Source of the DNA: Leptospira sp.
GTDB lineage: Bacteria; Spirochaetota; Leptospiria; Leptospirales; Leptospiraceae
Direction: 5' to 3'
NCBI GenBank assembly: GCA_034439575.1
Contig: JAWXAQ010000027.1
Coordinates: forward strand, 371,681 to 435,680
DNA length: 64,000 nt
This document shows, piece by piece, positions 1 through 64,000 of this stretch. The notes under the pieces were generated by a model. It saw nothing but the letters and a program-made list of their open reading frames with translations, made no database searches and was not told the origin of the DNA. Positions within the stretch are counted from its first letter, which is position 1. Every line of letters begins with the position of its first letter. The translations under genes and the position numbers were made by a program.

Positions 1-1334
1 TCCCCGAGAATTTTAACGTCCAAACCTTGCGCCCAGTCTGCTCTGGTATGAGCCCCAACGCCCCATGGATTGGAATTGTTTTCCATATTTGTGAAGGCTT
101 TTTGTAATTCTGGACTCATTTTTGATTCAGCAAGAACCAAATGTCGTCTCATTTCAATGATCGCATTTACTTGGTTATTTCCAACGGGACATGCTTCAAC
201 GCACGCATAACAAGTCGTACATCCCCAAATGGATTCTTCGCTTAGCCCATCATGTGAATTGATCACTCCCGTGTCGATTGCTGCAACGGCTTCCTGCGCT
301 TCCTCTCTAGTTTTGCCCATACGAGCTTTGTCAACTTCAGGCATTTTTTCAAGTAACTGATGTTTTAGTTCGACGATGATTGCTTTTGGATTTAACATTT
401 TGCCAGTTCTGTTCGCTGGGCATTCCACTTGACAACGACCACATTCGATACAAGACATACCATCCAATAAATTTGGCCATGGGAAGTCTTCTACGCGATT
501 TGATCCCCAGACTGCATTTTCATCATCTAAGTTTAACTTTGATAATTGGCCTTTAGGAGTATTTGTCGCAAAAAAGTAGTTAATCGGTGCAAAAATTAAA
601 TGAGCATGTTTTGAAGTCGGAACATACAACATAAATGCAAATACTGTAAAGATATGACCCCACCACATAATTTGGAAAACCATATCAGCACTAGAATTGG
701 AAATACCAATGGCTTCCCAAATTTTTCCAAGTCCACCATCAATAAGTCCTGCATGAGTATAATATTCTGCAGCTACAGTTTTCGCACCATTTCCAAGTAA
801 GGTGGTCACCATCAGAGTCGCAATCATACTAATGACGATCGCAGAAGCAGGTGAGTGAACATCGAGTCCTTTTGCTTTTTTGATCCATCGTCTCCAAGCA
901 AAAAACCCGAGACCTGTAAGAACAAGAATGGATACAAAATTTACGATTTGTTCATATATGTGATTTGCAGATTCACCAAAAAGAAAATTTGGTAACATGA
1001 ATTTATAAGGATCATCCATCGCATAACCAAAAGTACCTGCGATGATTTGGCTTGTCGTATGAATGGTATAAACCAAAAAGCCATAAAAGATAAAAGCATG
1101 CATAATCCCACGAAGTGGTTCTCTGAAATTTTTCTTTTGGAGAACTACATTTTCAATGAAACTTTTAATTCGAAAAGGTAGGTTAAGATCTTTTAACGCA
1201 TCTTCGTTAAAGGAAGCTGGTCTTCCCTGGAAAATGAGTCGAAGTCGGTAGATGATAGCTCGAACAAAAACTATGTTCGCTACGATAAAGAAAGCTGAAA
1301 AGATTATGTGAAAGAGAATTCTTCCGATATCCAT
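1..1334 (-). CDS. Membrane-bound Fe-S oxidoreductase (FadF/GlpC/HdrD-like), runs off the left edge
   Basis: Not in the ORF track; translated manually from ATG at 1334 (MDIGRILFHIIF...). Several TM helices, then ferredoxin motifs CIECGRCQVECP and CTTCYACVEACP, and NSNPWG. Frame open to position 1. Confidence 0.85.
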   Translation of the reverse strand, partial: MDIGRILFHIIFSAFFIVANIVFVRAIIYRLRLIFQGRPASFNEDALKDLNLPFRIKSFIENVVLQKKNFREPLRGIMHAFIFYGFLVYTIHTTSQIIAGTFGYAMDDPYKFMLPNFLFGESANHIYEQIVNFVSILVLTGLGFFAWRRWIKKAKGLDVHSPASAIVISMIATLMVTTLLGNGAKTVAAEYYTHAGLIDGGLGKIWEAIGISNSSADMVFQIMWWGHIFTVFAFMLYVPTSKHAHLIFAPINYFFATNTPKGQLSKLNLDDENAVWGSNRVEDFPWPNLLDGMSCIECGRCQVECPANRTGKMLNPKAIIVELKHQLLEKMPEVDKARMGKTREEAQEAVAAIDTGVINSHDGLSEESIWGCTTCYACVEACPVGNNQVNAIIEMRRHLVLAESKMSPELQKAFTNMENNSNPWGVGAHTRADWAQGLDVKILG

Positions 1335-1518
1335 TTATATTTAAGCCCTTAAGGTGTTGGTATTTCCTAGGATTTCCATAGAAAAATGAATGTCCAGGAA
1401 AATTCAGTTTTTAATATGATTAGAGAGTGAATTCTTATGTCAAAGCTAGGTAAGCATGATTCCAGATAGTTTCCAATTTTTACAAAGTAATCCTTGAGAT
1501 GCCATTCTGATAAAAGCA

Positions 1519-2556
1519 TTGGACGGGGAAAGAATTTCCAAGGAAGAAGCTCTTCTCCTTTATGAAGAAGCTGATTTCTTAAAGATTCAGATGACTGCCC
1601 GGGCTCTCCGTGAACGGATAAGGCCCGCAACAGAGGCAAGTTATACCATGTTCCGTGTTGTCAATTACACAAATTATTGCAATGTCGAATGCAATTTTTG
1701 CTCCTTTATGGATGAAATTGGCAATGGAAAGGGATATGTTCTTACAAAAGAAGATATTTTACAAAAAATGGGATATTCCATGGAAATGGGAGCCGACCAG
1801 ATGTTTTTGCAAGGTGGCGTTTACCCAGAGATTCCCTATGAATACTATCTCGATGTGATTCGTTCTGTCAAAGAGCGGTTTCCGTCTATGCACATTCGTG
1901 CCTTTTCTCCCGTCGAAATTATCAATTTAGAAACCATAACTGGACGTCCGCTAAAAGATATTTTAATCGAATTAAAATCGGTAGGACTTGATTCCGTTCC
2001 CGGCGCTGGGGCAGAAATTCTAACGGAAAGAATGCGCCGAATCATTTCCCCAAAAAAGGCGACTGTTTCTGAATGGGTAAGAGCCATGGAAACCTGCCAT
2101 GAAGTAGGATTATTCGGTTCTGCTAATATTGTGTTTGGTTCAGAAGAAACACAAGAGGAAGTCATAGATCACTTGCAGGTGATTCGTGATTTGCAAGATC
2201 GAACGGGAGGATTTTTATCTTTTATCCCTTGGACTTTCCAGCCCCAAACCAAACGTTTTAAAGTAAGAAATGTCCCGACACATGAATACCTAAAAGTACT
2301 CGGGATTTGCAGAATCTTTTTGGATAACATCAAACATATCGAAACGTCTGTGATGGTGCTCGGAAAAGGTGTTGGCCAACTGGCGCTTTTCAGTGGAGCC
2401 GACGATATTTCTTCTGTGGTCATTGAAGAAAACGTATTACGATCCTTTGGTCTTAAAACGGAAAAAGAAGCACAGAAATTTTTAATAGAAGGTGGCTTTA
2501 AACCAATTCGAAGGGATTTATTTTATAAAGAAAAAGAAATCATTCTGCAAACATAG
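1519..2556 (+). CDS. mqnC: Cyclic dehypoxanthinyl futalosine synthase (radical SAM, CofH/MqnC family)
   Basis: [15 protein letters not shown] CxxxCxxC motif, [27 protein letters not shown]...EENV. The start is uncertain (see finding on the TGA at 1495). Confidence 0.85.
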
Positions 2557-2557
2557 T

Positions 2558-3772
2558 TTAACTATGTTTGGCAGGTTCATTCGATGGGAGAATGGTAATA
2601 CGATTACGACCTGCATTCTTAGAAGCATAGAGAGCGGAATCAATTTTATGATACAACTCATCAAATGTAGGATCTTCGCTGGATAAAAACATAGTGGCCC
2701 CAATAGATACAGTGATACGAATCGTATCACCAGCATGATTATAGACGGGAATGCGCAAAACTTCAATTTTTTCCCGAATACTTTCTGTTAGTGTTTCCAA
2801 TCCTTCTTTATCAACAGGAGAAGCGAGGATACAAAATTCATCCCCACCAATGCGAGCCGCTATATCAGTCGACCTAACTCTAGTGCGAAGGGTTTTACCG
2901 AAAGCTTGGATCGCAAGGTCACCTTGTTTGTGACCATATTTGTCATTGATTTGTTTTAGGTGGTCCAAATCCAAAATGACAAGACCGATTTGAAATCCTT
3001 CTCTTTTGGAACGTTTTTTATATAAATCAAATTGTTCGAGCAGGTGACGCCTGTTATATAGATCAGTCATGGAATCAGTTCTAGATAAATCATGGATTTT
3101 CTGATTGATCTTTAAAAGTTTACCCACCGTGATTCGCAATTTGATTTTGGCACGGTATTCTTCAAAACGCCAATAATTAATTAACAGATTTGCCGTAAAC
3201 CCGACACCTAACAAAAAAGTAACGATCAAAACGTCTTGATAGAAAATGAAACGATCAAAGCCCAAAATCTGGGAAAAATTTAAATGTAAGGGAATAAAAA
3301 TACAAAGGAACAAAACAGATAACAGAAAAATTCGAATGGGCTCTAACCAGAGTATGATGGCAGAACTAGCAAGGACTATGGCTGAACCAAACAGATAATA
3401 AGAATGGTTTGGTTTATCAAAAACCATCATCGGGATATAAATGAGAATCATCGATGTGATAAAAAAGCCAGTAAATGAAAAGATATGTCTTTCAAAGAAT
3501 CGAAATCGTTTTTTAGCAAAGATATAAGCAGTAAAACAAATAGCAAGTGCCGAGATTCTAAAAAAGGAAATCCAAAAAGTCGCTTCCTTGGTACGAACCA
3601 GTGAATCCACAAAAAATAAAGATACCATAGAGGTAAATGCACTTAAGACCCCAAAAATCATCACTGAAGAACGAATATCAGAAAAATTTGTAGCTATAAA
3701 TGTAGGGTGGTAGGTACGTAAAAACAACTTACGAATGATAAATAGAAATCTACGTGCATTGTATTTGCGCAT
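2558..3772 (-). CDS. Membrane-bound diguanylate cyclase
   Basis: About 6 N-terminal TM helices; D-x-x-T-x-L-Y-N-R-R, DLDHLKQINDKYGH, intact GGDEF with RxxD I-site (RSTD). Confidence 0.92.
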   Translation of the reverse strand: MRKYNARRFLFIIRKLFLRTYHPTFIATNFSDIRSSVMIFGVLSAFTSMVSLFFVDSLVRTKEATFWISFFRISALAICFTAYIFAKKRFRFFERHIFSFTGFFITSMILIYIPMMVFDKPNHSYYLFGSAIVLASSAIILWLEPIRIFLLSVLFLCIFIPLHLNFSQILGFDRFIFYQDVLIVTFLLGVGFTANLLINYWRFEEYRAKIKLRITVGKLLKINQKIHDLSRTDSMTDLYNRRHLLEQFDLYKKRSKREGFQIGLVILDLDHLKQINDKYGHKQGDLAIQAFGKTLRTRVRSTDIAARIGGDEFCILASPVDKEGLETLTESIREKIEVLRIPVYNHAGDTIRITVSIGATMFLSSEDPTFDELYHKIDSALYASKNAGRNRITILPSNEPAKHS

Positions 3773-3829
3773 ATGGCCTAGCTTTCAAGAATAATTGTAA
3801 GAGTTAAGAATTGCAAGTAATAAGGGATT

Positions 3830-4666
3830 TTAAAAGAGGATTACTTTGCGCGAATTTTTGACTAAGACATCAGGAAGAGACATACCATCGCCACCGAGAC
3901 TTCTCAATCTTTTATTTCCTACATAGAGTATAACGCCCTTGATTCCAAAATTTCCTATCAAACTATAACAAATTTGATCCAATCGATCTTTTAAGATTTC
4001 AGGACTTCCCCCGAATTCTAATTCTTTTGAGAAAGAAACATGCAGTATCCCCTCATCTAGTTTGTAGTTTGTGTCAAATTTAATTCTTTTTGGTAAAGAA
4101 TTCAACACACCTTTTGTTTTTTCCTCTGGACTTGGGCCACGAAGTAATTCACTTAAAATAAAGGAAATCGGATCTCCACCAGGAAATTGGCGAATGACTT
4201 TCACAAGTTGGGATTGGCTATTTTTTCCCTGCCCATAAAATTTTAAAAAATAAATCGGGAGATAAGCGGGGGATTCCTGCAATTTATTTCCGCTACTTCG
4301 AAATGTATCTTCAGGAAGTGTTACTTCTGGAATTGAATTACTATCATCTAACTTTTGTTTATTTGCACTTACTGAAGTTGTATTGGTAATAGGAATTGTG
4401 TTTTCTAATGCTTCTTCTTCCCAAGCTAAATCGTCTTCCCATTCATTTCCAAGGAAAGGATCGTTTGTTCTTTCTGAAAAAGTGGGATTTTTATTTAAAG
4501 AGGAATTACCTAAATTGCGAAAGCTTTCTTTACTCCAATTGGCAGGCATAGTACCGCCAGAAAATCCTAAGGATTTTTCAATCAGTACAAGTACAAATAA
4601 AAGTCCCCCAATCATATAAGAAAGGGATTTCAATTTATCGCTTGGTTGTGGAGGAAGAGGTGCCAC
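3830..4666 (-). CDS. GerMN domain membrane protein
   Basis: N-terminal TM helix; C-terminal ELLRGPSPEE...L.QICYSL...V.LYV pattern typical of GerMN. Confidence 0.75.
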   Translation of the reverse strand: MAPLPPQPSDKLKSLSYMIGGLLFVLVLIEKSLGFSGGTMPANWSKESFRNLGNSSLNKNPTFSERTNDPFLGNEWEDDLAWEEEALENTIPITNTTSVSANKQKLDDSNSIPEVTLPEDTFRSSGNKLQESPAYLPIYFLKFYGQGKNSQSQLVKVIRQFPGGDPISFILSELLRGPSPEEKTKGVLNSLPKRIKFDTNYKLDEGILHVSFSKELEFGGSPEILKDRLDQICYSLIGNFGIKGVILYVGNKRLRSLGGDGMSLPDVLVKNSRKVILF

Positions 4667-4699
4667 ACTCTAATGATCGGAAGGATACAAACTTATTGT

Positions 4700-5383
4700 T
4701 TAAAAAAACTCTTTTAAGGCAGGAAGATCTTGGAATTCCCATTCAAAATTGGGAATTTCGCCAGCAGTCGCATGGCCATAGGAACAATATCCGAATTTAC
4801 AGCCATTTTGTCTCGCCGCTTCCCAATCGCTAAATCTATCTCCGATCAGAGCAATAGATTCAGGTGAAAAATTATATTTTTTGATGTACTCAGACAGAAT
4901 ATCTCCTTTTGTGCAGATATTTTCCTGATTGATCACTAAAATAGGCTCAAAGTAAGCCAAAACGCCCGCAGTTTCCAATACGGTTTCCACATAGGCTCTT
5001 CTACCGTTGGAGGCACAAGTGATGGTATAACCTTTTTCTTTTAAATAATGAATTGTGGAGCCGACACCTGCATAAAAATCTCCGCCACCATTACGGATGG
5101 AATCGCAGAGTAGTTCCAGAACACGGGTAGAAATAGTTTCTCTTTCGCCTTCTGGGAGAGTCGGTAATAGATTGGCAAAAATTTCTCGGACGGGTTTTCC
5201 GATTTGATGCATAATTTCTTCATGCGTCGGAAGATTTGTAATTTTTCCCGTTTTACTGGCAAACTCTTCGATTGCCTGCACATAGGTCTTGAAGATTATG
5301 GATTCAGAGGAAAAAAGAGTGCCGTCGACATCGAAGGCTAACATTTTAATTTCTCCGGGAAAATTTCCAAGCATTAAAGTCAT
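4700..5383 (-). CDS. HAD-superfamily hydrolase (phosphoglycolate phosphatase-like)
   Basis: FDVDGTL motif I, ASNG motif II, K, IGDRFSD motif IV. Start placed at ATG 5383 (uncertain). Confidence 0.85.
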
Positions 5384-5426
5384 AAAAGAATTTGGCAATC
5401 AGAAGGCAAGTAAGGAATTCAGTGTT

Positions 5427-6650
5427 ATGTTATCCTTTTCTTCAAACGAAGAAATATTAAAAAATCGAGAAAATTTGTATTTGCGAACAGATTGGACGGA
5501 TCCAAATTCGCAGCTTCAAAATCGCATTCGCGCGAAAGATCTTTCCCTTTATTTTGCACTTACTGATTCAGAAATTTTGGGAATTCAGGACACGATTCGA
5601 CTCAATGTATCAACGACTCCTTATTATTTAAAACTTTCTGATCCCTTTAATCCCCATTGTCCCATACGTAGAATGATCGTTCCTGATTCTAAAGAAACAA
5701 TTCTTTCACACGAGGAATCACCCGATCCATTACATGAAGAGCGCTTATCTCCTGTTAGGGGGATAACACATATGTATCCGAATCGAGTTTTATTATTTTC
5801 AAATCATTCTTGCAGTGTCTATTGTCGTCATTGTATGCGTGGAAGAAAGGTGTCTGACTCCGAAGAAAGGATGACCAAGGAAGATTTAGAAGCGGCAATT
5901 GATTACATTCGAAAAACAAAAGAGATAGAAGATGTGGTCATTAGCGGTGGTGACCCACTTAACTTGGCTGATGCGAGAATAGATTGGATACTTGGTGAAT
6001 TAGAATCCATAGATCATGTGAAAATTTGTAGGCTTGGGACAAGAAATCCTGTGACTTTGCCTTTTCGCATCACGAAAGAGTTATGCGATATAATAGAAAA
6101 GCACAACACCGAGAAATTATCTATATTTTGTAACACGCAATTCAATCATCCACTAGAATGTACCCCTGAGGCAAAAATAGCCATCTTCTCCTTGTTAAAG
6201 GCTGGAGTTTCGGTAGGGAACCAAGCGGTCTTATTAAAAGGAATCAATAACGATCCAGAGATCATGTTATCATTACATAAAAAATTATTAGAAATGCGAG
6301 TCAGGGCTTATTATTTATACGATCCAGAATTGATTCCAGGTTCAAGAGGATTTAGGACACCTCTAGGAAAAGGAATAGAAATTATAGAATATATGCGGGG
6401 AAAAATTTCAGGAATGGGCATTCCACAGTTTGTAAATGATTTACCTGGGGGTGGTGGAAAAATAACCATGTCACCTAACTGGTATTTGGGTTATTATGAA
6501 AAAACAAGACAACATGCCTTTGTTTCTGCCATCACAGGAAAAATTCATTTTTCCTATGAACCCATTGATGCTGAAAATAATTATAACTATAAAAAGATAA
6601 CAGAAGAAATGTGGGAAACATATCATGAAAACGATACTTCTCGCAGTTGA
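5427..6650 (+). CDS. KamA-family radical SAM/PLP aminomutase (lysine 2,3-aminomutase-like)
   Basis: [45 protein letters not shown] lysine motif PGGGGK. ATG 5427 is preceded by TAAGGA; the track start at 5289 overlaps the HAD gene. Confidence 0.9.
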
Positions 6651-7629
6651 TATCTATGAAAATGGACCAAAACTTTGGAATCAGGAATGGGAATCGAAAG
6701 ATTCCATTCTCGGGATAAAAGATGCCCTGATTTCGCTTGGGTATACAGTAGATATTTTGGAAAAACAATCTGAAATTCTCAAATATATTTTAGATTTTAT
6801 AGAAAATCATAATCCAGAAAATTTGACAGTTTTTAACTTGGTCGAAGGATTTCGTTCCAGAAATAGGGAAGCATACATACCTTCGTTATGCGAATATTTA
6901 GGAGTTTCTTATACGGGATCTGATTCTTATTCACAAATTTTGACTCTGGATAAAAATATTAGCAAAACAATAATTAGAGAATTAGGAATATATACACCAA
7001 ACTCTAGTTTGCTGACAAAAGGAAATATTCAAATACACAATCTTTTCTTTCCTTTATTCCTCAAACCAAATGCTGAAGGTTCAAGTCTAGGTATCAATGC
7101 CAATAATATAGTTGAAGATAGGGAAGGATTTAATTTAGTTTTGACAGACCTATTTAAAAACTTCGATGAAGTTTTGGTAGAAGAATTTGTTGATGGAGAA
7201 GATCTAACGATTGGATTACTCGGATATGAAGGTAAGTATTTCATAACGGAAGGCGCCCGCATCTCTTATGAAGATGAAGTTTATTCGGAAAATATTAAAT
7301 CTAAAGAAGGTAGACCTGAACGATTGCATTTTGATGTATCTGATCAAATCAACAAACAATTGAAAGAGATTGTTTTAAAAATCGCCTATCGAATGAAGAT
7401 ACTTGGACCTGCAAGGTTTGACTTCAGATTGCAAGCAGAGAAATTATTTTTTTTGGAGATCAACCTGACTCCCGGTTTATCTTCGATTTATTCCACCTTA
7501 CCAATCCTTTGCGAAAAATCAGGTCTAACGTATTCACAAATGATGACATTTATTCTTGAATCTAGTGATTGGAATTATAAAAACAATCTTTCTTTTTCTT
7601 ATGGGAAACGAGGAATTTCTTATGCATGA
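6625..7629 (+). CDS. D-Ala-D-Ala ligase-like ATP-grasp amide ligase
   Basis: YTGSD...[31 protein letters not shown]. Has FNLVEG..R instead of the HG..GEDG motif of true Ddl. Overlaps the aminomutase gene. Confidence 0.85.
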
Positions 7630-8302
7630 TTTTTTATTGTCCTTACAGTCCGATGTGAAAGAACATTCGGTCCTTAAACATCCTTGGCTCAAGTCCAGGG
7701 AAAAAGCTATCAACTTACAAGACTTAATTTATTGGCTGTCACAGGAATATTTTGTTTCGATAGGATTCGTAGATTGGTTTTTAAAAGTAGCGGCAAAAAC
7801 TTCAAATCAATATGCAAAAATAGTTTTGGTTCAAAATATTTGGGAAGAACTAGGGGAAGGTGATCTTGGTCAAACCCATGTTTCTATTCTAGAACAATTT
7901 TTGCTCAAACTAGGTATTGACCCGAAAAAAAATGAAATTTTTCCTGAAACTGCTTCTTACTTAAATGATATGGAAGATATTATTGAAAATGGTTTTTATT
8001 ATGGATTAGGTGCCCTAGGGCCCGCAAATGAATACCTTTTAAAATTAGAATATTCTAAAATATCTGAAAGTTACCAAAGGCTTAGATTAGAGAATAATTT
8101 GCCCGAAGGTAAATTTTTCCAAGTGAATCTAGATGCAGATGAAGGACATAGCAAAAGACTATTTGATTTGATTGCAAGTGTCGCAACCAATGCGAAGGAA
8201 AGAGAAGAAGTATCAATGGGGAACAAACTTGCATTAAACGCTAGAGAACAATTCTATTTTGGCTTGGAGAGGGTTTCTCCAAGCATTTTTAATGTTCACT
8301 AA
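7622..8302 (+). CDS. Heme-oxygenase-like diiron enzyme (TenA/PqqC/CADD superfamily)
   Basis: HPW near the N-terminus, NIWEELG...H, ANE, FFQVNLDADEGH. ATG 7622 with GAGGA RBS, overlapping the ligase stop. Confidence 0.8.
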   Translation: MHDFLLSLQSDVKEHSVLKHPWLKSREKAINLQDLIYWLSQEYFVSIGFVDWFLKVAAKTSNQYAKIVLVQNIWEELGEGDLGQTHVSILEQFLLKLGIDPKKNEIFPETASYLNDMEDIIENGFYYGLGALGPANEYLLKLEYSKISESYQRLRLENNLPEGKFFQVNLDADEGHSKRLFDLIASVATNAKEREEVSMGNKLALNAREQFYFGLERVSPSIFNVH

Positions 8303-8637
8303 AGTTTATGTCTGATTTTTTTTAATAAAACAAAGAGAAACATTCCCATAAAGGGGACAAGCGGCAAATAAAGTAAAAACACTAAATATTTGTATTTTTT
8401 GGTAAAATGCAGTAATTTTCGAAAAGCAAAAAAACCTGGGTAACGAATTCCATTGTAAACAAATTGGACTTCACCTTGGCATTTTTCATAAGTCAATTCG
8501 GAATGGATTTTTAATAAATCAGTTTCTTTCAGATCATGATAAGATAAAAATTCTATATCACTCGTTTGTTTTTTAAGATATGTCGCAAGTCGTAGACAAA
8601 AATCACAATTTCCATCAAAGATAAAGTACCTGTTCAT
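8299..8637 (-). CDS. DCC1-like thiol-disulfide oxidoreductase (DUF393)
   Basis: N-terminal FDGNCDFC (DxxCxxC) motif, 112 aa. Confidence 0.8.
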   Translation of the reverse strand: MNRYFIFDGNCDFCLRLATYLKKQTSDIEFLSYHDLKETDLLKIHSELTYEKCQGEVQFVYNGIRYPGFFAFRKLLHFTKKYKYLVFLLYLPLVPFMGMFLFVLLKKIRHKL

Positions 8638-8644
8638 TTAATAT

Positions 8645-9787
8645 TTAAAAAAAATCTTCAGGCATATTTTTTAAAAATTGTATCACTTCAGGAATTTGTT
8701 CTCTCGGCATTTCAAGCCAATAGTAATACCATGTATCATCTTTTTCAATCCCTTGTGCCACTTTCATATACCATTTGTTGATGTTATTGTTTGGTTTTGC
8801 CCGCCAAAATAAGGGAAGGGTTTCTTTTAATATTAAATCCCAAATATCTCTGCCAACGCCCGCACCCCTTGCCGTTTCATTGACTGCAAATTTTGATAGT
8901 AAATAGCCGTATTTTGTTTTGTTTAACCAAGCACATCCTTGGTATGAGTCTTCTAAATATAATACATCAAATTTAGATTTTTTGAAATCCTCATTTAACT
9001 TTTTTTTGAAACTATTTTCAATGAGTAAAAAAAGTTGGGTAGAATTGACTTCGCTAAAGTCTAGGCATTTAAGAATTTTATTCTCGCGTTTAACTAAGGT
9101 TCCACTTCCTTTAACAGTAAATAGTTCGCGAAGTAATGTATAAGGTGATGTAAGAACCACTGTAAATTTAGGATCATTGCATTTTTGGACTAATGATTCT
9201 GCCAAAACTAAAAATTGTATGTCTCTATCTGATTCCGAAAGGGAACTATTTGATTTGTAACTTTCTAAGATTTCTCCAGTAGGTATAAGAGATATGACCT
9301 TTCCCGTATCTTCATTATATATTGGTCCATCGTGATGAAGTTGTATCACCTTATTGATGTTTAGTGATTTTATTATTTTTAGAATAAATGCATCTAATAA
9401 AAAATTCGATTTATTCCATATTAATATGGGTATTCGTTTGTGTTGGATAGATTCTTTTACTTGTATAAAGATCGAATTTAAATCAGTGATAATTTGGTAT
9501 GGAAATCCGACTCCAGCACCTGCATTTGATTTTTTGGGAGGAAAAAATAAACTGAGATATTGAACTGATTCTTCTTCCAAAACAAGGACTGGGAATAATT
9601 CAAGACGAGTTAGAAGTTTGATGTCAGAAAATAATGCTTCCGAACTTTCCATGATGGTATTGACATCTGCATAAAGTAAGGCGAAACTTTCTGGTGATAA
9701 GGATTTAAATTCTTCTAAGAAGTGAAGGCCATCGCGAGGATCCCTTGTGATTTCAAAAACTTTGGCGAGTATGTCCTTCGAATTCAT
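8645..9787 (-). CDS. N-acetylglutamate synthase-like protein (degenerate AAK domain + DUF619/NAT domain)
   Basis: ELFTVKGSGTL linker, LSKFAV...ARGAGVGRDIW, LFWRA...INKWY, typical of ArgA-B/vertebrate-type NAGS. Confidence 0.75.
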   Translation of the reverse strand: MNSKDILAKVFEITRDPRDGLHFLEEFKSLSPESFALLYADVNTIMESSEALFSDIKLLTRLELFPVLVLEEESVQYLSLFFPPKKSNAGAGVGFPYQIITDLNSIFIQVKESIQHKRIPILIWNKSNFLLDAFILKIIKSLNINKVIQLHHDGPIYNEDTGKVISLIPTGEILESYKSNSSLSESDRDIQFLVLAESLVQKCNDPKFTVVLTSPYTLLRELFTVKGSGTLVKRENKILKCLDFSEVNSTQLFLLIENSFKKKLNEDFKKSKFDVLYLEDSYQGCAWLNKTKYGYLLSKFAVNETARGAGVGRDIWDLILKETLPLFWRAKPNNNINKWYMKVAQGIEKDDTWYYYWLEMPREQIPEVIQFLKNMPEDFF

Positions 9788-10933
9788 TTATATAGGTTTT
9801 GGTTCTGATTTTCTGATTTCATAATCTACAATTTTGGCTTTCAGATTGGCATGTTTTAATGGAAAATGTGATTTTTCTTTCATTCCAAGTTTTCCAAGTA
9901 AAGCAAATTCACCACATAACACTGTACATTTCCAACCGGGAAATTCATTTTTGAAAACTCTACCCATTTGAAAGTAGGTCTCACGTAAATTTTCCATGGG
10001 TTTTCCAATTCTTTCGCCATAAGGAGGGTTTGTTACAATGTGTCCAGATTCACCAAAAGTATTTTTTAATTCTAATACATCTCCGGTGTCAAAAGAAATC
10101 CAATCTTCAACACCCGCTTCAAAAGCATTTTCTTTGGCAATGCGTATAGATTCTGGATCTATATCATAACCAAAAAGACGTTTTTTTTCGGGCGGAGGTA
10201 AGACTGCTTTTGCAAATTCATAGTCAGGAAATAGTTTATGAAAGATAGGTGATTCATCTAAAATATATCGATTTAGCTGGCCTGATAATTTTTCAACAAG
10301 TGCGGCTTCTATCAAAACTGTTCCTGAACCACACATAGGATCAAGCAGTACTTTTCCTGGACTCCATTCTGAAATCGATAACATTGCTTGTGCGATAGGT
10401 TCCCTGACCGGAGCTTTTCCTGCTTCTAATCGATAACCACGCCTGGCTATAGATTCACCAGTAAACGAAAGTTCGATGCTAAATTTATCTAAAAATGATC
10501 GCAAAACAATAGTAATATCTGATACTTTTTTTTCAATACCTGGTAATTGAACCTTTCTTTCGCGTAAACTATCTAAAATGGCATCTTTTAATTTATGAAC
10601 TGCAAATTGAGAATTTCCTAAACTATCTTTTGTTTGAGCATCAATACGGAATGTTTGGTGGGGTTCTATCCATTTTTCCCAAGGAATGGATTTCGCGCGA
10701 ATGTACATTTCATCGTAAGTTTCGGCATTATCTTGTAGGATTTGCCAAGTGACCCTTGAACTGTAACGCGTTGAAATCGCAAAATCGATTACATTTTGCT
10801 TTTTTCCAGAAAAGAAAACACCACCCCTGTTGGAACTAATGATACTTAGGTGGTTTGCCTTAACTTCCGATTCGACAAGCGGAGAAAGTCCTTCACCGCA
10901 AACAGCATGATAAATCGTCTGTGAAGCTTTTAT
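9788..10933 (-). CDS. THUMP-domain class I SAM-dependent RNA methyltransferase (RlmL-like)
   Basis: RRGYR, LDPMCGSGT, GYDID, TNPPYGER. The frame stays open upstream of the track start (10708) and encodes an RlmL-like N-terminus (YHAVCGEGLSPLVESEV...RGGVFF). Start provisionally placed at ATA 10933. Confidence 0.85.
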   Translation of the reverse strand: MKASQTIYHAVCGEGLSPLVESEVKANHLSIISSNRGGVFFSGKKQNVIDFAISTRYSSRVTWQILQDNAETYDEMYIRAKSIPWEKWIEPHQTFRIDAQTKDSLGNSQFAVHKLKDAILDSLRERKVQLPGIEKKVSDITIVLRSFLDKFSIELSFTGESIARRGYRLEAGKAPVREPIAQAMLSISEWSPGKVLLDPMCGSGTVLIEAALVEKLSGQLNRYILDESPIFHKLFPDYEFAKAVLPPPEKKRLFGYDIDPESIRIAKENAFEAGVEDWISFDTGDVLELKNTFGESGHIVTNPPYGERIGKPMENLRETYFQMGRVFKNEFPGWKCTVLCGEFALLGKLGMKEKSHFPLKHANLKAKIVDYEIRKSEPKPI

Positions 10934-11406
10934 GCGCCTTCTCCAATTTTTTGAGCCAGGTAATTTTCTAAACCAATTTCTTTGATCAGATTTTGTTGAG
11001 TTTCGATCCAGTCTATGTGTTCTTCTTCGGCAACTAAGATTCTTTCGAGAAGTTCCCGAGTGCCATTGTCTTTCATAGAAACTGAAATTTCAATGCCACG
11101 ATTTAATCTTTCCACAGCACTGTACTCTAATTGCAAATCATGTTCTAACAATTCAGCAACATTTTTACCTACATTGATTTTCATGTATTTCTGAAGATCG
11201 GGGATGCCATCAAAATAAAGAATTCGTTCCATGATTAGATCTGCATGTTTCATTTCATCAATGGATTCTTTTCTCAAATAATCTCCGAGAGTGGTGTATC
11301 CCCAATTTTTACACAACTTTGCATGAATAAAATACTGATTGATAGCTGTTAATTCTGCAGAGAGAACTTCTGCGAGAATATCTAAAACTTCTTTTTTGCC
11401 TTTCAT
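10930..11406 (-). CDS. bfr: Bacterioferritin
   Basis: MKG...ELTAINQYFIH, ESIDEMKHAD (heme Met), EEEHIDW; 158 aa. Confidence 0.97.
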   Translation of the reverse strand: MKGKKEVLDILAEVLSAELTAINQYFIHAKLCKNWGYTTLGDYLRKESIDEMKHADLIMERILYFDGIPDLQKYMKINVGKNVAELLEHDLQLEYSAVERLNRGIEISVSMKDNGTRELLERILVAEEEHIDWIETQQNLIKEIGLENYLAQKIGEGA

Positions 11407-11441
11407 AATCTTTACCTTCCCAATGGAACGATCTAATGGAA

Positions 11442-11463
11442 TGATAAAATGCTTTCGTTATCA
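11442..11463. promoter_or_regulatory. Inverted repeat TGATAA-N10-TTATCA upstream of bfr (possible Fur-family operator)
   Basis: Perfect 6-bp arms in the bfr/thiolase divergent region; spacer one base longer than a classic Fur box. Confidence 0.35.
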
Positions 11464-11486
11464 GAGCAAGCGTAAACTATATTCTT

Positions 11487-12590
11487 ATGACTAAAGTTTT
11501 CATTCATGGAGCTTCGCTTAGTCCCTTTGGAAAATTCCAAGGAAATTCATTACAACTTTCCACTCAAACAGCTAAAGAGTCTGTGAATGAATTTGGTAAA
11601 GACAAAATAGAATTTTTGATATTTGCCAGTTTTTCGCCCGATCGTTATACGAACGAATTTCATTTACCTACAAAAATTGCACAAAACCTTGGGATTTCTC
11701 ATGCTTTTTGTATACGTTCGGAAACAGCTTCTTCTGCTGGAGCTTCTGCGTTTCAATTAGGAGTGAATCTGATTCTCAGTGGCAGATTCAAACACGGGTT
11801 AGTGATTGCGACTGAGATAATGTCTCAATTGAATAGAGAAGAAAACAATTTATTGTTAGGTTCCGTATTATCTGAACACCAAAGATCCCTTGGTATGTCA
11901 ATGGCGCAAGGCGGGGCAATGTTTACCAGGCGTTATCTGGATATGTATGGCTATAAAGAAATAGATTTGTATTCTTTGTCTAAAAAGTTACATGATAACG
12001 GTTTAAAAAATCCCGTAGCCCAGATCAAAAAAAATCTTTCATTCGATGATTATAGCAAACAGACAAAAATTTCCTCACCTTTAGGACTTTTTGACATCTC
12101 ACCACTTTCAGATGGATCGGCATCCGTTATATTATCGATAAACAAGAGTAATGTGAGCGTAAAGGGGATGGGACATGGAACTGGAAAATTTTTGCCCTCA
12201 GGGGATCCTAGTTTTCAAGCAAGCACCATCGCATTTGAAAGAGCATTTACCGAGGCAAAACTTTCTTCGAAAGAAATCCATTTTGCGGAGTTACATGATG
12301 CCTTTACACCCTTTGAATTGATAGGAGCGGAAGATGCAGGTCTATTCCCTAGAGGAGAAGCACTCAGACGAGTGATCAGTGGGGTCACACATCCGGAAGG
12401 AGATTTACCCATCAATGTTTCAGGCGGATTAAAATCACGCGGTCACCCCGTTGGTGCCTCTGGGCTTGCCCAAATTGTAGAAATTTGTCGCTTTTTTCCC
12501 AAAAAGGATAGGCAAACATTTGCACTTGCTCATAGCATTGGTGGACTAGCAACAAACAATTTTGCTACAATTCTTGAAAGGGAGTTATGA
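11487..12590 (+). CDS. Thiolase-family protein (SCP2/lipid-transfer type)
   Basis: SPLSDGSA, ELHDAF, INVSGGL, GHPVGASG; the N-terminal catalytic Cys position appears to be Ser. Confidence 0.85.
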   Translation: MTKVFIHGASLSPFGKFQGNSLQLSTQTAKESVNEFGKDKIEFLIFASFSPDRYTNEFHLPTKIAQNLGISHAFCIRSETASSAGASAFQLGVNLILSGRFKHGLVIATEIMSQLNREENNLLLGSVLSEHQRSLGMSMAQGGAMFTRRYLDMYGYKEIDLYSLSKKLHDNGLKNPVAQIKKNLSFDDYSKQTKISSPLGLFDISPLSDGSASVILSINKSNVSVKGMGHGTGKFLPSGDPSFQASTIAFERAFTEAKLSSKEIHFAELHDAFTPFELIGAEDAGLFPRGEALRRVISGVTHPEGDLPINVSGGLKSRGHPVGASGLAQIVEICRFFPKKDRQTFALAHSIGGLATNNFATILEREL

Positions 12591-13648
12591 CACAAAAAAT
12601 TCTGATTTTGCAAACGGCTTTTTTGGGAGATTTGATTCTATCGACTCCTTTCTTTCATGCCGTTAGAAATCAATTTCCAGATGCACAAATTGATTTGGTT
12701 TGTAATTTAGGGACAGAACAAATTGTTTTTGGGAATCCTGACATTAGTGAAGTTATTCCTATTGATAAAAAAAAATCCCACAAACGTTTGTTTGGCTTTT
12801 TGAAATTTGCTCTGGCTCTACGTGATAAAAATTATGATATTATTTTTTCTCCACATTTTTCCTATCGTTCGACAATCCTAAGTTATATTATTGGTGCAAA
12901 GATTCGCATTGGTTATAAACAGTCTGGTTTTTCTTTTTTACATACAAAAAAAATTCTAAGACCTGTCATTGGACCCCATGAAGTTCACAAATTATTTTCT
13001 CTCTTGTATGATTCAGAAAATGATTTTCCAAAAGGTAGAGATCAAAGGCCATTTTTATATCCTGGCGAAGTAGAGATTACAAATTTTAATCATAAAGCCA
13101 GCGAATTAAAAATATTACCAAAGTCTTATATTATAATTGCCCCATCTTCGCTTTGGGAAACAAAAAGGATGCCTGAAGAAAAATTTGTTTCAGTGATGAG
13201 TCATATTCTCAGAAAAAGATCAGAAACTATCGTGCTTGTTGGATCAAAGAGTGATACTGCTATAGAAGAAAAAATCTTCGGTCTATTGAAAACTGAACCT
13301 TTAAAACCCAAGGAAAGAATCAGGGTTCATTCACTTATAGGAAAAACGAGCTTAGGTGACCTCGCAGTTTGGATACAAAATTCGTCAGCTATCATTACAA
13401 ATGATTCAAGTCCAGTTCATTATGCTTCTGCCTTCGATATTCCTACAGTCATGATTTATGGTGCGACGATTCCTGGATTTGGATATTCTTCACTTTCCAC
13501 AAAACATAAATTAATCGAGATAGAAAATCTAAATTGTAGACCATGTGGGATTCATGGTGGAAAAATTTGCCCGAAGTCCCATTTTAAATGTATGTTAGAT
13601 CAAGATCCTTTGAAGATTTTTAAAGCGCTTGAAGAAGTGATAAATTAA
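12587..13648 (+). CDS. Glycosyltransferase family 9 (LPS heptosyltransferase-like)
   Basis: LQTAFLGDLIL, TNDSSPVHYASA, YGAT, CRPC...C...C. Confidence 0.9.
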   Translation: MTQKILILQTAFLGDLILSTPFFHAVRNQFPDAQIDLVCNLGTEQIVFGNPDISEVIPIDKKKSHKRLFGFLKFALALRDKNYDIIFSPHFSYRSTILSYIIGAKIRIGYKQSGFSFLHTKKILRPVIGPHEVHKLFSLLYDSENDFPKGRDQRPFLYPGEVEITNFNHKASELKILPKSYIIIAPSSLWETKRMPEEKFVSVMSHILRKRSETIVLVGSKSDTAIEEKIFGLLKTEPLKPKERIRVHSLIGKTSLGDLAVWIQNSSAIITNDSSPVHYASAFDIPTVMIYGATIPGFGYSSLSTKHKLIEIENLNCRPCGIHGGKICPKSHFKCMLDQDPLKIFKALEEVIN

Positions 13649-13650
13649 GT

Positions 13651-14949
13651 ATGAAAAAATTAGAAGATAAAGTATTTCAAAAAAGAATTCACGAAGTTCA
13701 AAAACTTTTAAATAAAGACGAACTTTTACTTATATTTGCGGCAAATCATAAAATTAGAAACCGAGATGTAGAATATAAATTTCGGCAAGATTCAGACTTT
13801 TATTATTTAACGGGCATAGAAGAAGCAGATGGGATTTTATATGTCGCCAAACAAGAAGTAGGTATGTTCTGTTTACCGAAAGATAAAGAAAAAGAAATTT
13901 GGACGGGCATTCGATTAGGTAAAGAAAAAATAGAAGAAAAACTGAATTTGGACAAAACCTTTGATTTAGCAGAGTGGGACCAATTAAAGTTTGGTCTATT
14001 GCAAGGTTACAAAACTCTATTTTATTTTTTTGGATACGATGATAGAAGAGATTTGGAAATCATCAAAGCGGTGAGAGAAGTTTCCGCAAAAGTGAGAGAA
14101 GGAAAATTTGCACCTTCCTCTATCACCGAACCTCATTTTTTACATGAAATGCGTTCTATTAAATCAGCAGATGAAATAGAAATTTTAAAAGAAGCAGCAC
14201 GTATCACAGCGAATGGTCATAACAAAATCATGTCTATGGTGCGACCAGGGATGTTTGAATACGAATTGGAAGCGATCCTTGAAGAAGAGTATTTACGGGC
14301 TGGGGCATGGGGCGGTGGTTATGGACATATTGTTGCTTCTGGAAAAAATGCATGTATTCTCCATTATGTAGAAAACAACTCAGAGATTAAAAAAGATGAA
14401 TTGATACTCGTTGATTCTGGTGCCGAGTGGAATTATTATACTGCTGATGTAACACGCGTTTTCCCTTCAGGAAAAAAATTTACAGAACCTCAAAAAATAA
14501 TTTATGAAGTCGTTTTGGCCTCGCAAAAAAATGCCATTCAATTTGCCAAAGAAGGGGTAGAATTTAACGAAATCCACCTAAAGACAGTTCGATTTTTGTC
14601 TGATTGTTTAAGAGAAATGGGTTTTTTGACAGGAAGTTTAGATTCGATCATAGAGACGGGTGCCTTCAAAAAGTTTTATATGCATAGAACAGGACATTAT
14701 CTTGGAATGGATGTTCATGATGTAGGAACTTATTATACTGATGGAAAAAGTAAAAAATTAAAAAATGGCCAAGTGATTACCGTGGAACCAGGCTTATACT
14801 TTGACCCACAAGATAATTCGATTCCAAAAGAATTTAGAGGCATCGGAATTCGCATTGAAGATGATATTTTGATTCACGGAAAAAATCCTATCATTTTGAC
14901 TTCACAGATCCCCAAAGAAATAGATGAACTTGAAGCATTAAAGAATTAA
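13651..14949 (+). CDS. pepP: Xaa-Pro aminopeptidase
   Basis: RNRDVEYKFRQDSDFYYLTG, ILHY, DSGAE...ADVTR, HRTGHYLGMDVHD, TVEPGLY, GIRIEDD. Confidence 0.93.
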   Translation: MKKLEDKVFQKRIHEVQKLLNKDELLLIFAANHKIRNRDVEYKFRQDSDFYYLTGIEEADGILYVAKQEVGMFCLPKDKEKEIWTGIRLGKEKIEEKLNLDKTFDLAEWDQLKFGLLQGYKTLFYFFGYDDRRDLEIIKAVREVSAKVREGKFAPSSITEPHFLHEMRSIKSADEIEILKEAARITANGHNKIMSMVRPGMFEYELEAILEEEYLRAGAWGGGYGHIVASGKNACILHYVENNSEIKKDELILVDSGAEWNYYTADVTRVFPSGKKFTEPQKIIYEVVLASQKNAIQFAKEGVEFNEIHLKTVRFLSDCLREMGFLTGSLDSIIETGAFKKFYMHRTGHYLGMDVHDVGTYYTDGKSKKLKNGQVITVEPGLYFDPQDNSIPKEFRGIGIRIEDDILIHGKNPIILTSQIPKEIDELEALKN

Positions 14950-14950
14950 A

Positions 14951-15397
14951 GTGTCAAACGCGAATCGTTTTAATTCGGTTAAATATATTGGTAGACTTTC
15001 CGAATTTTTAGTAGAGGTCATTGAATCTGAATTAACAAAATTTGGTTATGATAGCCTTTCTGCGACTCATTTTGAAATTATCACATATTTGATTCGCAAA
15101 AAAAATCCAGTGAATATGACGTCCATTTCGGAGGCTATTCATAGAAAAAAACCCACGGTCACCATACTCGTCAATAAATTGGAATCAATGGGTCTTGTTC
15201 AAAAGGAAAGTTCCAAAGAAGACAAACGTGAGTTTATGATTAGCCTTACCAAAAAAGGTAAAGAATTTCGAAGTGTGGCTTTGAAAATAAGTTCAAAAGT
15301 TTTTTCTCTGAAACTATGGGGTGTCACACCTGAAGAATCAGAGAAATTATTTATTTTATTAGATAAAATCTACCGACATACAAGTGTTAAAAGCTAA
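14951..15397 (+). CDS. MarR-family transcriptional regulator
   Basis: Winged HTH, EDKREFMISLTKKG; GTG start. Confidence 0.85.
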   Translation: MSNANRFNSVKYIGRLSEFLVEVIESELTKFGYDSLSATHFEIITYLIRKKNPVNMTSISEAIHRKKPTVTILVNKLESMGLVQKESSKEDKREFMISLTKKGKEFRSVALKISSKVFSLKLWGVTPEESEKLFILLDKIYRHTSVKS

Positions 15398-16151
15398 ATT
15401 CTGGCCTTCTACCAGCAACTGAAGCTGCAATGCCTTCTTTCGCATCAGCAGATTGTAAACTACTAAGGGTCGCAGCTATATCTTTTTCAATCAAGGATGT
15501 TCTTTTAGATGTTAGTTCTCTTAAAGCCGCCTTACTTGAAACCATTGCAGAAATTGAATTTTTAATCAATCGATTCACATATTTATCCACCGATTCGCGT
15601 AATTTATTCGCATCTGGATGCATTTCATGATAAAGTCCTAAGTCCAATGCCTCACTTGTCTTAAACGCATTGCCCCAAAGGATATGTTCTGATGCACTTT
15701 TAGCTCCAATGATATCCGCTAAAAGCATAGCAATAAAGCTAGGTACTCTGATTCCAATTTTGACTTCAGGCAGTCCAATTCTCATTCCCTCTAGGCCAAA
15801 ACGAAAATCACTAGCAAGGGCAATCATCGCACCATATCCCATCGCGTGGCCCGAAACTTCTGCAATGACGGGAGTAGGATAGGTATAAATTTTTTCTAAT
15901 ATCCCATAAAAGTAATTCATAAACTCTTGTAAGGTGGCCTCTGTCGGTTTATCACTCAATTGAGCTAAATTTAAACCTATAGAAAAAATTTTTTCGCGAG
16001 CACTTCTAATAATTAAAACTTTTGATTTTTCACTTTTGGCATTGACCAGAGTGGAATCTAAACTCGCAAAGGCATTCAAATCAAAACTATTGTTCTCATT
16101 TGTGTCTAATGTGATGGTCTGAATTCCGTTGTTATTATTGTAATGGATCAT
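15387..16151 (-). CDS. Enoyl-CoA hydratase/isomerase family protein
   Basis: FSIGLNL, GHAMGYGA, GLPEVKIG, EGIAA...RRPEF. Confidence 0.9.
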   Translation of the reverse strand: MIHYNNNNGIQTITLDTNENNSFDLNAFASLDSTLVNAKSEKSKVLIIRSAREKIFSIGLNLAQLSDKPTEATLQEFMNYFYGILEKIYTYPTPVIAEVSGHAMGYGAMIALASDFRFGLEGMRIGLPEVKIGIRVPSFIAMLLADIIGAKSASEHILWGNAFKTSEALDLGLYHEMHPDANKLRESVDKYVNRLIKNSISAMVSSKAALRELTSKRTSLIEKDIAATLSSLQSADAKEGIAASVAGRRPEFSF

Positions 16152-16225
16152 ATCTTTCTCCGAAAAAAGGTTAGATATCTAACTAAATTTGGAAAAGAAA
16201 TTTTTTGCAAGTATTATTGCAAAAA

Positions 16226-17413
16226 TTAATCTGAACTTAAATAAACTTTGATCACTTCTTTCATAACTGAAAGTCCGATCGGGAGAGCATCTTCATCAAA
16301 ATCAAAAAAAGAACTATGATGAGGGTTTATAAATCCTTTCTTTTCATTGCGCGAACCTACAAAAAAATAACAGCCTGGTTTTTTCATCAAAAAAGCAGAA
16401 AAATCTTCACCGCCCATCGTACGTGTATTTTCTTCCGTTAAACATTCATTGCCTAGGATATTGTTAGCAGCCTTTCTTACTATATCTGCCATATCTGGAT
16501 CATTGATCGTTGGTTTATCGATTCGTTTGTATCTAAAATCGATATCCGCACCGAATCCTTTAGCAATACCACGTACAAGTGATTCCAATCTTTCTGGAAA
16601 CATATGATAGATATCTTTTGAGTAAGTTCGAACCGTTCCACGAAGTTCAGCGGTTTCAGGAATTACATTAAAAGCATTCCCTGAGTGAAAACTACCCACA
16701 GTCACCACACAAGGTTCCAGAGGATCCACATTTCTGGATACAATCGTCTGTAAGGCGGTAACTATATGAGAACCAACAACAATGGGATCGACTGTGTGTT
16801 GCGGCAGGGCGCCGTGACCACTCACACCTTTGACAGTGATAAAAAATTCGTCAACAGAGGCCATCATGGTTCCGTTCACAACGCCGATTTTACCTAGATC
16901 GATATGATTCCATAGGTGTAAGGCGAAACAAGCGTCCACATTATATTTTTCAAGTATACCCGCTTGGATCATTTTGTCAGCTCCTGCACCGCCTTCCTCA
17001 GCTGGTTGGAAGCAAAGGAGCACACGGCCTTTGGGAACAAACGAATGTAAAGATTCTTTTAGTTCTGTTGACAATGCCATGAGTATACTCGTATGCCCAT
17101 CATGACCACAAGCATGCATTTTTCCTGGATTTAGACTTTTGTAATCATGTAAACTTTCTTCGAAGATGGGAAGAGCATCCATATCTGCACGCACAAGGAT
17201 TGTTTTCCCAGGAAGCCCAGAATCCACCAAACAGACGATACCCGTTTCAGCAATCCCGTCTTCATACGAGAAACCTAAGGTCTTAAGGTGTGTGGAAACA
17301 AAATTGGAAGTGGCCTTTTCTTCATACATTAGCTCTGGATTTTTATGAATCGTTCTCCGGAAATGAATCATTTCCTCTTTGCGCTTGTTAGGTGTCATAA
17401 AACTAGTATTCAT
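16226..17413 (-). CDS. M20D-family amidohydrolase
   Basis: [31 protein letters not shown]. Confidence 0.92.
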
Positions 17414-19119
17414 AGCTTATCTGTTTCTATGCGAGCTCGTTTTTCTACTTCATCTAAAATTTGGTACAAATCCAATCCGTATTTTTCGAAAAGCGAGTTT
17501 TTGGCCAATTCGTACCTAACTAAATTAATATTAAAATTGATTTTGGATTGAGTGACTGCCAGCTCAGATTGTGCTAATGCATCAAGTGCATTTTTAACAT
17601 TAACAGCTGTAAATCTACCTTGGCGAAAACGATTGATAAGGCCATTATAGAAGGAATCATTTTCCTTTTTTGTTTTTTTGAAATCCTGTAAAAGTGTATG
17701 GCTTGCAACTAGTAGTTCATAACGATTATCTATATCTTGTGTAATTTCTTGTTCTAAGTTATTGATTTGTAAATCTAACATTTTTAAGTTAGCTTCCGCA
17801 TCACGAATATTTGCCTTAACACCAAGATCCCACAAAGGATAACTCATTTTCAATTCTGCTGATACTTGCGGGTAATTGTTCAAATAAGAAAGTCCCATTT
17901 GTTGTCTGGCTATAAAGTTTTCTTGTGGTGATAAAAAACTTTGATTGATAGAACTATATCCTAAGGTTGCTTTTAAAGAAGGTTGGTCTTCATCATTGGC
18001 ATTGGCAAGCATAAGCACTGCCATTTCTCTTTGGCGTTTTAAAATTAAATAATCGATTCGATGTGCCAGCGCATACTTTTTATCTTCTGCTAAATTAATT
18101 CCAGTGGGCAGATTTTCAGTAAGATCAGTAACACCTGCTATGGTAGATCCAGAATCAGCATTTAAGATGCGCACTAAATTTCTTTCTGCTTCGATGCGAT
18201 CTACTTTAGCTTTTTCCAGTGCAGATTCTGTTTTAAGAACAGCTTGATTCCATTGGTTGACTTCAAATCCTTCGGAAAGACCAAGTGATTGTTTTCGTCT
18301 TGTCAGAGTCCGAATTTCTTCTGTATTTTTTAGAACCTTTTCATAAGTGCTGATTTGTGAATCAACAATGCCGAGTGACCAATAATCAACTAACACTTTG
18401 ACTACTAATTGAGTTAAAATACTGATATAATTTTCTCGAGTTAGTAAAGTTTGGTTGCGGTAGAGTTTTTCTTTATCCTCTTCTGTTCTTCCAAAACCAT
18501 ACTTTAATAATTCTTGGGAGAGGGTAAATGATACAGCCCCTGTGTGCATAGGAGCTGTCGCCAAACTGCTAAAAGATGAAGTTAATGGATTCAGTGGATC
18601 TTCGAAGGCATTTGTATCATATCTCAGAGTGTATACTTCGGTCTTAAAATATGTGCCCGTTTTGAATTGTTTTTCTATCCCTGCAGAAATTTTATCTTGG
18701 TTTCGTTTTGTTCCGGCAAAAAGATTGTTTCGATTATCTGGAAAAATTTGTTTCGCAGATTGGATTCCGGCTAAGGCTTTCCATGTAAATTTTGACTGAT
18801 TTTTAAGTTCAGGTGAATCTGCTTTTACAATTTCCAATTTTGCATTTTGGACAATGATATTGTTTTCTATTACTTTTTCTATGGCATCTGCAATTGTTAA
18901 ACGAAGGAGTGGTTTTTCAGATTTAGAACTTGATTCGGGAGTTGGGTACGCAGTCGACGCTTCCCATTCAGAGGTTCGGTACCTTCTCATTTGTTCATCA
19001 AATTCTGATTCTGAATAGAGGTTACTATGAACGCTAGAAACCAAAAATAATATTAAACCACTGGTCAACATTCGAATAAAGAAAGGGGTATAGGTTAAAT
19101 TTAATTTAAAGATAAACAC
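17410..19119 (-). CDS. TolC-family outer membrane efflux protein
   Basis: L.L.DAI..V.ENN, two repeated helix/beta halves, SYPLWD, RFRQG. The start is uncertain (GTG 19119 or ATG 19071); the track start overlaps the next gene. Confidence 0.8.
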
Positions 19120-19229
19120 GATTAATTTCTTAAAAACCTCCTTCTTTCTACAGCATCGAAAATGGATTTCCGTGGGCAACACAAAATAACCTTGCGTACC
19201 GATTGTTAATCCTACACAGCTATTAGACA

Positions 19230-21290
19230 ATGAATTCTCCAAATAAACTGATTGCAGAAAAAAGTCCGTATCTTTTACAACATGCTTATAACCCAGTAAA
19301 TTGGAATCCTTGGGGTGAGACGGCTTTTGAACAGGCTAAATCTGAGAACAAGGTAGTGTTTTTATCTATAGGTTATGCTACTTGTCATTGGTGTCATGTT
19401 ATGGAAAGAGAATCCTTTGAAGATATAGGAACAGCAGAACTTTTGAATCAGAATTTTATTTGCATTAAATTAGATAGAGAGGAAAGGCCTGATATCGATA
19501 AAATCTATATGGATGCTCTGCACGCAATGGGGCAACAAGGCGGATGGCCGCTCAATTTATTTTTAACGCCTGAAAAATTGCCAATTTTAGGAGGCACCTA
19601 TTTTCCCCCAGAACCAAGATATGGTCGGAAAAGTTTTAAAGATATTCTAACACTTGTTCAGAGAGCTTGGGAAAATCAAAAGGATGATTTGATCCAGTCG
19701 GCCGAGGAATTAACGAATTACCTACGAGGTCTAGAAAAAAAACAAAATTCTGAAATTCAAATTTCCGATGATATTTTTAAAAATTCATTAGATAGATATA
19801 AAAAAGTCTACGACAAAAACTTTTACGGATTTATAACAAATAACCAAAACAAGTTTCCACCTAGCATGGGTTTATCTTATTTACTAGCCTTATCCAAAAT
19901 TTATAAGGATGAATTTGCATTAGAAATAGTTTATAATTCTGCATTTGCTATGAAGTCGGGAGGAATTTACGATCAAATTGGTGGCGGGATTTCTCGTTAT
20001 GCGACAGATCATGAATGGTTAGTCCCTCATTTTGAAAAGATGTTGTATGATAATTCATTGTTTCTTAAATTACTCTCTGAACTTTATAAAGTTACGAAAG
20101 AAGATTTTTTTCTAAATAGTTTACTGGATATTATAAATTACGTAAATAGAGACTTATTATTGTTAGAAGGTGGAATATCTTCAGCAGAAGATGCGGATTC
20201 GGAAGGGGAAGAAGGTAAATTTTACATTTGGGATGAATATGAAATAAAAAATGCAAAAATATCTAAAAAAGTTTTAGAGTATTGGAATGTCACTTCCATC
20301 GGTAATTTTGAAGGAAAGAATATTCTAAATGTCACAATTAATGGTCAGAATCCTTATAATGACAATCAGATTTTAATTCCAGAATTTATAGATGAACTAA
20401 ATGAAGCCAAAAAAAACTTACTTGAAATAAGAAATACTAGAATTCGTCCACTACGAGATGATAAAGTCATCACGTCTTGGAATTGTTTATACATTCAAGC
20501 CCTTATCAGCGCATACCAAGCCACAAATAAAATGGAATTATTAACTAGCGCCATTTCCATTCATCAGTTTCTGACAGACAAACTGAGAACAGGTGATGGT
20601 TTTTTATTTAGACGGTATAGAGACGGGGAAGCAAAATTTGAAGGAAATCTTACTGATTATGTAGAATTTATATTGGCTAGTCTTTTGCTTTTTCAAGAAA
20701 CTGAGAATGAAAAATACTTCACTTATGCTAAAGAAAATCTTAAAATCATCTTTCAAAATTTCAAATCTGATTTTGGACCATTTTATGATTCGATTTCACA
20801 TAACAAGGATTTAATTCTAAGAACGATAGATGGATATGATGGTGTCGAACCCTCGGGTAATTCGAGTTTGACAACAATATTTCTACTTTTGTCAAAATGG
20901 GGCTATAAATCGGAAGAATTTTATGCCCATGCAAAACAAATATTTTCACATTTCTCAAAAGAATTGAATTCTAATTCTATGAGTTATCCTGTGATGTTAA
21001 ATTCTCTTTTACAATTCACATATCCGAGTATAGAAGTAGTTGTGATTTATAAAAAAGAATGTAATGAAGAAGTCACAGAAATTAGAAATGGTCTACGGAC
21101 TATTTTTTCGCCTTTCATAAACTATCTGATTCTAGAAGAATCAAACGCATTACATTTAAGTCATGAATTGACTTTGTTAAAAGATAGAAATGCTGGTGAT
21201 TCCCACCTAGTCTATGTTTGTAAAGATTTTGTCTGTTCAATGCCTGTGAGAGGATGGGAAAAAACAAAAGAATTAATCATAGATTTATGA
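19230..21290 (+). CDS. Thioredoxin-domain YyaL/SPATA20-family protein
   Basis: [37 protein letters not shown]. Confidence 0.92.
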
Positions 21291-21642
21291 CTTTTGCATC
21301 TCCCCAAAGTCTTTCTAGTGAATAATAATTTCTCATTTCTTCAGTCATTATATGTACACAGATTTCACCGTAATCAAGTAAGATCCAACCTGTTGCGTCC
21401 TTCGGTAAATCTGTGATATGATTTCTGCGTTCAGCAAGTTTAAGTGGTTTCATATATTTTTCTATATCTTTGGCTACACTTCTACCTTGCGTTTCTGATT
21501 TAACAGTTGCTAGCACGAAAATTGATAAATAAGAATTTACTTCTCTTAAATCCAATGCTTCAATTTGTTCGCATTTCTTTTCAATAAGACTTTTTTCTAT
21601 TTTTTTTAAGTGTCCGAGAGTCTCTTCACTAATTTTATTCAT
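21277..21642 (-). CDS. rsfS: Ribosome silencing factor
   Basis: [14 protein letters not shown]...[13 protein letters not shown]. Confidence 0.93.
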
Positions 21643-21643
21643 A

Positions 21644-22795
21644 TTATTCCTTTGAGTTCTGAAAATCTTCACCGAGAACTACAGTCGCATCTAATCCAAG
21701 ATCTTTCCGTAATGAAAAATAAACATTTCTTCCTTGAAACGTTTCGGAAATAGTTTCCGTATATTGTGTGTTACCAGATCGATTTAGAATCACACTTTTA
21801 TCAAAATTTGTATCCCAAGCATTATCAACCGATAGCACTTTTAGACCTTTGTCGTTTAACAATGATTTTCCATAGCGTGCCAATCCACTTTTTTCTGTAC
21901 CATTTAGAATTTCGATCCTTGCTCTTTCACCATCTGAATAATAACTTGATCGCACATCAGATACAAATTTAGTAAGTGCCACTTTCACAGTTTCTGATTT
22001 AGTTTTAAGAATCTCATCTTTCTTTTTAATTCGCAAAATAGGTTCGGCTGGTAATTCTGAAACTCCGATATGTATCTTTTCTTTTCTAAAAAGATCTAAC
22101 AAAGAATCCCATTCTTTGAAATCCATATTATTTTCGATTTTTTCATGCAAATAAACTGATTTTTGTTTGGTTATAGAATCTGGCTTTCTATGAATAGTTT
22201 CTAATATACTCAACACCATACTTTCTTGTAGTTCTAATCTGTGAATGTAAGATAACATTTTTTTATCTTCTAAGTAAGAAATGACATCAAAACAATCCTC
22301 ACCATCAAGATTATAGATTCGATTTTTTCTTTCGTATCTATTTGTGATTCGACTCGATTTTGGTTCAAAGAAAAATTCCACACCACCTAATAAATTTATA
22401 AACGCATGAAATTGATTTTCTCGAATTATAATTTTATGTTGGATCGAAAAATCCAATATATCTTCCAAAAATGAATCGAGTTCTCCTGGAGCTTTTTTTC
22501 CATAATCTTCTAACGTTTTTTCATCCTCAAATGAGGTTAGGGGATTCACAAAAAATAGTGCGGCTTTTTTTTCCTGGGGATAAATTTCAGCATAGACTGA
22601 AAACAAATATTGGTCTGAATCAGATAAAATACTGACTAGCACATTCGTTCTTTTTCCAAATCCAAATTTCAAATCAGATCCTAAACCCGATTTATTTCGA
22701 AATAATAAAGTGATCAGTGCAAGAGCTAACACGGAGCCTGCGATGATTAAGAGAAGGTAAGGTTTTTTCTGAATTTCTTTTGATTCTTGTAACAT
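21644..22795 (-). CDS. LCP/LytR-family protein with LytR C-terminal domain
   Basis: N-terminal TM, INLLGGV, C-terminal IEILNGT...GLA...NA...DATVVLGED. Confidence 0.8.
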   Translation of the reverse strand: MLQESKEIQKKPYLLLIIAGSVLALALITLLFRNKSGLGSDLKFGFGKRTNVLVSILSDSDQYLFSVYAEIYPQEKKAALFFVNPLTSFEDEKTLEDYGKKAPGELDSFLEDILDFSIQHKIIIRENQFHAFINLLGGVEFFFEPKSSRITNRYERKNRIYNLDGEDCFDVISYLEDKKMLSYIHRLELQESMVLSILETIHRKPDSITKQKSVYLHEKIENNMDFKEWDSLLDLFRKEKIHIGVSELPAEPILRIKKKDEILKTKSETVKVALTKFVSDVRSSYYSDGERARIEILNGTEKSGLARYGKSLLNDKGLKVLSVDNAWDTNFDKSVILNRSGNTQYTETISETFQGRNVYFSLRKDLGLDATVVLGEDFQNSKE

Positions 22796-22801
22796 TTTTA
22801 A

Positions 22802-23386
22802 TTATCGGATATGCGAGAGTGTGCTATTAAATGTGTCAATAGTAGCTTGGTAAATTTGACCTTTGGTTTCAATCAGATTATTTATGGTTTTTGCCGACTT
22901 TAAATAGATTCCGAATTGTAAATTTTTATAAGTTTCAGTTTCCCAAATTTCCAAATCTGTTTGTTTCAAAGCATATTCTGAACCTAAAAAATCAGCGGCA
23001 TATAAAATTTTTTGTATTAAGGTCATTGCCGCGGAACCCAATGTATGGGTTCGTATTGCAGAAAATACCTCTTCATTTTCTAAACCGTATTTTGAATGTA
23101 AATAAATGGGAGCGCTGTATGCGTGATAGGCTTCTTCAGGAATTTCAGAAAAATTCGTAAATTTAGCGGCAATAAATAATTGAAGATGGAATTCTTTTTT
23201 CTTTTGTTTTGTAATGTCGTGGGTAATTCCTGCGAAATATGCGATTCTGGGATTCAAAAATTTATTAATATGAGCAAGTTTTTCTGCTTGTTTTGCCACA
23301 CGTAAACAATGCTCCCACCTAGTATTTGTTATTTCTTTTGGAATAGCTTCCATAAAAAATGAAATCCAATCTTCAACCGATTTCAT
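22802..23386 (-). CDS. yqeK: YqeK HD-domain hydrolase (Ap4A hydrolase)
   Basis: RWEHCLRVA, HDITK, HT.G, YAAD; lies next to nadD. Confidence 0.85.
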   Translation of the reverse strand: MKSVEDWISFFMEAIPKEITNTRWEHCLRVAKQAEKLAHINKFLNPRIAYFAGITHDITKQKKKEFHLQLFIAAKFTNFSEIPEEAYHAYSAPIYLHSKYGLENEEVFSAIRTHTLGSAAMTLIQKILYAADFLGSEYALKQTDLEIWETETYKNLQFGIYLKSAKTINNLIETKGQIYQATIDTFNSTLSHIR

Positions 23387-23975
23387 TTTTAAACCAATTG
23401 ATTTTTTCTAAATATGCAACAACTTTTGGATCTAACCATTGTTTTGATAAATTTAAATTTCGTTCTGCTTTGAGTCGGGTAGATGAAATTTCCCATAGGT
23501 CATTATTTAACACGACTGATTTATTTTCTAAATATTTGTTAGGAAAATTGACGGCTTGAGGATAGGGACTGTCCCTGCGGATGATAATATATTTCTCTAT
23601 CAATAAATCCAATTCTTTAAAATTATACCAATAGATGAGGCCAATCAAACTATCCTCACCAATGCATAAGAATACTTTTTGATTTTGATATTCAGCAATA
23701 ATTGATTTTACAGTATTTATCGTATAACTCACATCATCATTTTTGATTTCTATATCGGAAAGTAAGGTTTGCTCATCAATTAGCTCTGCAAAACTTAGCT
23801 TACATAAATTCCATAAATCTTCCTGTTGCAAAGATTTATCCTTTTTGAAGGGAGAAATTTTGTTTGGGATAATTATGATTTTTTTAGCAATTGGATATTT
23901 TTTTTTTAAGGATTGTATGATATGGTTATGACCTGTATGAGGGGGGTCAAAACTTCCACCAAATATAATGATCAT
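23373..23975 (-). CDS. nadD: Nicotinate-nucleotide adenylyltransferase
   Basis: FGGSFDPPHTGH, SYT, IGED, ISST. Confidence 0.92.
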   Translation of the reverse strand: MIIIFGGSFDPPHTGHNHIIQSLKKKYPIAKKIIIIPNKISPFKKDKSLQQEDLWNLCKLSFAELIDEQTLLSDIEIKNDDVSYTINTVKSIIAEYQNQKVFLCIGEDSLIGLIYWYNFKELDLLIEKYIIIRRDSPYPQAVNFPNKYLENKSVVLNNDLWEISSTRLKAERNLNLSKQWLDPKVVAYLEKINWFKNEIG

Positions 23976-23976
23976 A

Positions 23977-25236
23977 CTAGCTTCGAACTTGTCCTTTGCC
24001 TGTTACATATGTTGTTGTCGTTGTTAAATGCATGAGTCCCATCGGTCCTCGAACATGAAGTTTTCCTGTAGAAATTCCGACTTCGGCACCTAATCCAAAT
24101 TCTCCGCCATCATGAAATCGAGTCGAACAATTCACAAATATCGCAGCGCTATCCAATCTTTTTTGAAATTCGCGAATATTGGATTCACTTTCAGAAAGAA
24201 TGCACTCTGTATGTCCTGAACTAAATGTTTCTATAAAATTTACGACTTCATCCATGGATGAAACCATTTTCACGCTGAGTCTTGAATCTAAAAATTCTGT
24301 AGCATAGTCATTTTCGCTTGCGACCTTACCATTCGAAAAAATTAGTTTTGCGGATTCATCTAGCAATAGTTCTACGCCTGCATTTGCCAATTGCTCTAAT
24401 AAAATTTTATTTTTTGGATATTTTTTATGTAGAATCAAGTTTTCTAAGGCATTACATACCCCGGGTCTTTGTAATTTAGAATTTAATAATATAGGCAAGA
24501 TAATGGATTCAACAGCAGACTCATCCACAAACAAATTGGTAACACCTTTATCATGTTTCACGACCGGGATTTTACTATTCTTTGATACAAATTGAATGAG
24601 GGCTTCGCCACCTCTAGGTACTACGATATCAATATATTCCTCTAATTGAAAAAACGGTAACATTGCCTCTCGATCTGTATTTTCTACAAATACCACCGAT
24701 CCTTCCTCTATATTTTCTGAATGCAGTGCCATATGAAATAATTTAACTAAAATCAGATTGGAGTGAATGGCTTCCGAACCACCTCTGAGTATACAGGCGT
24801 TTCCAGATTTAAAGGAAAGGGAGGCAATGTCTATGATCACATTTGGACGGGATTCAAAAATGGTCATCACAACACCAATTGGCACGCGTTTGGTGAGAAG
24901 TTCTAAGCCGTTTGGTAAAACAACACCTCGGGTTACTTCGCCAACTGGATCTTGCAGTGAGCGAATCTCATCTACACTTTTCCGCATTGCTTCAATTCGT
25001 TTTTCGTCAAGTAACAAACGATCAAGTAAGGCTGATGATAAGTTTTTTGCCTTACCGTTCTCCATGTCCTTTTTGTTTTCAGTAATAATTTCTGTTTTGT
25101 TTTCTATCAATAGAGAGGCAAGTTTCATTAGAACTTTATTCTTAGTTAATGTATCTAAAGTTCGGATGTTTCTACTCGCTTTCTTGGCTTTTTTTGCTAA
25201 GGTTAATGCGTTTGTTTGATAATTTTCAGAACTCAT
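23977..25236 (-). CDS. proA: Glutamate-5-semialdehyde dehydrogenase
   Basis: [40 protein letters not shown]. Confidence 0.96.
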
Positions 25237-26108
25237 AAACTATTTCCTTCTTCTTTAGAAATGGCAAAAAAACGATTTTGTATTTCTCTTTCATTTGGAA
25301 CAGAGTGGGGGATATTTTGATTTGCAATAAGAGTTCCAAAATTTGGTTCTTTAAAAAAGCGCGATATCGCATTTTTTTCTTCACCATTAATAATCCCTGT
25401 ATTGATTCCATTTGGTAACAGAAGTTTTGCGGCCTTCAGTTTTGTCGCCATTCCGCCAGTACCTGGACCTGATGGGCCAGTTGCATAAGATTCTTCTTTT
25501 TCGCCAATACTTTCCAATAAGTCTACTTTTTTATCTTTTATTAAAAAACCATCTACACCTGTTAGGATGAGTAATAAATCTGCACCGACTATGGATGCGA
25601 CGATTGAGGAAAGGATGTCATTATCGCCTAAATTGATTTCTTCTGTTGAAATAGAATCATTTTCATTCACTATGGGAAGCACACCCCAATCCAGAAGTTG
25701 GCGAAAGGTTGTTTTTAAATTGATGAAGTTTTTATCTTCATTCAAATCTCTTCTGCCAAATAGGATTTGGGCAATGGGTACATTGACCCGACTAAAAAAA
25801 CTTTCATACAAATTAAGAAGCCTGTTTTGTCCCATAGCCGCAAACGCTTGTTTTTCGGAAAGAGTAGGGGCACCGAGCATTTCTTTTTTATTTATCTTTT
25901 GAAAGAGTTTTTTGCCTTGAGCTATGGCACCTGAAGAAACGAGGATCACTTCCTTGCCATTATCGCGCAGGTTTCGTATATCACCTGCTAGACCAAAAAG
26001 AAAATCATTGATCTTATCATTACTTCCAGAGACTCGTGCGGAGCCAATTTTGATGACGATGATTTTTGCTTTATTTATTTTTTCTAAATAGTCACTTCGA
26101 GAATTCAT
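25233..26108 (-). CDS. proB: Glutamate 5-kinase (no PUA domain)
   Basis: [29 protein letters not shown]. Confidence 0.95.
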
Positions 26109-27109
26109 TTCATTCGGTCCGAAAAATAAACTTGGTCGATCCTCTCTAAAAGATATTCTAAATTGAGTTCTTTTTCTGCTGATATCAGAATGATTTCGCC
26201 AAATTTGGAATAGTTTTGTTTGATCTCTTCGGTAAATTTTGGATCATCCCAAATATCAATTTTATTTATTACAAGTAAAAATGGTTTTTCCAGAAGTGTT
26301 TCATTATAAGAACCAAGTTCGTTTCGTAACATTTCCAATTCTTCTTCCAAATACAAATTGCCACCATCAAAAAGGAAAAGTATCCCTTGCACGCGTTCAA
26401 TGTGTTTTAAAAATGATAAACCGAGACCTACACCCTTTGAAGCACCTTCAATGATTCCTGGAATGTCTGCCACCGTATAACGAAAAGTATCTTGGTGTCT
26501 ATGCACCACACCTAAGTTTGGTGATAGTGTGGTAAATGCATAACCTGCAATTTTTGGATGTGCATGAGTAATCTTTGCAAGTAGGGTGGACTTGCCTGCA
26601 TTTGGTAATCCAACGATTCCAATGTCTGCTAGTAATTTTAATTGAAATATAACAGCAAAACTATCCCCGTCTTCACCAGGTTGGGAAAAACGAGGTGTTT
26701 GGTGTGTAGATGATTTAAAAAATGTATTTCCTTTGCCACCACGCCCACCTTTGGCAATCGTATATTCTTCACCCTCTTTGGTAAAATCATACATAAGTTC
26801 CATGGTGACAGAATCAAACACCTGTGTACCAATTGGTACTTTGAGTGTAAGGTCTTCGCCATTTCGTCCGTGTTTGTCATTGCCAGAGCCTGGTTCCCCA
26901 TCTTCGGCGGCGTACAATCTATCCGGTAAGTAATTTTCCAAAGTCATAATGCGGGACTCTGCAATCAAAATTACATTGCCACCACGGCCACCGTCACCGC
27001 CATCAGGTCCGCCAAATTCCACAAATTTTTCTTTGTGAAAATGAACGGCTCCTGCGCCTCCGTGGCCTGCCTTGATTCGTATGGGAACTTCGTCTATAAA
27101 GCTTGTCAT
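26105..27109 (-). CDS. obgE: GTPase ObgE/CgtA
   Basis: Gly-rich Obg domain, [24 protein letters not shown] at 27109. Confidence 0.96.
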
Positions 27110-27119
27110 GTTTTCCAAT

Positions 27120-27158
27120 AAAAAAACCCGTAAGAGGTAGCCTCAAACGGGTTTCTTT
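27120..27158 (-). terminator. Intrinsic terminator-like hairpin after rpmA
   Basis: Minus strand reads AAACCCGT-TT-GAGG-CTA-CCTC-TT-ACGGGTTTTTTT: a stem-loop followed by a U7 tract. Confidence 0.7.
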
Positions 27159-27194
27159 GGCTCTCTATTCTTGCCCTAAAGCAAGAAAGAGGCA

Positions 27195-27452
27195 TTAGTT
27201 TTTCGGGTAAACCGATACTTGTTGTCTTTCTTTAGTTACGTGTTCGAAAGTGACAACGCCATCTGTAAGTGCAAAAAGAGTATGGTCACGACCAATGCCT
27301 ACATTTTTGCCAGGTTTGAACTGAGTACCACGTTGCCGAACGATGATGTTACCTGCGATTGCCAATTGGCCACCGTAGACTTTCACGCCTAAACGTTTCG
27401 ATACCGAATCACGACCGTTCTTTGTGGATCCCCCACCTTTTTTTGTAGCCAT
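27195..27452 (-). CDS. rpmA: 50S ribosomal protein L27
   Basis: [22 protein letters not shown]...[10 protein letters not shown]. Confidence 0.99.
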
Positions 27453-27462
27453 TTTTTACCTC

Positions 27463-27783
27463 TTAATTACGTTCTTCAATGATCTGAATCGCGTTTGGGT
27501 GTTGTTTAGATAAACTCATCAGGCTAAATGTTGTCATTTGACCTAGAGTTTGAAACTCAGATAAAAAATCTGGTTTTACCAAAAACTCTAAAAACCCCTC
27601 ACTCTTTTTTTCATCTTTCAAGCTCTCTTTCCATCCCATATAAGAATGAACAGATTGAACTAGGGTGGACACTCCCGCGCATAAAAGGTTATCCCCTTTA
27701 TCTCCAAATTCACTTGGAGCATGTCCTTTAACTTGAAAACCTTGAATCAGACCGTCCTTATAAAATATCTTAACTAATATCAA
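27463..27783 (-). CDS. prp: Ribosomal-processing cysteine protease Prp (YsxB/DUF464)
   Basis: Lies between rplU and rpmA; GHA...LLCAGVS catalytic His/Cys motif. Confidence 0.85.
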   Translation of the reverse strand: MILVKIFYKDGLIQGFQVKGHAPSEFGDKGDNLLCAGVSTLVQSVHSYMGWKESLKDEKKSEGFLEFLVKPDFLSEFQTLGQMTTFSLMSLSKQHPNAIQIIEERN

Positions 27784-28092
27784 TTAACCGCTAATAGAAA
27801 CTACTTGTAACTTTTGGAGTTGTTGTCTGTGTCCCCAAGCTTTTTTGTAGTTCTTGCGTTTTTTGTATTTAAATCCGTGGATTTTATCGCCTTTGCAATC
27901 TTCTACGACTTTCAAAGTAACCTTGGCCCCTGCAAGTGCTGGTGATCCAATGTTTACTTTGTTTTCGTCGGAAAGGAGAAGAACCTTTGCGTCAAAATTA
28001 TTTCCTACAGCATTACCTGTCTTATCAGCAACGAAAACTTGGTCTGGAGCAACTTTAAATTGTTTAGCTCCGAGTTCTATAATGGCAAACAT
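27784..28092 (-). CDS. rplU: 50S ribosomal protein L21
   Basis: [14 protein letters not shown]...[16 protein letters not shown]. Confidence 0.98.
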
Positions 28093-28206
28093 ATACCTTT
28101 CCTAATCCCGAACTAGCAGTTCTTACCAGGATTTCTATGTCTAGTAGCTTGTCAAATTTAAATCCCCATCGACAGCTTAGCGCTTTTCGAATTTTTGGTA
28201 AAAACA

Positions 28207-30018
28207 ATGGAAATTCGAAATATTGCTATCATCGCTCACGTTGACCATGGGAAGACAACCCTCACTGATTGTATCTTACGCCATACAGGCGCCGTCACAG
28301 CGAAAGAAGACCGAGAGCGAATCATGGATTCAAATGCTCTAGAACAAGAGAAAGGTATCACCATCCTTGCTAAAAACACATCTGTCAAATACAAAAACAC
28401 ACGTATCAACATAGTAGACACTCCAGGTCACGCTGACTTTGGCGGGGAAGTCGAACGAGTTCTCTCGATGACGGATTGCACCTTACTTCTGGTAGATGCA
28501 TTCGATGGGCCGATGCCACAAACTCGTTTTGTGCTTGGGAAGTCGCTCCAATTAGGTCACAAACCAATTGTAGTAGTAAACAAGGTAGATAGAGATGGGG
28601 CAAGACCTGCCTTTGCTGTAGACAAGGTATTTGATCTCTTCAGTGACTTAGGTGCTACAGAAGAACAATTGGATTTTCCTATTATATATGCTTCTGCAAA
28701 ACAAGGCTGGGCTGTGAATGAATTAAAAGAAGCTCCTGGAACAACCATTGAACCTTTGTTAGATAAAGTTTTGGCTCACGTTCCTCCTGTCAAAACAGAT
28801 GACACTCGTCCTTTACAATTCCAAGTAGTGGCTCTTGATTACAATGAATACGTCGGTCGTATTGCCATTGGTAAAATGTATGCTGGTACTTTGAGAAAAG
28901 GCCAAGATGTAACACTTGCAAAAACAAATGGCCAAACCGCAAATTATAAAATTTCTAAAGTATATGGTTATGAAGGATTGCAACGCTACGAAGTAGACGA
29001 AGCAAGTTCTGGTGATATCGTAGCCATTGCTGGTATTCCAGATATGTTTATCGGTGACACAGTTTGTGATATGGGAAATCCACTCCCTCTGCCAGCAATC
29101 CAAGTGGAAGAGCCGACTGTATCCATGTTTTTTATGATCAACAACTCTCCGTTTGCTGGTAAAGAAGGTAAGTATGTTACCACAAGAAATTTGCGTGAAC
29201 GCCTTGATCGTGAATTAGAAACGAATGTTGCGCTGAAACTAGAAGAAACAGACGATAAAGATCGTTTCAAAATTCTAGGTCGTGGGGAATTGCATTTATC
29301 CATCCTTATTGAAACCATGCGTAGAGAAGGATTTGAACTGCAAGTATCAAGACCAGAAGTTATTATGAAAACCAATGAGAAGGGTGAAAAAACAGAACCT
29401 TACGAAAACTTGGTGATGGATTTACCGGAAATTTATTCAGGCGCAGTGATCCAGGAATTGAACCGCAGAAAAGGTGATCTTCATGGTATGGAGACTCATG
29501 CATCTGGAATCACTCGGGTAGAATATGAAATTCCTACTCGCGGACTCATCGGATTTCGCGGACATTTCATTTCTGAAACACGGGGCGAAGGCGTAATGTC
29601 TAGTCGGTTTTTGCGATATGACAAATACAAAGGTGAGATTCCTGGTCGTAAAAACGGAGCTCTTATCTCTATGGATTCTGGGGATTCAACCGCTTACGCT
29701 TTATGGAAAGTGCAAGAACGCGGCGATCTTTTTATCGAACCACAAACAGCAGTATACCCTGGTATGATCCTTGGTATGAATGCACGTGACTCAGACTTAG
29801 AAGTAAATCCGGTGCGTGAGAAAAAATTGACAAACGTAAGAGCCTCTGGTTCTGACGAAGCAATTCGACTCACACCTCCACGTAAACTAACACTAGAACA
29901 GTCGATCGAATTCTTGGACGATGATGAATTGTTAGAAGTTACTCCGCAAAGTTTGCGTCTTCGTAAAAAAATCTTAGATGCTTCTATGCGAAAACGTGCT
30001 GGTGGCGGAAGAAGTTAA
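28207..30018 (+). CDS. typA: Translational GTPase TypA/BipA
   Basis: [46 protein letters not shown]. Confidence 0.98.
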
Positions 30019-30032
30019 ATATAATTTTTAGA

Positions 30033-30062
30033 AAAGGCTTTTCTTTAAAAAGAAAGGCCTTT
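30033..30062. terminator. Inverted repeat between convergent typA and the oxidase gene (possible bidirectional terminator)
   Basis: AAAGGCTTTTCT-TTAAAA-AGAAAGGCCTTT. Confidence 0.5.
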
Positions 30063-33000
30063 ATGAATTTTCTTTAGTTCTGTTTTTTCTAAAAATTCTC
30101 TAAAAATAGGGAACACATCTTCTTCAACATTTTTTCCCATAAAGACATCTTGGTGCCCATATCCTGGAAATTCATGATAATGATATAGCTCATTTGAATA
30201 TCCGCTTAACTGTTTATAGGCGTAGTGATTCGAATCAGTAAAAACTTTATTTTCACTGCCTGATACAAACAGAATGGGGATTTGATTTGTTTCAAAGCCT
30301 TGTGTTAAATCATTTGGAATCGAATGAAACCTTTCTTCAGAAGAAAAATATTTTAATGGTCTTCCTGCCTTTGCCATTTTTAAAACATGTTTATAAAAAT
30401 TAAGACTTGTCCCTCCAAAGAGATCCTTCAATCGATCATGGGTGACTTCCAACATATTTTTATGATTGAAAAGTGCTGAACTTCCACTTCCCCACATAAA
30501 ACTTAACATATGACAGGCAGCATTATCACATTCATGATGAAAGAGAGAATTCCCATAAGAAACTATTCCTTGTAACCAATCTTTTTTTTCCAAGGCGTCT
30601 GGTTCTACCACAGGCAAACGTAAAACATCTTCTAAAAGACCACTTTGAATGAGAGATTCTAATTTCAATTGGGCAAAAAACGGAACCCTACAATATAAGG
30701 AGACGGAGTTGGAAATCACAGCATCTACTTTCGATTGTAGCCCAGAAAAAAGGGACATCATAAAACTAACAGAACCTAAACAATGGCAAATGACATTTAA
30801 CTTTGAAATATTTCCAATTTTTTCTCTAATAAAATTGGTAACGAGTGGCATATCATAAAGTGCAACGTGCTCAAAAGAATATTCGTGTTTGGTGAGATTA
30901 TACGGTAACCTGCCACTCATCCTAAAATCATATAACCAAACAGTATAACCCAAGTTCAAAAAATAATTAGTGATATTGTTGTGTTCTGGCATAATGAACA
31001 TATCACTCGAAGAAGTAAGGCCGTGGATCAAAAGAATTGAATTTGAAGTCGAATTTTTACGCTTTGCACATCGCAAATTCAAAGCTAAATGGTCTTCTGT
31101 AATCAATGTATAACTTTCTATACTCGCATTTTTGACCCCGATATCGGAATGTTTGGGTATTGTTGTATTTTTTACGATTAAATCATTTGGTTTTCGAAGT
31201 TTAATATTTGGTGTATAAGTTTTCAAAACATTAGAAAGAAAAAAGTTTCCAAATTCAAAAATGCTTTTATTTTGATCAAAAAAATTCATTCCATTTGTCG
31301 CTCGTAAGGTATTCAGATTATAGTTAATAAAATCACTTGCACCTACCTTGGCGATTCCTGAACCAATAAACTCTTCTGAATTATTTGTTAATTGAAAAAT
31401 TTGAAATTTTAAAGTGGTAAGTTCCTCCCACGAATTTAAAAAATTTCCCAACTTTAATTCTTTTTTACCTTTTAATAAATAGATTTTTCCTTCCGAAGAA
31501 ATAAATTGAATGTTATAATTGAAAAATTTAATATTGGATTGATTTCTTTCTTCTGTAAATTGAGAAAACTCACCTTCTAAAATTCGCATTTTCCCTTTTG
31601 TATCAATTAACGGGCATTCTATGAAGCCAGAAAGTTTTCCTACAGCTTTTTCGGAAACAAAAGAAATTGTATTTGGAATGTTAACACTCATTTCCATGGA
31701 GATGGCATTGACCAATCCTTTATTCTGACCTTGGAGAAAGGCACTTTCTTCATTTTTTTCATTTAAAAAAAGATAACCTACAAATTTTTCTTCAAATCGA
31801 ATACCAACAGTATGTTTTTCCTTTATGGAATCTTGGTAATTAAATAATCTTCTAGCGTTTGTTATTACATGTTCATTGTTTTGGATTTTAATTAAATTAT
31901 TTTCTTTAAAAATTAGCATTGCTCGTTCGGCTATAGCTGAAATTGTTAATAGGGGATTGATTCCTAGAGAAGTCGGCAAAACGCTTGCATCGATCACATA
32001 TAATCCAGAATGAACGTTATCCTTTGATGTGGTATCAAAAACTTGCAAATTATGATTCACGACTCCTTTTTCCATAGTATCACCCATGACAGCGCCGCCT
32101 ATAGGATGGACAGACATAGGACTCCTTGTGCCAATATCTTTATAATCAATAAAATCACCATCATGCAAATCTATGAGATTTTTCATATCATCTAACATAT
32201 TTACTATGTTTGGTTGGTTCGCATAATCTGGCCAATGGACATACCCTTCAGCGTTATAAACATCTTTATCATTATCAAGCGTAAGAAATCCCCGGCTCCC
32301 ATCATGACCAACACCTAAAAGTAAACTTACATTGTGTAAAATTGGATTTCTAATGCCTTTTGTCAGATTATTAAATATTGAATTTACCAATTCACTTTGG
32401 TTAGATGAAAGTCTTTCATTTCGAATGCTTCCCGCAAGCCAGTAAAAAAAATAAAAATCGCTAAAAATGCCAGGAAAAGTGGCATCTTCGATCACATAAC
32501 TTTTTTTCCAATCTGAATTTCTTTTGTCTATCATGGCAGTGATCGTTGGACCTACTTTATGACCATACCTTACAAACAAACGTGTTCCGAAATTTACGAA
32601 TGGAGTATGCCTTCTGTCTTTTTTATCAGACCTGTTTGAGAATCGGCGCTCTAGTTCTGTTCTTCTATTTGGTCTTATCCCTTTTTCGAATCCAACTTGA
32701 TTGACTGGTAAACTCAAATTTAATCCACAAGAAATCAATCCACTATTTCCTGAGAAAGATTTTCCTAATTTAGGAGAAAACATAAGATTTGTTAATTTTT
32801 GTGTTCTTTGCAATAAAGCAGGCGAACCAATTCCACCAGCAGCAATGATTAGTGTTTCACAAAGACTAACTTGCAATAAAGATTCCTCTATTTTTTCTTT
32901 TCCATCTTCTAATACCTGATAGAAAACTAAATATTTCTCGTTTGCTAATTTTTCAAAATGACTGACATAAATTTTAGTAAAAATCTCAGCTCCATTGTTT

Positions 33001-33677
33001 TTTGCTAAAGCAAGATAATTTTTATCCAATGAATTTTTTGCATCATAATTGCAACCTGTATTACAATTTCCACAAGAGGTGCATGTTGATTGATACACCT
33101 TATGTTCGTTTAATCCTGGTTCTTTGAAATGGATGCTTAATTTTAAATTTTTAAAAATCGTTCCTTGTTTTTCTGCACTATCCTTTAGTAATTCATTTTT
33201 TTTTAGCGGGGGAAATCCTGGTTTGCCAGAGGGATATTGTCCTCCTCCAAGCATTTTTTCTGCCAATACAAATCCTTTTTCCAAACGATCATCAATATCA
33301 CTCAAAAATAATTTTGGCCAATGAGTTCCCTCATACACTTCTTTGTTAGGTTTTGCAATCACTCCTGCATTGATTAATGATCCCCCACCTAATCCTGATC
33401 CTGTGAGAACATGCAATCCATCAAACATTTTATAATCAAATAATGCCGTTTTTTTGTTCATATTTAAAGGTGTTGAATTGATAGAAAGGTTTTGAAAAAC
33501 TCCATTTATGTCGGAAGGGAATTCCCCTTGTGAGTATTCTTTTCCTTTTTCTAAAATACATACAGAAAGTCCAAATTCAGATAATCGAGCGGCAGAGACT
33601 GAACCACCGTAACCGGATCCAACCACAATTACGTCATACGAAGATTTTATAGAAGAAGGGGGTAATGATAATTTCAT
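30045..33677 (-). CDS. Cholesterol-oxidase-like GMC oxidoreductase fused to a C-terminal alpha/beta hydrolase
   Basis: VVGSGYGG FAD motif, GSGLGGGSLINA, CTSCGNCNTGC, HPIGG, GINPLLTISAIAER; C-terminal LLIHGL, CHCLG, YGHQD. Confidence 0.85.
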   Translation of the reverse strand: MKLSLPPSSIKSSYDVIVVGSGYGGSVSAARLSEFGLSVCILEKGKEYSQGEFPSDINGVFQNLSINSTPLNMNKKTALFDYKMFDGLHVLTGSGLGGGSLINAGVIAKPNKEVYEGTHWPKLFLSDIDDRLEKGFVLAEKMLGGGQYPSGKPGFPPLKKNELLKDSAEKQGTIFKNLKLSIHFKEPGLNEHKVYQSTCTSCGNCNTGCNYDAKNSLDKNYLALAKNNGAEIFTKIYVSHFEKLANEKYLVFYQVLEDGKEKIEESLLQVSLCETLIIAAGGIGSPALLQRTQKLTNLMFSPKLGKSFSGNSGLISCGLNLSLPVNQVGFEKGIRPNRRTELERRFSNRSDKKDRRHTPFVNFGTRLFVRYGHKVGPTITAMIDKRNSDWKKSYVIEDATFPGIFSDFYFFYWLAGSIRNERLSSNQSELVNSIFNNLTKGIRNPILHNVSLLLGVGHDGSRGFLTLDNDKDVYNAEGYVHWPDYANQPNIVNMLDDMKNLIDLHDGDFIDYKDIGTRSPMSVHPIGGAVMGDTMEKGVVNHNLQVFDTTSKDNVHSGLYVIDASVLPTSLGINPLLTISAIAERAMLIFKENNLIKIQNNEHVITNARRLFNYQDSIKEKHTVGIRFEEKFVGYLFLNEKNEESAFLQGQNKGLVNAISMEMSVNIPNTISFVSEKAVGKLSGFIECPLIDTKGKMRILEGEFSQFTEERNQSNIKFFNYNIQFISSEGKIYLLKGKKELKLGNFLNSWEELTTLKFQIFQLTNNSEEFIGSGIAKVGASDFINYNLNTLRATNGMNFFDQNKSIFEFGNFFLSNVLKTYTPNIKLRKPNDLIVKNTTIPKHSDIGVKNASIESYTLITEDHLALNLRCAKRKNSTSNSILLIHGLTSSSDMFIMPEHNNITNYFLNLGYTVWLYDFRMSGRLPYNLTKHEYSFEHVALYDMPLVTNFIREKIGNISKLNVICHCLGSVSFMMSLFSGLQSKVDAVISNSVSLYCRVPFFAQLKLESLIQSGLLEDVLRLPVVEPDALEKKDWLQGIVSYGNSLFHHECDNAACHMLSFMWGSGSSALFNHKNMLEVTHDRLKDLFGGTSLNFYKHVLKMAKAGRPLKYFSSEERFHSIPNDLTQGFETNQIPILFVSGSENKVFTDSNHYAYKQLSGYSNELYHYHEFPGYGHQDVFMGKNVEEDVFPIFREFLEKTELKKIHKGLSF

Positions 33678-33773
33678 AAATTATTTAATCAATATAATTC
33701 AAGTGTTATAGGAACAGAAAAAAAAACTTCCTTTGCGGCTTTTGATGTTAAATTTGGTAACAAATGATAGGAT

Positions 33774-34238
33774 ATGAAAATGAAATTCATTGAGGTATAT
33801 TCGGAAATTCAGATAAATGCCAATAAAGAAAATTTATGGCAGATTTTGACCACTCCAAATGAATATAATGATTGGAATCCGTTTATCAAACAAATTTTCG
33901 GTAAGTTAGAGTTAAATGAACACATTTTAGAAATCGCTTATGCAAATGATTTTTTATTTTTACCATTTGAAATGGTAATAAAATCTTTTAAACCTAACTA
34001 TGAATTGGTATATGAGTCGCCAAAGTCTATATTAGGCGAACCGTTTTTTTTTGGACATCATCGATATTTATTGGAAGAAACTGCTCAGGGCCATGTGTTA
34101 TTTTCACATACGGCTTTGTTTAGCGGGCTTATTGCCTTAGTACAAAGAGAGCATATTCTAACAAAGGTAAAAGCAAAACACGAAGAAATGAATTCTGCTC
34201 TGAAGCTCAGAGCAGAATCTACTAATGCGAAATTCTAA
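33774..34238 (+). CDS. SRPBCC/START-superfamily ligand-binding protein
   Basis: EIQINA..E.LWQILT....Y.DWNPFI...EMNSALKLRAE. Confidence 0.8.
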   Translation: MKMKFIEVYSEIQINANKENLWQILTTPNEYNDWNPFIKQIFGKLELNEHILEIAYANDFLFLPFEMVIKSFKPNYELVYESPKSILGEPFFFGHHRYLLEETAQGHVLFSHTALFSGLIALVQREHILTKVKAKHEEMNSALKLRAESTNAKF

Positions 34239-34247
34239 TATCAAATA

Positions 34248-35690
34248 TCAAAAACCAAATTTTTTAAGAGCATCTCCACCAGGAATTTTTTTCAATTCAT
34301 CACCGATTTTACCTTTAATCGCGCCCTTAATGGCACCACCTAATAAATCACTCATTGAACCAATTTCGACTCCTAGAGTCACATTTGGATTACGAATGTC
34401 GCCTGAAGTTTTAAAGGGAATATTGATCCTTTCATTTTTTATTAAACTACCAAGAACTTTATTTCGCAATTCTTTCGGATCGCCACTTCCTTTTGTCGCA
34501 TCTTTGATTTTGGCGTCTACTCCTGCGATGGATTTTTTAGATTCATCTTCGTCGTATAACATGCCCATTTTCATTTCATGTTGGTTGTTAGTAACAATCA
34601 GATAAGAACCTTTATTGATTTGAAGGTCGTAATTTTTTGTCGGGAAGGTAGGTTCATCTAAGAAGGTAATTTTACCATCTGCGTAGGAGATTTTGAAACT
34701 AACATCTTTTTTGAGTTCTGATTTTTCTTTCAGTTTATCGAGTTTAAGACCAGCTTGATTTAACATTGGCAATTCGCCAGCTATTGCATCAAATGCCGCA
34801 AATCCAGAAAGGAATGAATCTTCTTCCATAGTCACATTGTAAACTACACTTGGATTCACAAGTCCTGATTTCACTACGAACGGCTGTAAGTCGCCTTCTG
34901 TATCAAGTAAAAACTTGGCAGCTTCTTGTTTGCTTTTACCTATAATTGTAACATCTGCATCAAATTTAACACCTACATGATTATGACTTTCTAAATCACT
35001 GCCATCGATGTCAATGTCCGATAGTTTAAAGTTAAGTCCTTTAATTTGGATGACTTGTCCTGTTTTTTTCATGGTGACTTGAATATCACCTTTTTCTGCA
35101 CCAACCACACCCATTTTTATAGCAACAGGAATATCTTTGGCAGTAAATGGCTCAGAGGGTTCGTCTTTTGCCGCACGTCTTTCTTCTTCAGCTTCTCTTT
35201 TTCTTTCCGCAATGGCTTCCGGTGTAAGAGCAGGGTTTGGTTCTCCATTCACAATTGCTGGAGCTTTAAAAAGAGTAGTTAAATTGTTTCCACCATTTTC
35301 GAACATGATAAAAGATACTTTAGGTTCTGAGATCAAAAGTTTTTTAAGTTCGAATTTTTTCATTAATATACCAAGTAACGAAAGTTTAATGTCTGCCTTT
35401 CCGATTGATATAACAGCTGATTTTAATTCTTTACGATCTGCAAGGGGTGTTCCTTTGTCTGCAACATCGTCTCTATAGGTTAGTTGAATGCCTTCCACTT
35501 CGACACTAGATAGTGCGCTAAATAGATTTATATTTACCTTTGTTATATTTGCCCTTACATTGATCGCGGATTCAATTTGTTTTACCAAAAATTCATTGGT
35601 TAAAAAACTACCAGCAAATACGAGAGCGACAACAAGGATAAAGATGAGAAGGCCAAAAAAGCCTCCTACACCGATAAGGATTTTTTTCAT
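34248..35690 (-). CDS. AsmA-family (beta-groove lipid transport-like) protein
   Basis: N-terminal TM; QIESAINV.....V.INLF; beta-rich body; IPFKTSGDIRNPNV near the C-terminus. Confidence 0.7.
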   Translation of the reverse strand: MKKILIGVGGFFGLLIFILVVALVFAGSFLTNEFLVKQIESAINVRANITKVNINLFSALSSVEVEGIQLTYRDDVADKGTPLADRKELKSAVISIGKADIKLSLLGILMKKFELKKLLISEPKVSFIMFENGGNNLTTLFKAPAIVNGEPNPALTPEAIAERKREAEEERRAAKDEPSEPFTAKDIPVAIKMGVVGAEKGDIQVTMKKTGQVIQIKGLNFKLSDIDIDGSDLESHNHVGVKFDADVTIIGKSKQEAAKFLLDTEGDLQPFVVKSGLVNPSVVYNVTMEEDSFLSGFAAFDAIAGELPMLNQAGLKLDKLKEKSELKKDVSFKISYADGKITFLDEPTFPTKNYDLQINKGSYLIVTNNQHEMKMGMLYDEDESKKSIAGVDAKIKDATKGSGDPKELRNKVLGSLIKNERINIPFKTSGDIRNPNVTLGVEIGSMSDLLGGAIKGAIKGKIGDELKKIPGGDALKKFGF

Positions 35691-35764
35691 GAGAATCTCC
35701 TAAAGTAAATGGTTACAAAATGAAAGAAGAGTCTTTGAAAAATGAATGAAAGTAAAGAAAAAAA

Positions 35765-36190
35765 TTAAAGGAATCTAACAGAACTGATAGTATCAGAAAG
35801 CTTTTGGAACATAGAGTCATCTATCGGATCATCCGTATTGTACGTTGCAAGAAGCATCTGTCTTTCATTTGCCAGCACATAAACTAGCCAATTCCGACCA
35901 TCTTTATCAAATTCGCAGGCTCGGATGGAAGTGCCTTCGTTATTTTCAAATTCGGCTACTTTGTCTTCTTCAAAGTCTATTTCATGGATTTTGAGGTAAT
36001 TTGCTAATTCAAAATTGACATCAAATTTTTCCACTTTGGATTCAAAGGCATAGAATTGGAGGGCACCGCCAGCTTCTGGGTCGAAGAAAGCAGGTATCTC
36101 TTCGACGACGATATGTTCCCAATCAGCCGGATACAGTAAAGAATACCACCCTTGGGGTGAGCGAAATTGTTTGAACATGGGCTTTGCCAT
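35765..36190 (-). CDS. Conserved hypothetical protein (DUF3805-like)
   Basis: FRSPQGWYSLLYPADW...AFFDPE..GALQF; ATG at 36190 (the track start overlaps the divergent gene). Confidence 0.55.
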   Translation of the reverse strand: MAKPMFKQFRSPQGWYSLLYPADWEHIVVEEIPAFFDPEAGGALQFYAFESKVEKFDVNFELANYLKIHEIDFEEDKVAEFENNEGTSIRACEFDKDGRNWLVYVLANERQMLLATYNTDDPIDDSMFQKLSDTISSVRFL

Positions 36191-36245
36191 ATTTGTTTTA
36201 GAAATCCCTTTTCTTTCCAAGAATCCTATAGATATATGACAGTAA

Positions 36246-37307
36246 ATGATTTTGTGTTCGCTTAAAGTAAAAGGGAGATTCTTTTTAGTTTTCCTTATTT
36301 TTTTTGCAAGCAAGGCATCCAACCTTAGTGCCCAATTTGTGGGCTATACGGATGCACCTTCCTCGGCCTATGCCAGTGGTCTTTTTTCTCAAGGTGTCGG
36401 CATCCGCGATTTAAATGCAAATTTAAATGGCAATCCAGCTTTTCTTAGTTACCACAAACAACACATTGTGGAAGCAGGTGTTCACGGTGCGCAGTCCAAA
36501 CAAACGACATCTAATGCTTTGTTATTTGGAGGGGGATATTATGCGATTTCAGAATCATTTGGAATTGGAGCTCGCATTAAGCCTGTTATTTCTAGATTTA
36601 ATCCTGCGGAAGAGAGGATATTTAATTACACTGGCCAATTAGTTCTTAGTTATATGGTTACCGAATGGATGTACCTTGGATTCGGTATTGGTCCGAGCGT
36701 AACAAATCGAATCGGTGGTTATAGTAATTATTCATTGAATGTATTTGGCTCAATGGGATTTATATATAAATCTTTCACCTTAGGTTTCTTAGCCGAAAGC
36801 CCCGGTGCCAATTCTTTTGAAGTTTATCTTGGTTCAGAAAAGTTGAAGGAAAAATATCCCGAAAAACTTTCTATTGGATTACAATATGATATAAATTCCA
36901 CTTTCTTTTTCTATACGGAATTGCAACGAACATTCTGGGAACGAATCACATTTTCTTTAAATGGTCTGGATGAAAATCCAAATTTTTTACCAAAAAATAG
37001 TATTTCAGGAAGTTTCGGCGGAGGCATTCATATATTAAAAAATACTAATTTACTAATGGGTGTTTCCCGTTTTGCGAATGCCTTAGCAAACGGAAGTTTG
37101 GATCCCGTGTACGGCGCATCTATCGGTTTCAAAACGGAAATTTTTCCTTCTCTTTTTGGTGAAGGTTTATTTGGAAGTTTCTATGTCCAAAGGACTAAGA
37201 TCCGAAAGACAATTGAACCCTATGATGCAGAAACTCGCTTCGGGTTTCAATTTACTTCTCAATTCAATGCAACGACAAAGGCCGAAGAAAATATGCCCAA
37301 AAATTAG
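36246..37307 (+). CDS. Putative outer-membrane beta-barrel protein (FadL/PorV-like)
   Basis: Signal peptide, NPA motif, alternating aromatic beta-strands. Confidence 0.55.
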   Translation: MILCSLKVKGRFFLVFLIFFASKASNLSAQFVGYTDAPSSAYASGLFSQGVGIRDLNANLNGNPAFLSYHKQHIVEAGVHGAQSKQTTSNALLFGGGYYAISESFGIGARIKPVISRFNPAEERIFNYTGQLVLSYMVTEWMYLGFGIGPSVTNRIGGYSNYSLNVFGSMGFIYKSFTLGFLAESPGANSFEVYLGSEKLKEKYPEKLSIGLQYDINSTFFFYTELQRTFWERITFSLNGLDENPNFLPKNSISGSFGGGIHILKNTNLLMGVSRFANALANGSLDPVYGASIGFKTEIFPSLFGEGLFGSFYVQRTKIRKTIEPYDAETRFGFQFTSQFNATTKAEENMPKN

Positions 37308-37310
37308 GCA
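37294..37310. promoter_or_regulatory. NtrC-like enhancer box
   Basis: TGCCCAAAAATTAGGCA = TGC-N11-GCA with an A-rich core, about 105 bp upstream of the sigma54 motif. Confidence 0.4.
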
Positions 37311-37413
37311 TATTGCCAAGTTATGTCAATATTAGATTCTGTTGATGTTTAATCTATAAACACAATGTAGAAATATTCAGGATAAATTGGCATTCTTCCG
37401 CGTCTTGCTTAAA

Positions 37414-37429
37414 CGGTACAGTTTTTGCA
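37414..37429 (+). promoter_or_regulatory. Sigma54 (-24/-12) promoter
   Basis: CGGTACAGTTTTTGCA: GG(37415-16)-N10-GC(37427-28), with TTGCA at -12; upstream of the phosphatase-amtB pair. Confidence 0.65.
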
Positions 37430-37455
37430 ACGCATAATAGATAAAGGTGTCATCA

Positions 37456-39276
37456 ATGGTTGATTTCAAAGTATCAAAACGAATGCTCGTCAACTTCCGC
37501 GGACAAAACAAAGTCGTGGGAGGATTAACAGACAAAGATAAAATTGCGATCCTTCTCTATATCTCGAAAGAATTTGCAAACTTGGATAAAGAGGATCAGC
37601 TTTTTTCAAAGGTAATGCTGATATGCCAAGAAATTTTTGAATCCGACAACACAACATTACGTTTGTGGGACGGTGAATTTTTAGTTCCTGTCAAATTTGT
37701 GAAAGAAACTGAACCCCCAAGAAGAAATTTAAAGTTAGGTGAAGGATATTCTGGAACTGTTTTTGAAAGTCGTAAACCTATTCTCGTAAACGATCTGAGT
37801 AGATCTCCAGATTTTATTGATGAAGGGGAAAAAACAAGATCGGTAATGTGTGTTCCTATTATGCAAAAAGACGAAAGTCTTGGAACATTGGCCGTAGAGA
37901 GCAATAGAGAAAATTTTTATTTGTTAGACGACTTAGAAATTTTGGAAGCATTGACTTCCCAATTGGCACTTGCCTTATCAGGCGTTCGATTAATAGAAGG
38001 CCTTGTTACCGCACGTGCCAGAGAGGCTGCCATTTTAAACCAATTAGAATGGGATTTGAAAATGGGAAGGAATGTCCAAAGTCAAATTCTTCCTCAAGAC
38101 TTAAGTGCTTGGAACGGCGTTTATTTCGCAACCCATTACGAACCTATGGCGGAAGTCAGTGGGGATCTAGTCGATATAGTTCGCCAAGGTCATTCGTTAA
38201 CAGCGATTAATATAGATGTTTCTGGTCATGGAATACCTGCAGCTCTCGTTACAATGGCGATTCACCACCAATTTCGCAGATCTGTTATGGCCGGTCTTGG
38301 CCTTACGGAAATTATGGAAGAACTGGGTGAAAATTTAAGAGAACAATTACCAGAATCTACGTATTTCACTGCATTTATGGTGAGAATTTTTAGCGATTAT
38401 ACCTTTGGTTATGTGAATGCTGGACACCAAAGAATGTTACATTATAAAGCGGCAGATGATATTTTTATTTCATATGATACTAAAGGTGTCCCACTCGGGA
38501 TTCTTCCTGTCAGAAAAACGGATTATGAAGAAAAACAAGGAAAACTAGATGCAGGGGATTTTCTTCTTCTCATTTCCGATGGATTTAGTGAACAAAGGAA
38601 TGCGAATAAAGAAGAGGTCGGAGTTGATAGACTTCAATCTTGGTTACACGAAGAACGGGAAAAATTAATTCAAACAACAAGGGGCAGAGTGGATGTAAAA
38701 ATACTCTCTCAAAATTTTTTGAATCGATTTCGAGCTTATTACGGGGATACTAAAATCGGTGATGATCTTTCTTATTTATTTTTATATTGTAGTGATTCGT
38801 TACCAGAAGCTTCGCATTATATTCATATGGCGAAACAAGCGAACGCTAAACAAAAGACAGACGATGCTTATGCATTAGCATCCAAAGCCTACTCAATTGA
38901 TCCATCTCTCAAAGAAACCTTGATGTTCCTCGGAAAGATTAATTACCGAGACGGTAATTTTGTAGAATCGATTCGGTATTTAGAAGCGTATCTTAAAACT
39001 TCAGGCGATAATACTGCTAGTTCTTATTTTATGATGGGCCGTGCATATTACAAAGCGGGAAAAATATCAGAAGCAAAGAGAGCTTTGAAAATGGCTCTTT
39101 CTTCAGATCATTCGTTTGGAAAGGCAAGTATCTTACTTGCACAATGTTATTTGAAAGAAAATGCGAAACCTAAGGCGATTAAGGTATTACAACAAGGTGT
39201 CAAAAATACACCGCAAAACACAGAATTAAAGGCATCTCTAATCAAATTAGAGAATGTTTCGCAAAAAGCTAGTTAA
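37456..39276 (+). CDS. GAF + SpoIIE/PP2C phosphatase + TPR protein
   Basis: GAF (GEGYSG, SVMCVPI), VSGD, DVSGHG, SDGFSE, GDD, C-terminal TPRs; AAAGGTG RBS before ATG 37456. Confidence 0.9.
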   Translation: MVDFKVSKRMLVNFRGQNKVVGGLTDKDKIAILLYISKEFANLDKEDQLFSKVMLICQEIFESDNTTLRLWDGEFLVPVKFVKETEPPRRNLKLGEGYSGTVFESRKPILVNDLSRSPDFIDEGEKTRSVMCVPIMQKDESLGTLAVESNRENFYLLDDLEILEALTSQLALALSGVRLIEGLVTARAREAAILNQLEWDLKMGRNVQSQILPQDLSAWNGVYFATHYEPMAEVSGDLVDIVRQGHSLTAINIDVSGHGIPAALVTMAIHHQFRRSVMAGLGLTEIMEELGENLREQLPESTYFTAFMVRIFSDYTFGYVNAGHQRMLHYKAADDIFISYDTKGVPLGILPVRKTDYEEKQGKLDAGDFLLLISDGFSEQRNANKEEVGVDRLQSWLHEEREKLIQTTRGRVDVKILSQNFLNRFRAYYGDTKIGDDLSYLFLYCSDSLPEASHYIHMAKQANAKQKTDDAYALASKAYSIDPSLKETLMFLGKINYRDGNFVESIRYLEAYLKTSGDNTASSYFMMGRAYYKAGKISEAKRALKMALSSDHSFGKASILLAQCYLKENAKPKAIKVLQQGVKNTPQNTELKASLIKLENVSQKAS

Positions 39277-39285
39277 GGATAAATT

Positions 39286-40713
39286 ATGAATTTAAAGAAA
39301 ATTTTATTAATTTCAATGTTTGTGGGAGCATTTGCTCCCATGTCTATTTTTGCTGAAGATGAAGTTTCAATCAAAAAACCAGAAGTCACAATCGAAGTTT
39401 TACAAGAACGATTAGCACAATTAGAAGCTAAACAAGAAAGTTCTAGTGTCGAGGCCGATTGGGTTTGGACTTGTATCGCAGCTTTTTTGGTATTTTTTAT
39501 GCAAGCCGGATTTGCTTACGTCGAAGCGGGTTTCACTCGCGCAAAAAATGCAGTAAATATCTTAATGAAAAACTTTTCTGACTTAACTGCGGGTGCCATC
39601 GCGTATTGGTTAGTTGGTTTTAGTATCATGTTTGGACCACAGATTCTTACTGGCTTTGGGGTGGGAATACCGACAATAGCTGAAAATTTGATCAATAATG
39701 CAGAAGGGGGATTTGATCCATCCAGTTATACTTTTTTTATGTTTCAAATTGTTTTTGCCGCGACTGCTGCCACGATAGTGTCTGGAGCCATGGCTGAAAG
39801 AACAAAGTTTGCTGCATACTTACTATTTTCTGTGATCATCACGGCTTTCATTTATCCCATGTTTGGTTCTCTCGCTTGGGGAGGATTATTCGGAAAAGGA
39901 ACAGGATTTTTAGAATCACTTAACATTGGCGCTGGTGAAAACGGAGAAGGTGCTAACTTTTTAGATTTTGCTGGATCTACCGTAGTACATAGTGTAGGTG
40001 CATGGGCTGGGCTTGCAGGTGCCATAATTGTAGGACCCAGACTTGGAAAATTCCAATCTGATGGTAGAGTATTCCCCATCCTCGGACATAATATGTCCAT
40101 GGCAGCCATAGGTGTATTTATATTGTGGTTTGGATGGTTTGGCTTTAACCCTGGTTCTACGACATCGATCAAAGGTGGAAGTTTTGCTGGTATTGCCGTT
40201 GTAACACATATGTCTGCATCTGCTGGCGCTCTCGGTGCAATGATTTTGACATGGTTCTTATTTAAAAAGCCAGAAATCGGTCTTACCTTAAATGGGGGGC
40301 TTGCAGGACTTGTCGCCATCACAGCTCCTTGCGATAGCGTGAGTATTACGGGAGCTGTCACTATTGGTTTTATCGCGGGTCTACTTGTTGTTATCAGTGT
40401 GCTCTTTTTTGATAAACTTAAAATAGATGATCCAGTCGGGGCAGTGTCTGTGCACGGTGTTTGCGGTGCTTGGGGTACACTCGCTGTTGGACTATTTAAT
40501 TTAAAATCAGGTCTTTTTTATGGGGGAGGATTTAGTCAATTAATTGCACAAATGATTGGCATTAGTATCGCCTTTGTTTGGGCTTTTGGAATCAGTTTGA
40601 TTATGTTTTTATTGATCAAATACACATTAGGTCTTCGTGTTTCAGAAGAAGAAGAGCTACTCGGACTAGATATTTTAGAACATGGGAATGAGGCTTATCC
40701 CGTTTCCAAATAA
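39286..40713 (+). CDS. amtB: Ammonium transporter
   Basis: FFMQAGFA, DFAGSTVVH, WFGWFGFN, DDPVGAVSVHG, GLDILEHG; signal peptide and short coiled coil at the N-terminus. Confidence 0.96.
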   Translation: MNLKKILLISMFVGAFAPMSIFAEDEVSIKKPEVTIEVLQERLAQLEAKQESSSVEADWVWTCIAAFLVFFMQAGFAYVEAGFTRAKNAVNILMKNFSDLTAGAIAYWLVGFSIMFGPQILTGFGVGIPTIAENLINNAEGGFDPSSYTFFMFQIVFAATAATIVSGAMAERTKFAAYLLFSVIITAFIYPMFGSLAWGGLFGKGTGFLESLNIGAGENGEGANFLDFAGSTVVHSVGAWAGLAGAIIVGPRLGKFQSDGRVFPILGHNMSMAAIGVFILWFGWFGFNPGSTTSIKGGSFAGIAVVTHMSASAGALGAMILTWFLFKKPEIGLTLNGGLAGLVAITAPCDSVSITGAVTIGFIAGLLVVISVLFFDKLKIDDPVGAVSVHGVCGAWGTLAVGLFNLKSGLFYGGGFSQLIAQMIGISIAFVWAFGISLIMFLLIKYTLGLRVSEEEELLGLDILEHGNEAYPVSK

Positions 40714-40724
40714 TTCTTGACCCT

Positions 40725-40744
40725 GGCTTCCCTAAGGGGAAGCC
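40725..40744. other. GC-rich hairpin downstream of amtB
   Basis: GGCTTCCC-TAAG-GGGAAGCC perfect 8-bp stem, no U tract. Confidence 0.5.
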
Positions 40745-40750
40745 TAGGAT

Positions 40751-41395
40751 GTGCGACGAATTCTTTCCATTGCTCTTTTATGTTTACCGCTACTCGGCTG
40801 TTTTGAATATGAAGAGACGATTCTTTTCAGAAAACCTAACTCTGGAACCGTAGAGATTGCCTACACAGTTCCTTTAAAAAAAGAATCTGCAGAATCACTG
40901 ATAAAATTTCTTCCTTCCGACTTGGCCTCCATAGAAAAAAAAATCAAATTAAAACCAAATAGTGGTCTTTCCATCCGAGATTTTACATTCAGAGAATTAG
41001 AAAAAATAGAAATTACAGATCCTATTTTCAAACGAAAAGGCCGAGTCTCTTACAAAATCGATTTTGAAGATCCTTCCCAATTGGAAGGTATCCTACTTGG
41101 AAATTTTGTCGCCAAACAGAAAGCTCGTTCTCTGAATATCAAACGCGAATTTCCCAATATGTCAGAATTTTCTGCCACAGAAGAAAGTGTGGGTGAAAAA
41201 AAGATTATCGGGGAAACGTTACGCCTGTTAAAGGAAGGCAAAATGCAATTCCGCGTTTTATTTCCCAAAGATTCAGAATGTTTGTCTAACCGAGGTCTTG
41301 TTGGTTTAGGAAACGTAGTTTATAGTTTTCCTTTGCAAGACACCATTGAAAATGCAGATGCTAAAAGTTGGGAATATAAAATTAGATTTTTTTGA
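40751..41395 (+). CDS. Putative lipoprotein
   Basis: Signal peptide ending in LLGC lipobox; CFEYEETI...SG. Confidence 0.7.
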   Translation: MRRILSIALLCLPLLGCFEYEETILFRKPNSGTVEIAYTVPLKKESAESLIKFLPSDLASIEKKIKLKPNSGLSIRDFTFRELEKIEITDPIFKRKGRVSYKIDFEDPSQLEGILLGNFVAKQKARSLNIKREFPNMSEFSATEESVGEKKIIGETLRLLKEGKMQFRVLFPKDSECLSNRGLVGLGNVVYSFPLQDTIENADAKSWEYKIRFF

Positions 41396-41411
41396 TATAG
41401 CTCGCTATCGG

Positions 41412-42167
41412 TTATTTCTTTTCCAATAATCCTAATTTTTGGCAAGTTTCTATATACAATTCAAATCCCTTTAAGTTTTTTTCTTCGGGAATATAATGAA
41501 GTTCCTTTTTTAGATAACGATCCACAATCGCTGTCGGCAAACGAGTTTCATTTTGAATGATTTCATCTAAATGTGCCATTCCATAATCCAAAGCTTGAAT
41601 GAAAATGGAATCTAGGATAGGACGATCTTTTGGATAGGCCCAGAACGCAAAACAAAAGTAAGTATTTGTAATTTGGTTCCACCAGGTCGCAAGATCCACA
41701 ATTTTATAATTTGGTTTTGCATTATGTAAAAGGGCATGATCGCCAAAAAGTAAATGGGAACCTATCCCATTCTCCATCATAGATTCAATTTTTGCCGCCG
41801 GTGTAGGTAAAACTTCTGGCATTTGATTGAAATTCAAATGAAATAGACATTGGAGCAATGCCACACTCGCCCTAGATCCGCTGTCTGTATAAATTTTATC
41901 GGATGGGAATGTTTCATTTTTATTTTGATAAAAAAGAACAGAACGAACCAGATCCTTGGCACAAACCCCGACCGATTTTGAAAAGGACAAAGTATCAATA
42001 TTGCGTATGCATTCTATCGAAGAAATAAGGGCTAAGTCCAATTTTGATTCTTTGAGTAGTTCTACGAGTATACTTGGGTGATCATAGATGGCTTCGTATC
42101 CTTCCATTTTCTCAAAGTAATATGTGAGCGGTCTTGCATTTAGATGTTTAACAATACCAATTTTCAT
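41412..42167 (-). CDS. mqnA: Chorismate dehydratase (futalosine pathway)
   Basis: HLNARPL, VRSV, SRASVALL, LLFGDHAL, DLATWW...FCFAFW. Confidence 0.85.
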   Translation of the reverse strand: MKIGIVKHLNARPLTYYFEKMEGYEAIYDHPSILVELLKESKLDLALISSIECIRNIDTLSFSKSVGVCAKDLVRSVLFYQNKNETFPSDKIYTDSGSRASVALLQCLFHLNFNQMPEVLPTPAAKIESMMENGIGSHLLFGDHALLHNAKPNYKIVDLATWWNQITNTYFCFAFWAYPKDRPILDSIFIQALDYGMAHLDEIIQNETRLPTAIVDRYLKKELHYIPEEKNLKGFELYIETCQKLGLLEKK

Positions 42168-42237
42168 TCCAGAATCAGATTAGAAAAAACAGCTTGTCAG
42201 ACCACAAAAATATTATTAATTCTGCCATGGAGCCTTA

Positions 42238-43095
42238 ATGGATTTCAAAGCTATACTCAATACCATCGGAGACCCTGAGTTTGATTTTATAAAGGATCTT
42301 ATTTATAAACAAGCAGGCATTTTTCTTGCTCCTCATAAAAAAATAATGGTTCAGTCACGTCTCAATACGAGACTTAGAACTCTTGAAATTCCATCCTACG
42401 AAGAATACGTGTCTCGTTTAAAAAGGGATTCAAAATTTGCAGCCGATGAAATGCAAGAATTGATCAATCGCATAACAACGAATAAAACAGACTTTTTTCG
42501 AGAAAATCACCATTTTGAATTTTTACGCGATAAATATTTACCAGCCATAGAAGAGGCAAATAAAACGGGAGCACCTAAAAGTGTAAGAATTTGGTGTTCT
42601 GCTTCTTCTACCGGAGAAGAACCTTATTCCATTGCCATTACACTTTTTGATTATTTTCAAAATAAACCAGGTTGGAATATTAAAATATTTGCATCTGATA
42701 TTGATACAGCCGTATTAAAAACAGCCCAAGAAGGAATTTATCGTGCAGATAGACTTGATCCTGTTAGCGAAGCATTGAAATTAAAACACTTCACAAAACA
42801 GGTCGTTGGTGATGTTATTTCATATCAAGCAAAGGCCCACTTAAAAAGCCTAATCGAATTCAAACAAATTAATTTGTTAAATTATCCTTTTCCCATTAAG
42901 GAAAAAGTGGATTTGATATTTTGTCGGAATGTGGTTATTTATTTTGATAAACAAACACAAAAAACTTTGTTTGCCCAATTCGAAGAACAATTGAAACCGC
43001 TAGGGTATCTTATCTTAGGCCATTCGGAAACCATGTTTGGGATTTCTGATAAATTTAAATTTCTCGGCCATACCATTTATCAGAAAAAAGTTTAA
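42238..43095 (+). CDS. cheR: Chemotaxis protein methyltransferase
   Basis: [37 protein letters not shown]. Confidence 0.95.
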
Positions 43096-43598
43096 TCATT
43101 CCATAGTGCTTTTAATTGTTCAAGCATAGCATAGGGTTCATAAATAACAACCCTCGTATTTGCAAATACATCCAAAAAGCCAGCTTCATTTGGAAATCTA
43201 GGAACTATATGTTGGTGGATATGGGGTATGGAACCTCCACTATTTTTTCCTAAATTATAACCCAAATTAAATCCCAGCACATTCCAGTGTTTCTCTAAAA
43301 TACCTATTGTTTTTTGAGTGAGTCTGTGGATATCCAACGCCTCTTCGTCATTCAATTCTTTATAGGAAATGATATGCCTTTTGGGAAATATAATGATATG
43401 ACCAGGGTTATACGGAAACAAATTTACAGAAACGATGGAAAGTTCAGATTCGAAAATGGATAGGTTCGGAACAATTTCATTTTGATCCCTGACGCCACAA
43501 AGGATACAATCAACGGGAGGTCTTTCTCCTTTGGCATAACCTAGTTTTCCTACACTAAAAAGATTTTTTCTATGTGAATGTTCATCGAAAGAAGCCAT
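43092..43598 (-). CDS. HIT-family hydrolase
   Basis: [29 protein letters not shown]. Confidence 0.9.
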
Positions 43599-43642
43599 GA
43601 ATACTTTCAATATCAAGTGATCATTAAAGGATTGCAAGGATT

Positions 43643-44602
43643 TTGAAAAATATTAATAAAGAAAGTAAGCAAGTGATATTAAATCCGCATATACCAGTTC
43701 TGCCGAGCGAAGTCTTAGAACTTTTGTCTTTTACTGCCTATCCACCTCCAAAATGGATCTTGGATGCTACAGCAGGTGAAGGTGGCCACTCTAAGCTGAT
43801 GTTAGAAAAATATCCCGAAGCGAAATTGGTTCTCATTGATCGGGACCAAGTCATGCTTGATCGAGCTCTTGGAAATGTATCCAATCAAACTCGTGTGTTT
43901 CCCTTTCAGATGAATTTTTCCGAAGTCGATGAAAATTTACTTCGTGGGATAAACTGCCCGGGACTTGATGCGATCTTAATCGATCTAGGAGTTTCCTTAT
44001 TTCACTTTTTGCATTCGGGACGTGGTTTTACTTTCAAACAAGAAGAACCTTTAGATATGCGATTGGAGCCAGAAATCGGAAACCAAACTGCAGCAGATGT
44101 CCTAAATTACAGTACAGTTTTGCATTTAAAAAAAGTATTTTGGGATTATGGAGAAGAACGCTGGGCTTTAAAAATTGCAAATAATATTGTCCAGACAAGG
44201 CAAAAGAAAAAATTTCAAACAAATATGGATCTTTCCAAAATCGTGGAAGCCTCGATTCCTCGGAAATTTTGGCCCAAGGAATCCCATCCTGCTACTAAGG
44301 TTTTTCAAGCACTACGAATTGAAGTGAATGAAGAATTACTCCACGCAGAAAAAGGAATTCGTAGTCTCTCAGAGCTATTAAATCCAGGTGGGGTAATGGC
44401 TTGCATTTCCTTCCATTCCCTGGAAGATCGCATCGTCAAGTGGACCTTTCGTGATTTGCAAGCAAATGGTGGTTATTCGATTTTAACCAAAAAACCCATT
44501 TTACCGACAGATGAAGAAATTCGACAAAATCGCGCATCAAGATCGGCAAAGCTTAGGGGATTACAAAAAGAATTTCCGATACTTACATTAGATGAATCTT
44601 AG
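43643..44602 (+). CDS. rsmH: 16S rRNA m4C1402 methyltransferase
   Basis: [49 protein letters not shown]; the start may be GTG 43673. Confidence 0.95.
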
Positions 44603-44951
44603 GTTAAACTTACCTTTCAAATCTTTGCCATACAAATTATGGCAGACTTTGTTACCTTTAGAACCCATCCTTTATTTATTTCCATTTATACTTTTGTTTT
44701 ATTTTTCTGTTTGGCAAGGCATTGAAACAGCCAAATGGAAGCGTTTGATCCATGAAAAATCATCCGAAAAAGAAGATCTCATTAGAAAGAATGATGATCT
44801 AAAAATTGGAATTGTATCTTATACTTCAGCCGAAAGAATTGAAGCATTGTATCGTCAAACCTATCAATTTTTACCCATCAGTTTAGGAAATAGAATCATT
44901 ACAATCGAGTTGCCACCTGAACCGATCGGCAAAGAAAAGGATTCATTTTGA
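44592..44951 (+). CDS. FtsL-like cell division protein
   Basis: Follows rsmH; TM helix, coiled coil, S.ERIE. Confidence 0.6.
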
Positions 44952-46462
44952 AATTAGCGGATATTATCAAAAAACTGCCAGAAATTAGAATCAGAAAAGG
45001 AGATTCAAATCTAGAAGTTTCATACATTCAGTCCGATACGAGAAAGTTATCAGTTAATGATATTTTTGTATTACCAGAAGGACAAAACGAACATTATGCG
45101 AATTTTATAAATTCCGCATTAACTTCTGGAATTAAAAATATTCTCATTGGACCTGGGCATATCAAAATACCTGGAATAGAAAAATTTGATACAATCCTCG
45201 AAACAGATTCTTATCTAGGTGATGTGCATGGTAAATTAGCACATTTACTTGCTGGTAGCCCGAGTAAAAAATTAAAGGTCGTTGGTATCACTGGCACCAA
45301 TGGAAAAACTTCACTCACATTTATACTATTTCATATTGCAACTAAATTAGGAAAAAGATGTGCGCTGATTGGGACCGTTCATATTCGAATCTTAGATGAG
45401 ATTTTAGAAACTGGATACACAACTCCTGATGCATCATCACTCAATTTGTTACTAAAAGAGATGGTGGAAAAGAAAATAGAGTATGTCTTTATGGAAATGA
45501 GTTCCCATGGACTGAAACTTGGTCGGACAAGTGGCATCGAAGTCCAAGCCGTCGCATTTACAAACCTAACACAAGATCATATGGACTTTCATCATGATAT
45601 GGAAGATTATTTACTTAGTAAATTTAAAATTTTTCAACTGCTAGAACAATCCACTCAAACAAACAAATTTGGAATCGTCGCCTCTGATGTGATAGGTGGC
45701 AAACAGATGATAGAAAAATTGAAAGAGGCAAATTTCACTTCACCAATTTATATACTTGGAAATTCGGGAGAGTTCAATTATTCTCATGCAAAATTAGCGA
45801 TTACTTCTAGTGAATTCCGTCTTCATAAAAAAGAAAAAAATCTTCCTTTCATCGAAGTAAGAAGTGCAAAAACAAATTTGCTTGGAAATTTTAATATATT
45901 CAATGTTAGTTTAGCCGCTTTTATCTCTTTGGAGCTGGGTTTTAATTGGGATGAAATAATAAATACAATAGAATCTATTCCTACCGTTCCAGGAAGATTT
46001 CAAGTTGTTCCGTCACCGGATAAAACACGTATTGCCGTAATAGATTATGCACATACACCAGATGCCTTAGAAAACATTTTGAAAAGCTGTGAAGAAATTT
46101 CTTCAAAACAGATTATTTGTATATTTGGATGTGGGGGAGATCGTGATCGAACCAAACGACCATTAATGGCAAAAATTGCGGAAGATCACTCTGACTATGT
46201 TATATTAACATCTGACAATCCACGTACAGAAAATCCTAAAACTATATTGGATGAAATTGAAGCAGGATTTTCTCGTGGATTCAAAAGATTTGAAACCATC
46301 ATAGATCGCAGGGAAGCCATTAAAAGAGGCATTGCACTTTTAGAAAAAGATGGGATCCTTGTCGTTGCCGGAAAAGGGCACGAAACGTATCAAATTATTG
46401 GCAAAGAGAAATTTGAATTTGTCGATTATGAAGAAGTAGAGCGCGCATTTAAAAGTATTTAA
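44948..46462 (+). CDS. murE: UDP-MurNAc-tripeptide synthetase (meso-DAP type)
   Basis: GITGTNGKTS, TTPD, MEMSSH, DYAHTPDAL, SDNPR, GKGHE. Confidence 0.96.
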   Translation: MKLADIIKKLPEIRIRKGDSNLEVSYIQSDTRKLSVNDIFVLPEGQNEHYANFINSALTSGIKNILIGPGHIKIPGIEKFDTILETDSYLGDVHGKLAHLLAGSPSKKLKVVGITGTNGKTSLTFILFHIATKLGKRCALIGTVHIRILDEILETGYTTPDASSLNLLLKEMVEKKIEYVFMEMSSHGLKLGRTSGIEVQAVAFTNLTQDHMDFHHDMEDYLLSKFKIFQLLEQSTQTNKFGIVASDVIGGKQMIEKLKEANFTSPIYILGNSGEFNYSHAKLAITSSEFRLHKKEKNLPFIEVRSAKTNLLGNFNIFNVSLAAFISLELGFNWDEIINTIESIPTVPGRFQVVPSPDKTRIAVIDYAHTPDALENILKSCEEISSKQIICIFGCGGDRDRTKRPLMAKIAEDHSDYVILTSDNPRTENPKTILDEIEAGFSRGFKRFETIIDRREAIKRGIALLEKDGILVVAGKGHETYQIIGKEKFEFVDYEEVERAFKSI

Positions 46463-46478
46463 TTAATAAGTAGGTTTT

Positions 46479-47591
46479 ATGTTTCTTTGGATTTATGAAA
46501 GTTTCGGAAATGACATCGGTTTTTTTAGAATATTTCACTACGTAACTTTTCGTGCCATGATGGCAGGCCTAACGGCCATGTTCTTCACATTTATATACGG
46601 ACGTTCCATGATCGATTTTTTAAAATCTTTAAAATTTAAAGAATCAATTCGAAACGATGGACCGGAGTCACATGCATCAAAATCAGGAACGCCTACCATG
46701 GGTGGTCTGATGATGATCATTTCACTTACCATTTCTGTTTTACTTTGGGGCAATCTAAAAAATTGGAATGTGATATTGCTTTTGATATCTGCCATTTCTT
46801 TTTGCACACTTGGATTTTTGGACGACTATATGAAATCAGTGAAAAAAATCAAAGGTGGTATGAGGGCACGCACAAAATTTTTGATCACCATACTGATAGC
46901 TGTTAGTGTCACTTGTTGTTTTTATTTTATTACTGGAAATCCAAACACAATTGCAAGTAAGGGAATCCTTTTTGATATTACAGATCTTTTTATTCCCTTT
47001 TTAAAAGGACCGCTTCTAAACCTAGGGATATATGCGATTCCTTTCGCCATTATTGTATTAATCGGTAGTTCTCATGCAGTCAATCTAACAGATGGATTGG
47101 ATGGTTTGGCTACTGGAACCGTTGTGATCGCTTCAGCTACAATGGCGATATTAGCTTATGTTTCAGGAACACCCGTTGCTGCAAATTATTTGAATATTCC
47201 GTATTTACCAGGTGCACATGAGTATGCTGTCTTTTTAGCAGGTCTTTGTGGTGCTTTGATCGGTTTTCTTTGGTTCAATTGCCATCCCGCACAAGTGTTT
47301 ATGGGTGATACAGGTTCATTATTTTTAGGATCAACTTTGGGTTTAACGGCAATTATGCTTAAAAAAGAATTTTTATTAATTATATTAGGTGGAATCTTTG
47401 TTGCCGAAGCACTAAGCGTCATTCTTCAAGTTGGTTCTTTTAAGTTGCGTGGCAAACGAATCTTCAAAATGGCACCACTTCATCATCACTTTGAACTAAG
47501 CGGTTGGTCAGAAGAAAAGGTGGTGATACGATTTTGGATTATAGGAATTATACTCGCCATAATATCTCTTTCTACATTAAAAATTCAATAA
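46479..47591 (+). CDS. mraY: Phospho-MurNAc-pentapeptide transferase
   Basis: [37 protein letters not shown]. Confidence 0.97.
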
Positions 47592-47594
47592 ACA

Positions 47595-48734
47595 ATGTGG
47601 CAAAGGTTCAAACAAATTTTAGGGTTTGGTCATAGAATTGTAGATTTACCTTTGTTATATGCAATATTTGCACTTTTTGGATTTGGAATAATAGTAATGT
47701 TTAGTGCATCCGTTATTCCTGCCGAAAGGGAATTTTCAGATCCATATTATTATTTAAAAAAACAAATGATTTGGGGAGGGATAGGAATATTCTTTTTTTT
47801 AATATTTATACAAATCCCTTACCAAATGCTTGTTAAATTATCTTTCCCTTTTTGTTTGCTTAGTATCATCCTTTTGATTTCAGTTTTTATTCCAGGTTTA
47901 GGCAAATCAGTTGGGACTTCCTATGGTCGGAATTTTAATCGATGGATTCAAATAGGTGGGTTTCAAATTCAACCTTCTGAATTCAGTAAAATAAGTTTAT
48001 TATTATTTCTTTCCTTATTTTTTCAAAACTTTGATCCTAAAAAATTTCAATGGAATAGAAAACAACTAATCTCCATCATAACTATTCTTTCCATTTTGTT
48101 TTTAATCGTCATCGAACCTGCGTTTGGTACTACTGTTGAAATAATGGTTGTTATATTTTTTTTCCTTATAATGACTGGATTCCCATTAAAGAGAATCATA
48201 TTTTTGGGATTGGCAATATTGCCGTTATTATTTGTTTTAATTACGCAAGTTGGATACAGAAAGAAAAGATTAGAAATATGGCTTGATCCCTATAAATTTC
48301 GCTTTGATGAAGGTCATCAATTAGTCACTTCCTTTCGTGCATTTTTTGATGGAGGGACATTCGGAACGCCCATTGGTTCAGGATATTCGCATAGGTATTT
48401 AGCATACAGTCATACGGATTTTGTCCTAGCGGCTTTTGTGGAGGACTTTGGATTTATTGGATTTAGTATTTTTATAGTGATTGTGCTTTTTCTTTTAGTT
48501 CGTATATTTTTTTTATTACAGAAATTAAAAGATAAATCGGGACTTTATTTAGGAACCGGCATACTTTTACTTTTAGCAATTCAGTTTATCATAAACTTAT
48601 ATGTAGTCACTGGTCTTTTCCCTGTGACGGGAATCTCACTTCCATTTTTAAGTTATGGTGGATCTTCATTGATCACGATTTTTATCTTGATGGGAATTCT
48701 TGCCAATATAACTAAAAAAGAGAATTTGGCATAA
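47595..48734 (+). CDS. ftsW: SEDS peptidoglycan polymerase FtsW
   Basis: [33 protein letters not shown]; dcw context. Confidence 0.9.
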
Positions 48735-49819
48735 TGAAAGAAACGGTTATTATCGCAGCGGGTGGAACGGGTGGTCATATTTCTCCTGGAGTTGCTCTCG
48801 CTGAGATTCTAGTCCTAAAGAAAGAGACTTTTCATCTAGAGAATGTATTCCTTCATTCACTAACGAGAAACAAAGACAATCCAGATTTATTATCACCACC
48901 TTGCGAAGTTATATGGCATAATATGCCTCAGCTAAAAGGTTTTAAAATTATTATTTTCCCATTTTTGTTTATTTTTCAATTTATATTAACAATTTTCATA
49001 TTTCAAAAAAGAGGAGTAACGTCTGTTATCGGAATGGGTGGGTATTCCAGTTTCCCTGCCATTTTGTATTCTATACTGTTCCGTAAAAAACTTTTTTTAT
49101 GCGAACAAAATTGTATACCAGGAAAAATTACTCGAATCTTCAATCGATTCGCTAAAAAAATAGCCCTTAGTTTCCCGATCAATGAAACAATTTTAAAAAA
49201 TCTTGAAAACAAAGTCATTGGCAATCCAATTCGCACTAAAGTGATACCGGAACATTTAAACATTCGTCAGAATGAAAATTTACATGATAGCAAAAAGAAC
49301 ATTGTCAACATACTCGTTTTAGGTGGATCTCAAGGTGCACGCCAATTGAATAATATGATTTTACGCACCATGGAAAATTCTGATATAGCTCAAAAATTTA
49401 GATTTCGTCTTTTAACTGGAAATTCTCTTTATGATGAAACCGTTAAAAAATCCAAAGGATCTGCTGAAATTATTTCTTATGCGAATGATATGAAACCTAA
49501 CTATGAATGGGCGAATATTGTTGTCGCAAGGTCAGGAGCTGGTGTCATTGCCGAATGTTTGATTTTTGGTTTACCAATGGTATTGATTCCTTATCCTTAT
49601 GCCGCAGATAATCATCAAAAAGAAAACGCAGAATACATCGAAAGTGAAGGTGCGGCGGTGACAATACATTCTACTTCCGATGATCCTTCTGCTTTGGTTC
49701 GATATTTATTGGAATGGAAATCAAATCCAGAAATTTTGAAAGAGATGGGACACAATTCATTACGTCTATCGAATGTGAATGCCGCCTATCAGACTGTAGC
49801 TTATTTTTTTCCACATTGA
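48734..49819 (+). CDS. murG: Lipid II GlcNAc transferase
   Basis: GGTGGH, GGY, EQN, GGSQGA, RSGA, HQKENA. Confidence 0.96.
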   Translation: MKETVIIAAGGTGGHISPGVALAEILVLKKETFHLENVFLHSLTRNKDNPDLLSPPCEVIWHNMPQLKGFKIIIFPFLFIFQFILTIFIFQKRGVTSVIGMGGYSSFPAILYSILFRKKLFLCEQNCIPGKITRIFNRFAKKIALSFPINETILKNLENKVIGNPIRTKVIPEHLNIRQNENLHDSKKNIVNILVLGGSQGARQLNNMILRTMENSDIAQKFRFRLLTGNSLYDETVKKSKGSAEIISYANDMKPNYEWANIVVARSGAGVIAECLIFGLPMVLIPYPYAADNHQKENAEYIESEGAAVTIHSTSDDPSALVRYLLEWKSNPEILKEMGHNSLRLSNVNAAYQTVAYFFPH

Positions 49820-49820
49820 T

Positions 49821-51263
49821 ATGAATTTTTCAATATTTCCGGGAAAAAATGTACTTTTACTTGGTATAGGTGGAAGTGGTATGTCAAGCCTTGGTCATAT
49901 TTTAATTGATTTAGGATTGATTGTTTATGGCTATGACAAAAAACAAACGGATGTTACAGATTACCTGAAAGAACGTGGGGCAATCGTATTTAATCGTTTA
50001 GATGATATCGATATAACTAAAATTAATTTTATCGTTTTTAGTTCCGCTATAAATGATAAAAACCATCAAATATTTCAGGATGTAAATAAATTATCAATTC
50101 CTATGTTTCATAGGTCAGATATATTACATAAAGTATTTGCAATAGGTAAATCTATTTCTGTCGCGGGTTCTCATGGCAAAACTTCCACCACGGCAATGAT
50201 CGCTCAAATTCTTGAATCACATAACTTAGATCCTTCGGTGATGATTGGTGGTGATACATCTATATTAGGTAAAAAAGGTGGCAAATTTGGAAAAGGGGAA
50301 TATGGTGTATACGAATCCGATGAATCAGATGGGACTTTTTTAAAACATAAAGCAAATTTGCGCATCGTTACTAATGTCGACAATGATCATTTGGATTTTT
50401 ACCAAACTAGGGAAAAATTAGAATCCGCTTTTTTAGAATACATTGCCCCTGAATTTCCGGGAACTGTCGTATTACAAGGGCAAGACGAAGGTGTACAATC
50501 TGTAATTAGTCTCATTCCAAATATTCAAAATATATCAAAAGAATTTTATCTTTGGCTTTTGTTAGATGAAGAAAATGGAAATTCAATCAGCCAATCCATT
50601 ACCAATTTAAAGATGACTCTCGGCGAAAGGTTAAAAGTCATACCTTATCAATTTTTAGAAGGTTCATTGCAATTTTATTGGGAAAATTCATTACTAATAT
50701 TAAATCTTCCTTTTTCCGGGAAACATTACCTTACAAATGGGTTAACAGCCTTTGTAAGCACCATGCAAATCGCAGGGCTAAAGAGTGATACGGTGATAGC
50801 TACATTAAAAAAATATGAAGGTGTTAAACGAAGACAAGAAATACTGGGAAATATAGATGGAGTACAAGTCATAGATGATTACGGTCATCATCCCACTGAA
50901 ATTCGCACAGTTATCCAATCATTAAAACAATCTTCAAAAGAAGGAACTAGAGTCGTTGTAATTTTTCAAGCACATCGTTATACGAGAACTCAAAATTTGC
51001 AAAAAGAATTGGCAGAAGCTCTTCATTTTTCCGACTACTTGTTTTTATTGCCTATTTATTCCGCAGGCGAATCTCCAATACCTGGAATCTCAGAAAAAAG
51101 TATCGCCAACCACCTAACTAATCAGAATTTTAAATTATTGAGCGGTAATATTATCGAAGATATAAAATCAATAAAAAAGGAAATAAAGACAGATGATATC
51201 TTGTTATGTTTAGGTGCTGGAAATGTACGCGAATGGGGAGAAGCTCTTTTAAAAGGAAATTAA
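49821..51263 (+). CDS. murC: UDP-MurNAc-L-alanine ligase
   Basis: GIGGSGMS, GSHGKTSTT, ESDESDG, DDYGHHPTE, HRYTR. Confidence 0.96.
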   Translation: MNFSIFPGKNVLLLGIGGSGMSSLGHILIDLGLIVYGYDKKQTDVTDYLKERGAIVFNRLDDIDITKINFIVFSSAINDKNHQIFQDVNKLSIPMFHRSDILHKVFAIGKSISVAGSHGKTSTTAMIAQILESHNLDPSVMIGGDTSILGKKGGKFGKGEYGVYESDESDGTFLKHKANLRIVTNVDNDHLDFYQTREKLESAFLEYIAPEFPGTVVLQGQDEGVQSVISLIPNIQNISKEFYLWLLLDEENGNSISQSITNLKMTLGERLKVIPYQFLEGSLQFYWENSLLILNLPFSGKHYLTNGLTAFVSTMQIAGLKSDTVIATLKKYEGVKRRQEILGNIDGVQVIDDYGHHPTEIRTVIQSLKQSSKEGTRVVVIFQAHRYTRTQNLQKELAEALHFSDYLFLLPIYSAGESPIPGISEKSIANHLTNQNFKLLSGNIIEDIKSIKKEIKTDDILLCLGAGNVREWGEALLKGN

Positions 51264-52372
51264 ATTTCAAAAAATAAGGGTGATACATCCTCGAGTTTAC
51301 CTCGAAAGTTCAAATGACCCATTTTTCTTCCTTTTTTTATCTCTTTTTTTCCATATAAATGCAAAACATAACGATCATCTTCTAAAAGTTTGATTATTTT
51401 TTCCATTGAATCATTGTAATGATTTCCCAAAATATTTTTCATGATTGTAGGTTTGGTATGTTTGATCTTTGGTTGGAAAAAATTACTAACAGCCGCAACA
51501 TGAAGTTTAAATTGGGAGACACTACCACAATTTTGACTAAAGTGACCAGAGTTATGTGGTCTTGGTGCAAATTCATTTAAATAAATTTGATCTCCCAAGA
51601 TAAAAAATTCTACACCCAAAGTTCCTACATAATTTAAAGAATCTGCTAATTTTTTAGCTATCTCAGCAGCTCTTTCATTTATATCCGATTCAATGTTACT
51701 TGGATAGATAGAAATATCCAATATATGATTTTTATGAATATTCTCAACGCTACCATATGTTTCAATATGTCCATTTTGAAATCTTGTAAGGATAACACTG
51801 ATTTCTTTTTCAAAAGAAATTTTTTCCTCAACTAAATATTCTTCTTCACCCGTAGGAAATGCCTTATTTAAAAAATTTGTATAATCATCCTTTGATTCAA
51901 TTTTAGTTTGTCCTTTGCCATCATAACCAAATCTCAGGGTTTTTATGATCCAAGGAAAGGAGAAATCGACCAAAGTATTGTTCTTTGTTAAATGAAAAAA
52001 TAGGGGAGTTTTTAAATCCAATTTTTTAAAATGAGATTTTTCTAAAAAACGATCTTGTGCTATGATTAGTGCATGTGGATTTGGAAAGATTTTTAAATCA
52101 TGATTTGATTGAAAAGATATTAAAAATTCTAAAGTAGATTTGGGAATGTTTTCAAATTCGAAGGTTAGAATTTGGATTTTATTAAGAAAAGACTCGAGTT
52201 TTTCCAATTCATCGTAAGCTCCAACAGTGATAGGAACTCCAATCTCTTTTATCGGTGAATCTTCGTCAGGTGAATAACAAAACAAACTTATCCCGTGATG
52301 CAAAGTTTCCTCTGCCATCATTTGACCTAATTGTCCGGAACCAAGAACACCTAAACGAAGTTTGTTTTTCAT
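51260..52372 (-). CDS. purK: N5-carboxyaminoimidazole ribonucleotide synthase
   Basis: GSGQLG, EFEN, GYDGKGQ, NEFAPRPHNSGH, RKMGH. Confidence 0.96.
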   Translation of the reverse strand: MKNKLRLGVLGSGQLGQMMAEETLHHGISLFCYSPDEDSPIKEIGVPITVGAYDELEKLESFLNKIQILTFEFENIPKSTLEFLISFQSNHDLKIFPNPHALIIAQDRFLEKSHFKKLDLKTPLFFHLTKNNTLVDFSFPWIIKTLRFGYDGKGQTKIESKDDYTNFLNKAFPTGEEEYLVEEKISFEKEISVILTRFQNGHIETYGSVENIHKNHILDISIYPSNIESDINERAAEIAKKLADSLNYVGTLGVEFFILGDQIYLNEFAPRPHNSGHFSQNCGSVSQFKLHVAAVSNFFQPKIKHTKPTIMKNILGNHYNDSMEKIIKLLEDDRYVLHLYGKKEIKKGRKMGHLNFRGKLEDVSPLFFEI

Positions 52373-52873
52373 TTAAAAATTAAGATGAGAATTTAAAGAA
52401 AGAGCCTCGGTTTTTTGTTTTTCCGCATATGCTTTTAATGCCTTTGAGAGTTCAGGATTTGAAAGCGATAAAATACGCACTGCAAGTAATCCTGCATTTG
52501 CAGCACCACTCGCTCCAATGGCAAGTGTTCCCACTGGAACGCCTTTTGGCATTTGAACTATAGATAATAGACTGTCAATTCCTGAAAGAGATTTAGAAAG
52601 GATAGGTACTCCAAGAACTGGCAGAGTAGTCAAGGAAGCCGTCATGCCCGGAAGATGCGCCGCTCCACCAGCGCCAGCGATGATCACCGAATAGCCATTA
52701 GACTCAGCTTTACTCGCAAAATCAAACATAAGTTCTGGAGATCTATGTGCAGAAATGATTTCTTTATGATAGGGGATTAAAAATGTCTCCAAGACCAAAC
52801 AAGCCTCTTTCATCGTATCCCAATCAGAATGCGATCCCATGATAACAGCAACTTTTCCTTTCACAGTAGACAT
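52373..52873 (-). CDS. purE: N5-CAIR mutase
   Basis: [30 protein letters not shown]. Confidence 0.97.
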
Positions 52874-52902
52874 AAACTAATTCTTGCTTTCAGGTTGCGA
52901 CA

Positions 52903-54300
52903 TCAAGCTTTTATTCGGAGCAAAGATTCAACGATTCTTTCCATTTTCATTGATCTGGAACCTTTCACTAAAATGACGGTATCTTTTGGATAAAGATTTT
53001 TTAAGTCTTTGGCCAAAGAATCAAAATCCAGAAAATCATCAGGTAATGTTTTGATCGCATTTGATTTTAAAGGTAGGGAAAAGTATTTAGCATCTTTACC
53101 AAAAGTGATGAGTGAGGTTTTTTTGTAAGACGTTAATTGTTTTCCAATTTTTATATGGTATTGTTTTGAAAATTTTCCAAGCTCTTTCATACTTCCCAAA
53201 ATCCATATGAGTGGTTTGTCGCCTGCAACCTGTGTACTTGCTTGTATGGAAGATAACATCGATTCAGGATTTGCATTATAAGTATCATCAATGACTTTAA
53301 AATATTCAGCTTTGATATTCAATCGTTTATCTGGGGCTTTGAAAGTTTGTATTGCTTTGACAATATTTTTTTGATGCAAACCCAAATGTTCCCCGAGGTT
53401 AATCATTCCCCTAACATTTGTAAGTAGAGTCCTACCAGGTATTAACCAATTCAAAACCTGATCCTCATACTTCAATTTGAATCCATTTGCATTTTCTGAA
53501 ATAATTTTTAAATTGGATTTATCAGTGTTTGACCAAACCTTCACTTTGATTTTCAATTTTGTAGCTCTACGTTTCACAAGTGATAAAAAATCAGTAGTAT
53601 CTGGTAAAAACAATACACCCGATTTTTGCATTCCTATGAGTATGTCAGATTTTTCAAGGGCGATATTTTTTGGAGATTTTAGGTTTTCAATATGGGCAGA
53701 ACCAATATTTGTGATGATAGCGAAATTTGGTGAAGCTATCTTTGACAAATATTCTATTTCCCCTCTTTGGTTCATTCCCATTTCACAAATCACTACTTTA
53801 GTAAATTCTGATATTCTAAATAACGTGAATGGCACACCTATTTGGTTATTATAATTTTTTTCGGTGATGACGATTTGGTTATTGGGAAGAAATGAAAATA
53901 AATTTCCAATCAAGTCTTTTGTAGAAGTTTTACCACTGGAACCGGTAATCGCAATCACTATGGGTCGGAAGGCATTTCTGTGAAACTTTGCTAACTCACC
54001 AAGGGCTAAAAGTGTATCTTCAACCAATATAGCTTTTTTCTGATCTTCGATTGATAAGGTCTTTAGAATCGGATGTTTGTTTTCACAAAGAAAAAAACTG
54101 GCACCACGATTGAGGGCATCTGGAATAAAATTATGACCATCTCGAATGTCCTTTAGTGGGACAAATAAAGTTCCCATTTGGCATTCAAGGGAGGACGTTG
54201 ATATGGTTTGGACTTTTCCTCTTCCGTTCAACTGCAAAGTAGGATCACAATTTAAAACCCCGAGAATGGTTGACAAAGAATACGAAAAGGTTGTGATCAT
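52903..54300 (-). CDS. murF: UDP-MurNAc-tripeptide:D-Ala-D-Ala ligase
   Basis: DGH.F, ITGSSGKTSTK, NYNNQIGVP, EMGM, DDTYNANP, VKGSR. Confidence 0.95.
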   Translation of the reverse strand: MITTFSYSLSTILGVLNCDPTLQLNGRGKVQTISTSSLECQMGTLFVPLKDIRDGHNFIPDALNRGASFFLCENKHPILKTLSIEDQKKAILVEDTLLALGELAKFHRNAFRPIVIAITGSSGKTSTKDLIGNLFSFLPNNQIVITEKNYNNQIGVPFTLFRISEFTKVVICEMGMNQRGEIEYLSKIASPNFAIITNIGSAHIENLKSPKNIALEKSDILIGMQKSGVLFLPDTTDFLSLVKRRATKLKIKVKVWSNTDKSNLKIISENANGFKLKYEDQVLNWLIPGRTLLTNVRGMINLGEHLGLHQKNIVKAIQTFKAPDKRLNIKAEYFKVIDDTYNANPESMLSSIQASTQVAGDKPLIWILGSMKELGKFSKQYHIKIGKQLTSYKKTSLITFGKDAKYFSLPLKSNAIKTLPDDFLDFDSLAKDLKNLYPKDTVILVKGSRSMKMERIVESLLRIKA

Positions 54301-54351
54301 AGCACTTAAGAAACCAATCTAAATAGAGTTTCCCTTTTTGGAAGAAAAACT

Positions 54352-55416
54352 TTGAAACAAATTCCTAAAATCAAGACACTACTTGTAGGGCTTGGTCGCA
54401 TTGCCCATGGTTTAGAAAAGGATCCTTATCGTATCAAACCTTGCACACATGCTGGGGTTTTGTATTCAAATTGGGGGAAGCGTTATTTTACGTTAGACGG
54501 TATTTGTGATTCAGACACATCTAAAGTAGAGACATTTTTTTCCGAGTGGAAGCCAAAACCCATTCCGGAAAATATTAAATTGCCAAAGTCAATTTCAAAA
54601 ATATCTAATCTTAGATTCCCTTTCGATTTTGCTATCATCGCAACACCAAGTGATTCTCATTTTGAGATTGCCTGCCAATTATTAAACTCTGGCATTCCCA
54701 ATCTGCTAATCGAAAAACCAGTTTGCCTAAGTGCCAAAGATGCTATCTTTCTAAACCAATTGGCCAAATCCAAGGGTGCCAAAGTATGGGTGAATCATGA
54801 GAGGCGTTACCACCCGCGATATATATACATTCGAAACAAATTAAAATCAAATGCTTGGGGGAATGTCAAATTGGTTAGGGCCAATGTATTAACTTCCGCT
54901 AAAAATCCAGGCCTTGCTTTTTCGAAAATGGGAGGGGGACCTCTTTTGCATGACGGCACACATGCGATCGATTTACTTTTTTGGATGTTTGGTAAATTAA
55001 ATCTTCGTTATGCGAATGTAGAGCGACCAGGTAAAAAATATTTTGAAGATAGGGCAAGTGTTTGGCTTGGAGCTCGAGATGGTTTGGAAGTGTTTTTGGA
55101 TGTTTCTGGTGGCAGAGATTATTTCCAATTTGAAATCGATATTTTTACAGAAAAAAATAGAATCATACTTTCGAATGATGGATTCCAATTATTTGAATCT
55201 AAACCATCAACTTTATACAAAGGCTTTAAAAGTCTAAAACAGGGCTCGTTTGAAAAAATTCCAAAAATTGAAAAATCAAATGCATTTTTAGGAATTTATC
55301 AGGAAATCCATCAAAACATTTCTAAAAAAATCAATTCTCAAGAGGGCAGCTTAGAAGATAATATAGACATATTGCAATGCATTGAGAGTATTTATAAGTT
55401 TAGGCGAAAAAAATGA
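54352..55416 (+). CDS. Gfo/Idh/MocA-family oxidoreductase
   Basis: VGLGRIA, IATP..H, IEKP, NHERRY, LHDGTHAID. Confidence 0.88.
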   Translation: MKQIPKIKTLLVGLGRIAHGLEKDPYRIKPCTHAGVLYSNWGKRYFTLDGICDSDTSKVETFFSEWKPKPIPENIKLPKSISKISNLRFPFDFAIIATPSDSHFEIACQLLNSGIPNLLIEKPVCLSAKDAIFLNQLAKSKGAKVWVNHERRYHPRYIYIRNKLKSNAWGNVKLVRANVLTSAKNPGLAFSKMGGGPLLHDGTHAIDLLFWMFGKLNLRYANVERPGKKYFEDRASVWLGARDGLEVFLDVSGGRDYFQFEIDIFTEKNRIILSNDGFQLFESKPSTLYKGFKSLKQGSFEKIPKIEKSNAFLGIYQEIHQNISKKINSQEGSLEDNIDILQCIESIYKFRRKK

Positions 55417-57074
55417 AATCCCAGCTAAAACCTGTTACCATCGGTCGGTCATTATTAGTTTATACCTTTGTATTTCGTACATGGATTTCGTATTATTTAC
55501 GAAGCAAATTTTCGAAACCATTTTTATCACAAACAAATTGGGAAAAATATAAAAGTAAATTTTTCACAAGGAAAGGAAAGGAAGCAAAAATCATATTTTT
55601 TAGGTTAGGTGGAGTGTATATAAAAATTGGACAATTTATTAGTAATTTATTTCACATTCTGCCCGAAGAATTTTTGTGGGAATTACAAGAGTTACAAGAT
55701 AAAGTCCCACCTCGTAGTTTTTCTCAAATCCAAAAAAGATGGTTTCAAAATTTTTCACAACCCATGGATCAAATTTTTACTGATCTAGAAGAGACATCCC
55801 ACGCAAGTGCCTCGACTGCTCAAGTTCATATTGGTTACTATAACCAAAAAAAGGTGGCCATTAAAATACTTTATAATGGTATCGAAGAGGAAGCCAAAAA
55901 AGATTTAAGAACGATAAAGAAAATTATTTGGTTAGTTGACACCTTCTTTATCTCAATTTCAGGCAAAGAGGTCTCATCACAATTGGAAGAGATGATCGAA
56001 TCTGAACTTGACCTTCGCAATGAATTAAAATACTTAAAACAAACAAAGCAAGTTTTCATAAGTGAAAAAGATTTTGTATTCCCTGAGCCAATTACAGAAT
56101 TTTGTACTCGTTCGATTCTCGTTACAGAATTTATAGAAGGCAAAAAAATATACGATTTCAATCCAGAAGAATGGGGTGCCAAAAAAAATCCTTATTTAGA
56201 AAAGATGATGCGTGCCTATCTTTTGATGATTTTTGAATTTAATTTTTTTCATGCCGACCCACATCCCGGAAATTTAATCTTATTGGAATCAGGCCAATTG
56301 TGTTTTATCGATTTTGGCGCCGTACAACAAATATCAGGTGATGAAACCAGGCTTTTAGAAAAATTGATACTTGGAGCCATGCGAAAGGATTATCACTTAA
56401 TGGCTGATACACTTTATGAACTGAAAGCTGTAAAAGATAGTTTAGGTAAGGAAGAACTCTGCCAAATTTTAAAGTACTCTATGGAAAAATTAAACCATAT
56501 CTTACTTACGACTAAAAATTTCAGAAATTTAAGTTGGGAAACCCTCAAACCGGCTGAAGATTTGCGATTTTTGAAAGAGATTCAAATCAGTTTAAAAGTA
56601 TTATTTCGATCCTTAAAATTACCTCCTAATTTTTTGAGTCTGCATCGAGTACTCGCATTACTTCTTGGTAATTTTTCTTATCTCGATCCTAGTCGTTCTT
56701 TATTCGAATATGCGGAAAAACCCTTTTCACAGATTGTTTTGAAGGGAAGCAGTTTTCGCAAACGATGGAAAGAAGAGGGAGAAGAAATATTGGCAAATTC
56801 CCTTTCCCTTCCCAAAGAATTGTATGAATTTTTATACCGCCTGAACCGTGGGGAATTTGTGTTTCAATGGTCCATGGAGAAACAGGCAAATGCAAAACAA
56901 CTTCTTCTACGGGAACAATTCACTTATGGAATCCTCGGATCGGTTTTTTTCTATTTCGGGATTTATTATGCTGAAAAAACCTGGAAAGAACCAAGTATGC
57001 TGTTTTATATCTTAGCTGGCATATCTTTTTGGTCTCTTGCCAAAGCAGCCTGGTCTTATCAAAATAAAAAATGA
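55413..57074 (+). CDS. ABC1/UbiB-family atypical kinase
   Basis: YIKIGQ, LQD.VPP, SASTAQVH, VAIK, FFHADPHPGN, IDFG; C-terminal TM helices. Confidence 0.92.
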   Translation: MKSQLKPVTIGRSLLVYTFVFRTWISYYLRSKFSKPFLSQTNWEKYKSKFFTRKGKEAKIIFFRLGGVYIKIGQFISNLFHILPEEFLWELQELQDKVPPRSFSQIQKRWFQNFSQPMDQIFTDLEETSHASASTAQVHIGYYNQKKVAIKILYNGIEEEAKKDLRTIKKIIWLVDTFFISISGKEVSSQLEEMIESELDLRNELKYLKQTKQVFISEKDFVFPEPITEFCTRSILVTEFIEGKKIYDFNPEEWGAKKNPYLEKMMRAYLLMIFEFNFFHADPHPGNLILLESGQLCFIDFGAVQQISGDETRLLEKLILGAMRKDYHLMADTLYELKAVKDSLGKEELCQILKYSMEKLNHILLTTKNFRNLSWETLKPAEDLRFLKEIQISLKVLFRSLKLPPNFLSLHRVLALLLGNFSYLDPSRSLFEYAEKPFSQIVLKGSSFRKRWKEEGEEILANSLSLPKELYEFLYRLNRGEFVFQWSMEKQANAKQLLLREQFTYGILGSVFFYFGIYYAEKTWKEPSMLFYILAGISFWSLAKAAWSYQNKK

Positions 57075-57090
57075 GTGAGTCGTAGTATCA

Positions 57091-57654
57091 ATGAAACTTC
57101 CTGAAAAACCTTTCTTTTCGGTTTATAAACCAACGTATTTAGTCTTTGTGCTTGTGGGATTTATCACGGATTTAGTTAGTAAATTTGTAATCATTAAAAA
57201 TATGAATGCGGAAGAAAGTATTCCCGTATTAGGTGAATTCTTTCGATTGTCTTTGACTTTTAATACTGGATTTGTTTTTGGATTGTTCCAAAACAATGCA
57301 CTTCCTTCACTTTTTGCGACAGGCTTTGCCATTATCTTTTTGTTTTTCTATCGCTGGAACAATTCCGAATTGGGAAATCCATGGGGCTGGAATCTTGTGA
57401 TGGCAGGTGCCTTTGGTAATTTCTTTGATAAGTTTTTTGTTAAAATTCCTGGTGAGGGATTTCGTTTTGGGTTCTCACCAGAAAGGCCTGGAATCGAGTT
57501 TATTGGCGTCGTTGACTTTTTGGACTTTGAATGGCCGAACTTCCTTTTGTTTGAAAGATGGCCAGCATTCAATGTTGCCGATTCTTGTGTCTCTATCGGA
57601 ATCGTGATTCTCTTAATCACTATGGATTGGAAAGAAGAAGAGAAAAAATCTTAA
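57091..57654 (+). CDS. lspA: Lipoprotein signal peptidase II
   Basis: [30 protein letters not shown]. Confidence 0.93.
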
Positions 57655-57657
57655 ACC

Positions 57658-58365
57658 TTATAAAAAGAAATTTCCCCGGACTGTGACAGAAAGTGTTTTA
57701 AATACTTCTGTCTCTTCTTCGGATTTGCCAACCTTCCAGTTAATCCCGGAAGGTGAGGCATATAAACTTCTAGCAGGTTTACCTTCTGTTAGCCCACAAA
57801 CACGAATGATGTGAGTTTTGGTTTCCTTGGATAGATTTGAAAAATAATCTAAATCTTCTTCGTAAGTCCGACCTGAATTTTCTCCAGAAAGATGAAAGAT
57901 AACCTCGATTTCCTCTTTTTTGAATTCTTCCCATATGGATTTATCATTGATGTCTTCCCCAATCAAAATTCCAAATCGCAATCCACCCATAATAAAAATG
58001 GATTCCGTATCTCCCTTTTGAAGGTCTTTTTCCGAGTGAGATAAATTTTTCTTATCATAAAAATCAACGATGACAAGGGATTGAACAATGGGGGATGAGG
58101 AGACGAGTTTGCCTTCCGCATTCTTTCTGTAATGTGAGCCACCCATAATCACACCTTGGTAAACTTCTGATATTTCCAATAAGTGATCTTGGTATTCTTT
58201 TTCATGGTTTGCGGCTTGGTTATTTGAAGATGCTTTAAAAAAATGCGGAAATCCCTCAGGTAGGAGCAGGAAGTTCGCCCTTTGACTTGCAATTTTTTGA
58301 ATTTGGTCGTTTGAAAATTTTTTATGAAGGTCTTTTTGGTAGAGTGATATTTTAATCGTGGGCAT
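57658..58365 (-). CDS. Carbon-nitrogen hydrolase (nitrilase)-fold protein, probably non-catalytic
   Basis: ISLYQ, LLPE, YDK, GILIGED where active members have G..IC.D; ATG at 58365. Confidence 0.65.
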   Translation of the reverse strand: MPTIKISLYQKDLHKKFSNDQIQKIASQRANFLLLPEGFPHFFKASSNNQAANHEKEYQDHLLEISEVYQGVIMGGSHYRKNAEGKLVSSSPIVQSLVIVDFYDKKNLSHSEKDLQKGDTESIFIMGGLRFGILIGEDINDKSIWEEFKKEEIEVIFHLSGENSGRTYEEDLDYFSNLSKETKTHIIRVCGLTEGKPARSLYASPSGINWKVGKSEEETEVFKTLSVTVRGNFFL

Positions 58366-58366
58366 T

Positions 58367-60292
58367 TTATATTGGATTTCCTGAAGGAAGTGGATCGTCA
58401 TCGATATCTTCAAATGATTCTAGTGGTTCATCTGTATTTGTCGTACTCGGACTGTTAGGGTTACTGGCTTTGGATTCTTCTTTGTCTAGACTTGGAGAAT
58501 TTGTATCGTCAAATCCACCGGAACTACCTTCTGGTGTTACGATTTCGACTCCAAAGGATTCTTTCATTTGTTCCGGAGTGAGCTCAACGAGCCCCCCATA
58601 GAGGTCGCCCGATTCAATGCGCTCAGCAAGTGCCATCACATAACAGTAGGATTCCATAATACATTGTTTAATGGGTTTTTTATTGAGTCTTTTTTTGGAC
58701 TCCATTGCATCAAGAGAGATGATTTCATCCATATTCACTATGATTTCTTTTTTAGATTTCATATCTTTTATAAACTCGAGCAATATATCTCTTGTTCTTT
58801 GATTGAAATCTTTAATCACCATACGAACCGTTCGTGATTGGCCAGTGCGTTTTTGTTCTATGCCTGTTAGTTTTTTAGAAGCTTCAATATAATTGGCACC
58901 AGGGTTTGCCTTGTGTTTATTTAGCTCACGCATGATGTCTAAATAAACTTTTAATTGGTCAGATATCGCACGTGTGGATTCATAAATATCCAACATCTTT
59001 TGGCGATAGTCTACTTTGACTCCATTAACATGCGTAAGTTTAATATCTATTTTTTTCGTAGTCAAAACAAATGAATATTCATCATCAAATTCTTTAAAAT
59101 AGAAGTAGGAAAGAAGGGCCTTATCTGTATCCGGTACAAAACTTAAATCATTCCTTGGATCAAATTTTTTACGCAATTTGGGAATCGAATACATCTGCAT
59201 CAGACGTAGTCCATAGGCTTGTTCTTTAGATAGCGGAATCTCTTCCTTTTCTGATTCCTTTTTTTCTTTCTCTTCTTCTTTTTTGGCTTTTTCTTCTTCT
59301 GCTTTTAATTTTGGATCAATTCCACCCGGAACATTTTCTCCGGTTTTCCTTGACCCTGGTCTATCTTCTGGTTGTATACCTAAAAGGTTTTCCATATAAC
59401 GGGAGATAAGTGGAATATTTTTATTTTCTGCACGAATCACAACGAGATATAATTTTTCAAAAAAAGTATCATAGAGATTGTCTATTTCTGCAGTGATCTT
59501 TCGTTTTTTAGATGCATAGATGAGAGAAGGTTTGTTTTCCACTTTTTGCAATTCGTCATAGGCTTGTAGAAATGATTTTTTGAGAGTCTCTTGGTATGGG
59601 TAAAGAATATACATTCTTTTGAACAAAGAATAAATTTGAGAACGAACACGTTCTATACTCACTGGCGACTCTGGCGCTGTCATGATCGGCTCAGTAATGT
59701 CTGTTAGTTCTGGGCCATTATAAAGTTTTTGAGCCATTGCAATTAGCTCAACTAACATTGGATTTATTTTATCAAGAGCTGCGGATACATGTGGAGAGTG
59801 TGTTGAGTTTCCTAAAATCTCATTCGCACTATAATTGCATTCGATTAAGGCTTGTTTGGCTTTTGTGGAAAATTCATGCATGAATCCAGGAAGTAAATCC
59901 GAAGAGCCAAAAGGCGTCACTCTCCCCATCCAACATTTTAATTTTACAGAGAAACGGGCGATGAAACTGGAAATTTCTTTTTCATAATCCAATTTTGCAT
60001 CGTTTGCCGATTTACTTGATTCAGTAGAAGAACTAGATTTGTTTTCAGAACCACGTCCACCACCAGAACGATTTCTGGATCTACTATCATCGTTTCCACC
60101 CCGAGAAACAGTTCCTTGTCTCGTTTTTAATTCAGCGGCTTTTCGTTTGTTTTCTTCTTCTTTGGCCGGATCTGGTTTTTCTTTGAGAACTTCACCTCCG
60201 GCACTAACGAATTTATTGAACATCTCTTTGCGAGCAGAGTCGTCGAGTTTGCCTACACCAATGGCTCTTTTTGTATTGTCAAATTCTGGCAT
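58367..60292 (-). CDS. Large helical hypothetical protein
   Basis: 641-aa ORF with Ser/Gly/Arg-rich, Glu/Lys-rich and acidic low-complexity segments; no motif recognised. Confidence 0.7.
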   Translation of the reverse strand: MPEFDNTKRAIGVGKLDDSARKEMFNKFVSAGGEVLKEKPDPAKEEENKRKAAELKTRQGTVSRGGNDDSRSRNRSGGGRGSENKSSSSTESSKSANDAKLDYEKEISSFIARFSVKLKCWMGRVTPFGSSDLLPGFMHEFSTKAKQALIECNYSANEILGNSTHSPHVSAALDKINPMLVELIAMAQKLYNGPELTDITEPIMTAPESPVSIERVRSQIYSLFKRMYILYPYQETLKKSFLQAYDELQKVENKPSLIYASKKRKITAEIDNLYDTFFEKLYLVVIRAENKNIPLISRYMENLLGIQPEDRPGSRKTGENVPGGIDPKLKAEEEKAKKEEEKEKKESEKEEIPLSKEQAYGLRLMQMYSIPKLRKKFDPRNDLSFVPDTDKALLSYFYFKEFDDEYSFVLTTKKIDIKLTHVNGVKVDYRQKMLDIYESTRAISDQLKVYLDIMRELNKHKANPGANYIEASKKLTGIEQKRTGQSRTVRMVIKDFNQRTRDILLEFIKDMKSKKEIIVNMDEIISLDAMESKKRLNKKPIKQCIMESYCYVMALAERIESGDLYGGLVELTPEQMKESFGVEIVTPEGSSGGFDDTNSPSLDKEESKASNPNSPSTTNTDEPLESFEDIDDDPLPSGNPI

Positions 60293-60395
60293 TTTACCTG
60301 ATCCGTTTACTACTCAATAGAATTAGATTGGTTTCAAAAAGCAATTTTTAATAGATTCCTAAGCAATTTCTTTAGAATGGTGGTAGAGGACAAAA

Positions 60396-61184
60396 ATGGC
60401 AGAATATATTCTCTCTGATGAATTACGAGAGGCAGTTCAGGTGGCAGAAATTACGATGCGACCACTTTTACTCAAAGGGGAACCTGGAACAGGGAAAACT
60501 TTACTCGCAAGCCACGTAGCCGAAACCAAAAAATTGCCTTTTTTTCGCTGGCATGTCAAATCCACAAGTCTTGCAAAAGAAGGTTTATATTTCTATGATG
60601 CTGTGGCAAGATTGAATGATTCCCGTTTTCCTGAGGAAGAAGCAATGATGCGCGTACGGGATGTAAAAAATTACATACGTTTTGGAGCTCTGGGTGAGGC
60701 GTTTGCGCATCCAACACGTTCCATAGTTCTAATAGATGAAATTGATAAAGCAGATATAGAATTCCCAAATGATCTTCTTTTAGAACTAGATAAAATGGAA
60801 TTTTTCATTCCTGAAACCAAGGAACTCATCACATCAAAAGAAAGACCTATTGTCATTATCACTTCAAACAATGAAAAGGAACTACCCGATGCTTTCCTTA
60901 GACGCTGTATTTTCCATTATATCGAATTCCCAAAAAGAGATGCTATGAAAGAAATCATTTTGGCACATTACCCAAGAATTCAAACGGAATTTATGGAAAA
61001 GGCACTGGCTATGTTTTATACAATTCGCAAAATTGAATCATTAAGAAAAAAACCATCCACAAGTGAACTTCTAGATTGGATCCAAGTTTTGCTCCATACT
61101 GGTGAAACCCTGGATTCCAACCAAATTCCATTTGCTGGTACATTATTCAAATCAGAAGATGATTATAGAGTGTATCTAAACTAG
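60396..61184 (+). CDS. MoxR-family AAA+ ATPase
   Basis: GEPGTGKT Walker A, LIDEIDKAD Walker B, TSNNEKELPDAFLRRC, KKPSTSELLDW. Confidence 0.9.
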   Translation: MAEYILSDELREAVQVAEITMRPLLLKGEPGTGKTLLASHVAETKKLPFFRWHVKSTSLAKEGLYFYDAVARLNDSRFPEEEAMMRVRDVKNYIRFGALGEAFAHPTRSIVLIDEIDKADIEFPNDLLLELDKMEFFIPETKELITSKERPIVIITSNNEKELPDAFLRRCIFHYIEFPKRDAMKEIILAHYPRIQTEFMEKALAMFYTIRKIESLRKKPSTSELLDWIQVLLHTGETLDSNQIPFAGTLFKSEDDYRVYLN

Positions 61185-61186
61185 TC

Positions 61187-62395
61187 ATGTTTTTAAATTT
61201 CTTTTACAATCTCAGAAAAGAATCTATCCCTTGTTCTACGGGGGAGTTGCTTTCTTTTTTGCAAACTGTAAGAGTTTTGACAGAGCCAACTGGATTTATC
61301 TCTATAGATACATTATATAGAGTGGGCAGACTCAACTTTGCCAAAGACATAAAATACTATGATGCTTATGATTTGGGATTTGCCAAGACCTTCGCTGGAT
61401 TACAAGAGACAAAAGTCCAATTTCGAGATGAATTGTTTGAATGGTTGGACCAAAAAATTGATAAACTTCTTTCTGAGGAACAAAGAAATTTGGCACCTAA
61501 CTTATCAATGGAAGATGTTTTGAAAGAATTAGCAAAACGGCTGAAAGAACAAACAGAAAAACACGACGGTGGAAATAAATGGATTGGAACATCAGGAACA
61601 TCACCATTTGGCAATTCAGGATACAATCCGAATGGATTAAAGATAGGTGGAGAAGAGGGTGCGGGAAATAGAACAGGTGTCAGTTTGTGGACAGAACGAA
61701 ATTATAAAGCGTATAGAGAAGATGAGGTAATCGATACAAGATCTATTCAAATTGCACTCAAAGAGTTACGTTTTCTGAAAAAAGAAGGCAAAAGAGAAAT
61801 AAATCTGCAAAAAACGATAGATAAAACCTGCGAAAACGCAGGTGACATTGAAATTGTGGAAGAAAGAAATCGAAAGAATGCCCTTCGTTTGGTGCTTATC
61901 TTGGATATTGGCGGGAGTATGACACCGCATTCCGAGCGGGTAAGTAAGTTATTTAGTGCGAGCCAATCTCTATACCATTTTAAGGAAGTTCATAATTATT
62001 TTTTTCATAATATCTTTCATGACTATTTATTTGAAACTCACGAGTTTGACGGGAGAATTTCCTTAAAGCACTTTGAAGATAAATTTCGCAAAAATACAAA
62101 ATTGATTTTTGTGGGCGACGCTTATATGGCTCCTTACGAACTATTTAGTGCACCTTACAATCCTTATTCGTATCATAGAGAATCGGAAGAGGAAAAATCC
62201 CGCAAACGGAAAAGCGGCTTAGAATCATTAAAAGAATTGGTCGAAGCTTTTCCTGATTCGGTATGGTTAAACCCTGAACCCAAAAGATTTTGGTCGGCAC
62301 CAACAATAGAAGCAATTCAAGATGTTGTGCCAATGTTCCCCTTGACCATTGATGGCTTACGAAAATCAATACGTTCCTTACTTAGTAAATCTTAA
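61187..62395 (+). CDS. VWA-domain CoxE-like protein (MoxR partner)
   Basis: GNKWIGTSGTSPFG, LDIGGSM MIDAS-like motif, VGDAYMAPYEL, WLNP. Confidence 0.85.
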   Translation: MFLNFFYNLRKESIPCSTGELLSFLQTVRVLTEPTGFISIDTLYRVGRLNFAKDIKYYDAYDLGFAKTFAGLQETKVQFRDELFEWLDQKIDKLLSEEQRNLAPNLSMEDVLKELAKRLKEQTEKHDGGNKWIGTSGTSPFGNSGYNPNGLKIGGEEGAGNRTGVSLWTERNYKAYREDEVIDTRSIQIALKELRFLKKEGKREINLQKTIDKTCENAGDIEIVEERNRKNALRLVLILDIGGSMTPHSERVSKLFSASQSLYHFKEVHNYFFHNIFHDYLFETHEFDGRISLKHFEDKFRKNTKLIFVGDAYMAPYELFSAPYNPYSYHRESEEEKSRKRKSGLESLKELVEAFPDSVWLNPEPKRFWSAPTIEAIQDVVPMFPLTIDGLRKSIRSLLSKS

Positions 62396-62434
62396 ATATG
62401 TAATTTTCTGATTTTTTCTTTCGTCTTATCATAT

Positions 62435-63643
62435 ATGATAATGATTCGATACTATTCTTATACTTTAATTAAACTTATTGCCTTTGCCTTCATCTTTATT
62501 TCGTTTGGTTGTGCAAATAAAAAAGAAGTACCGCCGTATTGGATTCTAATATTACTTGGACAAGGGAATGCTGTCTCTTCTGATTCATTGGACTCTGGCG
62601 TTACCCAAGCACCAAGTTTACCTGTGGCACAACCAAATCCCCCAGATATTTCTTCTGGCACTAATGATTCAAATTCGAATGAAAATCTACCTGTTTTATT
62701 GACGATTGAATCTATTTTACCCAAAAATCAAAGCGGTGCTTGCCAAAATTTTGGTGGATTATTAGTAAGTTTCAACCAAGGAACAAGAGTTACGTGCAAT
62801 GCCTCCAATATAAATGAAGGTTGTTTTCGGGTCTCTCTTACAAATGAGGGTAACATTAGTTATATAGATCCCCGCAGTTATGTTGGATTAGAACTTCCAA
62901 TCAATAAACCAACTTCATATTTAACTTTTCCCGGTGATCAATTATCAATTTTTCATTGTTTTAATAAACAAATCCCAATTTCTGAAAAAGATATTATTCT
63001 TGTTAGTTCAAAGGGAAAAAAAGCAAATCCAAATCAGTGTTTGCAAGGTTTAAATGGAAACATTTGCCAAGACACACTCAAGTTATTTGTTGATACGGAA
63101 TTTCGATTGCCACAAAAATTAAATATTACTCATTCCGAGGAAACTCATTCGTTCCATGATCAAATTTTAGAAATAAGATATATTTCAACTACTGAAAATT
63201 ATGTTTCTTGTCTGTATGGAGCTTTCTTTGATAAAAAAGAAACCGAAACTAATCAAGTGTCTTTTCTTGCTAAAAATGTTTCAGAAAAATACAAAGTGGG
63301 ATATTGTCTTGAATGTAAGAACGGATTTTGTGATACGCAAGTGAACCAAGGATATGGACCTTTGGTTGTGGAAGATGCTTATTTAATTCCTGAAAACATG
63401 TTACTGACGGCGAGGAAATTTATTTATCTTGGAATATGGAATGGAAAAGGCAATCAAGGATATTCTGTTTCATGGAATGTAGAAGGCTATCATCCGACCC
63501 AGAGTTCATTCGATGTTTCAGAACTCGCAGCATTTATCTCTGATTCATTTGATAACCCGCGTTTCATAACAGGTCTTTTTCTTATCATTTTCAGTCTTTT
63601 TGTGGTATATCTTTTAAAATTGAGATCTTCAAGTCTAGACTAA
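62435..63643 (+). CDS. Cys-rich putative lipoprotein with a C-terminal TM helix
   Basis: ISFGC lipobox followed by KKE.PPYWILILLG; Ser/Pro/Asn linker; about 10 Cys; C-terminal FITGLFLIIFSLFVVYLL followed by KLR. Confidence 0.6.
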   Translation: MIMIRYYSYTLIKLIAFAFIFISFGCANKKEVPPYWILILLGQGNAVSSDSLDSGVTQAPSLPVAQPNPPDISSGTNDSNSNENLPVLLTIESILPKNQSGACQNFGGLLVSFNQGTRVTCNASNINEGCFRVSLTNEGNISYIDPRSYVGLELPINKPTSYLTFPGDQLSIFHCFNKQIPISEKDIILVSSKGKKANPNQCLQGLNGNICQDTLKLFVDTEFRLPQKLNITHSEETHSFHDQILEIRYISTTENYVSCLYGAFFDKKETETNQVSFLAKNVSEKYKVGYCLECKNGFCDTQVNQGYGPLVVEDAYLIPENMLLTARKFIYLGIWNGKGNQGYSVSWNVEGYHPTQSSFDVSELAAFISDSFDNPRFITGLFLIIFSLFVVYLLKLRSSSLD

Positions 63644-63687
63644 TTGCTCATTTTCATTCCTCGCGATGTCGTTAATAAAGATACGAT

Positions 63688-64000
63688 ATGGCTAATTTTT
63701 TTACTTTTTCTAGTTTTCTTATTATAGGAATCAATTTAGCCACACTTGGATTTTATTATACCTTTTATCGATATCATTTTTATCGATACTCAGAATCTTT
63801 TTTACACTATACCGCACTTTCTTTTTCTGTTTTTAGTGCGGGTATTGCATTAGCTTTTCAGGCATCTATTCTCAGTATCAATCCTTACCCTTCTCATGAA
63901 TTTAAAGCCTTAATATTGTCAGGTGGGGTCGAAGAAATTTCAAAACTTTTTGGAATTTATATTTTTTTCAGAAAGAATCAGGACAATTTTTCTGTAACCG
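63688..64000 (+). CDS. PrsW-family intramembrane protease, runs off the right edge
   Basis: Not in the ORF track; translated manually: MANFFTFSS...hydrophobic helices...SGGVEEISK (EExxK motif). Confidence 0.7.
   Translation, partial: MANFFTFSSFLIIGINLATLGFYYTFYRYHFYRYSESFLHYTALSFSVFSAGIALAFQASILSINPYPSHEFKALILSGGVEEISKLFGIYIFFRKNQDNFSVT

Follow-up and report, generated by a model that had tools for sequence, protein, structure and literature searches.

An operon of three genes in Leptospira joins a KamA-family aminomutase and a Ddl-like ATP-grasp ligase to a heme-oxygenase-like (HDO) protein. We propose, at roughly even odds (about 0.5), that the three genes work as a single operon whose product is a small, oxidised amide of a beta-amino acid derived from a basic, lysine-like amino acid. 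The proposal starts from what the genomes display: a conserved gene order, coupled reading frames, family memberships, retained catalytic residues and a distinctive phyletic pattern. In the literature searched, no paper gives this operon a function.

A tightly packed and widely conserved operon

The window analysed is a 64,000-nucleotide stretch of a Leptospira sp. genome (GCA_034439575.1, contig JAWXAQ010000027.1, forward strand 371,681-435,680), and all coordinates below are window positions (Table 1). Three co-directional genes at 5427-8302 encode the KamA-family aminomutase, the Ddl-like ATP-grasp ligase and the PF14518 HDO protein. A first-pass annotation, made from the letters alone, had assigned these three families, described a same-strand operon with 26-bp and 8-bp overlaps, and placed it between a divergent HAD gene and a convergent DUF393 gene. 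Pfam and NCBIfam scores bear out the family assignments, the ORF coordinates agree with the operon structure, and Pfam identifies both flanking genes, DUF393 being the former name of PF04134.

Table 1. Features of the operon and its flanks, in window positions
Feature	Position	Strand	Remarks
KamA-family radical-SAM/PLP 2,3-aminomutase, altered substrate motif	5427..6650	+	407 aa; TIGR00238 279.4 bits
Ddl-fold ATP-grasp carboxylate-amine ligase, not D-Ala-D-Ala ligase	6625..7629	+	334 aa; Dala_Dala_lig_C 99.8 bits
PF14518 heme-oxygenase-like (HDO) protein	7622..8302	+	226 aa; PF14518 96.6 bits
Divergent HAD-family phosphatase	4700..5398	-	Pfam HAD_2 80.3 bits; pathway role not evident
Convergent DCC1-like protein	8299-8637	-	PF04134, formerly DUF393
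Divergent intergenic region HAD/KamA, presumed operon promoter	5345..5426	.	Inferred
Terminator-like hairpin	8262..8284	+	10-bp stem then T-rich tail; consensus match only

The aminomutase and ligase genes overlap at 6625-6650 (26 bp), and the ligase and HDO genes at 7622-7629 (8 bp). Two of the open frames extend further upstream, to 5289..6650 (+) for KamA and 7556..8302 (+) for the HDO; the ATG codons at 5427 and 7622 give proteins of 407 and 226 aa, in agreement with the lengths of their orthologs (401-425 aa among full-length KamA rows and 219-235 aa for the HDO). The hairpin lies in the last 40 nt of the HDO gene, at the junction with the convergent DCC1-like gene, and is the sole plus-strand terminator-like site, so that none falls between the three genes; region 4600-8800 holds four terminator-like sites in total, against 2.9 +/- 2.3 in shuffles. 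A promoter scan did not exceed shuffled sequence (13 sites against 15.2 +/- 3.4), and the bounds of the presumed promoter region assume that the HAD gene starts at ATG 5344 rather than at the upstream TTG 5398. No Rfam family matched positions 4000-9500 at E<=0.1, which gives no riboswitch lead.

Outside the window, sampling of 45 other Leptospiraceae genomes finds the operon in 43, and these include clades that hold agents of leptospirosis. The HDO is carried by 44 of the 45 and was found in no other spirochaete family searched. The trio, which the first-pass annotation took for a unit, is indeed conserved together, being contiguous with the HDO adjoining the ligase in 43 of the 44 sampled genomes that carry an HDO. 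The same gene order recurs in 25 related loci and the window, with predicted gaps of -26 to +15 nt (start codons chosen by a script heuristic), and the ligase/HDO spacing of -8 to +15 nt holds in three genera. Across trio loci the ligase proteins share only 33-48% identity and the HDO proteins 51-69%. The arrangement thus exceeds chance, tight spacing having been kept despite protein identities of 33-69%. Within Leptospira, synteny spans the whole 10-gene block around the trio, so conservation there is not independent and is by itself weak evidence of functional coupling. The HAD gene adjoins KamA in 23 of 27 Leptospira loci, the remaining four ending at contig edges.

Two sister lineages show that the HDO is not an obligate member and is dispensable or separable. 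In one, a sister genus represented by genome G149, KamA and the ligase lie in the same synteny, HAD gene included, with a YgjP-like metallohydrolase in the third slot; the genome has no HDO match. In G290, from another Leptospiraceae genus, KamA and the ligase share one contig, whereas the HDO is on a different one, where its neighbours are leuA, hisC, a bpt-like gene and an MFS gene. A 227-aa ORF of G290 found no relative in Leptospira loci by tblastn. The HAD gene is missing from the G290 KamA locus, as it is from the KamA cassettes of other spirochaetes described below.

A KamA-family aminomutase with an altered motif

The aminomutase belongs to the TIGR00238 subfamily (279.4 bits, cut-off 199.2), also matches LAM_C and Radical_SAM, and matches lysine 2,3-aminomutase 2a5h at E 9.3e-92. 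Nevertheless, it falls below every equivalog cut-off: AblA (371.6 bits against 525.4), glutamate (357.8 against 650), arginine (295.9 against 600) and EpmB (200.1 against 369.3). Aligned to 2a5h, it keeps CSVYCRHC, R134, D330 and the lysine of GGGGK. The cluster motif CxxxCxxC and the lysine that binds PLP (K337 of 2a5h) are invariant in 26 trio KamAs, namely those of the window, 24 Leptospira loci and G149.

One motif sets these enzymes apart. Every one of the 26 aligned full-length trio KamAs, and that of G290 too, carries Y[LM]YDPE in place of YQCD(293), which turns D293 into Glu inside an invariant YDPE; 2a5h, the cassette KamAs and the efp-adjacent paralog carry YQCD or HQCD. D293 and D330 of 2a5h are the two Asp residues that hold the substrate epsilon-amine. 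With an AblA score short of the equivalog cut-off and D293 changed, though D330 is kept, the enzyme does not class as a lysine 2,3-aminomutase proper; the acidic residues it retains make a basic substrate still likely. In a quick tree the KamAs form three clades, and the efp-adjacent paralog forms its own; in this tree the trio and efp-adjacent clades are joined at 91 SH-aLRT, a node that is not starred. The trio gene may have arisen by duplication of the efp-linked gene or by descent from a cassette KamA.

An EF-P role is excluded for the trio KamA. The first-pass annotation had held that neither efp nor epmA lay adjacent and that EF-P beta-lysylation did not explain the context, and both claims survive. 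The enzyme is below the EpmB cut-off and in a clade separate from the efp-linked paralog, and efp and epmA are absent from the surveyed flanks of the trio, both lying on another contig. There, a second KamA paralog of the same genome sits divergently beside efp, the only efp-family gene found in the genome; the EpmA-like gene, also off the trio contig, scores 255.1 bits (cut-off 286.9).

A Ddl-fold ligase that is not a D-Ala-D-Ala ligase

The ligase has the three-domain Ddl fold together with the catalytic, Mg and ATP residues of that family. It scores 99.8 bits against Dala_Dala_lig_C (cut-off 24), its predicted structure (pLDDT 89.5) aligns with Ddl structures at TM 0.71-0.78, and K97, K144, K215, R255, D257, E270 and N272 (E. 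coli DdlB numbering) are invariant. It is not a D-Ala-D-Ala ligase, however, and the Ddl role is excluded. The best Ddl model gives 134.5 bits against a cut-off of 243, and the protein is below all Ddl and Van cut-offs. In DdlB numbering, H63 has become Glu and Y216 is absent, both being residues of the D-Ala site, while the S150/S151 and S281 positions are kept. The trio gene is also not the genome's only ddl, consistent with the first-pass view of it as a biosynthetic gene: a separate, bona fide Ddl reaches 515.6 bits on the equivalog model (cut-off 489). The trio ligase and this Ddl, which match each other at 50.6 bits, are the only two ATP-grasp matches to the trio-ligase query in the genome. 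The TAL-effector entries that the ligase drew from the PDB were discarded as spurious, being summed weak matches of a 25-residue stretch to the repeat.

An HDO protein with an asparagine at a metal-ligand position

The third protein belongs to PF14518 (Haem_oxygenas_2, 96.6 bits, cut-off 28.9) and has the seven-helix HO-like fold in a confidently predicted structure (pLDDT 96.8). Its top Foldseek matches are HrmI (TMq 0.79-0.81), BesC (0.78) and CADD-like proteins (0.74-0.78), and its best sequence match among solved structures is BesC 7twa (E 1.5e-9). The fold similarity to HrmI and BesC is only marginally above that to CADD-like proteins.

Five of the six metal ligands are kept (E76, H86, E137, D173 and H176). 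The sixth position, where the helix-3 HxxxD/ExxH motif begins with a His, is Asn169; in BesC, in HrmI and in the CADD-type pABA synthase it is occupied by His, and the Asn is invariant in 28 of 28 Leptospiraceae orthologs. The resulting 2H/1N/3C set departs from the primary HDO ligand set, 3-His/3-carboxylate or 3H/4C (PMC13108848), and with Asn as one ligand a canonical diiron site is not assured. The text of that review makes no mention of Asn or asparagine. An ESM Atlas search with the HDO returned generic PF14518 clusters only. Among 66 metagenome loci of distant HDO relatives, retrieved with an alignment of Streptomyces-type Asn-variant HDOs and often on contigs shorter than 3 kb, none had an ATP-grasp gene and one (L087) had a KamA-like gene.

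A broader spirochaete cassette and kindred pathways

KamA and the ligase are the core of the operon, and this pair derives from a more widespread cassette in which KamA is accompanied by two ATP-grasp enzymes and a GNAT. KamA is linked to a homologous ATP-grasp gene in six of seven loci fetched from other spirochaete families; five of these six have a GNAT and five a second ATP-grasp. The trio ligase matches the first ATP-grasp of these cassettes at 28-32% identity (120-136 bits). In both settings KamA lies directly upstream of the homologous Ddl-fold ligase in a tightly packed, co-directional arrangement. In contrast to the cassette, the Leptospira operon lacks the second ATP-grasp and the small GNAT and has the HDO instead. 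Its KamA falls in a separate clade at 42-45% identity, carries YDPE where the cassette enzymes carry YQCD, and scores 371.6 bits on the AblA model against their 452-521. The first-pass description of a minimal pathway therefore needs revision, although the operon structure stands: the HDO is not obligate, KamA and the ligase derive from the broader cassette, and conservation within Leptospira comes with synteny of the whole block.

Several characterised pathways share parts of this logic. In AblA/AblB, which makes N-epsilon-acetyl-beta-lysine, and in EpmB/EpmA, a KamA-family enzyme provides the beta-amino acid that a dedicated transferase or ligase then uses. Unlike these, the Leptospira operon has neither a GNAT nor a class-II aaRS-like ligase, its KamA misses the AblA and EpmB cut-offs, and the Leptospira EF-P set is encoded away from the trio. 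The beta-ethynylserine pathway pairs an ATP-grasp enzyme, BesA, with an HDO, BesC, which is both the best sequence match and a top fold match to the Leptospira protein. Yet the latter scores 44 bits on the BesC equivalog model against a cut-off of 500, shares 20-21% identity with BesC and has Asn169 where BesC has His. The Leptospira operon also has no halogenase and no PLP enzyme like those of the BesA, BesB and BesD pathway.

The L-lysine N6-oxygenases HrmI and BelK are a further point of comparison. HrmI is the top Foldseek match to the Leptospira HDO, but it shares 18% identity with it, is ~340 aa long with an extra N-terminal part, and has a 3H/3C rather than a 2H/1N/3C ligand set. According to PMC13108848, BesC acts on a lysine derivative and HrmI oxidises the terminal amine of lysine. 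In mangotoxin biosynthesis, as described in PMC13185094, the ATP-grasp ligases MboC and MboD act first and the HDO MboA then acts on the peptide's basic side chain. The scheme proposed for the trio would likewise have an ATP-grasp-built short amide or peptide whose ligated basic residue is oxidised on its side chain by an HDO. Mangotoxin differs in having no aminomutase and no beta-amino acid, and MboA requires a dedicated reductase, MboB, with no counterpart in the Leptospira operon. The same paper counts 1447 HDOs in the vicinity of ATP-grasp genes, with 25 or more BGC types; the survey was filtered for likely binuclear-cofactor binders, so the Asn-variant HDO might have been left out.

Proposed pathway and rival explanations

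We propose that the three enzymes act in sequence. Judging from its family, KamA would take a basic L-amino acid and shift its alpha-amino group to C3, the substrate probably being lysine or a close analogue whose exact identity the YDPE pocket leaves open. The Ddl-fold ligase would then link the beta-amino acid to a partner as an amide via an acyl-phosphate. Finally, the O2-dependent HO-like dimetal enzyme would oxidise the product at its free amine end or on its side chain, standing in for the second ligase and acetyltransferase of the cassette. It may act like HrmI, by N-oxygenation, or like BesC and MboA, by desaturation or fragmentation. Several observations favour one pathway. The genes are tightly coupled, and catalytic residues are kept in all three proteins; HrmI and BesC, both of which process lysine, are the nearest solved relatives of the HDO in fold as well as in sequence; and the housekeeping Ddl and EF-P roles are filled by other genes. 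The tie between KamA and a homologous ATP-grasp in other spirochaete families is independent support, and mangotoxin offers a published precedent for ATP-grasp ligation ahead of an HDO. Moreover, Leptospira is aerobic, and the O2-dependent enzyme occurs in this lineage where other spirochaetes have the GNAT form. Weighing against it are the absence of the HDO from G149 and its separate location in G290, the lack of such gene neighbours among distant HDO relatives, the nearly equal fold match to CADD-like proteins and the Asn ligand.

The main rival holds that one transcript serves two functions, with KamA and the ligase making a beta-lysine-type amide and the HDO performing unrelated cofactor or vitamin chemistry of a CADD, PqqC or TenA kind, merely co-transcribed. 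We judge this unlikely, though well short of implausible. It would accommodate the retention of KamA and the ligase without an HDO in G149 and the unlinked HDO of G290 among housekeeping genes, and it can point to weak CADD-family matches (TIGR04305, 50.7 bits; 9pj4, E 2.3e-4). However, that TIGR04305 score is far under the cut-off of 200, the HDO was never seen without the ligase in the 45 Leptospiraceae genomes sampled, and translational coupling (-8 to +15 nt) spans three genera. All four Leptospiraceae genomes tested, the HDO-less G149 included, have both a PabB-type gene (287-339 bits, cut-off 328, exceeded in one) and DHPS, so a CADD-type pABA synthase is not needed. The low TIGR04305 score and the pabB route in 4/4 genomes led us to reject the HDO as a self-sacrificing pABA synthase of the CADD type.

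Another alternative is protein modification: the ligase might place a beta-amino acid on a carboxylate or amine of a protein before oxidation, in the manner of EpmB, EpmA and EpmC but on another target. The three-part logic of aminomutase, ligase and oxygenase is the same, EpmC being a hydroxylase, and ATP-grasp enzymes such as RimK modify proteins. RimI is also the closest family to the parent cassette's GNAT, at 37.7-51.2 bits (cut-off 86.4). We nonetheless consider protein modification improbable: an efp-linked KamA paralog and an EpmA-like ligase are already encoded in the genome, with a single efp-family gene found, the operon has no candidate target gene, and the predicted fold of the ligase is the Ddl small-molecule fold. 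A cell-wall substrate, which the first-pass annotation had also entertained, draws no support except from that Ddl fold, with its S150/S151 and S281 positions kept. That the ligase makes an alternative peptidoglycan dipeptide or a side-chain branch containing a beta-amino acid is very improbable, given scores under all Ddl and Van cut-offs, the H63 to Glu change, the missing Y216, the canonical Ddl elsewhere and the lack of adjoining mur, fem or other wall genes. Least probable of all is lysine catabolism or fermentation starting from beta-lysine. Clostridia use KamA-family enzymes in this way. In Leptospira itself, a transcriptome study of biofilms lists an ablA of L. interrogans under lysine degradation (PMC11442865). 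But what adjoins KamA is a ligase and an oxygenase, with none of kamDE, kdd, kce or kal beside it, just as the first-pass annotation had noted no lysine-fermentation genes nearby. PF09043 (beta-lysine 5,6-aminomutase alpha) was unmatched in the genome, a weak point since the control matched 0 of 14 genomes.

Beyond the single pathway proposed here, a more specific version is tentative and on balance doubtful. The operon might make a genus-specific, O2-dependent metabolite, in pathogens too, through a re-tooled KamA (YDPE, possibly acting on a substrate other than lysine), one Ddl-fold ligase and a new 2-His/1-Asn/3-carboxylate HDO subclass. This last enzyme, possibly heterobimetallic, might N-oxygenate, desaturate or fragment its substrate. 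The oxidase would have replaced the acetyl-capping and second ligation of an ancient anaerobe cassette as the lineage turned aerobic.

Significance

Three observations are new. In Leptospira, an HDO replaces the second ATP-grasp and GNAT beside the KamA and ligase core. In one sister genus a YgjP-like hydrolase occupies the HDO slot, and in another the HDO is unlinked. Finally, YDPE has taken the place of YQCD in KamA, and in the HDO an invariant Asn stands where the 3-His/3-carboxylate set has a His. If the proposed pathway is correct, the operon would define an unknown Leptospira metabolite and would offer a chemical handle on the wider, uncharacterised cassette of KamA, two ATP-grasp enzymes and a GNAT. 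It would also add a beta-amino-acid branch to the ATP-grasp and HDO pathways typified by Bes and mangotoxin, and its Asn-containing ligand set would be new to the HDO superfamily.

A conserved operon in Leptospira

The window carries three overlapping genes that encode, in 5' to 3' order, a KamA-family radical-SAM protein, an ATP-grasp ligase and a heme-oxygenase-like diiron-oxidase-type protein (HDO). The ORFs match exactly the 26-bp and 8-bp overlaps given in the first-pass annotation, and GC content across the region (0.33–0.39) is similar to that of the surroundings, giving no sign of recent insertion.

Coordinates of the operon, its flanks and related loci (L-numbers are fetched loci with their own coordinates; all other positions refer to the window)
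Feature	Coordinates	Strand	Remarks
Trio ORF region	5289-8302	+	three ORFs
KamA gene	5427-6650	+	407 aa; start fits orthologs
ATP-grasp ligase gene	6625-7629	+	334 aa; start fits orthologs
HDO gene	7622-8302	+	226 aa; start fits orthologs
HAD hydrolase	4700-5398	-	divergent flank; family search
DCC1-like protein (formerly DUF393)	8299-8637	-	convergent flank; family search
NAT-domain protein	8645-9787	-	380 aa
YgjP-like metallohydrolase, G149	L046:6145-6861	-	PF01863; occupies Leptospira HDO slot
HDO neighbourhood, G290	L125:331-5426
Histone-deacetylase-like amidohydrolase	L049:4549-6309	-	PF00850
efp, KamA paralog and EpmA-like gene set	L005:1444-3143		G000 (window's genome), contig C16
efp, KamA paralog and EpmA-like gene set	L033:1468-2448
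Asn-variant HDO, soil metagenome	L057:412-2301
Asn-variant HDO, soil metagenome	L058:776-2764
Asn-variant HDO, soil metagenome	L061:81-1976
HDO-cupin locus, metagenome	L087:8-6676		GC 0.67

All 27 confirmed loci with reference-genome relatives of the HDO gene belong to Leptospira or Leptospiraceae. Every one of them carries the ligase. KamA is present in 25, and in the two remaining loci the contig starts partway through the ligase gene. Predicted spacing among the three genes, with start codons chosen by heuristic, ranges from -26 to +15 nt across 25 loci and the window. A further 300 Spirochaetota genomes were sampled: HDO was detected in 44 of the 45 Leptospiraceae among them and in none of the 255 members of other families, and a ligase ortholog is found in all 45 Leptospiraceae. 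Coordinates place HDO directly next to the ligase in 43 of these 44 HDO-bearing genomes; the trio is thus conserved together, as expected of the operon first proposed. Since Leptospira genomes share synteny across the whole block from a GGDEF gene to bacterioferritin, conservation within the genus is largely vertical inheritance.

Two other Leptospiraceae genera depart from this arrangement. In G149 the order is HAD, KamA, ligase, third slot, DCC1-like, NAT, THUMP; a YgjP-like metallohydrolase (PF01863, 162.4 bits) fills the third slot, 3 nt past the ligase, and HDO had no match in that genome. Four other family genomes were searched for this hydrolase; two have relatives, which are only 27–29% identical and lie elsewhere. 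In G290, a fifth genus, one contig carries KamA, which bears YDPE, and the ligase, followed by ORFs of no known family, and the HDO ortholog (53% identical) is on another contig. From these arrangements, KamA and the ligase are the stable core, with HDO a frequent, non-obligatory partner.

Some neighbours were also recorded. The 380-aa protein with a NAT (N-acetylglutamate-synthase-type) domain scores 467.6 bits on an 'acetylglutamate kinase' model (cut-off 819). It is a conserved neighbour: its position two genes away from the operon holds for 26 of the 27 Leptospira loci, as well as for G149. The tightly spaced G290 locus reads leuA, hisC, a bpt-like arginyltransferase homolog (106.8 bits, cut-off 170), HDO and an MFS transporter.

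A KamA-ligase cassette in other spirochaetes

Ligase homologs scoring 74–125 bits, well above the 50.6 bits of the operon ligase against its own genome's Ddl, occur in 65 of 255 Spirochaetota genomes outside Leptospiraceae. Seven loci among the better-scoring homologs were fetched. KamA (42–45% identical) lies immediately upstream of the ligase homolog (28–32% identical) in six, and the seventh has the ligase homolog alone. Five of the six KamA-bearing loci encode a second ATP-grasp protein, fused in two and separate in three, and the remaining one stops at a contig edge; five carry a small GNAT and one adds an HDAC-like gene. At L049, a histone-deacetylase-like amidohydrolase (PF00850, 258.7 bits) separates the fused double ATP-grasp from the GNAT.

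Cassette KamAs score 452–521 bits on AblA (cut-off 525.4) and keep YQCD, whereas trio KamAs have Y[LM]YDPE. Relative to this presumed parent cassette, the Leptospira operon retains KamA and the first ligase but lacks the second ligase and the GNAT, with HDO instead. Because the window's genome holds neither a second cassette-type ATP-grasp nor a third KamA, the operon reads as a derived form of the cassette, judging from gene content.

The core enzymes

The operon KamA scores 279.4 bits on TIGR00238 (cut-off 199.2) and, aligned to the lysine 2,3-aminomutase structure 2a5h, retains the cluster motif, R134, D330 and the PLP lysine. In place of the 2a5h motif YQCD(293), all 26 trio KamAs, and likewise G290, have Y[LM]YDPE. 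The pocket is still acidic, which points to a basic substrate and disfavours a glutamate mutase, an enzyme type with Lys and Asn at the corresponding positions; given the altered motif, 'lysine' itself is not a secure assignment. A second KamA paralog (45% identical) adjoins efp divergently on another contig of this genome, so the operon aminomutase is distinct from the efp-linked enzyme, in line with the first-pass annotation. The trio KamA may stem from the cassette enzyme or from the efp-linked paralog; in a quick tree with three KamA clades, the trio and efp-adjacent groups join at 91, not starred.

The efp-linked paralog (354 aa) reaches 432.3 bits on AblA, more than its 280.7 bits on EpmB, and the neighbouring efp loop reads PGKGSAF. 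With an EpmA-like gene about 11 kb away (255.1 bits, cut-off 286.9), this looks like an EF-P beta-lysylation set in Leptospira.

The operon ligase carries a Ddl-type ATP-grasp domain (PF07478, 99.8 bits), and its model shows a full Ddl fold (pLDDT 89.5, TM 0.71–0.78). ATP/Mg and transition-state residues are invariant, H63 is replaced by Glu within a shared FNLxEG motif, the Y216 position is lost, and an N-terminal QEWES or AEFDS motif is specific to this group of ligases. The window's own 4.1-Mb genome (99.98% complete) encodes a second ATP-grasp match, a bona fide Ddl (NF011170, 515.6 bits, cut-off 489). The operon ligase reaches only 134.5 bits on Ddl models (cut-off 243) and is therefore not the cell's Ddl. 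TAL-effector chains matched to residues 284–310 in a PDB sequence search were an artefact of a 25-residue stretch weakly resembling the TAL repeat, with weak scores summed.

An isolated HDO clade

The third gene encodes a PF14518 'iron-containing redox enzyme' of heme-oxygenase-like fold (96.6 bits). Its model is confident (pLDDT 96.8), and among solved structures it is closest to HrmI, BesC, CADD-like proteins, PqqC, TenA and FlcD. Five of six canonical ligands are kept, and Asn169, present in 28 of 28 orthologs, takes the place of the sixth; Asn also occurs there in some distant relatives, including a Streptomyces cluster. The text of a 2026 HDO review names 3H/3C and 3H/4C ligand sets plus a mononuclear variant, with no 'Asn' or 'asparagine', so the Asn-containing set appears undescribed in that text (PMC13108848).

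Searched exhaustively, a set of 1.84 billion representative proteins contains only three at E<=1e-30. Identity is 41% for the next full-length relative and at most 35% for the remainder. This sparseness of close relatives marks the Leptospira HDO as an isolated clade by sequence.

Three soil-metagenome contigs encode Asn-variant HDOs with about 30% identity to that of the window, each followed by two conserved ORFs (158–165 aa and 240–243 aa) with no Pfam match. L087, a metagenome contig, encodes an AMP-binding enzyme, a thioesterase, a 528-aa KamA-like protein (32% identical) and an HDO-cupin fusion whose architecture resembles that of SznF. It is a separate candidate pathway pairing an aminomutase with such a fusion.

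Proposed function

The most economical reading of the trio is that KamA would form a beta-amino acid, the ligase would join it in an amide, and HDO would carry out an O2-dependent oxidation. We give about even odds (roughly 0.5) that the trio is one pathway. The best published analogue is mangotoxin, in which a tripeptide assembled by ATP-grasp ligases is subsequently desaturated on an arginine side chain by the HDO MboA; the same paper counts 1447 HDOs beside ATP-grasp genes in at least 25 cluster types (PMC13185094). HrmI performs lysine N6-oxygenation and BesC fragments 4-chloro-lysine, so HDOs of such shape handle lysine-type amines (PMC13108848).

That HDO does something other than serve a KamA-ligase pathway is, in our estimate, rather unlikely, and its coupling to KamA and the ligase is probable, not proven. 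A CADD-like role in supplying pABA is also unlikely, because each of the four family genomes tested has PabB-type genes and DHPS, among them the one that has no HDO.

We found no paper describing the trio, although Figure S2C of PMC13185094 may already draw it. The operon is real and uncharacterised. It was first annotated as a minimal biosynthetic pathway; rather than a stand-alone pathway of that kind, the trio is more aptly seen as the Leptospira-specific form of a KamA-ligase cassette that is widespread.
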